Of a stretch of DNA of 34,222 nucleotides, positions 1-34,222 are shown in pieces; positions within the stretch are counted from its first letter, which is position 1; every line of letters begins with the position of its first letter. Position numbers and translations under genes: made by a program. This DNA is from an uncultured Candidatus Saccharibacteria bacterium (GTDB lineage: Bacteria > Patescibacteriota > Saccharimonadia > Saccharimonadales > SZUA-47). Below the pieces are notes generated by a model. The model was not told the DNA's origin. It ran no database searches and was given only the letters and a program-made list of their open reading frames with translations. The DNA is taken from the NCBI GenBank assembly GCA_964451085.1, contig CAYVHE010000003.1, positions 1-34,222 of the forward strand, given 5' to 3'.

Positions 1-1
1 T

Positions 2-457
2 TTATATACACGTGAAGCACCTGATACTGACGAATTAGAATATTTTAATCCCTGTGATAGGAGGAGTTACTATGATGACGAAGACTACTATCGGAGAGAT
101 GAAGTAAGGGCTAGAAATACCAATAGTCTACGTGCCTTTGGCCTTGAGTCTATGGCCGATAAAGATGATAAAGAGGTGCAGAATGAAATCGATATTAAAC
201 GAGAAGAAGAATTATTACTCAAACGGCAGCATGAAGCTTCAGATCTGAAGTTTGGATTATCTGCTTTATTTGGGCTACTAGAGGACTGTAGGGACAGAAG
301 AATGCCCCTTGATTCAATTACTGAATTAGCCAAGCAAGCACGCGACTCTTGGACAGAGATGGCAGACGAGCTCGGAAAGACTCGAACACTTGATGGTTTC
401 AGCGATAAGCAAGTCATAGAGCTCACTTTGAACTATATTCGCGAAAAAAATTCCTGA
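2..457 (+). CDS. Hypothetical protein, 5'-partial (frame open from the window edge)
   Basis: The frame of ORF 152..457 has no stop back to position 2 (LYTREAPDTDELEYF...), so the true start may lie outside the window. No recognisable motif. Confidence 0.6.
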   Translation, partial: LYTREAPDTDELEYFNPCDRRSYYDDEDYYRRDEVRARNTNSLRAFGLESMADKDDKEVQNEIDIKREEELLLKRQHEASDLKFGLSALFGLLEDCRDRRMPLDSITELAKQARDSWTEMADELGKTRTLDGFSDKQVIELTLNYIREKNS

Positions 458-592
458 ATCGCTTATCAGAAACGCTTTGTAGCTAGTTTTTAATCATACT
501 ACAGCTAATCAATACTGACACATACCTGCATTAATATTGTAATGGTCCTTCTCACCCTGCAAACCAAAACGCATAGTGAGTTTAGTTTGTCT

Positions 593-1207
593 TTAGGGTT
601 TTTGGATGACGGAGTAGGTAATGCCTGTTACTGGTTTTTTGTCGGTTCCAGCTGACAGGACGTATGAGAATTGCAGATTACCTTTGGTATACATTGCGCT
701 GACCGTTTCTGAAGTGCTAAAATCTGTGCCTTTCGTCCAGCCCGACAGGTTGGATTTGAAAAAATTATTTACAGTTTCTAGGCTGTCGGTTGAGTTAGTA
801 GTTAAGACCCAACCTATGCCGTCTGGGGATTCGCTGCGAATATTTCCTAGAATTTCTTGTCCACCGTATAGAGGTATTTCGGATGGAAAATCAGCAGAAA
901 CAGTTTTCTTACTGTCATAGGTACCGGTTTGACCTTGGTCGTTCTTAAAGGTTATTGAGCTGCCGTCGTTATTTATATCAACCTTAGTGTCTGATTGTGA
1001 ATTTATAGCATTTTCTATTATCTTACTTGATATGGTCGTAGCTGCTTTATCTCTGGTGCTGTTAACAATTGCGCCACCAATTAATATTAGTACTACAGCA
1101 ACAATAATTATCGCGACCTTATTGTCTTTATTGAAATATGAAGCTAGTGATTTATTTGAGTTTTTGCTTGTTTCTGGACCCTTTTGGGTATTATTGTCAT
1201 TGCTCAT
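593..1207 (-). CDS. Hypothetical single-pass membrane/secreted protein
   Basis: 204 aa; N-terminal hydrophobic helix (VAIIIVAVVLILIGGAIV) then an S/T-rich domain with DFPSEIPLY; GGGGAG SD upstream. Confidence 0.75.
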   Translation of the reverse strand: MSNDNNTQKGPETSKNSNKSLASYFNKDNKVAIIIVAVVLILIGGAIVNSTRDKAATTISSKIIENAINSQSDTKVDINNDGSSITFKNDQGQTGTYDSKKTVSADFPSEIPLYGGQEILGNIRSESPDGIGWVLTTNSTDSLETVNNFFKSNLSGWTKGTDFSTSETVSAMYTKGNLQFSYVLSAGTDKKPVTGITYSVIQKP

Positions 1208-1310
1208 CTATTTAAACTCCCCTATTTTATGGATTACTACATTAAACCTATACATTTACAATAACAGAAATGTAGATCAATTGTAAGCAATAGCATAGTT
1301 ATAAAATTAT

Positions 1311-2489
1311 TTAATTTTTCAAAAGAGATGCTGTTTGACGGGCCATTTCCCCTGCCTCATCTGACGGTATTACAAAAAGTGTAACAGGAGAGTCGCGTTT
1401 GCTTATAATAGCTCGCTCTGAGTCTATTTTGCTGTTGAACTCAGTGTCTATATCAAGACCAAGATGAGCTAGAGGTTTACAGATTCGATCTCGCAAAATA
1501 GCAGAGCGTTCACCAACCGTAGCTGTAAAAACAATGGCATCTAGGCCACCCAATATAGCAATGTATGCGCCAATGTATGATTGGATACGGTAAACCATTG
1601 AGCTTAAAGCTAATTTAGCGTTTTGGTCGCCATTTTTCTCTGTTTCTAATAGCTCTCTGATGTCGTTTGAGCTTTGGCTTAATCCTAATAACCCAGAGTG
1701 GTTATTGAGGTAATCGGTGAGTTGATGATCATCAAAATTTAGACGCTTTTTTAGTTCAATAGCAGCCTCTACATCTATATTGCCGGCTCTGGTTGCCATA
1801 ACCAAGCCTTCTAAAGGTGAATATCCCATGGATGTTTCGATACTTTTCCAATCCTTGATGGCCGTAATTGATGCGCCCGAGCCCAAGTGACAGACAATGA
1901 CTCTTGAGTAATCAATATTTAGCTCATCTCTTAGTGTATGGACAATAGATTTTACAGATATACCGTGGTAACCGAATCTGTAAATATCAAAATTATGGGC
2001 ATCTTCCCTTGAAATGGCGTAATTACGGGCTTCGTGCGATAAAGTTTTATGAAATTCTGAATCAGAAATCATATATGCTGGCACACCTGGAAGATGCTTA
2101 TAAACTTGATCTATTTGCTCTATAGCAATACCGATATGAAGGGGTGCTTTATCTATATTGTGTTTTAGGTATTGGTATAACTCGTCGTCTATTTTGGCGT
2201 GTTTCATATGTCGTCTACCTGGTGCTACCAGCCTAATACCTATACCATTTATTGAGGAGCTTTCTACGGAAAATTCAGACCCGCAGAGCTTTAAAAAATG
2301 GGCCAAAGAATCATTAAAGTCATCCTCGAATATACTTTTGCTTTGGGTGTCTTCGTTTGTAGTACTTGTTAGCTTAAACCTATGCCCATCATGTTCGTAG
2401 TACCCACTAACAAGCAGATTGCCCTCTTCATAAAGTGCATACTCGCGTGAGCTACTGCCAGGATTTAATACTAAGACTGTTGTTTCCAT
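1311..2489 (-). CDS. ackA: Acetate kinase
   Basis: Motifs [57 protein letters not shown]. Start at 2489 or 2495; overlaps the xfp 3' end. Confidence 0.95.
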
Positions 2490-4834
2490 CGCCAATTCCT
2501 AACCTCTTCCATATCTATACCGTGACGCTGAATGTAATTTCTGTGCTCGATTAGTTTCTTCTGCATGTCTTCTTTAAGCTTTTGTCCTTCGTCGCCTAGG
2601 TTTGGCACCCTATGCACCACGTCCATAACAAGATCAAATCTATCCAAGCGGTTAAGTACAGTCATATCAAAAGCTGTAGTTATTGTGCCTTCTTCTACGT
2701 AACCTCGGACGTGTAGTTGCTGATTGCGCCTCTTGTAGGTCAATCTATGAATTAGCCAAGGGTAACCATGGAAGGCAAAAATTATCGGTTTGTCTTTAGT
2801 GAACAAATCGTCATATTCGTTTTCACTTAAGCCATGGGGATGATCGTCATCATCTTGTAGCCGCATTAAATCAACGACATTTATGTAACGAATTTTCAGA
2901 TTTGGTAATCTTTCCCGCAGAATAGAAACTGCGGCTAAGGTCTCAAGTGCAGGCACATCGCCAGCGCTAGCAATTACTACATCTGGCTCTCCCTCGCCGT
3001 CATTAGAGGCCCAGTTCCACTTCCCTACCCCTGCCGCGCTATGAGTGATAGCATCTTCCATATTCAGCCACTGTAAACTATCGTGTTTGTCACAAATAAT
3101 TAGGTTTATGTAATTTCTGCTACGCAGGGCATGGTCAGTCACTGACAAAAGAGTGTTGGCGTCAGGCGGCAAATAAACCCGGGCTGTCTTGGCTTTTTTA
3201 TTAACTAGGTGGTCAATAAATCCTGGGTCTTGGTGTGTAAACCCGTTATGGTCTTGGCGCCAAACGTGAGAAGTCAATAAGTAATTTAGTGAGGCAATTT
3301 CATCTCTCCAAGGAAGTTCGGAAGACATTTTTAGCCATTTAGCGTGCTGATTTACCATAGAATCAATAATGCGAATAAAAGCTTCATAGCTATGGAATAA
3401 CCCATGCCTACCTGTTAGTAGATAACCCTCAAACCAACCCTCTACTTGGTGTTCACTTAGCATAGAATCTAGAACCATTCCCTCTGGGCTCAAAAATTCA
3501 TCAGCTTCAGCTGTGCGCGCATTCCATTGTCGGTTTGTGACTTCAAAAACGGAGTCAAACTTGTTAGAAACTGTCTCATCGGGGCTAAAGATACGGAAAT
3601 TTCGATGTTTGTAGTTAAGTTTGGTAATGTCGCGCAAGAATTCTCCTGAAACGTGTGTATTGCTAACTATAGCTCCTCCGGGCTGTGGAATATCTACGGC
3701 ATACTCACGAAAATCTGGCATGTGCAGCTCTCTTATTAAGCTACCACCATTGGCATGCTTATTGTCCCCCATACGTTTACCATGTCTGGGGATAAGTTCC
3801 AAGAGTTCTGGTATAAGCTTACCGCTAGAATCAAACAATTCTTCCGGTCTGTAGCTTTTCATCCAATCTTCAAGTAATTTAATATTTTCAAGATGTTCAT
3901 CGTCGACAGGGATTGGCACCTGATGAGAACGGAAATTTCCTTCTATTTTTTTGCCATCAACAAATTTTGGACCAGTCCAACCTTTTGGACTTGTTAAGAT
4001 AATCATTGGCCAACGTGGTCTTGATGCGTCATTATTTTCTCGAGCATTTGACTGTATTCTCCTGATATCTTCAATTGCTCTATCCATTTGAGCAGCCATT
4101 AAGCGGTGCATCGCCATTGGGTCGTCGCCTTCAACAAATAACGGCGTATAGCCATAGCCTTTGAATAATTGTTCTAGTTCTTCTCGTTCAATTCTTGCAA
4201 GTACTGTAGGGTTACTGATTTTATATCCATTTAAGTGTAGGATCGGCAAAACAGCACCGTCTGTAATTGGATTTATAAATTTGTTGGAGTGCCAAGCTGT
4301 TGCCAGTGGTCCTGTTTCGGCCTCACCATCACCAACAACACATGCAACTAGTAGATCGGGGTTATCAAACACAGCACCAAATGCATGACTGAGAGAATAC
4401 CCTAACTCTCCACCTTCATGCATAGACCCGGGTATGTGCGGCGAAACGTGGCTGGGTAGCCCACCAGGATAAGAAAATATCTTAAATAATTTCTGTAATC
4501 CAGTTTCGTCCTGAGTTATTTCGGGGTAATGGTCAGTAAACGACCCTTCTAAATAAGTGTTACCAACTAGCGCAGGTCCGCCGTGTCCTGGGCCTGATAT
4601 ATATAAGGTGTTGGTGTCGTATTTCTTGATAATCCTGTTTAGGTGGACATATATAAAGTTCTGCCCTGGTGTTGTGCCCCAGTGCCCTAACAAGACATTC
4701 TTGATATGCGCGCGGCTTAAGGGCTCTTTTAGCAGCGGGTTATCACGAAGATATATTTGACCTACTGAAACATAATTGGCAGCCCGCCAGTATGCATCAA
4801 TATTTTTTAACATGTCATCCGATAAGGAATCCAT
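2471..4834 (-). CDS. xfp: Phosphoketolase (xylulose-5-P/fructose-6-P)
   Basis: 787 aa; [24 protein letters not shown], ThDP motif [34 protein letters not shown]. Confidence 0.97.
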
Positions 4835-4940
4835 TTTGCCCCCCGATTTTTTTATTCTTATGCCTATATAGTAACACTAATTTCTAAACATATTCCAATC
4901 CGTTTTCAGCTATAGTGTGTATACTGGAAATTCTTTGTTT

Positions 4941-5456
4941 TTAAGAGTTAATATAGCTCTTAATTTTTTGAATGGTTTTTTCTATAGAATCGTCTGACGT
5001 GTCGAATATTTTAAAATCTGAGTAAAATCCATTCTCTCTAAAGTATTTTTGACCTGTTTTTACTGCCTTAGAGCCCATTCTAACTTCTTTAGTTCTACCT
5101 TTGTCCCGTTTTATATTTTCTTCCACGCTCGGTAAAAGTAGTATTTTATTACTAAATTCAATAAATTTATCGATTTCTGTCCGCGATGATTTTTCCATAT
5201 AGCCATTAACAATCACCAAATATCCCTGCATAGCAAAATTTTTAGCCAGCTGACCTACGTTAGTACCAAGTAGCTTCCATTGCGCAGCTCCGGCGGATTT
5301 GGGACCATAAATAAATCCCGTAACTATGAAGTGTTTAACCAAATCTACGTCTATATGAACGCATTTTTCATATTGTTTTGCTAGTTTTTCGGCTACAGTT
5401 GTCTTTCCGGCGCCTGAAGGTCCAGTTATTGCGATAATTTTGGTTTTATATAACAT
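4941..5456 (-). CDS. P-loop nucleotide-kinase-like AAA family protein
   Basis: Walker A GPSGAGKT near the N-terminus, HIDVD strand; 171 aa. Confidence 0.8.
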   Translation of the reverse strand: MLYKTKIIAITGPSGAGKTTVAEKLAKQYEKCVHIDVDLVKHFIVTGFIYGPKSAGAAQWKLLGTNVGQLAKNFAMQGYLVIVNGYMEKSSRTEIDKFIEFSNKILLLPSVEENIKRDKGRTKEVRMGSKAVKTGQKYFRENGFYSDFKIFDTSDDSIEKTIQKIKSYINS

Positions 5457-5528
5457 CCTTTATCCTTCTGTATAAGTATACATGAACGAATTAAAAAATA
5501 ACATATCGGTAAAACTACCCAGCGATTG

Positions 5529-6701
5529 TTAGAAGTCGGATATTTCTTCGGGTAAAAATCCCTTTGGATGCTTAAAATCAGCTTGCCATTTTGTACCTTT
5601 GCCGTAGCCTAGGTCTTTCATTAAGGCAGTTGGCGCATTTCTTAAATGAAGCGGTACCTGTAAGTTATTATACTGTTTTGCCGTTGATAGAGCTTTCTGC
5701 ATTGCATCCGCAACAACACGTGATTTCTCGCATTTAGCCAAAACGGTAGCGCAATGAAATAAATTGTATTGGCATTCTGGCATTCCCAGCCTTTCTACGG
5801 CTAAGAAGGTAGATACTGCAATATTTAAAGCCGCCGAAGCCGCTAATCCGACATCTTCACTGGCAAATATCACCATTCTTCGGGCTAAAAATTTCGGGTC
5901 TTCACCAGCCTCAAGCATTCTCGCTAAATAATACAGCGCTGCGCTTGCATCACTACCACGCATACTTTTAATAAAGGCCGAGACAAGATTGTAATGTGAT
6001 TCTCCGGACTTGTCGTACATAGGAACTTTTTGCTGTGCCGCGCTTATGACAGTTTCTGGAGTTATTTTGTCTTTGGCTAGTTGGAGTGCTAGTTCTAAAT
6101 TGCCAAGAGCAACCCGCGCGTCGCCACCTGATAATTCTGCTAACATTTCAATGCTAGCCTTAGGCAATTTGGCCGTAAGTATGCCCTCTGATTTGGCGGC
6201 CTTTTTGATAATCTTAATAATCTCTGCTTTACTCAAGGGTTTCAAAACAAGTACGCGACTACGGCTTAAAAGAGCGTTTATAATCTCAAAACTTGGATTC
6301 TCGGTAGTCGCACCAATTAATACGATAGTGCCGTTTTCTACGTGTGGCAAAAAAGCATCCTGCTGAGTTTTGTTGAACCGATGTATCTCATCAACAAATA
6401 GAATGGTGCGCATTGCAAGGCGGTCATTTTGCCCTGCCCTTTTAATAACGGCTTTAATGTCGGCAATCCCAGACGTCACAGCACTCAGTTCTATAAAATC
6501 TGCCTCTGTTTCCTGTGCAATAATACGGGCCAGAGTAGTTTTGCCGCTACCAGGAGGTCCCCACAAGATAAGGCTGGTTGGTTGTTTGTTGCTGATAATT
6601 TTCTCAATTATCTCGCCTTTTTTAAGCAAGTGTTCCTGCCCCACCACATCCTTTAGTCTGTTTGGTCGCATTCTAGCAGCCAAAGGTTTTGAAGTCCCCA
6701 T
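5529..6701 (-). CDS. rarA: Replication-associated recombination protein A (RarA/MgsA AAA+ ATPase)
   Basis: PLAARMRP, WGPPGSGKTT, LFVDEIHRFNKTQQD, GATTENP, SAFIKSMRGSD, ASEDVGLA, VPLHLRNAPT. Confidence 0.96.
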   Translation of the reverse strand: MGTSKPLAARMRPNRLKDVVGQEHLLKKGEIIEKIISNKQPTSLILWGPPGSGKTTLARIIAQETEADFIELSAVTSGIADIKAVIKRAGQNDRLAMRTILFVDEIHRFNKTQQDAFLPHVENGTIVLIGATTENPSFEIINALLSRSRVLVLKPLSKAEIIKIIKKAAKSEGILTAKLPKASIEMLAELSGGDARVALGNLELALQLAKDKITPETVISAAQQKVPMYDKSGESHYNLVSAFIKSMRGSDASAALYYLARMLEAGEDPKFLARRMVIFASEDVGLAASAALNIAVSTFLAVERLGMPECQYNLFHCATVLAKCEKSRVVADAMQKALSTAKQYNNLQVPLHLRNAPTALMKDLGYGKGTKWQADFKHPKGFLPEEISDF

Positions 6702-6807
6702 GCTCTTAGTATACGACGTTTCGTTAGTTTCGCATCACCTCGAAGCAAATAAACAGTAAAATAATAAAGTTGAATTACAGCAAATAATGTGAGAAAATAT
6801 TTTTCTA

Positions 6808-7482
6808 ATGACAGAGATAATCGCATCAGAACAAAATGAGTTTTTTAGAGATTCGCTTGAGTCTATGCCTTCGAGTATTGACGGTGACCCTTTCTTAGGT
6901 ATTATTGCTGGTATTCATCCTACTAAACTTGAACAGGAAATGTGGAGCACAAAAGGAAATTTCGAAAACTTAGCTGGTTTACTTATAGATAGAGGCTTCA
7001 CCGAAGAACAGCTAGAAGCATTTTTTTCAAGTGATGAGGCTGCGTCTCTATATTCCGAAGACAAAACAGATCCGCCATTGGTTGCGGAAATGTCAAAAGG
7101 CATAAGAGATTTATATGAGCAAATAGCGGCTTTTGCAAAGCAGCAATTAACCGAACACGACATAGCTGTAGGTGTAGAAGAAAGAAGAGATAAGTTGGGC
7201 CGTTTCTCGAAAGTAGCCACATGGGTTGCTGGCTTTGCTTTGGGGGCCTCAATTTCTTTTGGGATAACGCAATCTATGAACGCTATTACAGCTGGTGAAT
7301 TTAGTAATGTGGAGAACGTGGTGGCTGAAGCGGGCCTATTATTGGGTGTTGATGGTGCAATTTTATTTGGAACAGTGTATGCAGCCGATGTAATTAGCAG
7401 ACGCAGAGCTCACAATAAAGCTGCAGAGTTAACTGAAACTCCGAATACTAGATATAATAATCAATTATTGGACTTTTCATAA
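6808..7482 (+). CDS. Hypothetical membrane protein
   Basis: 224 aa; acidic N-domain and two Gly/Ala-rich hydrophobic segments near the C-terminus. Confidence 0.7.
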   Translation: MTEIIASEQNEFFRDSLESMPSSIDGDPFLGIIAGIHPTKLEQEMWSTKGNFENLAGLLIDRGFTEEQLEAFFSSDEAASLYSEDKTDPPLVAEMSKGIRDLYEQIAAFAKQQLTEHDIAVGVEERRDKLGRFSKVATWVAGFALGASISFGITQSMNAITAGEFSNVENVVAEAGLLLGVDGAILFGTVYAADVISRRRAHNKAAELTETPNTRYNNQLLDFS

Positions 7483-7985
7483 GTAAGGCTCTTTAAGTAA
7501 TTCTCAGTCTCTGAGGGGTTTTTTAGGACTACAACTGGTGTATCACTAAATTTTTCGAGTGCAGCTGTTATTTTACTGTGGGACTTACCTTTAAATCGCC
7601 AGACGTATTTTAAGAACTCCCAATCTACTTTTTCCACCCAATCATCAGGCATCTCCAGTCGCTTTTTATTATTAAATTGCCAGCGTCTCTTAATAACGCG
7701 GTACATTGTAAGCCAGCGGGGATAATCAAAAAATATAATCAAGTCAGCTCTTTTGAAGCGTTGTTCAAACGTTGAACTATAATTTCCGTCCATAATCCAT
7801 TTTGGTTTTTTAATGATTACTTCTGCTTTTTTAATCCAGACCTCTTTATCGTCATAATATCCGTACTTAAGTTGGTGATAATAGTAGTCTAAGTGTTCTA
7901 TAGGCAATCCTGTAATAGCTTTCATCTGGAAAGCTACTGTTGTTTTTCCTGAACCTGGGCAGCCTACAATAGCAATACGTTTCAT
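7461..7985 (-). CDS. Adenylate-kinase-like 'topology modulation' protein (FlaR-like)
   Basis: MKRIAIVGCPGSGKTT, HLDYYY, WIMDGNY, RADLIIFFD, typical of this family. Confidence 0.85.
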   Translation of the reverse strand: MKRIAIVGCPGSGKTTVAFQMKAITGLPIEHLDYYYHQLKYGYYDDKEVWIKKAEVIIKKPKWIMDGNYSSTFEQRFKRADLIIFFDYPRWLTMYRVIKRRWQFNNKKRLEMPDDWVEKVDWEFLKYVWRFKGKSHSKITAALEKFSDTPVVVLKNPSETENYLKSLTYEKSNN

Positions 7986-8047
7986 GGACCAATGTTAGCA
8001 CAGATGTTAAATTTAATAGACAGTAGTTTGATGTTAAACTATCAAGA

Positions 8048-9649
8048 ATGCATAGAAGTACTTATGGGTCCTATAGCTCCAGAAAATCAAAAAAGAGTCA
8101 CAGGTTTGAACTTGTTTTTGCCTTAGTCGTTTTAGCTTTTTCAGCTTTCTTTATTGCCTTGTTTTTAAGGTCGTCCGGAACTGAAGCACCGGTTTCTGAG
8201 CCTGCAAAGCAAATATCGTTCGATGATAGTTTCAGTAATGCAGAAAAACAATCGGTGTTGAAATCAGTTAAAGATCGTAATATACCTGTAGATACTGATA
8301 TCACGGCGCATATCAATACGACTCAGACCCCTATAAATATAGGTTTGGTGCAAGAGGTATTGGTGCCTGTGACGAGTGTGTATTCTGGACAGCAACAAGT
8401 GATTAAAACCAAAATTACTAACTTTAATATTTCGGTATGGCATGAGCTAGACACTACAGTCTCTCAAGCCTTGGCCGGATATTTTGGTATTGGTGCGGAA
8501 TCTTTGGGGGTTCTTGAATCACTAGATTCTCTGAAGGATGGAGATGTTGCCTTCGTCCCAGTAAATTTACTATCTTCCCACGTCAAATTATTATCACTCG
8601 ATGATTCTTATTATCTTGATTCTTACAACTCTGGGGCTGTGTTCCGTGAAGTTGTTTTTACTGGCAAAAATCTCAATAGCTTAAACGCCATAAAACTCAA
8701 TAATCTACCCACCAAGGCTACTGTTTTTAAAGTCAATCAGACTGGTGTTACGGCTCTAACTAGAGGTATGATGCTAAAGTTGAATACCCTGAATGACCCG
8801 CTATATTTTAGCCAAAAGATAGCTCCGTTTTTGAAAGATGCCGATATTACACATGTCTCTAATGAAGTGTCTTTTAAGGATGGCTGTGCATATAGTACTT
8901 CAGCCTTCTGTTCGGACCCCCGCTTCATAGAAACCCTAAAAGACAGTGGTGTAAATTTAGTAGAGTTAGCCGGAAATCATAATAACGATACAGGCAGGCA
9001 AAATAACAAAGATACGATAGATTTATACCATAGCCTGGGATGGCAGACGATTGGCGGAGGTTTAAATACAGAGGAAGCCGCAAAGTATTACGTTGCAGAT
9101 ATTAAACAGTCCAAGGTCGCTTTTTTGTCTTACAATTTTGCAGATTCCCCGAATGGTGTTGCGATTGCCACAAAAGATTCACCTGGAGCCAATAGTTTTG
9201 ATTTCTCTAGAATAGAAACAGATATAGCTAATGCTAAAAAAGAAGCAGATTTTGTAATTGTTGATGTCCAATATTGGGAGTGTTATTCGTACCCAGACGG
9301 CTTTGTGGAGTTTCCGATTTGCGATAAACCAATTGGCGCGCAGGAAGAGAATTTCAAGAAACTAGTAGACCTTGGCGCCGATATGGTGGTTGGGGCTCAG
9401 GCTCATCAGCCTCAGACTTACGAAATATATAAGGGCAAACCAATATACTACGGACTTGGTAATTTGTACTTTGATCAAATTCAATGGCCCGGTACCGAAC
9501 GAGGCATAATTTTAAGCCATTATTTCAATGCCGGGAAATTATTGCAAACCAGGCTGTCCCCTACTGTTTTTGGCAAGGAACTGCAGACGCATTTAATGGC
9601 CAACGATGATGCGGAAAACCTTCTTTCTCGTCTTCAGCTGGCCCGTTAA
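8048..9649 (+). CDS. CapA/PGA_cap family metallophosphoesterase with N-terminal membrane anchor
   Basis: TM helix at about aa 20-40; C-domain with SNE, LAGNHNND, GADMVVGAQAHQPQ, YYGLGNLYFDQ. Confidence 0.88.
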   Translation: MHRSTYGSYSSRKSKKSHRFELVFALVVLAFSAFFIALFLRSSGTEAPVSEPAKQISFDDSFSNAEKQSVLKSVKDRNIPVDTDITAHINTTQTPINIGLVQEVLVPVTSVYSGQQQVIKTKITNFNISVWHELDTTVSQALAGYFGIGAESLGVLESLDSLKDGDVAFVPVNLLSSHVKLLSLDDSYYLDSYNSGAVFREVVFTGKNLNSLNAIKLNNLPTKATVFKVNQTGVTALTRGMMLKLNTLNDPLYFSQKIAPFLKDADITHVSNEVSFKDGCAYSTSAFCSDPRFIETLKDSGVNLVELAGNHNNDTGRQNNKDTIDLYHSLGWQTIGGGLNTEEAAKYYVADIKQSKVAFLSYNFADSPNGVAIATKDSPGANSFDFSRIETDIANAKKEADFVIVDVQYWECYSYPDGFVEFPICDKPIGAQEENFKKLVDLGADMVVGAQAHQPQTYEIYKGKPIYYGLGNLYFDQIQWPGTERGIILSHYFNAGKLLQTRLSPTVFGKELQTHLMANDDAENLLSRLQLAR

Positions 9650-9662
9650 AAGTTTAAAGCTT

Positions 9663-9821
9663 TTATTTTTCCCAATCTTTTATTACAATTCTTTTTCTGG
9701 ATTTTTTGATAACTAGTTTTTGTCTTTCTCTTAAACCCAGCTCGTCAACAATGTCGGCTGGTATTACTATAGCCAATGACCTTTTACCTACTCTAGTGAT
9801 CTTTCTTGTATAGCTTTTCAT
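9663..9821 (-). CDS. AbrB/MazE/SpoVT-like small DNA-binding protein (52 aa, absent from the ORF track)
   Basis: Manual translation MKSYTRKITRVGKRSLAIVIPADIVDELGLRERQKLVIKKSRKRIVIKDWEK matches the swapped-hairpin pattern (K/R-x-G-x-S-L-x-I-x-IP...LGL); AAGGA SD upstream. Confidence 0.85.
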   Translation of the reverse strand: MKSYTRKITRVGKRSLAIVIPADIVDELGLRERQKLVIKKSRKRIVIKDWEK

Positions 9822-9859
9822 AAAGTTTTCCTTATTTTAAAATATTCATGATATTTCCT

Positions 9860-9885
9860 TTGTTACGTAGCATGCTACGTAACAA
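9860..9885. promoter_or_regulatory. Perfect 26-bp palindrome, candidate operator of the AbrB-like gene
   Basis: TTGTTACGTAGCATGCTACGTAACAA equals its reverse complement; it lies between a TGnTACACT extended -10 (about 9899-9907, minus strand) and the gene. Confidence 0.65.
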
Positions 9886-9913
9886 CCTATCTGTTAAAAG
9901 TGTATCATAAAAA

Positions 9914-10813
9914 TCATATACTCATATTATTTAGATAGCCAGCTAATAATTCTGCCCCTCTGGCGTTAAATAAATACATGCCGTTAGATATGAAGTAGGA
10001 GATAGCACTAGTATTTATTGAACTAGCAGATTCTGTAACTGGTCTTGAGATGTATGCTCTGGGCATATTTTTAAATAATTTGTGACCTGTCGGGAAATGT
10101 GAAAAACTTCTAGTTTCCTGTCCCTTATCGTCAAAACTCATATTTCTGTAGGCAAGAGGAATTTCGTGTATCTCGGCATATTTTGCTACGCATATCGATG
10201 CAAAATGAGCAAAAGCAGATACAACCTTTTGGGGGTTATTCACTCTATTTTGGGCTTCATCGTAACTTTCTCCAGACATCTCTGCAACAAAAATGGTTGC
10301 AAAACTTAATAGCGATTCTAGTCTATACATAATATTGTCATCACTGTAGTTTAACAACTCAGGCTTAATGATCTTTTTTTTAATCTCTACATTGTCCCAG
10401 TCAATACCGTAGGCCGGGTCGTAGGGAGCATAAAAATCTAAAACTGGTAATTTATCAATTTTCCTGAAAGACATCTTTCTCGTTTTGGGTGCTTTCCATT
10501 CCGGTGGCTGAAAGTTGGCGTTTTTAGATTTTGCTAAATGTAATAAGAGAGTACGTATTCCTGTTCCATTCGGGTCTAAAGCGCATGTATCTACAATTGC
10601 CGTGTGGCCAAGCGTTTCCAATTTTGTATTTTTGGTGACAAACATAGCATCCTCGGCTATGGCTGTGTGCAAATCATCTACAGCAAAGCCGATAGATTCT
10701 GCCTCTCCTAGTTCTCGCTGTAAAAGGTACGATTTTAAAAAACCACAGTCTATCGCGGGGTCCGTGCTATTAATCTCCCACGTCGAAACTGGTTTTAAGT
10801 CAGTCATTACCAT
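9914..10813 (-). CDS. Degenerate RNB (RNase II/R catalytic) domain protein
   Basis: Colinear remnants of RNB motifs: EINSTDPAIDCGF, LHTAIAED, ASICVAKY...IPLAYRN, SFSHFPTGH...AYISRPV...IN. Start at 10813 or 10807. Confidence 0.6.
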   Translation of the reverse strand: MVMTDLKPVSTWEINSTDPAIDCGFLKSYLLQRELGEAESIGFAVDDLHTAIAEDAMFVTKNTKLETLGHTAIVDTCALDPNGTGIRTLLLHLAKSKNANFQPPEWKAPKTRKMSFRKIDKLPVLDFYAPYDPAYGIDWDNVEIKKKIIKPELLNYSDDNIMYRLESLLSFATIFVAEMSGESYDEAQNRVNNPQKVVSAFAHFASICVAKYAEIHEIPLAYRNMSFDDKGQETRSFSHFPTGHKLFKNMPRAYISRPVTESASSINTSAISYFISNGMYLFNARGAELLAGYLNNMSI

Positions 10814-10913
10814 TATGATAATGTTTTTGGTTATTATTTGCTAATAAATAATATGACAAACAATAATTACGTCCAATTTGTGGTACATTTATATGTATTG
10901 GAGATAAATTTTA

Positions 10914-11489
10914 ATGAGAGATAGAATTAAAGACAAAATTGAATCTAAGAAAAATATGTCGCATTCCGCAAAGCTAAACTGGATTAGGGCGGCCGTACTA
11001 GGTGCAAACGACGGGATAGTATCCATCGCTGGTTTGTTGGCTGGAGTTTCCGGCGCTACAACTGACAGACAGACAATTCTAGTTGCCGGTGTTGCTGGTA
11101 TTTTAGCGGGAGCATTGTCTATGGCAGCTGGCGAGTATGTGTCTGTTAGCACACAACGTGATGCCGAGATAGAGCATATTAAGAAAAATCAAAAAGTTGA
11201 GCATGACGATGATGAATTTACCAATCCTTGGGACGCGGCCCTGGCCTCGTCTTTGTCGTTTTTTGCTGGGGCTATGATTCCGATGACTGCCATTTTGGTG
11301 TCTTCCACTAGCACAAGACTAGTTACATTATTCGTATCAGTACCGTTTGCCTTAACTCTTAATGGCTACTTAAGCGCTAAGGTAACCAAGGCATCAACCA
11401 GGAAAGCTATTATCAGAATGATAATTGGTGGGCTGATTGCAATGATAGGAACATACCTAGCAGGTAGACTCTTTTCAATAAACGTATAA
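10914..11489 (+). CDS. VIT1/CCC1 family Fe/Mn transporter
   Basis: LNWIRAAVLGANDGIVS, AGALSMAAGEYVSV, NPWDAALAS; five TM segments. Confidence 0.93.
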   Translation: MRDRIKDKIESKKNMSHSAKLNWIRAAVLGANDGIVSIAGLLAGVSGATTDRQTILVAGVAGILAGALSMAAGEYVSVSTQRDAEIEHIKKNQKVEHDDDEFTNPWDAALASSLSFFAGAMIPMTAILVSSTSTRLVTLFVSVPFALTLNGYLSAKVTKASTRKAIIRMIIGGLIAMIGTYLAGRLFSINV

Positions 11490-11580
11490 ATTTTCTGTTA
11501 TCTTTCACTTAGTTTCAGAATAAATATCTGCTGCCTCGTGTTACGATAAATACATTAGAGGTTTACACCTAGGAGGATTC

Positions 11581-12318
11581 ATGGGTAAAGAAAAAAAAGT
11601 TATAGCAACAATGAAAAATGCTGTAAAAATTTACGGTAAAGGTGACACAGAAATTCATGCTCTAAGTGGTGTAAACGTTGATGTTATGAGTGGCGAGTTT
11701 ACCGCGATTATGGGTCCTTCTGGATCTGGAAAATCTACTTTATTGCAATGTCTGGCTGGTTTGGACACTCTAACTAGCGGAGAAGTAAAGATTTCTGGTA
11801 AAAGCTTGTCAAATATTAAGGACAAGACCCTGACAATGTTAAGGCGAGTGAATGTTGGTTTTATTTTTCAAGCCTTTAACCTAGTCCCTACCCTAAATGC
11901 TAGTGAAAATATTCTGCTGCCCTTAACAATTGCGAAAAAATCTGTAGATAAAGATTGGTATGATAAGGTTGTTTCAATACTTCGTATCGAGAAACGCTTA
12001 AATCATACGCCTACAGAACTATCTGGTGGACAACAACAACGAGTGGCGGCGGCACGCGCACTCGTATCCAAACCTAAAGTGATTTTTGCGGACGAGCCTA
12101 GCGGTAACCTTGACTCTAAATCAGGGACAGAACTACTTGGTTTTATGCGTAAAGCAGTTGATGACTTTAACCAAGCAATAGTAATGGTAACCCATGACCC
12201 CAATGCTGCAAGTTTTGCGGATAGAGTAATATTTTTAGATGATGGCAAAATAGTTGATGAAATGAAAACTCCTACTACAGTCAAGATTTTGGATAGACTT
12301 AAAAAATTAGGACATTAA
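11581..12318 (+). CDS. ABC transporter ATP-binding protein (LolD/MacB-like)
   Basis: GPSGSGKS, LSGGQQQR, ADEPSGNLD, VTHD; AGGAGG SD. Confidence 0.95.
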   Translation: MGKEKKVIATMKNAVKIYGKGDTEIHALSGVNVDVMSGEFTAIMGPSGSGKSTLLQCLAGLDTLTSGEVKISGKSLSNIKDKTLTMLRRVNVGFIFQAFNLVPTLNASENILLPLTIAKKSVDKDWYDKVVSILRIEKRLNHTPTELSGGQQQRVAAARALVSKPKVIFADEPSGNLDSKSGTELLGFMRKAVDDFNQAIVMVTHDPNAASFADRVIFLDDGKIVDEMKTPTTVKILDRLKKLGH

Positions 12319-12333
12319 GGAGAGCAAGTTTAT

Positions 12334-14892
12334 ATGCTTAAAATAGCGCTCAAAAGCCTGTTAGGCCATAAACTGAGGATGCTTCTTACGATGACGTCTA
12401 TTGTAATTGGTGTTAGTTTCGTAGCTGGCACGTATGTTTTCACTGATAGCATGAGAAGTACTTTTGATGGGATTTTTGATCAAGTATATTCTTCTATTGA
12501 CCTGACTGTTCGGCCAAAATCAGACAGTAGCGGCCTAGGCGCACCGACTAGCTCATCTACTCTGCCTCAAGAATTATTAGAAAAGATTAAAGCCATTGAA
12601 GGTATTAAGGTTATAGAACCGGAAATCATTGGTAATGCTCATATCATAGATAAAGATAATAATGTTGTAGGTAGTCAAGGAGCTCCTTCTAGGGGTTTTT
12701 CTTGGATTAGTACTAAATCCCTTAACCCATTAATAATTAAGGACGGCGACGGTAGACCCCCACAAAAAGCCGGGGAAGTCGTGATAGATACCAACACTGC
12801 AGAAACACAAAACGTGCACATTGGCGATAAGGTTAGGATTCTAACAAACTTCCCAGTAGAAGATTTTACTATAGTTGGACTTTCATCATTCGGGGAGGCC
12901 AAAACTCTAGCCGGCGCAACAATAACAGCTTTTTCTTATCAGGAAGCCCAAAGATTATTTGGGATTACAGATGGGTTCTCGCAGGTAAGCATGAAAGCTA
13001 TAGATGGTGTCTCTCCAGACCAGCTTAAAGAAAAAGTTGATAAGATTTTACCTTCAAGTGTAGAGTCTGTTACAGGTGATCAACAACGACAAGAATCAAC
13101 AGATAAGCTTAATCAAGGACTAGGTTTTATAACAACTGCACTATTGGCTTTTGCAGGCGTATCAGTATTTGTAGGCTCTTTTATAATACAAAATACTTTT
13201 AGAATAATTGTAGCTCAAAGGTCTAAAGAATTAGCTTTGTTTAGAGCAGTTGGTGCTACCCGAAAACAGGTTGTTAAGATGGTTGTTTATGAGGCAATGA
13301 TTATAGCTGCATTTTCATCAGCTATTGGAATAGTTGTAGGAGTTGGAATCTCTTACGCATTGAGAGGCATAAGTAACGCCTTGGGCTTTGGTTTGCCAAC
13401 TGGTAGTCTTACTCTACAGCCTAGAACAATAGCAGTGGCTTTTAGTGTCGGTATAGTAATAACAGCTCTGTCGGCATTACTCCCAGCTATTAAAGCCTCC
13501 AGGGTGTCGCCCGTTGAGGCTATGAACGACAACGAACAAGTAGCCACGCAAAAGTCATTAAAGAATAGATCACTAATAGGAGCTGTAGTTAGTGCACTGG
13601 GTGTAGCCTTAATTATAGTTGGACTACTTGTTCATATATCAAACGCAGTAGCATACGTCGGTGTTGGTGCTGCGGTTGTTTTTCTTGGAGTTTCTATAGC
13701 AGCGCCGTTATTTACAAGCCCACTAGCGAATTTAATGGGGTTCTTTATCTTAAAAAGATATGGTGTAATTGGCAGAATTGCGAGGGAGAATACCAAGAAA
13801 ACGCCCAGGCGTACAGCTTCAACAGCTGCTGCCTTAATGATAGGTGTATCCTTGGTGGTTTTTGTATCAATCTTTGCTTCATCCGTCAAGCTTACGGTAA
13901 ACCAAGTTATTGCAGATTACTTCCCTGGTGATTTAACCGTTATTTCTAAATTGTCCCAAACTAACCCTATTGGTGCGACTTTCCCTGGAGCTGTGGTTGA
14001 CGAAATCGCTGCACTGCCAGAGGTGGACTTAATTTCAAGAATAAAATATGATTTTGCTTCGGTTGAAGGTAAAAAACAGATAATTGCAGCTATTGAGCCA
14101 GCTAGTTTTAATAAAGTGATAACAATTCACCCGTTAGATGACTCCTATGACAAGCTAGGGCTTAATGACGTTTATGTAAAAGATGACGTGCTAGAGAAGT
14201 TAGACAAGAATATTGGTGATAGTATAGAGTTTGAATTTGCTAAGACTGGCGTTAAAAAGATTACTGTCACAGGAACTTTTAAAGATACCTTTGATTCACC
14301 ATATATGATTTCTGAGCAGACTTATTTTGAGAATTATGATAACACACAGGATCTATATGCGGTAGCAAACATAGATAAATCCATAGACTTTCAAAAAGGT
14401 AAAGAAGCCGTCAATAAAGTCTTAGAGAGATATCCAATTGTTCAGTCGCAGGATAAAGACGAACTGGTAGCCCAAACTAGGCAGCAAATTGACCAATTAC
14501 TTGGTTTAATGGGAGCCTTACTGGGCTTTGCAGTTATTATTGCTGTACTGGGTATAACCAACACTCTAACCTTATCGGTAACTGAGAGAACAAGAGAAAT
14601 TGGCATGCTTAGGGCTATTGGTATGACAAGAGCACAAGTACGAAAAATGATTCGTGCTGAAGCCATAATTATCGCAGTATTTGGTGCAATATTAGGTGTG
14701 ATAACGGGCGCTTTCTTCGGGTGGGTAATTATACGGGCATTAAGAGAAACTGGTTTTACCTCGTTCTCTATTCCTACTCTTCAAGTTACGGTTTATTTAA
14801 TAGTATCGGCGTTTGCAGGGGTATTCGCTGCAATATTCCCCTCCTATAAGGCTTCAAAAATGAATATCTTAGATGCAATAAACTACGAGTAG
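12334..14892 (+). CDS. ABC transporter permease, duplicated MacB/FtsX-type
   Basis: 852 aa; two FtsX repeats (QRSKELALFRAVGAT, ERTREIGMLRAIGMT); follows the ATPase gene. Confidence 0.93.
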   Translation: MLKIALKSLLGHKLRMLLTMTSIVIGVSFVAGTYVFTDSMRSTFDGIFDQVYSSIDLTVRPKSDSSGLGAPTSSSTLPQELLEKIKAIEGIKVIEPEIIGNAHIIDKDNNVVGSQGAPSRGFSWISTKSLNPLIIKDGDGRPPQKAGEVVIDTNTAETQNVHIGDKVRILTNFPVEDFTIVGLSSFGEAKTLAGATITAFSYQEAQRLFGITDGFSQVSMKAIDGVSPDQLKEKVDKILPSSVESVTGDQQRQESTDKLNQGLGFITTALLAFAGVSVFVGSFIIQNTFRIIVAQRSKELALFRAVGATRKQVVKMVVYEAMIIAAFSSAIGIVVGVGISYALRGISNALGFGLPTGSLTLQPRTIAVAFSVGIVITALSALLPAIKASRVSPVEAMNDNEQVATQKSLKNRSLIGAVVSALGVALIIVGLLVHISNAVAYVGVGAAVVFLGVSIAAPLFTSPLANLMGFFILKRYGVIGRIARENTKKTPRRTASTAAALMIGVSLVVFVSIFASSVKLTVNQVIADYFPGDLTVISKLSQTNPIGATFPGAVVDEIAALPEVDLISRIKYDFASVEGKKQIIAAIEPASFNKVITIHPLDDSYDKLGLNDVYVKDDVLEKLDKNIGDSIEFEFAKTGVKKITVTGTFKDTFDSPYMISEQTYFENYDNTQDLYAVANIDKSIDFQKGKEAVNKVLERYPIVQSQDKDELVAQTRQQIDQLLGLMGALLGFAVIIAVLGITNTLTLSVTERTREIGMLRAIGMTRAQVRKMIRAEAIIIAVFGAILGVITGAFFGWVIIRALRETGFTSFSIPTLQVTVYLIVSAFAGVFAAIFPSYKASKMNILDAINYE

Positions 14893-14899
14893 GTAGACT

Positions 14900-15271
14900 T
14901 TATTTTGATTTTTTAGCTTTGTGAATATCGGAATGGTTTAGTCCATAAAAATGGGCTACTTCATGCCAGACGGTTTCATAAACTTGTTTTTTTAAGCTAA
15001 CTAGATCCGAGAACATTGTTGCCATGGGAGAATAAAATATTGTAATAACATCTGGAAGAACAGAATATGTTGCTCCACTCCGCTGTGTTAGAGGCACCCC
15101 TTCATATAAACCAAACAAAGCATCGCAGTCTCTTAATCCTAGTTTTTTACGTTGCGATGGTGTTGGTTGATCTTCTACCCTAAATACTACATTTTTTAGT
15201 TTTTCTTGGTAAATTTCAGGTATGTGCTTAATCGCTTTATGTACTATATTTTCAAATTCGTGTATATCCAT
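14900..15271 (-). CDS. Zincin-like metallopeptidase (minimal zincin)
   Basis: LFGLYEGVP, PDVITIF, TVWHEVAHFYG (HExxH). Start moved to the ATG at 15271 (MDIHEFE), which avoids overlap with the divergent gene and follows a TATACT -10. Confidence 0.88.
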   Translation of the reverse strand: MDIHEFENIVHKAIKHIPEIYQEKLKNVVFRVEDQPTPSQRKKLGLRDCDALFGLYEGVPLTQRSGATYSVLPDVITIFYSPMATMFSDLVSLKKQVYETVWHEVAHFYGLNHSDIHKAKKSK

Positions 15272-15313
15272 GTCGTTTAAGTATACAGGTTTCATGGGGT
15301 ATAATTTTAGATA

Positions 15314-16168
15314 ATGCGTATAGTAGAACCACAAAGAATAAAGGAAGATACTAAACCTGTAAAAAAACTCCTTTTCCGCAGGATAAAGTTGTACATTCTA
15401 TTATTAATAATTGTGATGGGATCTGCACTTTTGCTTGGGCAAAGAAGAGTCGACAGTCCTTCTCAGGATATTATCATAGACAATAAATTTGATTTAGGTA
15501 TAGAACCCCAACCACCTAAAGGAACTATAAGAACCTTTACGGGGAACGAGATGCGTATTTTATACGACAATTTACTTCAGAAAAATGTGCTGACCCTGGC
15601 TACCTCGCCTTCAGTATCTGGCAATAGTATAGCCGATGCAAGAATTAGAGAAATAGCTACAACAAGAGGTTACAAGCTGCGTAGAGTGGCTAATGTTACG
15701 TTACCACTTGTTGATGGTTATCCTTTGCAGCTAGTTGTTCATCAGCCTTGGTTAGATTTGAAAGCTGCCGCCAAAAAAGAAGGCATTGTATTGAGCATTG
15801 TATCTGCTTACCGGTCAGTTGATACACAACGGAGCTTATTTCTTAGTAGATTATCCGCACAAGGTGTAGCTATTGACGATGTTGCCGCTGGTAAAGCTGA
15901 TAAACAAGTAGATGCAGTTTTAATAACCTCATCTATTCCAGGATACTCAAAGCATCATAGCGGTTACACTATGGATTGGAAGTGTGCAGGGTTTGCTTTT
16001 GAAGATTTCAAAAACTCTGGATGCTATACCTGGTTGTCTGCAAACAATTATCAACACGCTAAGGAGTTTGGCTTTTTGCCAAGTTACCCTGTGGACGCTG
16101 ATTCTCAAGGACCAGACCCAGAAGCATGGGAATATGTATACGTCGGCAAAGAAGTGCTCGTATACTAG
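15314..16168 (+). CDS. D-Ala-D-Ala carboxypeptidase, M15B/VanY-like, membrane-anchored
   Basis: SAYRS, PGYSKHHSGYTMD, EAWEY (last His ligand of the usual ExWH motif is replaced by E); N-terminal TM helix. Confidence 0.85.
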   Translation: MRIVEPQRIKEDTKPVKKLLFRRIKLYILLLIIVMGSALLLGQRRVDSPSQDIIIDNKFDLGIEPQPPKGTIRTFTGNEMRILYDNLLQKNVLTLATSPSVSGNSIADARIREIATTRGYKLRRVANVTLPLVDGYPLQLVVHQPWLDLKAAAKKEGIVLSIVSAYRSVDTQRSLFLSRLSAQGVAIDDVAAGKADKQVDAVLITSSIPGYSKHHSGYTMDWKCAGFAFEDFKNSGCYTWLSANNYQHAKEFGFLPSYPVDADSQGPDPEAWEYVYVGKEVLVY

Positions 16169-16234
16169 GGGCTTTAAGCTTGCTACTGAGAGGATTTTAA
16201 GTTAAAGTTTAATTATATATAAAGAGTTAAAAAA

Positions 16235-17185
16235 ATGAACATCAACGACCCGATATTGATACCTATGCAAAAATTTATAAAACCACTAAATATTAATGGT
16301 TTGAATGGGCGTATGTTGCGGCTGAAGGCTACTAAACCTAAGAGAAAAAGCAACAGACATATATTAATGATATATGGCCATCATTCAAATTTAGAGCGCA
16401 TGTTTGGCGTCTCTGAGGTATTACAGGATTTTGGGACTGTTACTGTACCGGACTTACCAGGGTTTGGTGGTATGGACAGCTTTTATAAAATCGGGCTCAA
16501 GCCAAATATGGATAATATGGCAGATTATCTGGCAACGTTTATAAAACTTAGGTATAAAGGCAAGAAAATCACAATAGTTGGTATGTCATTAGGTTTCGCG
16601 ATTGTTACAAGGATGTTACAAAGATATCCAGATATAGCTAAAAAAACTGATTTATTGATAAGTATTGTTGGATTTACCCATAAACAAGACTTTGTTTTAT
16701 CTAAGAAGCGGATCTCTTTTTATAGGAATGCTGGACGCTTTTTTGCGCACAAACTTACTAGCTCTTTTTTCTATCACGTTGCTCTGAATCCTTCATTGTT
16801 GAGGTTTGCGTATTCTAAAACTCACAATGCTAAAAATAAGTTTGAAAAATTGTCCGAGTTTGACAATAAATCAGCTACAGAGTTTGAGATTAAGTTATGG
16901 CGCGAGAACGATGTACGTACTTATATGCGTATGACGACAGGAATGATGAACCTGGATAACTGCGGTCAACAAATTGACTTGGACGTTCATCATATTTCGG
17001 TAGACAAGGACAGGTACTTTGATTTTCAGGTTGTAGAGCAGCACATGCGCGTAATTTTTAACGATTTTACGGAACATAGGGCATTTTTGGATAATCACGC
17101 GCCTAGCATTTTAGCTACCAAGGAAGACGCCTCACCACTAGTACCAGATAGCATTAAGAAGATCTTAAGGAAAAAAACTAAATGA
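16235..17185 (+). CDS. Alpha/beta hydrolase
   Basis: YGHH oxyanion region, PDLPGFG, nucleophile elbow GMSLG, candidate Asp (DKD) and His (NHAP). Confidence 0.88.
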   Translation: MNINDPILIPMQKFIKPLNINGLNGRMLRLKATKPKRKSNRHILMIYGHHSNLERMFGVSEVLQDFGTVTVPDLPGFGGMDSFYKIGLKPNMDNMADYLATFIKLRYKGKKITIVGMSLGFAIVTRMLQRYPDIAKKTDLLISIVGFTHKQDFVLSKKRISFYRNAGRFFAHKLTSSFFYHVALNPSLLRFAYSKTHNAKNKFEKLSEFDNKSATEFEIKLWRENDVRTYMRMTTGMMNLDNCGQQIDLDVHHISVDKDRYFDFQVVEQHMRVIFNDFTEHRAFLDNHAPSILATKEDASPLVPDSIKKILRKKTK

Positions 17186-18294
17186 AAATTGCAATATTTA
17201 CTCCGTATAACATTTTCAAGTCGGGTGGAGTCCAAGAGCACGTTCAAAATCAAGCCAGAGTTTTAAGAAAAAGAGGTCATAACGTAACGATCCTTACCCC
17301 AAAGCCTCGAGGTAGAAAGGTATTTGAGGCTCCAGAAGGAGTAATATTTCTAGGTAGGTCAGCAAGAATTAAAACACCAGGAGCTACGAGCGCCGACGTG
17401 TCCGCTGCGCTAGACACAGATGCACTTTCTGCAGAGATTAAGAAAGAATATGACATAATTCACGTTCATGAACCGCTGGTACCAATTGCAGCCCGGCAAA
17501 TTCTATCTTACTTTGAAGGCTCGGCTTTAAGGGTAGGAACATTCCATGCCGCATTACCCGGTAATACCTTAGGTAAATCGCTTATAACGACTTATAAAAC
17601 GTACGCTAGATCGGTCTTGCCATACGTTGATGCTATTACTGCTGTATCCCCTGCGGCTATAGGCTATATAGATAAATATACTGACCTACCTATTACATAT
17701 ATCCCGAATGGCATCCAGAGAAAAATGTATAAAGCCAGGGACGTAAAAAGAGACCCTAACCTTGTGCTATTTATCGGACGAATTGAAAAAAGAAAAGGTG
17801 CCAGACAGGTTATAAAGGCGTTTATTGAGTTGAAAAAATTAAAACCTGATTCAATTCTAAAAATTGCCGGCGAAGGTCCTTTGAGAAAATCTTTGGAGCA
17901 GTATGTCAGGGATAGAAGTGTTGAAGATGTTGAATTCCTAGGTTTTATAGATGATGAAACAAAGCTTGATTTGTTAAGTAAATGTAGCATTTATACCTCC
18001 CCTGCTCTTTATGGTGAAAGTTTTGGGATCGTCTTAGCAGAAGCTATGTCTATGCAAGCACCAATAGTTGCTCATCATAATCCTGGATATTGTTGGGTGC
18101 TAAAAGACACTGGTAGATTATCTCTTGTAGACTGCACCGACTCTGTGGCGTACGCCAGAAGAATGCAACTTTTAATGGAAGACAAAGATTTACGTGAATT
18201 GTGGCAAAAATGGGCTAAAGAAAACGTCAAACAGTATGATTATGAAAAAATAGTTGACGATTACGAAAAACTATATAAGACTCATCTAGCCTAA
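17182..18294 (+). CDS. GT4 glycosyltransferase (PimA-like)
   Basis: GGVQEHV, HVHEP, GTFH, FIGRIEKRKG, GESFGIVLAEAM. Confidence 0.92.
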   Translation: MKIAIFTPYNIFKSGGVQEHVQNQARVLRKRGHNVTILTPKPRGRKVFEAPEGVIFLGRSARIKTPGATSADVSAALDTDALSAEIKKEYDIIHVHEPLVPIAARQILSYFEGSALRVGTFHAALPGNTLGKSLITTYKTYARSVLPYVDAITAVSPAAIGYIDKYTDLPITYIPNGIQRKMYKARDVKRDPNLVLFIGRIEKRKGARQVIKAFIELKKLKPDSILKIAGEGPLRKSLEQYVRDRSVEDVEFLGFIDDETKLDLLSKCSIYTSPALYGESFGIVLAEAMSMQAPIVAHHNPGYCWVLKDTGRLSLVDCTDSVAYARRMQLLMEDKDLRELWQKWAKENVKQYDYEKIVDDYEKLYKTHLA

Positions 18295-19221
18295 AAAACT
18301 CCAAATATAAGCTCTGAGAACTTCTCTCAGGGCTCCCTCATTAGCATGAGAGGAGGGTACAATCTGCAAGTGGCAGTTATTACCAATTTTGTCAGCTATT
18401 TTATAAGCAGTTCGGGGTGGGCAAACATGGTCATATCTACCATGAATCATAACGATTGGAATATCCTTTAGCTTACTGGAATTTTTGTATATAAAGTTGT
18501 CATCAACAAAACAATTATTTACAAAATAGTGTGCTTCTATAATTGCTAAGGATCTACTGACGTCGTCGTAATCTTTTGTGTTTAGCAATTCTTTCGTGTA
18601 GTCACTATCTATAGACATTGCTGAGCTTTCTAATAATACCCATCTACGGACGTGGTCGTCTTGCTCTTTCTTTGTTCCGTTAAGCATCTTGTCTAGATAA
18701 TATTTTGTTGTGTTTGACCTCATCTCATTAGGCACAATCTTAATATAGTTTTCCCAAGCTTCTGGATAATGAGTTTTTAGACCACCTTGTTGGATATAGT
18801 CCTGTTCAGATTTGGTTCCAGTGAAAATACCTCCAATTAGTATTTTCTCAACATTATCGGGATATGTTACTCCGTAAGCTAGGGCTAGAAAAGAGCCCCA
18901 AGAACCACCAGTAAGTTGAATTTTGTTAAAATTAAGATTTTTCCTTAGTTTTTCAATATCTTCTATCAAATCTTGAGTAGTATTGTGCTCAATTGATGCA
19001 AACGGCGTACTCTGCCCCGCTCCACGTTGATTATGGAAAATTATATGATGTACTTTTGGGTCAAAGTTTATCTTGTAGCCGTCTTTCAGTGCCCCGCCAG
19101 GACCACCGTGCAAGAAAAAGATAGGTTTAGCTGACTTGTTCCCCCATTCTTGGTAGTAGATTTTGTGTCCGTTGCCGACGTCAAGAAAACCCGTTAATAT
19201 GGTGTATTTATCCTCGTTCAT
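18286..19221 (-). CDS. pip: Proline iminopeptidase (S33)
   Basis: GHKIYYQEWGN, LHGGPG, QRGAGQSTP, NTTQDLIEDIE, GGSWGS, IEAHYF, HGRYD. Confidence 0.92.
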   Translation of the reverse strand: MNEDKYTILTGFLDVGNGHKIYYQEWGNKSAKPIFFLHGGPGGALKDGYKINFDPKVHHIIFHNQRGAGQSTPFASIEHNTTQDLIEDIEKLRKNLNFNKIQLTGGSWGSFLALAYGVTYPDNVEKILIGGIFTGTKSEQDYIQQGGLKTHYPEAWENYIKIVPNEMRSNTTKYYLDKMLNGTKKEQDDHVRRWVLLESSAMSIDSDYTKELLNTKDYDDVSRSLAIIEAHYFVNNCFVDDNFIYKNSSKLKDIPIVMIHGRYDHVCPPRTAYKIADKIGNNCHLQIVPSSHANEGALREVLRAYIWSFLG

Positions 19222-19265
19222 GACTTTAACTGTAAACTAATGACCAAAAACTGTAAACTGTAATT

Positions 19266-20378
19266 ATGATAATAGGCTATGTTCTTGATGATACATTGGA
19301 CAAACCTGATGGCGTACAGCAAGCCGTGTTAGACATTGGCATTAAAATGGCTTCTCTAGGCCACGAAGTTCATTATATAGTCACAGAGACGTCTAGGACT
19401 GATATTAAGAATATACACAGTGTTGGTAGGTTTTTTAGTTTAAGATTTAATGGTAATTCGGTGCGGACTCCTTTGCCGGCCTCAAAGCAAAAAATTCAAA
19501 AGCTATTTACAGACATAAAATTTGATGTATTGCATATCCAAATGCCCTATAGCCCTCTACTCGGAGAAAGAGTATTAAGATATGCTCCGGCCGAAGTAGT
19601 CAAAGTTGGAACTTTTCATATTTTGCCCTACAACTTCATTGCTAGAAATGGAACAAAACTCCTTGGAACAATTTTGAGAAGAACTTTGAAAAACTTAGAT
19701 CATAGATTTGCGGTATCTAGACCGGCCTTGGATTTTATGAAGTCTGCTTTTAGAGTTGAGGGTAGCGTATTACCGAACCCAGTGGACTACAAATTTTATC
19801 AAAAGTATAAAAAAAACAAAAAAAGCGACAAAAATGTAATTTTTTTAGGGCGTTTTGACAAAAGAAAAGGCGTTAGACAGCTACTAAATGCTTATAGTGC
19901 CTTGCCTAAAAATATACAAAAACAGACCAAGCTAACCATGTGTGGCAAAGGTCCATTATGGGAAGAAATAAAGCAAAAAGCTACCGAGCTAAAATTGAAT
20001 ATTAATTTGCCAGGTTTTGTGAGCGAAGTACAAAAAGCCGAGTATTTCTCCAAAGCCAATGTTGCGGTATTTCCTTCAATAAGTGGCGAGAGTTTTGGGA
20101 TTGTCTTAACGGAGGCTATGTCAGCTGGTGCAGGAGTTGTTCTAGGTGGCGATAATCCAGGGTATAGCAGTGTGTTGGGCTCTTGGCCCGAAGTCTTGTT
20201 TAATCCTAGTAACACAGCCGAATTTGCTGATAAACTAGAGCTTTTTATAACTGATAAAGATTTACGAACAAGGATTGGACAAGAACAGGCTATGGCCGTC
20301 AAACAGTATGATATAGATGAGGTTATTAAAGAACTATTAGTAGCTTATAAGACAAAAAAAACGGCTAATAGTACTTAA
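19266..20378 (+). CDS. GT4 glycosyltransferase (PimA-like paralog)
   Basis: DGVQQ, GTFH, FLGRFDKRKG, GESFGIVLTEAM. Confidence 0.92.
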   Translation: MIIGYVLDDTLDKPDGVQQAVLDIGIKMASLGHEVHYIVTETSRTDIKNIHSVGRFFSLRFNGNSVRTPLPASKQKIQKLFTDIKFDVLHIQMPYSPLLGERVLRYAPAEVVKVGTFHILPYNFIARNGTKLLGTILRRTLKNLDHRFAVSRPALDFMKSAFRVEGSVLPNPVDYKFYQKYKKNKKSDKNVIFLGRFDKRKGVRQLLNAYSALPKNIQKQTKLTMCGKGPLWEEIKQKATELKLNINLPGFVSEVQKAEYFSKANVAVFPSISGESFGIVLTEAMSAGAGVVLGGDNPGYSSVLGSWPEVLFNPSNTAEFADKLELFITDKDLRTRIGQEQAMAVKQYDIDEVIKELLVAYKTKKTANST

Positions 20379-20444
20379 GATATTGTATTCTAAGCTTAAT
20401 ATCGTCATATGTAGTACAATAATGTTAAAAGAGGTAACAAATCA

Positions 20445-21530
20445 ATGTTTGGTAGAAAAAAAGATGCACAGGAAATAACAATATCTAACGAAACAGTCCT
20501 TCGAGTAATCGGGTTTGGTATCGCAACCCTGCTTGCAATTAGATTTTTAGAAAATATTATCCACCCTTTGACTCTAATATTCGTTTCTTTTTTTCTGGCT
20601 CTTGCTCTAAATCCTGCTGTTAATTGGGTCTCAGAACGATTAAAAAGTCGCAGTAGAGTCCGCGCTACGTCTATGGCATATGTTGCTGTTATTTCTGTTC
20701 TGATTTTCTTTTTATCGCTCATTGTACCACCACTTGTTAGACAAACAACGAATTTCGTACAAGACATACCAAGCACTATTAGCAATCTAAAGCGTGATCA
20801 GGGCGCTGTAGGCGATTTTGTAAGAAAGTATAACCTGGAGGACCAAGTAAATGAATTAGCCAGTAGCTGGTCTAAAAATATCGGTACAGTGCAAAGTAAG
20901 GTAGTCTCCACCGCTAACCGTGTAATATCTAACCTTGTTTCTATTATTACCGTCTTAATACTAACATTCATGATGTTAGTAGAAGGACCAAAATGGCTTG
21001 AATCTTTTTGGAGTCAATATCCTGAAAAAAGGCGGAAGCATGCTAAGAAAATGGCTAGGAAAATGTATGGTGTCGTAACAGGTTATGTAAACGGTCAGGT
21101 ATTAGTTGCCGCCATTGGTGCGAGTTTTTCTATTATCGCTTTGTTTATAGCCACGAGTGTTTTTAATGCGCCGTCAGTTAACCCGATAGCTTTGGGGGGT
21201 ATAGTATTTTTGTTTAGCTTGATACCTACGGTTGGAGCAATATTAAGCTCAATTGTAGTAGTTTTATTTAGCCTATTTGCTAGTGTGCCGCTAGCAATTA
21301 CTATGTTTGTATACTTTATTATTTATCAGCAGATAGAAAATGCCACAATACAGCCATATATTCAGTCTAGAACCAACGAATTGACCCCGCTACTTGTTTT
21401 CCTAGCTGCTATTCTTGGTATAGGTTTTGGTGGATTTCTTGGTGCTTTTATAGCTATCCCAGCGGCAGGCAGTGTAAAAGTTTTAGTAGATGATTATTAC
21501 GAGAGAAAACGTTCCGATATTGAGGGTTAA
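20445..21530 (+). CDS. AI-2E family (PerM-like) transporter
   Basis: ALALNPAVNW, GYVNGQ, IPTVGA, YQQIEN...QP, GAFIAIPAA. Confidence 0.92.
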   Translation: MFGRKKDAQEITISNETVLRVIGFGIATLLAIRFLENIIHPLTLIFVSFFLALALNPAVNWVSERLKSRSRVRATSMAYVAVISVLIFFLSLIVPPLVRQTTNFVQDIPSTISNLKRDQGAVGDFVRKYNLEDQVNELASSWSKNIGTVQSKVVSTANRVISNLVSIITVLILTFMMLVEGPKWLESFWSQYPEKRRKHAKKMARKMYGVVTGYVNGQVLVAAIGASFSIIALFIATSVFNAPSVNPIALGGIVFLFSLIPTVGAILSSIVVVLFSLFASVPLAITMFVYFIIYQQIENATIQPYIQSRTNELTPLLVFLAAILGIGFGGFLGAFIAIPAAGSVKVLVDDYYERKRSDIEG

Positions 21531-22945
21531 ACCCTGTACCAAGTCTGAGCGTTGCTGTTTGAATCTCTAAGGGCTATTTTTTGTTTTAGTAGTTCGTCTC
21601 TTAGTTTATCTGATAGTGACCAGTCTTTATTGCTTCGGGCTTGGGTACGAGTAGCTAGAGTATTTTTTTGTTCTACGGTTAGGTCATTCCGGTCTAGGAG
21701 GTTAAGACCGAAAACTCTATCCAAACTTGTTAATAATTCTTTAAACTTATCGCACTCATTTTGGCCTAAAGAAGAAGTAGAATTATTAGCTATTATCTTA
21801 CTAAGCTCAGCTAGGGCTACAGGAGTGTTTAGGTCGTCCTTTAGAGCATTTAGAAGTGATATATTAAACTGCTCTATAGCCTTAGATACCCAGTTAGAGT
21901 CTTCTGTTGTAGTTTGAAATTGTTTATCTGCAAACTCATTAATACTAGACAGTCTATTGTGAGCTGCTTCTAATATTTCCCAACTAAAATTGCTCTCACT
22001 ACGATAGTGGCTTTCCAAGACCAGAACTCTAAAATCTAGGGCCGAAAAGTTTTTTTCTTTGACGTCGGCAAGTGTATAAAAATTCCCAAAGCTTTTGCTC
22101 ATTTTTTTACCGTCAACCAGTATATGGTTATTGTGCACAAAGTAGTTAGCAAGCTTACTAGCCCCTGCTCCACAAGTTTGTGCAATTTCATTTTCGTGGT
22201 GAGGAAATTTGAGGTCTATGCCACCAGTGTGGATGTCAAACGGAACGCCGAGTAATTTTCTACTCATTGCAGAACACTCAATATGCCAACCCGGGCGCCC
22301 TTCCATGTCGTATTCTTTATCTTTAAAAGTAAATGTTGCTTTCCATGATGGTTCGCCAGGCTGCAATTTCTTCCAAAGAGCAAAATCGCTAACATTATCT
22401 TTATCATACTCGTCATTTTTGATGCGTTCTTCGCTGTTAGCAACTATAATATTTTGCAAAACGCCGTATGTTCTACCCGAATTTTGATATTTATTTATAG
22501 AAAAGTATATTCCATCATTTGCGGGATAAGCGATGTTTTCATCCAGCAACTCTTGGGTAAGTTCAATCATTTCTTGGATAGAATCTACGGCTGAGACAAA
22601 TTCGATACGTTCAATATTATTACCGGTTTCTTTTAAATCTTCTTTGAAAATCTTAGTGTATTTAGTTGTTAACAGGTTTAGAGCTTCTTCGGGACTTGAA
22701 TCTGGGTAATCATGAGTTCCGTCTCTAATAGTCTTATCATCAACGTCGGTGATATTCATAACCTGCCTTACATTATAGTCAAACTCTAGTACTCTCCTTA
22801 GCGTGTCGGCATAGATAAATGCTGAAAGGTTGCCAATGTGCAGTAAATTATAAACCGTTGGTCCACAGCTATAAATACTCACTTTATTATCGTTAATCGG
22901 GACAAAGGTCTCGGTTTTTTTAGTTAATGAGTTGTATAGGTTCAT
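21527..22945 (-). CDS. cysS: Cysteine--tRNA ligase
   Basis: YSCGPTVY, HIGN, NITDVDDK, DFALWK, GRPGWHIECSAM, FPHHENE, KMSKS. Confidence 0.97.
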   Translation of the reverse strand: MNLYNSLTKKTETFVPINDNKVSIYSCGPTVYNLLHIGNLSAFIYADTLRRVLEFDYNVRQVMNITDVDDKTIRDGTHDYPDSSPEEALNLLTTKYTKIFKEDLKETGNNIERIEFVSAVDSIQEMIELTQELLDENIAYPANDGIYFSINKYQNSGRTYGVLQNIIVANSEERIKNDEYDKDNVSDFALWKKLQPGEPSWKATFTFKDKEYDMEGRPGWHIECSAMSRKLLGVPFDIHTGGIDLKFPHHENEIAQTCGAGASKLANYFVHNNHILVDGKKMSKSFGNFYTLADVKEKNFSALDFRVLVLESHYRSESNFSWEILEAAHNRLSSINEFADKQFQTTTEDSNWVSKAIEQFNISLLNALKDDLNTPVALAELSKIIANNSTSSLGQNECDKFKELLTSLDRVFGLNLLDRNDLTVEQKNTLATRTQARSNKDWSLSDKLRDELLKQKIALRDSNSNAQTWYRV

Positions 22946-22947
22946 TG

Positions 22948-23952
22948 CTATCCTTTTTTAGGTAAGTTAGAAAGTAACTCGTCTACTTTTTTGTTAACTC
23001 TGGCCTTTAGATCTTTAATTTCTGTGGCTTTTAGAATCTTGAAACCGGCAGCGTATTTGTGCCCGCCACCGCCAAATTCTGCAGCCAAATCGCCAGCAAT
23101 TGGGAAGCCATAGTTTGCTCTAAGTTTAGCGGTAATTTTACCATCAGAATATACTTTATAACCAATAGCAATTACTACACCCTCTGTCATTCGCATATCA
23201 TCAATTACTAGCATTGTTGGGTTATAAAGTGGACTAAATTCTTGGATCTCATTCCAGGGTATCGTTACCGATGCTATCTTTCCATTGCTTGAAAACTCTA
23301 CTCTTTGTAACAGTTTGCCCTTATAAGGGATTAATACGGGATTTTTCTTCATTAGCTCTCGCCTTAGTGAGTCAAGTTTTGCAAGACTAACCCCTTTTTC
23401 TACAAGACTTGCCATTGTTTTGAATGTTTCTGCCGTCGCAGATTCAGTTGTTAGTCCAAGGCTGTCAGACATTATTGATGTTGCTAACATTTCCAGGCCA
23501 TCAAGAGGTAACGGCCAATTAAGATCACTAGCGATTTTGAAAATTAATTCCCCAGTCGCAGACAGAGGTTCGTTGTAACTATGTGTGGCAAAGGAAATAC
23601 CAGAGCTATCGGTGTGGTGATCTAAGACAATTAAAGGCTTTGTTTTGATCCATTCAAATCCTCGATTCCCGGAGGCATTTTCGAACAGACTTTCGGTTGA
23701 TGTATCTACAATGATTGTTGCATCAAATTGTTGTGGAATATCTTTTACTACTCTGTCCCAACCATTTAAGTATTTAAGATGGGCCGGCATATCTATCGAA
23801 CAAACCATAATGACGGTTTTGCCCATGTCCGATAAGATAGCTTCTAGCCCCAAAGAACTACCCAAAGAATCTCCGTCGGGGTTATCTGCCTGAAGAACAA
23901 CTATCGTAGTTGCCTGGGATATAATTTTATCTATTGGACTATATTTACTCAT
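22948..23952 (-). CDS. DHH/DHHA1 phosphoesterase (NrnA-like)
   Basis: NPDGDSLGS, IVD, LDHH, GGGGHKYAAG. Confidence 0.92.
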   Translation of the reverse strand: MSKYSPIDKIISQATTIVVLQADNPDGDSLGSSLGLEAILSDMGKTVIMVCSIDMPAHLKYLNGWDRVVKDIPQQFDATIIVDTSTESLFENASGNRGFEWIKTKPLIVLDHHTDSSGISFATHSYNEPLSATGELIFKIASDLNWPLPLDGLEMLATSIMSDSLGLTTESATAETFKTMASLVEKGVSLAKLDSLRRELMKKNPVLIPYKGKLLQRVEFSSNGKIASVTIPWNEIQEFSPLYNPTMLVIDDMRMTEGVVIAIGYKVYSDGKITAKLRANYGFPIAGDLAAEFGGGGHKYAAGFKILKATEIKDLKARVNKKVDELLSNLPKKG

Positions 23953-23981
23953 GCTTTATTGTTTTTAGTATACCATCAGTT

Positions 23982-24602
23982 TTAGTCATCACGGCTTATT
24001 AGCGGTTGGCGACCTTCAAGTGCGCGGCTTAATGTAATCTGATCAGCATATTCTATGTCAACACCAATGGGCAATCCTCGCGCCAGTCGGGTAACCTTTA
24101 TTTTTGTACCATCAAGTTGTTGTTGAATGTATAGTGCCGTAGTTTCACCCTCAACACTCGCATTTGTAGCGAGAATAATTTCTTTAACTTTATCTTTATT
24201 GATTCTATCTAATAGTTCAGGTATGTGTAGCTGTTCCGGGGTAATACCGTCTAAAGGAGAAATTAATCCACCTAATACATGGTAGGTGCCTTTGAACATT
24301 GATGTCTTTTCTAGAGCAACTATATCAAATGGCTCCGCTACTAATGCTACAACTTGTTTATCGCGGTTTGGGTCTTCATACAATGGCGATATGCTATCAG
24401 TTGTATCTATAAGAGCAAAGGTTATGGGGCAGTACTTCACATCCGTGTGGAGTTTATCAAGCATAGCAGATATCTTGGAACTTTTTGTAGTATCGGCTTT
24501 TAATAAAAAATACGCATAACGCTCGGCGCTACGTGGTCCTACACCTGGCAATTGTGCCAATGCTTCAATAACGTCTTCTAATGCTTTTGGTAGAACTCTC
24601 AA
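23982..24602 (-). CDS. recR: Recombination mediator RecR
   Basis: LPGVGPRSAER, YHVLGG, EIILATN...EGETTA, TRLARGLPIG; TTG start. Confidence 0.96.
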   Translation of the reverse strand: MRVLPKALEDVIEALAQLPGVGPRSAERYAYFLLKADTTKSSKISAMLDKLHTDVKYCPITFALIDTTDSISPLYEDPNRDKQVVALVAEPFDIVALEKTSMFKGTYHVLGGLISPLDGITPEQLHIPELLDRINKDKVKEIILATNASVEGETTALYIQQQLDGTKIKVTRLARGLPIGVDIEYADQITLSRALEGRQPLISRDD

Positions 24603-24646
24603 TATCTTTCCCTATTTATAATATTTGCTTAACTTATCTGTCTAGG

Positions 24647-24940
24647 TTACATACCTAAGTTACCGAGACCGCCCATCATAGGCTGCATTTTTTCGGCTGC
24701 CATTTTTTGACTTTGAGCTATTGCTGCTTTTACAGCTTCTTCTACCCAGTTTTCTAGCTGTCCTATATCTTCAAGGTCTATATAATCAGGATCGATAGTT
24801 ATGTTTTTTATCTTCATCTCCCCGTTTACTTCTACTACAACCGCACCATCCCCAGCTTCAGCTCGTACAATTTCTTTCTGTAGTTCCTTTTGAACTTTGC
24901 GCATTTTCATAAGCATTTTAGCTTGGTCAAATCTACTCAT
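24647..24940 (-). CDS. ybaB: YbaB/EbfC nucleoid-associated protein
   Basis: AEAGDGAVVVEVNGEM...ITID; directly upstream of recR, the conserved arrangement. Confidence 0.92.
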   Translation of the reverse strand: MSRFDQAKMLMKMRKVQKELQKEIVRAEAGDGAVVVEVNGEMKIKNITIDPDYIDLEDIGQLENWVEEAVKAAIAQSQKMAAEKMQPMMGGLGNLGM

Positions 24941-24963
24941 TTTTTGGTTCCCCTTTTATACTA

Positions 24964-26178
24964 TTATTGTATCAGACGCGACTGGTTATATACGTTTCTA
25001 ACACTAGGTGTTTGTGGCCATACTACAAAGAATCTAGTCAGCTGATAAAAAATGCTAATTAGTACTATTAGAGCAATAAACATAAATCCAAAACTTCTGG
25101 CAAACGGGTTTCTTGGAAAGACAGAGTACCATAGGTCCAATAAATAACATATCCCTGAGTTAATTACTGCGTATACGAATGGCAATAATAGTATAACGGC
25201 TATTGTAACCTGGCCTAGAGCACCAATTATTATGCTAAATAATGTGCTAATTATCATAATTCTTGTTCTCTCAAGCTTCATGTGTTTTTGGTAAGAATAG
25301 AGACCGATAAAGAATAATCCACCAGATGCAATATCGAAAATAGGCAATCTACCAACGCCTATTATAGGGTTTATTGGTGATCTATATATGAATGCTGACG
25401 GAACTCTTAATATGTCCTTTGGTACTGTCCCCCAGTCAATGCGGGAAGGAAGTAATAACCATTGTTTGAATAATTCCCCATCTTGGATGAAAGGTATTAC
25501 CAGTGGAGCAAGCACCAATAAGAAACCCACAATACTAGCTATCATTGCACCCTTTGTAATTTTTTTTAAAGTCTTTTTAGTTTTATTTCCAAATATCACA
25601 AACAACAAGACAAAGAAATATAGAGCTCCAGGAACATAAAGCAAAATAGCTGATGAGCCGGCCAGCATAATTGGTGCAACTCGCTTAGACTTACCGTGTT
25701 GTAGCCACATAAGTAACGTAATGATTAGTGACCAGCCAAAAAGTAGCACCAGAGGTGTTGCTAACCTTCCGACTGCCAACACTGTGGCATTTGTAGCGAA
25801 CATTGCACTACTAAGCAGTGCCGTTCTGTCGCTATGCCAGCGTTTAAGCGTCCTGTACAGGCCTATAGTAGTCAATCCAAAGAAAACTACACTTAGAGCA
25901 CGCAACGCCCGGATACTGTCTGATAATTGGTTTATCACAAAAGAGGTTAGTTTATACGGAAGGTATATTGGGTTTGAACCTATGTCAGAGAAGTTTTGTG
26001 TTTGCTGCATTGTAGCGACTTCTTGAGAACTTGAATTAGCTGGGATAATGCTTAGCTGGAAAATGAATATTATAAGTATTGCAATTAACACTAGTGTATA
26101 AATAGTTTGTCGACGCCAAAAAGTTATCTTTAGCCATCGCCAAAACTCCAACAATTTCGGTTTTATATTAATACTCAC
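24964..26178 (-). CDS. Polytopic membrane protein, probable GT-C (family 39-like) glycosyltransferase
   Basis: About 10 TM segments; N-terminal loop with PIYLPY followed by ALRALSV, a PMT/ArnT-like layout; GTG start. Confidence 0.6.
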   Translation of the reverse strand: MSINIKPKLLEFWRWLKITFWRRQTIYTLVLIAILIIFIFQLSIIPANSSSQEVATMQQTQNFSDIGSNPIYLPYKLTSFVINQLSDSIRALRALSVVFFGLTTIGLYRTLKRWHSDRTALLSSAMFATNATVLAVGRLATPLVLLFGWSLIITLLMWLQHGKSKRVAPIMLAGSSAILLYVPGALYFFVLLFVIFGNKTKKTLKKITKGAMIASIVGFLLVLAPLVIPFIQDGELFKQWLLLPSRIDWGTVPKDILRVPSAFIYRSPINPIIGVGRLPIFDIASGGLFFIGLYSYQKHMKLERTRIMIISTLFSIIIGALGQVTIAVILLLPFVYAVINSGICYLLDLWYSVFPRNPFARSFGFMFIALIVLISIFYQLTRFFVVWPQTPSVRNVYNQSRLIQ

Positions 26179-26199
26179 GTTGACATCAATTATAACAGA

Positions 26200-27564
26200 C
26201 TACTTATCAAATGGCTCGTCATGTTTTTTATCCAAATTAAGCATTTTTTGACGTTCACGGTCAAAGTAAATCTCTACTCTACCGGTTGGTCCATTTCGAT
26301 GCTTTTTTATGAATATATCTAATATATTTGGCTTCTCACTGGTGTCCGGGTTGTAATAATCGTCTCGATAGAGAAACATTACTACATCTGCATCTTGCTC
26401 AATTGACCCAGACTCTCTTAGGTCTGATAACTGTGGGATTTGTGGGTTTCTGCTTTCAACAGATCGACTTAACTGCGACAAGGCAATGACTGGGACGTTC
26501 AATTCTCGGGCTACACTTTTTAGGCCTCTAGATATTTCAGAAATTTCTTGTACACGATTTGAATCTCCTCCAAACCGACTGCCCCCGCTCATAAGCTGCA
26601 AATAATCTACTATTATTAGACCTAATTCTCGTTTATGAGCTTCCCTACGGGCTTTAGTCCGAAGGTCACTGACGGTAATTCCTGGTGTATCGTCGATAAA
26701 CAATTGAGCTTCGCTCAAAGAACCCATAGCATGACCTATTTTTTCAAAATCGTTATCAGTTAAGTTACCGGTTCGTAAGTTCCACGAATTTACACCAGCT
26801 TCAGACGCAAGAATTCTATCAACTAGCTGTTCTTTGCTCATCTCTAGGGAAAACAGTAAAACTGGCTTATTAGATTTTACTGATATATTTTGTGCAAGGT
26901 TAAGAGCCAATGCAGTTTTTCCCATGGAAGGTCTTGCAGCTAAAATTACTAAATCGCTTTTTTGAAATCCAGCAAGATTAGCATCTAAATCTTTAAAACC
27001 TGAGGGTACTCCTCTGATCGAGCCTTTATCTTTGTGTAGGGCATCTAATCTGTCGAAACTCTCAGACAATATATCTTCCAGGCTAATTATGTCGTTGCCA
27101 ACATGGCGTTGGCTGACCTCAAATAATTTTGCTTCGGCTTCTTCGACTAATTCGGCTATACTACGTTTTTCATCGTGACCTATGTCGGCAATTTCTTGGC
27201 TGGCACTAATTAATCGCCTTCGGATAGATTTTGTCGCAACTACAGCTGCATATTGTTCAGCATTGGCAGAAGTTGGAACAGTGTTTGTAAGCTGTGTAAC
27301 ATATGCACTACCGCCAACATCTTTAAGAACACCTTCTGATCGCAATTCTTCGCTTAATGTTAATACATCAATTGGCGATTGTTCCTCATAGAGCCTTAAG
27401 CAGGCCTCGTAGATTAATCGGTGTTTCTCATCATAAAAATCAATGGGTCTGATAATGTCTGCAACCTTAATTATTGCATCAGCGTCGATTAGTATTGCCC
27501 CGAGTACGCTGGCTTCCATATCGACGTTTTGTGGTGTTTTACCGGAAGTGTCTTGCATTGCCAT
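26200..27564 (-). CDS. dnaB: Replicative DNA helicase
   Basis: AARPSMGKT, FSLEMS, IIVDYLQLM, LSQLSR, LRESGSIEQDAD, KHRNGPTG; no intein. Confidence 0.98.
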   Translation of the reverse strand: MAMQDTSGKTPQNVDMEASVLGAILIDADAIIKVADIIRPIDFYDEKHRLIYEACLRLYEEQSPIDVLTLSEELRSEGVLKDVGGSAYVTQLTNTVPTSANAEQYAAVVATKSIRRRLISASQEIADIGHDEKRSIAELVEEAEAKLFEVSQRHVGNDIISLEDILSESFDRLDALHKDKGSIRGVPSGFKDLDANLAGFQKSDLVILAARPSMGKTALALNLAQNISVKSNKPVLLFSLEMSKEQLVDRILASEAGVNSWNLRTGNLTDNDFEKIGHAMGSLSEAQLFIDDTPGITVSDLRTKARREAHKRELGLIIVDYLQLMSGGSRFGGDSNRVQEISEISRGLKSVARELNVPVIALSQLSRSVESRNPQIPQLSDLRESGSIEQDADVVMFLYRDDYYNPDTSEKPNILDIFIKKHRNGPTGRVEIYFDRERQKMLNLDKKHDEPFDK

Positions 27565-27566
27565 AT

Positions 27567-29045
27567 CTACGATTCTAACAGTTCCGCACTGCCAAAGATA
27601 TTGCTCACGCTTTCCAAAACGTCATTATCTACTTTTTTGGAGATATTTTTGGAAGAAGTTTTGGTTTTTTTAACTACGGTTACTTCTACTGAGTAGTTTT
27701 TACCAAAATCTTTTGCTATTATTTTGTTCAGTACAGCCATGTTTTTTGGTTGTAATAATTGTTTCTTATGAAATTCAAAGTTAAACACAATTCTCACTTT
27801 GCCTTCTTCAAAAGTAACATTAGCCATTCTCATAATTCCGTACAAAGTGTTGTGGTCTCCTTTAAGCTGGCTTAAAATACTATCCCATATTTGTCTGTCA
27901 CCGCGCTCTGGAGGAGTGTCCTGATCCGTCATGTTTAGAGCTTCACGGATGTCATCTGTAGGCAGGACTGCTATTGTCTCTTTTTGAGTTGGAGCTTGGT
28001 CCACAGGGACATCTGTTTTAATGGGTTTAGTATCTTGTAGTAAATTCTTTGATTTTCTTTTTGGAACAGATTCTGAACTACCGTCTACCTTCAAATTATC
28101 TAAGAGTGCAATTTCTATACCCTCATAAGTACCGCCGCTACCAGTAATAGATAGAAGATTTTTCATTATGTTAATACTCGTTTTTTGATCCAAAATCGAA
28201 TCAGAGGAGTTAAATTGCTTTCGCAAAGTAGAAATTAAGTATTTTGCGATTGCTCCAGGGTTTGCGCCCTGCTCTCTTAAGTTTTGAATAGTGTCAAATA
28301 GCTCTTTGCTATCATTTTTCGCTATGTTAATTAGTAACTGATTAAGTAATGTGTCGCTTGGAATGCCTAAAAGTTCAATTGCTTTATCTTTAGTGATTTC
28401 GTCGTAGCCGAATCCAGAAATTTGATCTAGCATGCTAATGCTGTCTCTAAAACTTCCTTGCCCATGCTCAGCTAAAATCTCTAAAGCGTCCTCTGTTATA
28501 TTAATACCCTCTTTCTTTGCTATTTTCGCAAGGTGTTTTACAGCTAAATCATTAATTATTGGTTTAAAAGAGTACCTTTGAGTCCTGCTTATTATTGTTG
28601 CTGGTACTTTGTGGGCTTCAGTTGTGGCTAGTATAAATATAGCGTGATCTGGTGGTTCCTCTAATGTTTTCAGAAGTGCGTTAAAGGCCTCTCTTGTTAA
28701 CATATGGACTTCATCAATTATGTATACTTTATATTTTGATGATGTTGGAGCTATGTGTACTTTATCTCGCAACTCTCTAATCTCATCAATACGCCTATTG
28801 CTTGCTGCGTCAATTTCTATAATATCTATATTAAATTTTTCGTCATCATATTTAAGTTTATTAACCTCATGCGCAAGAATCCTTGCAACTGAAGTCTTCC
28901 CTACGCCTCTTGGTCCAGTAAAGAGGTACGCGTGGGAAACAGCGCCTTTTTTTAGTGCGTTTTTTAGAGTATCGGTAATATGTTCTTGCCCTACTACCTC
29001 GTCTAAAGACCGTGACCGGTATTTTCTATACAGTGCTTTCCCCAT
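27567..29045 (-). CDS. dnaX: DNA polymerase III subunit gamma/tau
   Basis: ALYRKYRS, GPRGVGKTS, EIDAAS, IIDEVHML, NALLKTLEEPP, TIISR. Start moved to MGKAL (29045). Confidence 0.96.
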   Translation of the reverse strand: MGKALYRKYRSRSLDEVVGQEHITDTLKNALKKGAVSHAYLFTGPRGVGKTSVARILAHEVNKLKYDDEKFNIDIIEIDAASNRRIDEIRELRDKVHIAPTSSKYKVYIIDEVHMLTREAFNALLKTLEEPPDHAIFILATTEAHKVPATIISRTQRYSFKPIINDLAVKHLAKIAKKEGINITEDALEILAEHGQGSFRDSISMLDQISGFGYDEITKDKAIELLGIPSDTLLNQLLINIAKNDSKELFDTIQNLREQGANPGAIAKYLISTLRKQFNSSDSILDQKTSINIMKNLLSITGSGGTYEGIEIALLDNLKVDGSSESVPKRKSKNLLQDTKPIKTDVPVDQAPTQKETIAVLPTDDIREALNMTDQDTPPERGDRQIWDSILSQLKGDHNTLYGIMRMANVTFEEGKVRIVFNFEFHKKQLLQPKNMAVLNKIIAKDFGKNYSVEVTVVKKTKTSSKNISKKVDNDVLESVSNIFGSAELLES

Positions 29046-29121
29046 GTGTACGGTATAGTATGACAAATAATGCTCGATTAATGTAGTTTTTAATAAACAA
29101 CGCTCTTGAAAACTAGTAGAA

Positions 29122-29715
29122 TTAACTTTTTTGCTTAGCTTTTTCTTCTAAATAACATGTTCCGCAGAGGCTTTCGTATGTAGTGTCGTCTATCCCGTCT
29201 ATTGCGACTTGAGATCCTTTGAATATAAATTTTCCGTTAACTTTTCTAGCGTTTATTATCGCTTTTTTGCCACACCTACATATTGTTTTAAGCTCTTCTA
29301 AAGAGTGCGCCAATGAAAATAGTCTGGAACTACCCGGAAATAGCTCAGTCATGAAGTCTGTTCTTAATCCGTAACAAATTACGGGGATATTATCTGTTAC
29401 AGCTAGCTCAAAAAGATCATCCACATTCTTGCTAGATAAAAATTGTGCTTCATCTACCAACACACAGCTTATCTTCTCTACATCTTTGTTCCACTGACAA
29501 ACCGTTTTTCTTAAATCTGTTCCCTTATCAGCTAATATGTCTGTATTGCGATCAATTCCAAGTCTAGAAACAATTTTTGTGCCGCCTTTTTTATCTATCG
29601 CCGGTTTTATAAGGAGTACGTGCATTCCGCGTTCTTCGTAGTTATGCGCAACTTGCAATAAAAGAGTACTTTTGCCGCTATTCATTGCGCTGTATCGGAA
29701 ATATAATTTCGCCAT
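29122..29715 (-). CDS. tdk: Thymidine kinase
   Basis: YSAMNSGKS, VDEAQFL, YGLRTDF, CRCG...CGTC; strong GGAGGTGA SD. Confidence 0.96.
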   Translation of the reverse strand: MAKLYFRYSAMNSGKSTLLLQVAHNYEERGMHVLLIKPAIDKKGGTKIVSRLGIDRNTDILADKGTDLRKTVCQWNKDVEKISCVLVDEAQFLSSKNVDDLFELAVTDNIPVICYGLRTDFMTELFPGSSRLFSLAHSLEELKTICRCGKKAIINARKVNGKFIFKGSQVAIDGIDDTTYESLCGTCYLEEKAKQKS

Positions 29716-29735
29716 CTTGGTTCACCTCCATGTGC

Positions 29736-29857
29736 GCACCGATTGTTGAGCTGATATATTTGTTGCATCTTGCGCGGAGTGGAGCTTCTACGTATGGTCA
29801 TACGTTTCTGCTTCCTCTGCTCACCTGCAACAAATCTCTCTAACTCAAAATCACCGC
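29736..29857 (-). other. Long imperfect inverted repeat (rod-like hairpin) in the tdk 5' region
   Basis: Arms pair around centre ACGTATG-GT-CATACGT (29790-29805); includes ATTTGTTGCA/TGCAACAAAT and TTGAGTT/AGCTCAA. Confidence 0.85.
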
Positions 29858-29925
29858 TTTTCCTCATTTGTTATAGGTTTTTACCCACCAGTCTATATTT
29901 TAGCAGGAATATTAGGCCTTTGTCA

Positions 29926-30201
29926 TTATAGTATGTACTTTTTCATTATATATAATTGGTTGCAGTTCCATTTGTCTAGTGTTGGGTACTTAGAGGTATC
30001 AATTTTTTTCCATCTACCGAAGTAATTATACTGAGGAAGAACACCGTGATTTTTGTATGTTGTAGCCTCCGGGTTTATACAGGAAATTCCTCCGTCTGAC
30101 TCATAAATATAGGTAGACGAGGAATATGGTATATAGCGTGCTCCTACCCCTATAGACAAAAGGACTAGAGTTACTGCCAAAAGCTTCTCACGTTTACTCA
30201 T
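29926..30201 (-). CDS. Small hypothetical secreted/membrane protein
   Basis: N-terminal hydrophobic stretch and two Cys; start at 30201 or 30207. Confidence 0.6.
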   Translation of the reverse strand: MSKREKLLAVTLVLLSIGVGARYIPYSSSTYIYESDGGISCINPEATTYKNHGVLPQYNYFGRWKKIDTSKYPTLDKWNCNQLYIMKKYIL

Positions 30202-30211
30202 AAGCAATGTG

Positions 30212-30724
30212 CTAAAGTGCTGCTTCTAGCGCTGCCCATTCTACGTCAACGTCACCATCCTCTGGGATGTTGATACTAACTTGATCACCCGGTTTTGCTT
30301 TAAAGTAAGTTACGCTAGCTAGCAATACTCGGTATTCTTTACTGCCAACAGTAACTATGTAGTGACCTTCTTTTTGGGTTAGAGTCCCAACTACCTGTTT
30401 TCTTGGAATAGGTCCAATTTGCTTGTATAAAAATGAACCATCTTCTGCAATAGATAGTTTTAAGATGTCACCTTGAACTAACTTGGACTTACTGGCGTAA
30501 TTAGCAGGTACCGGATACATTTTGCCATCCCCACCAGCCATATTTTGACCATCAAAAACGCCTTCTATAATTTTGCCAATATTCTCATCAGTAACCGCTT
30601 GTGTAGCAGTAGGGTCGTCCCCCACTAAACTAATTAGCAACTCTTTAGCTGCACCCAAAGAAGTCTCAGCTTCTTCGATTAGCGCTTTTAATCTTTTCGC
30701 TTGCTTGTCTGGTAACTCCGACAT
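30212..30724 (-). CDS. Conserved hypothetical protein of CPR-type genomes
   Basis: N-terminal helical segment, then IIEGVFDGQNM...YPVPANYASKSKLVQGD...YKQIGP...VLLASVTYF. Family recognition is from memory and unverified. Confidence 0.8.
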   Translation of the reverse strand: MSELPDKQAKRLKALIEEAETSLGAAKELLISLVGDDPTATQAVTDENIGKIIEGVFDGQNMAGGDGKMYPVPANYASKSKLVQGDILKLSIAEDGSFLYKQIGPIPRKQVVGTLTQKEGHYIVTVGSKEYRVLLASVTYFKAKPGDQVSINIPEDGDVDVEWAALEAAL

Positions 30725-30775
30725 ATCTCGCCTCTGTCTTTGTTTCTCTTTTAACTCGTTTATATAATCCTTTTG

Positions 30776-30829
30776 AGGATATCACGTAATAGTACTTAAG
30801 TCAAAAATTCTATATGTATATGTGGATAA
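30776..30829 (-). promoter_or_regulatory. Sigma70 promoter with an upstream consensus DnaA box
   Basis: TTGACT (30804-30799), 17 bp, TATCCT (30781-30776) with TGn extension; TTATCCACA at 30829-30821. Confidence 0.6.
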
Positions 30830-30865
30830 CTATTTTACTCAGTACCTTTTTAGATGCATACAATT

Positions 30866-31453
30866 CTATTCTTTCCATGGAATCGGAGGGAATTGCTGCT
30901 CAGGAATGTTGCTGTAGGATTCCACAATCTGTTGTGAGAGAAGTTCTACAGTTAGATCGCTCTTTTCATTGGCCATAGAGAGCATGCTTAATGTATCAAT
31001 GTAATCTTCAACAAACTCGTCTACTATTCTTGGTTTTCGTGAGTACTCTAATGTTACGACTTTATTGCCAATAAATCCGACCGTAAAACCAGTAGCTTCG
31101 TTAAGCAATTCTCGATGGTCTCCTAAGGGCACCCCTGCACTGGATCCAATAAATGCAACAATAGCACCTATACCAATTGATTTTGCTATGTTTATCTTAT
31201 TTCTTCTGTTATTTCTTATACTTTCTTCTACTATCAATATAGCTAACTTCTTTACTCTCTCTTCGGCTGGTAGGGGGGTTCCACCGTCAATAGCATTCCA
31301 TTTCGCGTATAGCTGGTTAGTCTGTTCATAGGTATCATCAATCCTGGAAACATTCTCGAATCCAAACATACTGTACGGAGTTCTATTCCCAATTCTATAC
31401 ATTGAGCTAGCGATTTGTGCTTTCACAGCTTTATTTATGCGCTTTTTCACCAT
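30866..31453 (-). CDS. Hypothetical membrane protein
   Basis: 195 aa; two Gly-rich hydrophobic segments; TGnTATAAT immediately upstream. Confidence 0.65.
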   Translation of the reverse strand: MVKKRINKAVKAQIASSMYRIGNRTPYSMFGFENVSRIDDTYEQTNQLYAKWNAIDGGTPLPAEERVKKLAILIVEESIRNNRRNKINIAKSIGIGAIVAFIGSSAGVPLGDHRELLNEATGFTVGFIGNKVVTLEYSRKPRIVDEFVEDYIDTLSMLSMANEKSDLTVELLSQQIVESYSNIPEQQFPPIPWKE

Positions 31454-31536
31454 AACATTATAACATAATACTCGGATTTAGCAATATCCCACTGCATTCC
31501 TTGTATTACTACTAAGTTTGCTAGATTAGTATATAG

Positions 31537-31571
31537 AAAAAGTCCGAGCACATATATATCCTGCTCGGACT
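31537..31571 (-). terminator. Intrinsic terminator after rplL
   Basis: 10-bp stem AGTCCGAGCA/TGCTCGGACT followed by a U-tract on the minus strand. Confidence 0.85.
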
Positions 31572-31599
31572 ATAAAGATAGATTATATCTTTTTTAGAA

Positions 31600-31983
31600 T
31601 TAGGCTAGTTCTACTGTTGCGCCTGCTTCTTCTAGCTTCTTTTTTGCGCTCTCGGCGTCTTCTTTTGAAGCTTTTTCTAAGACAGGCTTTGGAGCTCCGT
31701 CAATTATAGCTTTAGATTCACCTAGACCTAAGCCTGTGATTTCTTTTACAGCTTTGATTGCTGCTACTTTTTGTGATCCTGGGTCTTTCAAAATAACATC
31801 AAACTCACTCTTCTCGTCAGCTGCACCTGCTCCTGCATCTCCTGCTGGGCCGGCTACTGCAACTGCTGCTGCAGCTGGTTCGATGTTATATTCGTCTTTT
31901 AATATTGACTGTAGTTCATTTACTTCCAAAACTGTTAGTCCTACTAACTCTTTTGCAAATTTCTTTAAGTCTGTTGCTGCCAT
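31600..31983 (-). CDS. rplL: 50S ribosomal protein L7/L12
   Basis: LTVLEVNEL, Ala-rich hinge, [34 protein letters not shown]. Confidence 0.98.
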
Positions 31984-31995
31984 TGTATTTTCTTA

Positions 31996-32148
31996 CGCTT
32001 CGCTATTCAAGACAAACCTACGGTACTTTTAGCCCAAAAATCTGATTTTCGGGGGCCCCGGTTTTTTCTCGATGTGCCGTGCACGGTCCGCCGGTTGGCG
32101 GAAAATCCGATGCGCGGGCTGCTCTTTTCCATGAGCTACGGGCGAAGC
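31996..32148 (-). ncRNA. Structured cis-element, copy 1, between SD-like AGAAAGG and the rplL AUG
   Basis: Closing stem GCUUCGC/GCGAAGC; internal stems GCUC/GAGC, CCG-C-GCA-U-CGG/CCG-UGC-A-CGG and UCGAGA/UCUUGA; homologous to the rplJ copy. Confidence 0.75.
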
Positions 32149-32244
32149 TTCCTTTCTTGTTGTTAAATAATGTTCTATATCTAGGACTTGATATTCGAGG
32201 GAGCTACTTAAACTACCATTTATCAAGTATCAATTATGCAAGCC

Positions 32245-32766
32245 TTAGCTTGCCTGTGATGCTACTGCGTCTAACAGGCCGTGTAAATTACCTTGCAAAC
32301 CACTCATAACGTTGGAAACAGGTGATTTTAGGGTGTTTATAACAGTTGCTATTAACTCATCTCTACTTGGAAGTTGTGCTAATGCCTTAACATCCTCGGC
32401 AGCCATAAATTTACCATCAGAGCTGTATGCCCCAATAAATTCTAGCTGTGGTTCAGTTTTAGACATCTTATGTACAACTTGAGCTGGTGCGACTTCGTCG
32501 TCACTATTAAACACATACATCAACATACCGTGTAATTCGGCTGTATCACTGTCTTTGTGTGTCTGAGTTGCTTCTAGTGCTTTTTTAACTAAGCGATTTT
32601 TAACTACTTTTATTACAGTGCCATCTTCTTCGGCGTTTCGCCTTAATTCCTGCATTGCCTTAACTGTTGTGCCTTCATATTTAGCGACAACGGTTAATTT
32701 TGAAGTAGAGATTAGTTCGCCTAGTTCCTTAACAAGTTCATTTTTCTTGTCTTTAGTTAGTGCCAT
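32245..32766 (-). CDS. rplJ: 50S ribosomal protein L10
   Basis: MALTKDKK, YEGTTVKAMQELRR, KVVKNRL, LAQLPSRDELIA; upstream of rplL. Confidence 0.97.
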   Translation of the reverse strand: MALTKDKKNELVKELGELISTSKLTVVAKYEGTTVKAMQELRRNAEEDGTVIKVVKNRLVKKALEATQTHKDSDTAELHGMLMYVFNSDDEVAPAQVVHKMSKTEPQLEFIGAYSSDGKFMAAEDVKALAQLPSRDELIATVINTLKSPVSNVMSGLQGNLHGLLDAVASQAS

Positions 32767-32769
32767 TTT

Positions 32770-32879
32770 CCGCTTCGCTACTCAAGACAAAACCTAAGGT
32801 TTTTTCTCGACGTGCCGGGCGCGGAATAAATCCGACGCGCGGACTGCTCTTTTTCCCTTGGGCTTCAGAGCTGTAGCGG
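32770..32879 (-). ncRNA. Structured cis-element, copy 2, between SD-like AGAAAGG and the rplJ AUG
   Basis: Closing stem CGCUAC/GUAGCG (or CCGCU/AGCGG); internal stems GCUCU/AGAGC, CCG-C-GCG-U-CGG/CCG-CGC-C-CGG and UCGAGA..AAAACC/GGUUUU..UCUUGA. Confidence 0.75.
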
Positions 32880-32946
32880 CCTTTCTAATTTAATTATTTA
32901 TTACAATTTCAAATCGACCGTATTGAATTGCTTGTTACCGAGAATC

Positions 32947-32970
32947 AAAAAACGTCCTCTTTCGAAGACG
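32947..32970 (-). terminator. Attenuator terminator of the L10 leader
   Basis: CGUCUUC-GAAA-GAGGACG-UUUUUU between the L10-leader core and rplJ. Confidence 0.8.
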
Positions 32971-33010
32971 CATTAAAATGCTCGCAAACAATAAGATTTC
33001 TCTTAAATTG

Positions 33011-33057
33011 CCTCGGTGACACTATTAAGCAATTTTACTTGCAGTCACTGTCTTCGG
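33011..33057 (-). promoter_or_regulatory. Ribosomal protein L10 leader (autogenous control)
   Basis: CCGAAGACAG-UGAC...UUAA...GUCA-CCGAGG matches the AGACAG...UAA...CCGAGG kink-turn core of L10 leaders; located upstream of rplJL. Confidence 0.85.
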
Positions 33058-33068
33058 TAACAATTCAA

Positions 33069-33098
33069 ATTATAGCATAAAATAAGTCTAAAAATCAA
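33069..33098 (-). promoter_or_regulatory. Sigma70 promoter of rplJL
   Basis: TTGATT, 18 bp, TATAAT with TGn extension, just 5' of the L10 leader. Confidence 0.75.
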
Positions 33099-33112
33099 AG
33101 GCTATTAATTGT

Positions 33113-33628
33113 CTAATCGGTATTATTTGATTCTTGGAGTGCACAACATCCAACAATGCTATATCGGCTATCTCCGGAAATAAAATACAAACTACGTTCT
33201 CCTCCGTATATTTCTAGCGGAGACTCAGTTAGTGGCGGATAAAATTTTGCAGTTATACTATCGTCGATCTTGCAGGCCAAAACTCCAATAACGGGTATAT
33301 GCTCTCCATAAATACCTTGAAAATCTAATATTTCTTCTTGACTCTCGTCGCCCAGCACATAATTAACAGCAAAATCAGTCCATTTTCCTACATCTAATTC
33401 TAACTGATATTCCATCTCGGTTATTACAGGTTTATCCGGATGTATAATAGTAAATCTATTGTTGCCTTCCGTAGCTCTTCTAATACACCCTTCTGGAATC
33501 TCACCCAAGAAACTACTCCAAGAACCATCATACCCAGTGGCTCTCAGAATTTTACTTGGCTCACCGGTTATTTCATATCCTCTTTGTTTGATTACCCTTA
33601 AAGCACCAATTATTTCTCCGCTTGCCAT
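33113..33628 (-). CDS. Hypothetical protein
   Basis: 171 aa; strong AAGGAG SD; no recognised motif. Confidence 0.7.
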   Translation of the reverse strand: MASGEIIGALRVIKQRGYEITGEPSKILRATGYDGSWSSFLGEIPEGCIRRATEGNNRFTIIHPDKPVITEMEYQLELDVGKWTDFAVNYVLGDESQEEILDFQGIYGEHIPVIGVLACKIDDSITAKFYPPLTESPLEIYGGERSLYFISGDSRYSIVGCCALQESNNTD

Positions 33629-33647
33629 AATTTCTCCTTTATATATT

Positions 33648-33680
33648 AAAAAACTCCGATTTCATTGGATCGAAGTTTTT
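33648..33680 (-). terminator. Terminator/attenuator hairpin A, upstream of the 171-aa gene
   Basis: AAAAACUUCGAUC-CAAUGAA-AUCGGAGUUUUUU, about 20 nt 5' of the start codon. Confidence 0.75.
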
Positions 33681-33707
33681 ACTTTAGTTGGCTGCTATTA
33701 GATTTTT

Positions 33708-33788
33708 TTATCTATACATCGATCCACTAACTAACAGAACCTCATCGAAGAGCAGGAGTTGAAGTATTAAAATCATTGTAGTTTTCAT
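33708..33788 (-). CDS. Putative leader peptide A (26 aa)
   Basis: MKTTMILILQLLLFDEVLLVSGSMYR*; the stop lies 8 nt after the antiterminator core GGAUCGA. Confidence 0.4.
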   Translation of the reverse strand: MKTTMILILQLLLFDEVLLVSGSMYR

Positions 33789-33814
33789 AGCTAGCTATCT
33801 GTAATCCAAATATT

Positions 33815-33985
33815 TTAGTTATCGCTTCGTATGCAATGTGGCGTGTCTTCTTCAATTTCACACCATACTGCGTAGCTTGCCACTGCTGCCAGTGTTTGTT
33901 CTCTGATTTCTGCTTCTCTTAACGATACTAATTCTACACTTAGGTCATTACTGTTGTATGGAGGTTGTTCCATTGTTGTTGTCAT
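33815..33985 (-). CDS. Small hypothetical protein (56 aa, absent from the ORF track)
   Basis: MTTTMEQPPYNSNDLSVELVSLREAEIREQTLAAVASYAVWCEIEEDTPHCIRSDN*; AGGA upstream; follows terminator B. Confidence 0.5.
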   Translation of the reverse strand: MTTTMEQPPYNSNDLSVELVSLREAEIREQTLAAVASYAVWCEIEEDTPHCIRSDN

Positions 33986-34014
33986 TTTTCTATGTCCTAT
34001 TTTTACTTTAAATT

Positions 34015-34041
34015 AAAAAACTTCGATTCTTTGGATCGAAG
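34015..34041 (-). terminator. Terminator/attenuator hairpin B, homologous to hairpin A
   Basis: CUUCGAUCC-AAA-GAAUCGAAG-UUUUUU. Confidence 0.75.
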
Positions 34042-34069
34042 CGGATTTGGTTGTCGGCTGTGTATTTGG

Positions 34070-34168
34070 TTACTTAATGCTTCGACCCATATACAATACA
34101 CAGCCTTTGTCCAGAATGACGAGGTTCTTCATTGTGTTGTATTTTGCAGTTGATTTACACATTACCAT
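34070..34168 (-). CDS. Putative leader peptide B (32 aa, or 20 aa from 34132)
   Basis: MVMCKSTAKYNTMKNLVILDKGCVLYMGRSIK*; the stop lies 9 nt after the antiterminator core GGGUCGA. Confidence 0.4.
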   Translation of the reverse strand: MVMCKSTAKYNTMKNLVILDKGCVLYMGRSIK

Positions 34169-34222
34169 TATTAATTTACTCTGTTTTGTATGCAAGTCAA
34201 GGCTTATTACAAAAAGACCTAT

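Follow-up and report, generated by a model that had tools for sequence, protein, structure and literature searches.

A patchily distributed, probably insertional structured repeat of Saccharimonadia, with a subfamily that separates Shine-Dalgarno motifs from the start codons of core genes and is probably bridged by its closing stem

The window analysed here, positions 1 to 34,222 of contig CAYVHE010000003.1 (assembly GCA_964451085.1) of an uncultured Candidatus Saccharibacteria bacterium, carries two genes, rplJ and rplL, that were assigned by Pfam to the ribosomal proteins L10 and L7/L12. Directly 5′ of each start codon, on the mRNA strand, lies one copy of a repeated segment. The preliminary description of this DNA had located both correctly: the rplJ copy spans 32879-32770 (-) and ends 4 nt before the ATG (32766-32764), and the rplL copy spans 32148-31996 (-) and is followed after 12 nt by the ATG (31983-31981). 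The long motifs common to the two segments are real, with a mean column identity of 76% in the pairwise alignment. A shared 18-mer and a shared 20-mer occur twice each in the window when up to three mismatches are allowed, for expectations of 0.04 and 0.00 matches, and two occurrences were reached in none of 100 shuffles. The repeat is also separate from the L10 leader (RF00557), which was detected at 32937-33075 with 60.1 bits as the sole Rfam match at gathering level in the window, and which leaves a gap of 57 nt before the repeat starts in the rplJ 5′ region.

All features of the rplJ copy lie on the minus strand. A Shine-Dalgarno (SD)-like AGAAAGG (32880..32886) stands 5′ of the element, about 114 nt from the ATG, and is unpaired and 5′ of stem P1 in the MFE fold. 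The 5′ arm of P1, GCCGCUAC (32873..32880), was placed by the MFE fold and a duplex search, without covariation, and is followed in the MFE fold by P2 (32846..32871), in which GCUCU pairs with AGAGC around a small CC-GG hairpin. The purine run R, GGGAAAAAGAG (32847..32857), is a mirror image of the 5′ arm of P4; it overlaps GAGCAG (32844-32849), a motif that is invariant in alignment A2 (copies of this genome). Covariation supports both the P3 hairpin (32815..32842), with its conserved 7-nt loop AUUUAUU, and the P4 hairpin (32782..32810), formed by UCGAGAAAAAACC and GGUUUUGUCUUGA with one G.U pair. Finally, the tail UAGCGAAGCG (32771..32780) is the 3′ arm of P1 according to the sequence, the duplex search and the MFE fold, and GAAA then leads to the ATG.

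The rplL copy, likewise on the minus strand, is built in the same order. Its SD-like AAGAAAGGAA (32149..32158) is 5′ of the element, about 166 nt from the ATG. The P1 5′ arm, GCUUCGC (32142..32148), comes from the MFE fold and forms a duplex of -12.9 kcal/mol, and P2 (GCUC/GAGC), the purine run R (GGAAAAGAG) and GAGCAG occupy 32119..32136, as read from the sequence, the MFE fold and the mirror analysis. P3 (32077..32117) and P4 (32007..32072) were delimited by alignment and MFE fold, as were the two insertions that lengthen this copy, an extra hairpin UCCGCC-AACC-GGCGGA at the P3 tip (32087-32102) and a branched extension of P4 of about 40 nt (about 32021-32060). Both are hairpin-shaped and fall at stem tips, in line with the initial reading. 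The tail AUAGCGAAGCG (31996..32006) is the P1 3′ arm (sequence, duplex search and MFE fold), and the 12-nt spacer behind it ends at the ATG. A P3 tip insertion of the rplL type recurs in a partial copy on contig C7, and P4 extensions akin to that of the rplL copy are present in copies of two genomes, G015 and G035.

The MFE folds of both copies give the same four-way junction, closed by P1 and carrying P2, P3 and P4, with -46.9 kcal/mol for the rplJ copy (z -3.46, equalled by none of 200 shuffles) and -58.8 kcal/mol for the rplL copy (z -2.97, equalled by one of 200). The preliminary description had taken this fold, a compensatory change from G-C to A-U in P3 and a G.U pair of P4 readable on the mRNA strand as marks of a structure-selected element. 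The P3 change and the G.U pair are visible in the two aligned copies, and selection on structure holds for P3 and P4. Two-sided changes were found in 8/9 pairs of P3, and in 7/11 pairs of P4 within the genome or 10/11 across about 50 genomes, that is, in 15/20 and 18/20 pairs of the two stems taken together. In the within-genome alignment A2, 95.2% of the cells are paired (34-51% in slid controls) and the covariation score is 0.669, versus 0.241 when shuffled; in alignment A3, of about 50 genomes, these values are 96.2% and 0.645 versus 0.179, and in neither alignment did any of 500 shuffles score as high. For P1 and P2, the pairing potential proposed at the outset is borne out by folds and duplexes, and covariation support is lacking: the covariation count gave no compensatory changes in P1, whose 3′ arm is invariant, and P2, with 92.3% of its cells paired in 17 full-length copies, shows a two-sided change in one of five pairs. 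A small hairpin seen by eye, CUGYA-GCUCU-URCAG, would be an alternative to P2 and varies between G-C, A-U and G.U. Two other by-eye readings, in which R forms Watson-Crick pairs with the 3′ arm of P4 or the element contains a promoter, were dropped as not general. Throughout the order, the unpaired GAGCAG, P3 loop and GCRCG are constant while the stems turn over, which is, as judged from these alignments, the pattern of a functional RNA.

No family in Rfam 15 accounts for the repeat. No Rfam 15 match overlaps either window copy at E<=10, and of 17 copies from the source genome, representing types A, B and C, none reached a gathering score in Rfam 15, the best score being a chance-level 17.7 bits versus a gathering score of 37 (E 0.35). 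Literature searched at the level of listings and abstracts contained no repeats or structured RNAs of Saccharibacteria. The element thus appears to be undescribed, as had been supposed, in Rfam 15 and in that literature.

That the two copies belong to a family was established with a covariance model. Searched genome-wide, it yielded 20 matches at E<1e-4 in the source genome (G000; 833 kb, 98.5% complete), and 35 of 41 related genomes were positive. Together the 41 genomes, the source genome counted, hold 403 matches, with 1-26 copies per genome. Positive genomes make up 23/24 in one family (f1) and 11/16 in the remaining families of the order. A sample of the class contributed 120 further genomes, of which 16 were positive, 11 from the same order and 5 with weak matches elsewhere; in a sample of the phylum, 4 of 151 were (the source genome counted), with one weak match outside the order. 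In essence, the range of the repeat is a single order of Saccharimonadia. A pattern scan across genomes, whose 15 specified bases made it too unspecific, gave a true match in 21/80 loci, all 21 titled Saccharibacteria, a name beginning with Saccharimonad, Patescibacteria, Parcubacteria or plain bacterium. The core of the element is about 80 nt long and consists of the purine run R, the invariant GAGCAG, P3 with its U-rich 7-nt loop, the GCRCG linker and P4, in this order, and the full form measures 110-155 nt. The subfamily of the window copies adds to the core a 5′ arm, P2 and a 3′ tail, (U)AGCGAAGCG. Many copies are without the 5′ half, and P3 variants are common to different loci of different genomes.

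Position and orientation relative to genes follow clear rules among the 86 copies that were classified. At start codons, 29 copies are sense versus 3 antisense, and at stop codons 32 are antisense versus 7 sense. In 11 of the 14 tailed sense copies in 5′ UTRs, i.e. those with AGCGAAGCG, an SD-like motif precedes the element, and in 1/14 an SD-like 4-mer lies between element and start codon; among the 15 untailed sense 5′-UTR copies, the SD lies upstream in 5 and between element and start codon in 8. None of the 32 antisense 3′-end copies has an upstream SD. Both window copies have their SD upstream of the structure and none adjoining the AUG. The SD lies directly against the 5′ arm of P1, and in most of 21 copies the 3′ end of P1 is 6-12 nt from the ATG. 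The empty rplJ sites of relatives carry the same SD motif as rplJ, 5-8 nt from the start codon, and their shortest rplJ-rplL spacers (15-29 nt) carry an AAAGGAG-type motif 5-9 nt from the ATG. The 16S 3′ end was not found in the assembly. Copies in 5′ UTRs precede genes for S10, L10, L12, L21, L33, AlaRS, NusA, NusG, RpoD and SecY, as well as RNase J, LexA and a Clp ATPase, and EF-Tu genes are also among those with a copy between SD and start codon.

An upstream SD together with a P1 that ends 6-12 nt before the ATG looks like a ribosome-binding site that is split and bridged by structure. Indeed, the predicted fold would restore a canonical SD-AUG distance, of 4-5 nt for rplJ and 12 nt for rplL, and an element between SD and start codon is apparently tolerated because the closing stem rejoins the two. 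There are precedents for such an arrangement. In phage T4 genes 38 and 25, intervening RNA structure reduces an SD-AUG spacing of 22 nt to 5 nt and one of 27 nt to 11 nt (PMC3014915), and a hairpin interrupts the ribosome-binding site of E. coli thrS (PMC3936740). As in these cases, SD and AUG are too distant in the sequence of the present genes, and a structure between them would restore the distance. However, the T4 and thrS structures, which have been examined by mutation, are short hairpins, one at each gene, whereas the repeat is a predicted four-way junction of 110-155 nt from a repeat family found before many core genes of many genomes.

Orthologous sites are filled in few genomes and empty in most. 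Of 30 genomes, 6 carry a copy at the rplJ site, 3 (one of them weak) in the rplL spacer and 5 at the 3′ end of lepA, and most rplJ leaders in related genomes lack the repeat. The filled genomes are scattered over a quick IQ-TREE phylogeny of these 30. At lepA, the nearest sampled relative of a filled genome is empty in 4/4 pairs (G000/G001, G010/G013, G007/G019 and G005/G014). At rplJ it is empty in G000/G001 and G010/G013, with no rplJ locus sampled for G019 and G014. The genome G001, of the same genus as the source genome and its sister on the tree, is empty at both the rplJ and the rplL site. Target duplications of 16-54 nt flank copies at lepA, atpG, ychF and other places, mainly of type B. 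At the rplJ and rplL copies no such duplication can be seen; the 5′-UTR subfamily has neither target duplications nor clear terminal inverted repeats, the nearest thing to the latter being the 7-nt P1 arms of a single subfamily. Some positions recur across families of the order, namely the lepA end and, in G015 and G035, the region before a tRNA gene. In public contigs of the source sample, breaks fall at the repeat, and contigs of four sequencing runs showed ends at the repeat and pieces of other copies, with no empty-site allele.

MITEs and REP/RAYT elements are non-autonomous, small and structured, occur in many copies and leave filled and empty sites. The repeat resembles them in being small, structured and multi-copy, with both filled and empty orthologous sites. 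It differs in that its target duplications have no fixed length, clear terminal inverted repeats are missing, and neither a Y1 (RAYT-type) transposase nor TnpB nor reverse transcriptase co-occurs with it. A search that covered Y1_Tnp, TnpB and reverse transcriptase found no mobilising enzyme. A Y1 transposase is encoded in 16/41 genomes, including 3 of the 6 element-free ones, and Y1_Tnp was not found in the source genome; within 1.5 kb of 6 Y1 transposase genes there was no match to the repeat at E<=10. TnpB occurs in 1/41 genomes and reverse transcriptase (RVT) in 7/41, neither associated with the repeat. The flanking or co-occurring Y1 (RAYT) transposase gene that goes with REP/RAYT palindromes is thus missing here.

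The preliminary description had left the choice between an undescribed cis-RNA and a mini mobile element family. The results uphold this alternative and favour its second branch, because orthologous sites are patchily filled, some copies carry target duplications and many copies lie outside 5′ UTRs. Our preferred reading, to which we give a probability of roughly 0.6, is an insertional structured repeat family of Saccharimonadia with a subfamily between SD and AUG that is bridged by P1. The repeat would spread, or would have spread in the past, through insertions into intergenic spacers, which are very short in these sub-megabase genomes, and its tailed subfamily sits in sense orientation exactly between the SD motif and the spacer with the start codon. 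Transcribed within the 5′ UTR, the element would fold into a compact four-way junction whose closing stem P1 returns the upstream SD to about 5-12 nt from the AUG. We infer that the split ribosome-binding site would still work because P1 brings the SD back near the AUG, as in T4 genes 38 and 25. Several observations weigh against this reading: the lack of an associated enzyme among those searched, the 5′-UTR subfamily without clear inverted repeats or duplications, the constancy of the unpaired motifs, the strict orientation rules, the core expression genes behind the 5′-UTR copies, the positions that recur in different families and the missing compensatory changes in P1. The 5′-UTR subfamily may also serve the host.

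A service to the host might instead be the whole explanation. The element would then be a dedicated cis-acting RNA, either a translational operator, a riboswitch or a 5′ stabiliser against RNase J, an enzyme that these genomes encode, and its copies would form a regulon; the junction, possibly with the aid of a protein, a metabolite or Mg2+, would fold so as to close P1 and assemble the split site. The sense orientation, the fixed placement between SD and AUG and the SD kept upstream in the tailed copies are consistent with this, as are the downstream genes, nearly all of which are transcription, translation or chaperone genes. It would also fit the order-wide invariance of the junction single strands and the P3 loop between covarying stems, and the excess of G.U over A.C on the mRNA strand in type A copies (40 versus 15). 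However, no more than 29 of the 86 classified copies are found immediately before a start codon, and 32 are antisense at stop codons. A conserved 5′-UTR position at orthologues, as for a riboswitch or cis-regulatory leader, was not found (rplJ 6/30, rplL 3/30), since most relatives, the sister genome included, have no copy at the rplJ, rplL or lepA site. Moreover, three other genomes have unrelated inserts at the identical SD-AUG position of rplJ, which points to tolerance of any compact insert rather than to a specific sensor. On this balance, we regard a dedicated host RNA as possible but doubtful.

Less probable still is that the selected structure acts in DNA, as a single strand with two hairpins and an intrastrand triplex, the RNA fold being incidental. 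Such a structure could have a role in recombination, replication or DNA uptake and repair, or the repeat could merely be prone to instability like a triplex motif of E. coli. This possibility draws on the mirror relation between R and the 5′ arm of P4. Over 136 copies, the fraction of triple-compatible positions in mirror order is 0.516, versus 0.33 in direct order; 1000 shuffles gave 0.392 +/- 0.011 and at most 0.425. At k=4, the 136 copies comprise 98 A/A, 27 G/G and 11 other combinations, T in R stands opposite A in 16 cells, and the A-run lengths of R and P4 track each other over four length classes. As in intrastrand triplex motifs, a single strand carries a run of purines together with the mirror image of that run and the complementary pyrimidines, and the mirroring of the P4 5′ arm suggests, as far as sequence comparison goes, a triple helix between R and P4. 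The occurrence of copies in both orientations relative to genes and the absence of strand bias in type C (G.U 15 versus A.C 13) would also agree with a function in DNA, and the long target duplications of variable length would fit template switching at a structure-induced stall. Against it stand the G.U excess that copies of types A and B show on the sense strand, and the orientation and SD/AUG geometry of the tailed subfamily, which have a meaning only at the RNA level.

Two known systems offer a measure for this putative triple helix. TMECO of E. coli is described as a 37-nt, multi-copy, strictly intergenic repeat with no linked transposase and with potential for a purine-motif intrastrand triplex; it is associated with variable loci, intergenic intrastrand triplex repeats being linked there to genome instability, and it is reported to follow no orientation or distance rule and to have no link to a gene class (PMC4666352). 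The present repeat is likewise small, present in many copies and confined to intergenic DNA, with no link to Y1 transposase or TnpB. Unlike TMECO as described there, with which it has no sequence similarity, it has two covarying hairpins, a conserved loop, a strict orientation and a start-codon subfamily. In RNA triple-helix stability elements of the ENE/MALAT1 type, a third strand is reported to mirror one strand of a helix at the 3′ end (PMC7583470, PMC4836648). The repeat shares the mirroring strand, and the run on its complementary strand is U/C-rich and could form U.A-U and C+.G-C triples. It differs from them in that the third strand predicted for the mRNA strand is purine-rich (G.G-C, A.A-U and U.A-U) and lies inside a 5′ UTR.

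An extension of the insertional reading, improbable in our estimation, would make the repeat a self-spreading RNA clamp. A junction locked by the triplex would have to fold before P1 assembles the split ribosome-binding site, folding might require a protein, a metabolite or Mg2+, and one switch would thereby act on the core expression genes; the antisense copies at stop codons would cap mRNA 3′ ends through the U/C-rich triple helix.

Finally, a tRNA-derived or tRNA-like processing signal, for RNase P or Z, that punctuates mRNAs would account for the cloverleaf topology, for a UAGCUC...GAGCAG that we take to resemble the D-arm of the tRNA consensus, for the 7-nt P3 loop with U at its second position and for a 5-nt linker at the place of the variable loop, but it is very improbable given that ARAGORN finds 0 tRNA-like genes in 31500-33300, that the P3 and P4 stems have 9-12 bp rather than 5, that the T-loop motif is absent, that the 5′ half is missing from many copies and that cleavage at P1 would strip the conserved upstream SD from the mRNA, against its retention.

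On the practical side, the repeat breaks assemblies of these genomes and could mislead the annotation of start codons and SD motifs, and its covariance model represents a candidate new RNA family of several hundred members. Comparative signals of a triple helix, such as the mirror-repeat covariation seen here, are rare for bacterial elements. The genomes of Saccharibacteria are below one megabase and have hardly any DNA to spare, yet one family carries up to 26 copies of a folded element of about 100 nt, and many of these copies occupy the most sensitive site of a gene, the gap between SD and start codon, in genes for ribosomal proteins, EF-Tu, NusA/G, a sigma factor and SecY. If the clamp extension were true, r-proteins, EF-Tu, NusA/G, sigma-70 and SecY of these ultra-small bacteria would stand under one structural switch. 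If bridging by P1 is true, these would be by far the largest and most widespread natural split ribosome-binding sites, and they would provide a direct test of the size of structure that a bacterial 30S subunit can span.

Alignment, shared k-mers and coordinates confirmed the two homologous segments that the preliminary description had placed before rplJ and rplL. Both lie on the minus strand, the rplJ copy at 32879-32770 (110 nt, ending 4 nt before the ATG at 32766) and the rplL copy at 32148-31996 (153 nt, ending 12 nt before the ATG at 31983), and Pfam supports the identity of the downstream genes as those of L10 and L7/L12. The copies share a mean column identity of 76% in pairwise alignment, and the 18-mer and 20-mer common to them have no third site in the window with 3 mismatches permitted (expected counts 0.04 and 0.00, respectively; two matches in 0/100 shuffles). 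Their minimum free energy folds give the identical four-way junction, as had been proposed, at -46.9 kcal/mol for the rplJ copy (z -3.46) and -58.8 kcal/mol for the rplL copy (z -2.97), and in both folds a Shine-Dalgarno (SD)-like motif is single-stranded immediately 5′ of the closing stem, P1. The repeat is indeed separate from the L10 leader, which Rfam matches at 32937-33075. Rfam 15 has no family with a match overlapping the two copies at E<=10, and a search with 17 copies of the repeat gave no match that attained the threshold, so that the element still matches no known family there. Upstream of the leader, a 171-aa ORF (33113-33628, minus strand) lacks any Pfam match at E<=1e-5, and neither rplK nor rplA was called immediately before the leader. 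In the rplJ-rplL spacer, upstream of the rplL copy, a second conserved AT-rich hairpin-like stretch (32160-32240, minus strand; GCUUGCAUAAUUGAUACUUGAUA ... UAUCAAGU) lies outside the repeat family and recurs in several relatives, including G004, G007 and G024 (loci L073, L068 and L066).

BLAST and nhmmer detected additional copies in the window's own assembly (833 kb, 39% G+C; hereafter G000, other G numbers being sampled relatives). A covariance model, R1, built from 16 copies of G000 (80 positions, 20 base pairs), has 20 matches in this genome at E<1e-4. Counting G000, 35 of the 41 neighbourhood genomes have a match, with 1 to 26 copies per genome and 403 matches in total; the element is present in 23/24 genomes of the window's family and in 11/16 from other families of the order. 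These relatives are a sample, and the counts take in the unpublished G008 and G020, on neither of which any claim hinges. A class-wide sample gave matches in 16 of 120 other genomes, 11 from the same order and 5, weak, from elsewhere, and a phylum-wide sample yielded outside the order only a single borderline match. When all reference genomes were scanned with a loose pattern, 80 loci were obtained, 21 of them with a true R1 match, and the titles of all 21 give Saccharibacteria, a name beginning Saccharimonad, Patescibacteria, Parcubacteria or an unnamed bacterium.

The core of the element is composed, in order, of a purine run (R), an invariant GAGCAG, hairpin P3 (9-12 bp, with a conserved AUUUAUU or AUUCAUU loop), the linker GCRCG and hairpin P4. 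That it is selected for structure, as first suggested from the two window copies, is borne out by covariation. Indeed, in the G000 alignment 95.2% of cells are paired (slid controls, 34-51%), 15/20 pairs change on both sides, and covariation scores 0.669, compared with 0.241 after shuffling (0/500 as high). A wide alignment of 66 matches from about 50 genomes, whose fitting to R1 biases the values in favour of pairing, gives 96.2% paired cells, two-sided change in 18/20 pairs and a score of 0.645 against 0.179. Among the three subtypes, G.U exceeds A.C in type A (40 to 15) and type B (10 to 4); type C copies show no such excess (15 to 13). For P1 and P2, 85.9% of cells are paired in 17 full-length 5′-UTR copies, versus 32-52% when slid; no compensatory change was found in these copies because the 3′ arm is invariant, and the sole variation consists of one-sided C-to-U changes that preserve U.G. 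Small stand-alone hairpins with the loop of P3 (CGGAUUUAUUCCG, ACGGAUUUAUUCCGU) adjoin full or partial repeat copies at contig positions C12:6590-6798, C2:4224-4241 and C7:18286-18360 of G000, and the loop motif seems to exist as an independent module.

Comparison of orthologous sites with the repeat (filled) or without it (empty) showed that the rplJ, rplL and lepA sites are mostly empty in 30 genomes: R1 matches lie before rplJ in six, after the lepA stop in five and in the rplJ-rplL spacer in three, one of which is weak (15.5 bits). On a quick maximum-likelihood tree of L10, L12 and LepA from these genomes, the filled ones are scattered. Four filled genomes pair on the tree with a nearest sampled relative, and in each case that relative is empty at lepA; in two pairs (G000/G001 and G010/G013) it is empty at rplJ as well, a comparison that covers the pairs with a recovered rplJ locus, G019 and G014 having yielded none. 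Direct target duplications of 16 to 54 nt flank type B copies, for instance where atpG adjoins the next gene, at the end of lepA in five genomes and at the end of ychF, and the same P3 variants occur at different loci in different genomes. At the lepA loci (G000 C27:6816-6929, which is L278, and L281, L284, L293 and L307), the repeat follows the lepA stop, and beyond it the final 10-17 codons occur again, without a start codon of their own. In G000, G005, G011 and G033 this second copy still codes ...DLPAEAFTVLLKRD and a stop; in G007 its end is truncated and altered. It carries 7-11 synonymous changes relative to the first copy in G000, G011 and G033, with the same peptide and stop, which plain decay does not explain; one idea is repeated recombination with empty-site alleles. 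None of the mobilising enzymes Y1_Tnp, TnpB and RVT follows the distribution of the family in 41 genomes: Y1_Tnp occurs in 16, which include 3 of the 6 without the repeat but not G000, TnpB occurs in one and RVT in seven, and no repeat lies near 6 Y1 genes. G005 has a second copy (C3:12091-12170; L067/L238) inserted into the L10 leader, within its first hairpin, 260 nt upstream of its pre-rplJ copy, and the two have identical P3 sequences.

We classified 86 copies from G000, G005, G015 and G035 by gene context, using a simple ORF caller and not a gene finder. Twenty-nine are in sense, with a start codon at most 30 nt downstream, and 32 have their 3′ end at most 30 nt from the stop codon of an opposite-strand gene, the stop usually falling 0-5 nt after P4 or after the tail, the 3′-end sequence that forms the 3′ arm of P1. 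Seven follow a same-strand gene, three are antisense and 5′ of a gene, and 15 are placed otherwise; the side facing the gene boundary is always the 3′ end. The genes after sense 5′-UTR copies encode S10, Clp ATPase, AlaRS, L33, L10 and L12 in G000, and sigma-70, RNase J, SecY, a T2SS-F/PilC protein, LexA, L21, NusG, NusA, KhpB and RsmH in relatives, to which EF-Tu and HrcA are added from N-termini identified by eye. Because of these strict orientation rules, the housekeeping genes downstream, unpaired motifs invariant throughout the order and some positions that recur across families, a function of the repeat for its host stays a rival reading, albeit an unlikely one. In G000, antisense copies at C28:9734-9846 and C5:24196-24383 lie just upstream of a gene, and a short upstream ORF runs through the repeat to a stop codon that overlaps the gene's own start (ATGA-type overlap), which could preserve translational coupling. 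Two head-to-head copies, 30 nt apart, lie beside a tRNA gene with anticodon GTT (by eye) at C52:3155-3343; a copy is found at the equivalent place in G015 and at L096, and G015 and G035 each have one immediately upstream of the same tRNA gene.

The reversed R matches the 5′ arm of P4. Over R/P4 positions 3-10, 0.516 of cells hold identical purines or T opposite A, compared with 0.33 in direct order and 0.392 +/- 0.011 (maximum 0.425) after shuffling, a test inflated by subfamily relatedness. Position 4 has A/A in 98 cases, G/G in 27 and other combinations in 11 (n=136), the A-run length in R follows that in P4 across four length classes, and the mirror is kept by many distinct R/P4 variant pairs. 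Since duplication cannot produce mirror repeats, we read the match, on sequence grounds, as probably selected so that a third strand can lie in the groove of P4. The mRNA strand would form the triples G.G-C, A.A-U and U.A-U, and its complement U.A-U and C+.G-C. Such a hairpin-plus-triplex structure might act at the DNA level, as intrastrand triplex repeats of E. coli (PMC4666352) provide a precedent, but we consider this role improbable. A tRNA-like processing signal is very unlikely; ARAGORN found nothing for the repeat.

The reading that we favour, an insertional family, also bears on the ribosome-binding site. In the subfamily with the tail (U)AGCGAAGCG, to which both window copies belong, an SD-like motif precedes the repeat in 11/14 sense 5′-UTR copies and lies between repeat and start codon in 1/14; without the tail, the counts are 5/15 and 8/15. 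Upstream SDs are absent from all 32 antisense copies. The motif (GAAAGGA type) is contiguous with the P1 5′ arm, and the end of P1 lies 6-12 nt from the ATG in most of 21 copies examined (4-5 nt for the rplJ copy and 12 nt for the rplL copy of the window). Empty rplJ sites in relatives have the same SD 5-8 nt before the start codon, and the shortest rplJ-rplL spacers (15-29 nt) have an ordinary SD. The repeat is therefore placed exactly between SD and spacer, and closing of P1 would restore the normal SD-AUG distance. Experiments on T4 genes 38 and 25 (PMC3014915) and on thrS (PMC3936740) established the same split-site logic; in those systems a structure was demonstrated to bridge the gap, whereas here P1 is predicted to do so. 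Unrelated inserts of 50-90 nt separate SD and ATG, about 100 nt before the rplJ start, in three other genomes (L075 in G018, L090 in G009 and L064 in G003), and the one in G018 is a clean hairpin with the ATG 9 nt beyond it. Thus, a split SD-AUG at rplJ is not confined to the repeat family.

An insertional repeat, a host function, a DNA-level role and a tRNA-like signal are not mutually exclusive. We infer that the repeat is transcribed and folds, with P1 bridging and a triplex. Altogether, at a probability of about 0.58, we propose that these Saccharimonadales carry an insertional, structure-constrained repeat family. Through P1, its tailed members would be compatible with the SD-AUG gap, and they may even be adapted to it.

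Follow-up and report, generated by a model that had tools for sequence, protein, structure and literature searches.

Phage T4 genes 38 and 25 have split ribosome-binding sites that are bridged by a hairpin, and interspersed structured intergenic repeats are known as REP/BIME, ERIC, Correia/NEMIS, MIRU and RPE. In Ca. Saccharibacteria, 64 of 66 rRNA insertions were found to be short and without introns or endonuclease genes, and processing of the intervening sequence (IVS) type was suggested for the short insertions (PMC11270868); the part of that paper accessible to us contains no link between rRNA insertions and mRNA leaders.

The window analysed here, a 34,222-nt stretch of DNA from an uncultured Candidatus Saccharibacteria bacterium, holds an insert between rplJ and rplL that resembles each of these systems in part. 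As in T4 genes 38 and 25, a linearly distant Shine-Dalgarno (SD) sequence would be brought near the AUG by folded intervening RNA, and at rplL we found both the remote SD (167 nt) and a stable, closed intervening fold (7-bp closing stem P1; z -2.46). In T4, however, the bridge is a single short hairpin, whereas here it is a conserved domain of 105-180 nt present at many genes order-wide, and it leaves a long spacing (15 nt at rplL, median 12 nt). With 23S IVSs and the Ca. Saccharibacteria rRNA insertions, as described in the accessible part of PMC11270868, the element shares a length of ~100-150 nt and the lack of an ORF; it also resembles 23S IVSs in forming a closed stem-loop domain at rRNA hairpin tips, in its sporadic occurrence among related genomes and in the availability of RNase III. 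It differs from them in that most copies lie outside rRNA (in spacers, before a tRNA, or between the SD and the AUG of mRNA leaders), and in a strongly conserved, multi-helix fold where an IVS is a simple stem. Like REP/BIME, ERIC, Correia/NEMIS, MIRU and RPE, the element is multi-copy, intergenic, co-transcribed with its neighbours, variable in occupancy and in some cases flanked by duplications, but its copy number is low (1-21), compensatory change conserves its internal structure and not just its termini, it is placed precisely relative to start codons and RNA 5' ends, and no partner transposase was found. Finally, as a structured 5'UTR element before ribosomal-protein genes it recalls ribosomal-protein leaders and riboswitches such as RF00557, yet the true L10 leader is present separately, and the element matches no Rfam family and is tied to no one gene or pathway.

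The rplL upstream region and a second copy at rplJ

The gene for L7/L12 (rplL, 31600-31983, minus strand; PF00542 and PF16320, with Pfam scores of 92.9 and 51.6 bits) begins with the AUG at 31981-31983, and the ORF calls place the end of the L10 gene (rplJ, 32245-32766, minus strand; PF00466, 74.1 bits) at 32245, which reproduces the gap of 261 nt given in the original prediction. Also confirmed, on minus-strand reading, was the SD-type AGAAAGG at 32151-32157, 5' of rplL, with its last G 167 nt from the AUG and only AAGA-type sequence near that AUG. The motif, complementary to the CCUUUCU at the 16S rRNA 3' end of relatives, is followed by AA (32149-32150) and by GCUUCGC (32142-32148), the 5' strand of P1, which is both closing stem and terminal inverted repeat. 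The MFE fold recovered the 7-bp stem that had been proposed to close the insert, GCUUCGC pairing with GCGAAGC at 31997-32003 (RNAduplex -12.9 kcal/mol) around an interior of 138 nt. With P1 formed, the unpaired path from SD to AUG is 2+13 = 15 nt, as had been calculated; the 13 nt are an A-rich linker (GUAAGAAAAUACA, 31984-31996), the place of which is taken by ACGAAGGAAATTATCAATG in a relative with an empty site (L063).

Within the insert the fold comprises a P2 hairpin at 32121-32136 (GCUC-AUGGAAAA-GAGC, including the conserved purine segment GGAAAAGAGCAG), P3 at 32076-32119 and P4 at 32007-32072, all on the minus strand, and the 3' strand of P1 can also form a conserved 3' mini-hairpin, GC-GAA-GC (P5). 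The insert as a whole has an MFE of -58.8 kcal/mol (z -2.46), a value that 1 of 200 shuffles reached. Over the first ~90 nt of the rplJ-rplL spacer, by comparison, the fold did not exceed shuffles (z -0.62), and a promoter scan gave no support for an internal rplL promoter (4 promoter-like sites versus 3.3 +/- 2.0 in shuffles). The spacer at 32158-32244 (minus strand) resembles those of the relatives L063 and L061 in an inverted repeat, GAUAYUUGA...UCAARUAUC.

A second element copy with the same layout was found in the window ahead of rplJ (32886-32764, minus strand). The covariance model scored it at 115.9 bits (32772-32886), and its fold is lower than that of any of 200 shuffles (z -3.68). 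Its AGAAAGG lies at 32880-32886, its P1 pairs CGCUAC (32878-32873) with GUAGCG (32781-32776) around P2 (32871-32846), P3 (32844-32812) and P4 (32810-32782), and AAGCGGAAA-AUG follows, with the AUG 9 nt past the closing stem. In alignment the blocks common to the two copies are 89-92% identical, and the rplL copy carries expansions of 13 nt (P3) and 37 nt (P4) at two hairpin tips; the 167 nt at rplL would thus be a single copy of the element that has grown at two hairpin tips. The canonical L10 leader (Rfam RF00557) is separate from the element, at 32937-33075 (minus strand; 60.1 bits against a gathering score of 44), with a terminator-like hairpin at 32952-32971 and a promoter-like site at 33069-33098 in site scans (both minus strand), and the rplJ copy fills the stretch between this leader and the rplJ AUG. 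A cmscan of 31300-33200 against Rfam 15 placed no family, and hence no intron or ribozyme family, on either element copy at E<=10. The single apparent joint, from 32016 to 32796, in contigs from four sequencing runs was rejected as cross-mapping from the paralogous copy, and a 7-million-letter metatranscriptome from the sample of the best DNA match held next to none of the sampled words.

Conserved fold and distribution across Saccharimonadales

Copies in the genome to which the window belongs (0.83 Mb, 98.5% complete) were collected by BLAST and a covariance model built on 11 of them, which gave 18 matches at E<=1e-4. By Pfam, the genes downstream of own-genome copies encode L10, L7/L12, S10, EF-Tu, AlaRS and a Clp ATPase. 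The order AGAAAGG, element, AUG also precedes the genes for EF-Tu, AlaRS and S10 and that for a 65-aa protein without a Pfam match, and at the Clp ATPase gene the element lies directly past a TATAAT box with no SD. The S10 encoded here (contig C5, 130-624) has a Lys/Ala-rich N-terminal extension of ~69 residues, its Pfam S10 match covering residues 70-164. Downstream genes in relatives, named by eye from N-terminal translations, include dnaK, nusA, nusG, ssb, those for S18 and L11, secY, an ftsK-like gene, jag and hrcA. Model matches occur in 48 of 61 Saccharimonadales genomes, 1-21 per matching genome, among them 27 of the 30 further genomes from the same family and 20 of the 30 families represented by one genome each; these tallies take in two unpublished genomes (G008 and G020), whose sequence was not analysed. 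Across an even sample of the phylum, two of seven genomes from the same order matched and none of 143 outside it. Among viral contigs, the 15-nt core found 40 exact matches, none of which the covariance model accepted.

Structure statistics were drawn from 123 matches, 103 of them distinct, from 100 sources. Because the alignment was fitted with the model, it carries a bias favouring the structure, and with that bias the whole structure is 90.7% paired across the 103 copies, compared with 70.6% in shuffles and 38-43% in slid controls. P3 (95.3% paired; 9 of 10 pairs changed on both sides) and P4 (95.7%; 10 of 11) show heavy compensatory change, and their pairs were ranked first by an independent mutual-information scan as well; P2 is weaker, at 76%. 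G-U pairs are common (26 GU against 3 non-pairs at one position), and the fold therefore belongs to the element's own strand. The mini-hairpin P5 in the 3' tail also covaries (GGC/GCC, GCC/GGC, UAC/GUA, CCG/CGG), with core pairs 87.7% and 86.1% paired, and for P1 itself no clean compensatory evidence was found. Since GCGAAGC serves both as P1 3' strand and as P5, the two pairings exclude each other, and P1 may not always form.

Conserved sequence includes GG-A(n)-GAGCAG, in which GAGCAG is invariant in all 11 aligned own-genome copies, the GAUUUAUUC loop, an A.G mismatch in P4, the AUAGCGAAGCG tail and a GUAG motif kept 5' of the hairpins. Length changes in the A-run of GG-A(n)-GAGCAG go along with length changes in the A/U tract of P4: in 49 of the 60 copies parsed, and across four length classes, the A-run of P4 is n+1 long (a relation also seen as n+1 / n-1). 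The purine segment mirrors the P4 purine strand (alignment columns 52-64 versus 153-163/217-227). Base-specific tracking between the segment and P4 pairs, at 66 of 126, was not above register-shifted controls (37-79 of 126). The length co-variation could reflect a tertiary contact, a triple-strand arrangement or subfamily history. In a recurrent variant, the element has its own P3 tip replaced and is preceded by a separate hairpin that matches the usual P3 tip exactly (CCGUCGGAUUUAUUCCGCGG) and has UAAG behind it, which looks like a rearranged or permuted subfamily (own contigs C2 4124-4222 and C12 6436-6538; L027 2463-2564; G007 contigs C18 and C23).

Placement at start codons, rRNA and tRNA, and site occupancy

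In 58 of the 103 copies a start codon follows P4 within 50 nt in the sense orientation, and 25 of these have an SD 0-5 nt ahead of a P1 of 6-12 bp, the SD being AGAAAGG in 19. Across the 25 copies the linear SD-to-AUG distance is 104-167 nt, while the unpaired path is 3-16 nt (median 12; 8-14 nt in 21 copies), with the 15 nt at rplL at the long end, and 23 of them have no SD-like motif near the AUG. Taken together, the second copy at rplJ and the 25 copies of shared geometry place the arrangement of SD, closing stem and AUG beyond chance. At ordinary long-ORF starts of the same genome, AGAAAGG occurs 10 times within 40 nt upstream and always 7-11 nt from the ATG, and the 16S rRNA of two relatives ends in ...CCUCCUUUCUA (a motif search found no 16S in the genome's own assembly); AGAAAGG is therefore a genuine SD type here. 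The folded spacing, at rplL (15 nt) and overall (median 12 nt), is to be compared with those 7-11 nt with the width of the helix end not included. This spacing falls at the long limit of what is usual or exceeds it, so that use of the distant AGAAAGG for initiation by bridging is no more than plausible. The remaining 33 sense copies include 14 with an SD beside the AUG and 14 with none anywhere, so element-bearing leaders may also initiate without an SD. By eye, several of the sense copies that lack an SD start right past an extended -10 box.

Also found were copies at structural RNA genes. On own contig C52, two copies stand back to back in opposite orientation (3138-3250, minus; 3245-3358, plus), and one of them ends 3-4 nt before tRNA-Asn (c[3067,3141]) on the same strand, past a CAC-AAA-GUG mini-hairpin. 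In L143 (G015, 1501-1613) and L170 (G009, 1501-1607) a copy in the 16S-23S spacer adjoins the 23S 5' end. A comparison of 23S 5' loci from 21 published genomes, found with a DNA probe, revealed an adjoining copy in G047 as well, and copies ~50 nt upstream in G014 and G029; a search for the LSU family in five MAGs gave no match. In G047 and G054 a copy lies inside the 23S gene itself, at hairpin tips in domain I, as insertions of 147 and 141 nt at LSU-model positions about 416-428 and 283-289, which we take not to be classical IVS helices, another difference from 23S IVSs. The copies of these 23S regions are at 784-895 and 1443-1560 in L309 (G047) and at 1840-1932 in L313 (G054); the internal ones are bounded by AUGAGAC...GUCUCAU and have closed folds of -58.2 and -37.2 kcal/mol. 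Location within 23S at a hairpin is thus seen in these two genomes and not in the rplL copy, and termini that pair into a closed domain are seen in the rRNA copies and, as GCUUCGC/GCGAAGC, at rplL. The same 23S regions of G047 and G054 contain further expansions of 44, 75 and about 70 nt. The own genome has a gene for RNase III (130.5 bits). With family members inside 23S rRNA, IVS-type removal of the element without re-ligation is a live possibility.

Occupancy of any one site is sporadic. The element stands before rplJ in 4 of 80 species-level loci, in the rplJ-rplL spacer in 3 of 80, and before tuf in 4 of 28 loci from published genomes. Empty rplJ-rplL spacers are 15-22 nt long and carry an ordinary SD; empty sites read AAGAAAGGAA-N7-12-start codon. 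In the sister species G001 the rplJ site is empty and the tuf site filled, and within another genus the tuf site is filled in G029 and empty in G002 and G027, with homologous flanks. The empty tuf sites L264 (G002), L268 (G027) and L267 (G006) read GGA(G)AATTTGC..., and the TTTGC core recurs in GCTTTGC, the P1 5' strand of filled sites; this core could be a footprint of element loss or native spacer. Copies did not cluster by downstream gene, with 32 label changes on the tree against 32.8 for shuffled labels, although the tree (40 copies, 77 columns) has too low a signal to show vertical descent. One starred clade, of similarly weak signal, joins three own-genome copies with the rplJ copy of another genus. 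By crude ORF calls, ~24 of the 103 copies oppose the next gene.

Traces of movement were sought around the copies. A 46-nt duplication with 37 identical positions, better than in any of 200 shuffles, brackets one own copy, at the lepA 3' end; in 16 of 17 own copies there is no significant flank repeat (repeats longer than 4 nt considered), and thus no fixed-length target-site duplication, and copies at ribosome-binding sites have no flank repeats. In the consensus, GGAA stands on either side of the element. Terminal inverted repeats are present as the 6-12 bp P1 in 25 of 103 copies and as a 7-nt repeat in two rRNA copies, and are absent from many. Near-identical copies were not found in the own genome, the best pair being 88% identical over 102 nt. 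Neither Y1 transposase (Y1_Tnp; 19 of 48 genomes with the element, 4 of 13 without) nor reverse transcriptase (RVT_1; 9 of 48 and 2 of 13) was associated with the element; in the own genome, with its 18 copies, there was no match to Y1, and TnpB, present in 2 of 61 genomes, showed no association. Weak and partial matches to Y1_Tnp (30-46 bits, profile positions 38-119) were seen in ORFs of 205-230 aa, of which 23 of the 61 genomes, for example G041, G056 and G003, have 1-9 copies; their distribution is unrelated to that of the element. We infer that the element has spread or been exchanged between sites.

An antisense copy on contig C28 (9732-9837, minus strand), between atpG-like and atpD-like ORFs, is flanked by a 16-nt repeat, 15 of 16 positions identical, which by eye contains an SD and an ATG. 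On the atpD mRNA strand the first repeat opens an ORF of ~31 codons that runs through the element and ends in ATGA on the real start, so that, as with MIRUs, a small ORF made by one copy (again by eye) ends on the atpD start. The arrangement looks like translational coupling.

Competing readings of the element

The reading that we prefer, at a probability of roughly 0.5, is that the insert belongs to an as yet undescribed, structured and IVS-like element, whose insertion into ribosome-binding sites is tolerated because the terminal stem loops it out. The element, of about 105-140 nt and specific to the order Saccharimonadales, would fold on its own strand into a self-contained domain made up of P2, the purine-rich segment, a long P3 and P4 and the 3' mini-hairpin, with ends that can pair as P1. 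Copies would persist at places that let a closed RNA domain stick out or be taken away, such as the gap between SD and start codon, the region 5' of 23S rRNA or tRNA, 23S hairpin tips and intergenic spacers, so that the element would behave as a 23S intervening sequence that has spread into mRNA leaders as well. There, with the element looped out by P1, only a short unpaired path would lie between AGAAAGG and the AUG, so that the gene would still be translated, from a split ribosome-binding site. The original prediction of a looped-out insert is in this respect well matched by a discrete, stably folding, P1-closed element whose geometry recurs in 25 copies, but the proposed link to L10:L12 output did not hold up. 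The element is found in the rplJ-rplL spacer in only 3 of 80 species-level loci, and it stands as well before rplJ, tuf, alaS, rpsJ, the Clp ATPase gene, tRNA and 23S, a distribution that contradicts a role specific to L10:L12. A device particular to rplL that raises L12 relative to L10 is accordingly scarcely credible to us: L12 is needed in excess and the insert does lie between the two genes, yet 77 of the 80 loci lack it there, empty spacers have an ordinary SD, and rplJ itself, like many unrelated genes, has the same element ahead of it.

That the element is a dedicated cis-regulatory leader RNA, of riboswitch type or bound by a protein, seems rather unlikely but would account for several features. 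Stabilised by a ligand or protein, its fold would set the SD-AUG distance or recruit the 30S subunit and so coordinate the most highly expressed genes. Such a leader would fit the high conservation of loops and junctions across the order, the sense bias (58 of 103) with its fixed start-codon distance, the covarying structured domain found upstream of sense genes, the switch-like exclusion of P1 by P5, the hint of tertiary structure in the length co-variation of purine segment and P4, and the housekeeping character of the downstream genes, from L10, L7/L12, S10, EF-Tu, AlaRS and the Clp ATPase to those named by eye in relatives. It fits poorly with the sporadic occupancy per gene (4/80, 3/80, 4/28), which varies within a genus and shows no stable association with orthologs, with the ~24 copies that oppose the next gene, with copies before 23S rRNA and tRNA and within 23S, with the absence of clustering by gene and with the lack of a common metabolic theme for a ligand. 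Excision from transcripts, whether by RNase III at the closing stem or the long helices, as in 23S IVSs, or by self-cleavage, would leave short, defined 5' leaders on the mRNA, 23S rRNA or tRNA downstream and make the upstream AGAAAGG irrelevant; we consider this unlikely, even though a 2024 survey, in its accessible part, suggests RNase III-cleaved IVSs for short CPR rRNA insertions (PMC11270868). Members of the family do sit in 23S hairpin tips and directly 5' of mature 23S and tRNA-Asn, positions from which one would expect them to be removed, the functional RNA always begins 3-15 nt past their 3' boundary, the genome has an RNase III gene, and 14 sense copies have no SD at all. Against excision, however, the uniform and perfectly placed AGAAAGG (19 of 25) would be purposeless if severed from its ORF, no Rfam ribozyme or intron matched at E<=10, and P3 and P4, with 10-11 pairs and interruptions, are shorter than canonical RNase III substrates. 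Highly improbable, in our judgement, is a structure that acts as DNA, either through single-stranded hairpins serving an HUH/Y1 enzyme (as in REP/RAYT or IS200/605-type systems) or in some other DNA structure, with the RNA fold incidental. GCGAAGC with GNA-type loops and mirror-repeat purine tracts are better known from DNA, and the element has such a GCGAAGC tail and purine tract, a conserved GUAG motif 5' of its hairpins and copies in both orientations; but Y1 transposase is not associated with it and is absent from the own genome with its 18 copies, G-U pairs are frequent and strand-specific, and orientation is sense-biased at a fixed distance to start codons.

The insertion-element reading does not by itself supply a reason for loops and junctions conserved across an order of genomes of 0.6-1.2 Mb, which suggests a function for the host or for a trans-acting factor. 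Together with the P1/P5 alternative and the housekeeping gene set, these conserved loops keep a regulatory role open. A bolder version, which we offer tentatively and with considerable doubt, is that a self-insulating RNA domain of a class not recognised before, a 'portable IVS', invaded the initiation regions of the most highly expressed genes as well as rRNA throughout the order, where it would either act as a global translational switch, built on the split SD, that depends on fold or factor or be cut out to leave near-leaderless mRNAs. The core of such a domain may be an unusual tertiary element in which a purine strand tracks the P4 helix.

The accessible parts of the literature, including PMC5737381, PMC11665869, PMC10633639, bioRxiv 10.1101/2020.01.29.924993 and PMC11270868, contained no description of the element, and such sequences may already be present in the insertion tables of PMC11270868 and in the cassette Table S4 of PMC10633639. 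Hardly any gene regulation has been characterised in Saccharibacteria, ultrasmall epibionts whose genomes are streamlined, and the element, a conserved folded RNA of 100-180 nt, ties the unexplained short rRNA insertions of this phylum to its mRNA leaders. Genetic tools exist for cultured relatives, according to the accessible part of PMC10633639, and native leaders that carry the element would matter for the design of expression cassettes. No other natural set of split ribosome-binding sites would come near the copies described here in size, and these would be a direct test bed for how bulky a domain between SD and AUG ribosomes tolerate.

Follow-up and report, generated by a model that had tools for sequence, protein, structure and literature searches.

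What lies between the Shine-Dalgarno (SD) sequences and the start codons of rplJ and rplL in this bacterium, and could the two genes be translated across it? Both genes are on the minus strand of the window, that is, the whole 34,222-nucleotide stretch of DNA that was analysed, and each is preceded by the heptamer AGAAAGG at a linear SD-to-AUG distance of 113 nt for rplJ and 167 nt for rplL (Table 1). At rplJ the heptamer runs directly into CCGCUAC (32879-32873), a GC-richer element, GUAGCGAAGCGG (32781-32770), AAA and the AUG (32766-32764), a layout that had been described in an earlier note and that our coordinates confirm. The second copy reported at rplL is likewise present: it begins 2 nt past an identical heptamer, ends in GCGAAGC, which is followed by 13 nt and the AUG, and is placed in the same family by a covariance model built from the genome, which matches the rplJ copy with an E-value of 1e-20 and the rplL copy with 1e-11. 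The two copies align over a conserved core, and each has extra hairpins specific to it.

The heptamer is complementary to the last 7 nt of 16S rRNA as read in a relative (G015), the 16S gene of the genome itself being unassembled, and the genome-wide spacing from AGAAAGG to an ORF start peaks at 7-11 nt (16 of the 49 cases with a nearby start). By itself AGAAAGG is not enriched in the window (5 occurrences observed, 6.4 expected); the element, by contrast, exceeds chance expectation by a wide margin. Upstream of rplJ there is also an L10 leader, which includes a terminator-like hairpin at 32971-32952, and this was the only family returned by Rfam for the window at the gathering threshold and for positions 31900-33150 at E<=10, with none for the element. 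By gene order, rplK and rplA are often expected upstream of the L10 leader; the ORF found there (33113-33628, minus strand, 171 aa) has no Pfam family.

Table 1. Features of the rplJ-rplL region, in window coordinates
Feature	Coordinates	Strand	Basis or remark
Promoter-like site, TTGATT, 18 nt, TATAAT, with TG	33069..33098	-	Consensus match only; upstream of L10 leader
L10 leader, Rfam RF00557	32937..33075	-	60.1 bits, gathering score 44
rplJ Shine-Dalgarno heptamer AGAAAGG	32880..32886	-	Sequence reading
Element copy 1	32770..32879	-	Predicted fold, model match 32858-32781 at 85 bits, covariation
Copy 1, P1 5' strand	32878-32873	-	
Copy 1, P2	32871-32846	-	
Copy 1, P3	32844-32813	-	
Copy 1, P4	32810-32782	-	
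Copy 1, P1 3' strand	32781-32776	-	
Copy 1, tail AAGCGG	32775-32770	-	
Spacer AAA, copy 1 to rplJ AUG (3 nt)	32767..32769	-	
rplJ, ribosomal protein L10	32245..32766	-	Pfam PF00466; 173-aa ORF
rplL Shine-Dalgarno heptamer AGAAAGG	32151..32157	-	
Element copy 2	31997..32148	-	Fold, model match 32133-32006 at 52.4 bits, alignment with copy 1
Copy 2, P1 (GCUUCGC pairs with GCGAAGC)	32148-32142 and 32003-31997	-	
Spacer, copy 2 to rplL AUG at 31983 (13 nt)	31984..31996	-	
rplL, ribosomal protein L7/L12	31600..31983	-	Pfam PF00542 and PF16320

Fold and covariation of the element

The predicted fold is a cloverleaf-like four-way junction made of a closing stem, P1, and three hairpins, P2-P4, in which the 3' strand of P2 is purine-rich (GGGAAAAGAGC), P3 is a long hairpin mostly tipped by GAUUUAUUC, and P4 (GAGAAA...UGUCUC) is a 13-bp stem with a conserved A/G mismatch; the rplL copy has additional hairpins within P3 and P4. 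Across the family P1 is often, not always, present. The rplJ copy folds at -48 kcal/mol (z -3.6, none of 200 shuffles as good) and the rplL copy at -58.8 kcal/mol (z -2.2, 8 of 200 shuffles as good), and in silico both fold with P1 closed and with the SD and the AUG unpaired. RNAalifold applied to 14 copies from the genome gave 20 pairs, 13 of them with compensatory double changes. A wider set comprised 90 matches, 87 of them distinct, drawn from over 30 genomes; in its alignment, which was fitted to the model and so favours structure, 96.8% of the pair cells of the distinct copies are standard, compared with 72.6% after shuffling and 36-50% with slid partners, and 20 of the 23 modelled pairs have changes on both sides. 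Pairs of the G-U/U-G type number 68 and A-C/C-A combinations 24, an excess indicating that the fold is strand-specific and is read from the strand given here.

P1 is the least uniform in sequence: a copy-by-copy listing finds it built from at least eight unrelated sequence pairs. The earlier note had stated that the copies share no terminal inverted repeat, which does not hold for the family, since many copies share GCUUCGC...GCGAAGC, the rplJ copy being one that uses a different P1 5' strand. This inverted terminal pair is common to one subfamily, which includes the rplL, tuf and contig C92 copies and several in relatives and in most of whose members GCGAAGC is the P1 3' strand; a GCGAAGC-like tail occurs in 32 of 91 copies, and the others close P1 with unrelated sequences.

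Two kinds of departure from the common architecture were seen. Within P4 there can be an optional module consisting of GGGG(N)CCCC, an A-rich linker, a small hairpin and GGGGUA (rplL copy, 32006-32133; L100 of G015; L076 of G041), which is interpretable as a peripheral domain or else as another small repeat lying inside the element. Variant copies (G000:C2:4132-4205, G000:C12:6445-6717, L043:1077-1151, L094:801-876 and L139-L144, G000 being the assembly from which the window comes) carry a GGAUUUAUUCC-tipped hairpin or a long U/A-rich hairpin 5' of the core rather than in P3, often precede a terminator-like hairpin and, in G001 and G015, include one that is convergent to the 5S gene. These variants may represent a rearranged subfamily or else independent RNA genes.

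Distribution and genomic positions

The window's own assembly (0.83 Mb, 98.5% complete, 100 contigs) contains many more copies, first revealed by BLAST and a motif scan; 14 of them were aligned to build the covariance model, which has 77 positions and covers the core only (P2 3' strand, P3 and P4). With it the genome has 22 matches at E<=1 and 17 at E<1e-9. Within the same order (Saccharimonadales/TM7), 50 of the 61 genomes searched have matches, about 460 in total and up to about 24 per genome. In a phylum-wide sample there were matches in 2 of 6 same-order genomes and in none of 144 genomes of other Patescibacteria. A loose DNA pattern, which was not used for counts, returned among the matches listed mostly uncultured Saccharibacteria, together with chance hits in other phyla. 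Rfam found no family for the element at 12 relatives' loci or at locus L108 of G005, and the element was not found described in the published literature on Saccharibacteria RNA motifs, riboswitches and repeats, a survey whose scope ended short of supplementary motif lists. The lysM-TM7 motif from that literature is a different motif (PMC5737381). The flagged sequence is thus one copy of an order-wide family of structured interspersed repeats of 80-170 nt in the Saccharimonadales, and the earlier suggestion of a multicopy, non-autonomous element, as opposed to a regulator specific to rplJ and rplL, is borne out.

Copies within a genome are diverged, with a median pairwise identity of about 0.6 and a maximum of 0.86-0.96, none being near-identical; the copies in the genome are old, and nothing hints at a recent burst. 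In G015 a paired variant specific to that genome recurs in several copies at unrelated loci, which points to conversion or replacement within that lineage. An analysis of identity by locus, aimed at separating orthology from re-insertion, was set aside because the 77-nt core is too short and is saturated.

Positions relative to genes were tabulated for a pooled set of 91 distinct copies, comprising the 17 best matches of the genome, the matches in G005 and G015 at E<=1e-8 among the loci examined, and only the best hits elsewhere; above the threshold the set is complete for G000, G005 and G015, and it is not a random sample. An ORF start lies within 30 nt of the model end in 44 of the 91, with a modal distance of 18-19 nt and exactly that distance in 22 of the 44. 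Among these start-adjacent copies, 33 lack an SD-like 4-mer downstream of the element, in the interval 4-17 nt before the start; in 29 of the 33 such a 4-mer occurs within the 45 nt upstream of the model, and 21 have GAAAGG, a motif with a background of 0.6% per random 45-nt window. In most listed copies the SD precedes P1 by 0-3 nt and the start follows P1 after 7-14 nt, and in the hrcA copy the GUG start falls inside the P1 3' strand. Whether copies sit between SD and start codon had been put forward as a check, and it is borne out in part: 29 of the 44 start-adjacent layouts have an SD only upstream, while other positions are common. Strict site-specific insertion after an SD, as the earlier note had it, is not supported, with 47 of the 91 copies not start-adjacent, the SD located after the element in 11 of the 44, and some copies antisense or at gene 3' ends.

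A survey of 20 copies in the genome placed 10 directly 5' of a gene in the sense orientation, the genes being those for rplJ, rplL, EF-Tu, S10, L33, AlaRS, a Clp ATPase, HrcA and a 65-aa ORF (by Pfam checks) and a tRNA (identified by eye). Four others are in the sense orientation at gene 3' ends or further upstream, including one just after lepA, four are antisense to both flanking genes, including one between atpG and the next gene, and two are ambiguous. The element favours highly expressed genes (tuf, rplJ, rplL, rpsJ, rpmG, alaS, Clp ATPase and hrcA), and in relatives the genes downstream, named by eye from their N-termini, include those for S18, SSB, L11, NusG, SecY, DnaK, TrmD and L21. 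Upstream of the Clp ATPase gene (G000:C16, about 8200-8310) a near-consensus promoter overlaps an inverted repeat, which we take to resemble the CIRCE operator of HrcA; further 3' in that leader there is an element, and the hrcA gene has a copy of its own.

Some positions, such as the 3' end of lepA and the mraZ-rsmH spacer, are conserved across families. In the latter, between ORFs that resemble mraZ and rsmH, the element is directly followed by a conserved stretch, CGAGGUUAGCUAAUCGGCAG... (L032, L042, L088 and L115), which is present in four or more published genomes from several families and in the unpublished genome G008; Rfam at the gathering threshold returned nothing for it at L032, L042 and L053 (G008), and it may be another structured RNA. 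A separate observation concerns rplJ in G003, G018 and G009 (L059, L070 and L085), where the AUG is parted from an SD-like site by inserts of 55-85 nt that are prone to form hairpins and are unrelated to the element, so that split ribosome-binding sites may be common in the lineage beyond this repeat family.

Copies also occur within and beside structured RNA genes. The apical loop of a 23S rRNA hairpin in G009 (LSU model positions 2238-2241) contains a 133-nt insertion that includes an antisense copy, and this site is also filled in the unpublished genome G020. In G005 the two halves of an apparent L10-leader hairpin are separated by a copy, an interruption that rests on flanks read by eye because Rfam misses the leader in that genome. 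That the element hides by folding, as the earlier note proposed, fits these positions: the boundary between SD and spacer, the 23S hairpin loop and probably the L10-leader hairpin. The 23S rRNA gene region of G009 contains in addition, on the rRNA strand (L046:435-923), a 162-aa ORF that by eye resembles a homing endonuclease of the LAGLIDADG type, and this hints at an rRNA intron close to the inserted element.

Other copies lie 4-15 nt 5' of 23S, 5S and tRNA genes, and also between tRNA genes, which raises the possibility of a tRNA-like processing signal, cut by RNase P or RNase Z to free the 5' ends of downstream mRNAs, rRNAs and tRNAs. The cloverleaf-like four-way junction is in keeping with this, as is the 5' part of the element (UGUAGCUC, GGGAA, GAGCAG), which by eye resembles a tRNA D-arm. 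However, ARAGORN found no tRNA genes in the window and Rfam no tRNA match at E<=10, the 13-bp stem of P4 lacks a T-loop, antisense copies exist, and a cut at P1 would strip 33 of the 44 start-adjacent genes of their only SD, so that we regard a processing signal as very improbable.

Turnover and candidate mobilizing enzymes

Close relatives differ in their copies. Of two congeners, G017 (97% complete) has no match at E<=0.1 and G023 has 13, and three insertions filled in G023 have empty counterparts in G017. At the rpmC-rpsQ junction about 98 nt are inserted with a target duplication of 24-25 bp spanning stop, SD and start; at the rplV-rpsC junction the duplication is about 20 bp; and at the start of a gene on the opposite strand an antisense insertion is flanked by a duplication of 33 bp. 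The gene interrupted at this last site (L125 in G023, L130 in G017) apparently uses a new SD and ATG, both located in the 22-nt interval that separates the duplicated target from the core of the element. Elsewhere, direct repeats of 12-50 bp flank other copies for which no empty site was available; one is a perfect 31-mer, and another, behind lepA in G005, is a 49-mer with a single mismatch. Orientation differs between genomes in the atpG-atpD spacer, where the copy is antisense in G000 and G023 and sense in G015. Upstream of rplJ, 6 of 30 relatives' loci have the element (2 of the 30 come from unpublished genomes, both empty), and in the same-genus G001 rplJ has no element and shows a plain SD, a 12-nt spacer and the start. 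Copies were therefore inserted as DNA and in either orientation, the three filled/empty pairs showing duplications of about 20-33 bp, and they turn over between close relatives, which supports the conclusion that the element is or was mobile.

These observations agree with the earlier note's proposal of mobility, and the empty alleles that it had suggested seeking were obtained for the three pairs, with target duplications; for the subfamily that abuts the SD neither a target duplication nor an empty allele was obtained. Contigs of four sequencing runs yielded only cross-mapped paralogous copies and contig ends inside the element, with no empty allele. A 42-nt 5' flank shared by two G023 copies was left unused, being at a contig start and a possible assembly chimera.

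The same evidence bears on the possibility that the element is a dedicated cis-regulatory RNA, a riboswitch or protein-binding leader whose conditional P1 joins SD and AUG in a regulon of translation, chaperone and stable-RNA genes. Placement is not limited to sense 5'-UTRs before a coherent gene set, there being antisense, 3'-end and intra-rRNA copies, though 44 of 91 are start-adjacent; it is difficult to reconcile such an RNA with the 4 of 20 copies that are antisense to both flanking genes, with an antisense copy inside a 23S rRNA gene, with both orientations at a single spacer (atpG-atpD), with congeners that carry 0 and 13 copies, with insertions flanked by target duplications, or with an rplJ complement of only 6 in 30 loci. 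What speaks for it is the order-wide conservation of junction nucleotides with strong covariation, the near-constant distance to the AUG, the predominance of translation and stress genes downstream, the positions conserved across families (mraZ-rsmH spacer, lepA 3' end), the variants that precede terminator-like hairpins as free-standing RNA genes do, and the age of within-genome copies, which are not near-identical. We consider a dedicated regulator unlikely.

The search for a mobilizing enzyme covered three families, Y1_Tnp, RVT_1 and DDE_Tnp_1. Y1_Tnp was not found in the genome itself, which has 17-22 element copies; it is present in 23 of the 61 same-order genomes, in several copies in some, and shows no association with the element, which occurs in 19 of the 23 Y1-positive and 31 of the 38 Y1-negative genomes, counts that are descriptive only because the genomes are kin and not independent. 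The Y1_Tnp-profile ORFs of 205-240 aa that are multicopy in G003, G004, G041, G056 and others are a separate mobile or domesticated family that does not track the element. RVT_1 occurs in 11 of the 61 genomes, including the copy-free G017, and is missing from the copy-rich G005 and G015; the one hit in the genome itself is on a small contig (C97, 1661 bp), which may be bin contamination, its translation being eukaryotic-retrotransposon-like by eye. DDE_Tnp_1 was not found in the genome, occurs in 6 of the 61 and is likewise missing from G005 and G015. Among these three families there is accordingly no resident Y1, RVT_1 or DDE_Tnp_1 (IS4-type) enzyme that tracks the element, and no autonomous partner was seen. 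The co-occurring HUH/TnpA or reverse transcriptase for which the earlier note had advised looking did not materialize, the former being missing from the genome and uncorrelated across the 61, the latter confined to 11 of them, the copy-free G017 included.

These results weigh directly on the idea that the element derives from REP/REPIN or IS200/IS605 sequences and was moved by a Y1 HUH transposase, inserting 3' of an AGAAAGG-like target. Its strand-specific fold (68 G-U/U-G, 24 A-C/C-A), the direct abutment of a fixed heptamer in one subfamily and the presence of Y1_Tnp in 23 of 61 relatives speak for such an origin. A REP/REPIN-RAYT or IS200/IS605 system would, however, combine a co-occurring Y1 enzyme with duplication-free insertion, and here the enzyme was not found in a genome with 17-22 copies, genome association is lacking (kin, again, not being independent), and the insertions have long target duplications. 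Transposons of the IS200/IS605 type are not known to make target duplications, and we judge this origin highly improbable.

Probable split ribosome-binding sites and comparison with known systems

On balance we think it likely that the element is a structured repeat, mobile now or in the past, that the host tolerates on account of its fold, the outcome being split ribosome-binding sites. Copies of this non-autonomous element were inserted as DNA; they would persist where the compact, P1-closed fold does no harm to the host gene, and host selection would then preserve the fold, which would account for the compensatory substitutions. With P1 closed, AGAAAGG at rplJ and rplL would return to a working distance from the AUG, leaving unpaired 0-2 nt 5' of the stem and 3-13 nt 3' of it. 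The P1-closed structure restores the SD-AUG spacing in the predicted folds, and so the ribosome-binding site would be split yet working, as in phage T4 genes 25 and 38; P1 closure, as modelled, probably bridges SD and AUG at both genes. The order-wide conservation of the junction and the near-constant AUG distance would also fit a host function, as would the bias toward translation and chaperone genes and toward the 5' flanks of 23S, 5S and tRNA genes.

One form that such a function might take is a conditional bridge, in which formation of P1, depending on temperature, Mg2+, a metabolite or a junction-reading protein, gates the joining of SD and AUG at about ten core genes per genome, which could include tuf, rplJ, rplL, rpsJ, rpmG, alaS, Clp ATPase and hrcA. 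We see this as a doubtful prospect; if true, ultra-small bacteria, which have few transcription factors, would have recruited a mobile, portable split-RBS switch as a global regulator of translation.

If the bridging in our favoured explanation, a tolerated repeat that folds, holds, then some of the genes that Saccharibacteria express most highly are translated across a folded insert of 110-170 nt, which far exceeds the phage T4 hairpins and recurs at dozens of genes across the order. The element would be a natural test of how much structure the bacterial initiation complex can bridge, and, as a compact self-closing RNA module, it might serve as an insulating insert; host-gene selection may here preserve the fold of a selfish repeat. 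There are practical consequences as well, in that gene callers wanting an SD 5-12 nt from the start will misjudge the starts of element-bearing genes, and the element breaks assemblies, with contigs ending inside it.

Within the rplJ 5' UTR the element resembles the L10 leader (RF00557) in being a structured RNA, but it is separate, lying 3' of 33075-32937 and having no match to the RF00557 model. All copies of a MITE would share terminal inverted repeats; here one subfamily shares the GCUUCGC...GCGAAGC pair (the tail being present in 32 of 91 copies, with unrelated P1 sequences in others). The element differs from a MITE in that target duplications are not of a fixed short length (about 20, 24-25 and 33 bp), and in that the search for DDE_Tnp_1 gave no related autonomous IS (6 of 61 genomes, G000 not among them). 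A SINE-like retroposon would call for a reverse transcriptase in the genome, where the sole RVT_1 hit is on the possibly foreign C97. IS1634-type insertion sequences and SINEs make long target duplications of variable length, and SINEs have a tRNA-like head. The element's target duplications are similarly long and variable, but unlike these it has no autonomous partner that we could see (DDE_Tnp_1 in 6 of 61 genomes, RVT_1 in 11 of 61).

The closest functional comparison is with T4 genes 25 and 38, in which a single small hairpin cuts the SD-AUG spacing from 22 or 27 nt to 5 or 11 nt (PMC3014915). In both systems SD and AUG are linearly too far apart and an intervening structure restores, or in the element would restore, the spacing; bridging is established for T4 and is suggested by the predicted fold for the element, which is a multi-helix junction of 110-170 nt dispersed over many genes and genomes, unlike the hairpin of a single T4 gene. 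The other comparators are small structured repeats, the Rickettsia palindromic elements, MITEs, REP, BOX, ERIC and Correia sequences (reviewed in PMC10969869). Like these, the element is a short, non-coding, hairpin-forming repeat of a reduced genome that has no internal transposase and survives where the host gene stays unbroken. Unlike them, it is a conserved four-way junction and not a simple palindrome, is conserved with compensatory changes across a whole order, has long and variable target duplications with the SD/start region favoured, and is without near-identical copies within a genome. Its features fit a small structured repeat of reduced genomes, with the Rickettsia palindromic elements as the nearest kind.
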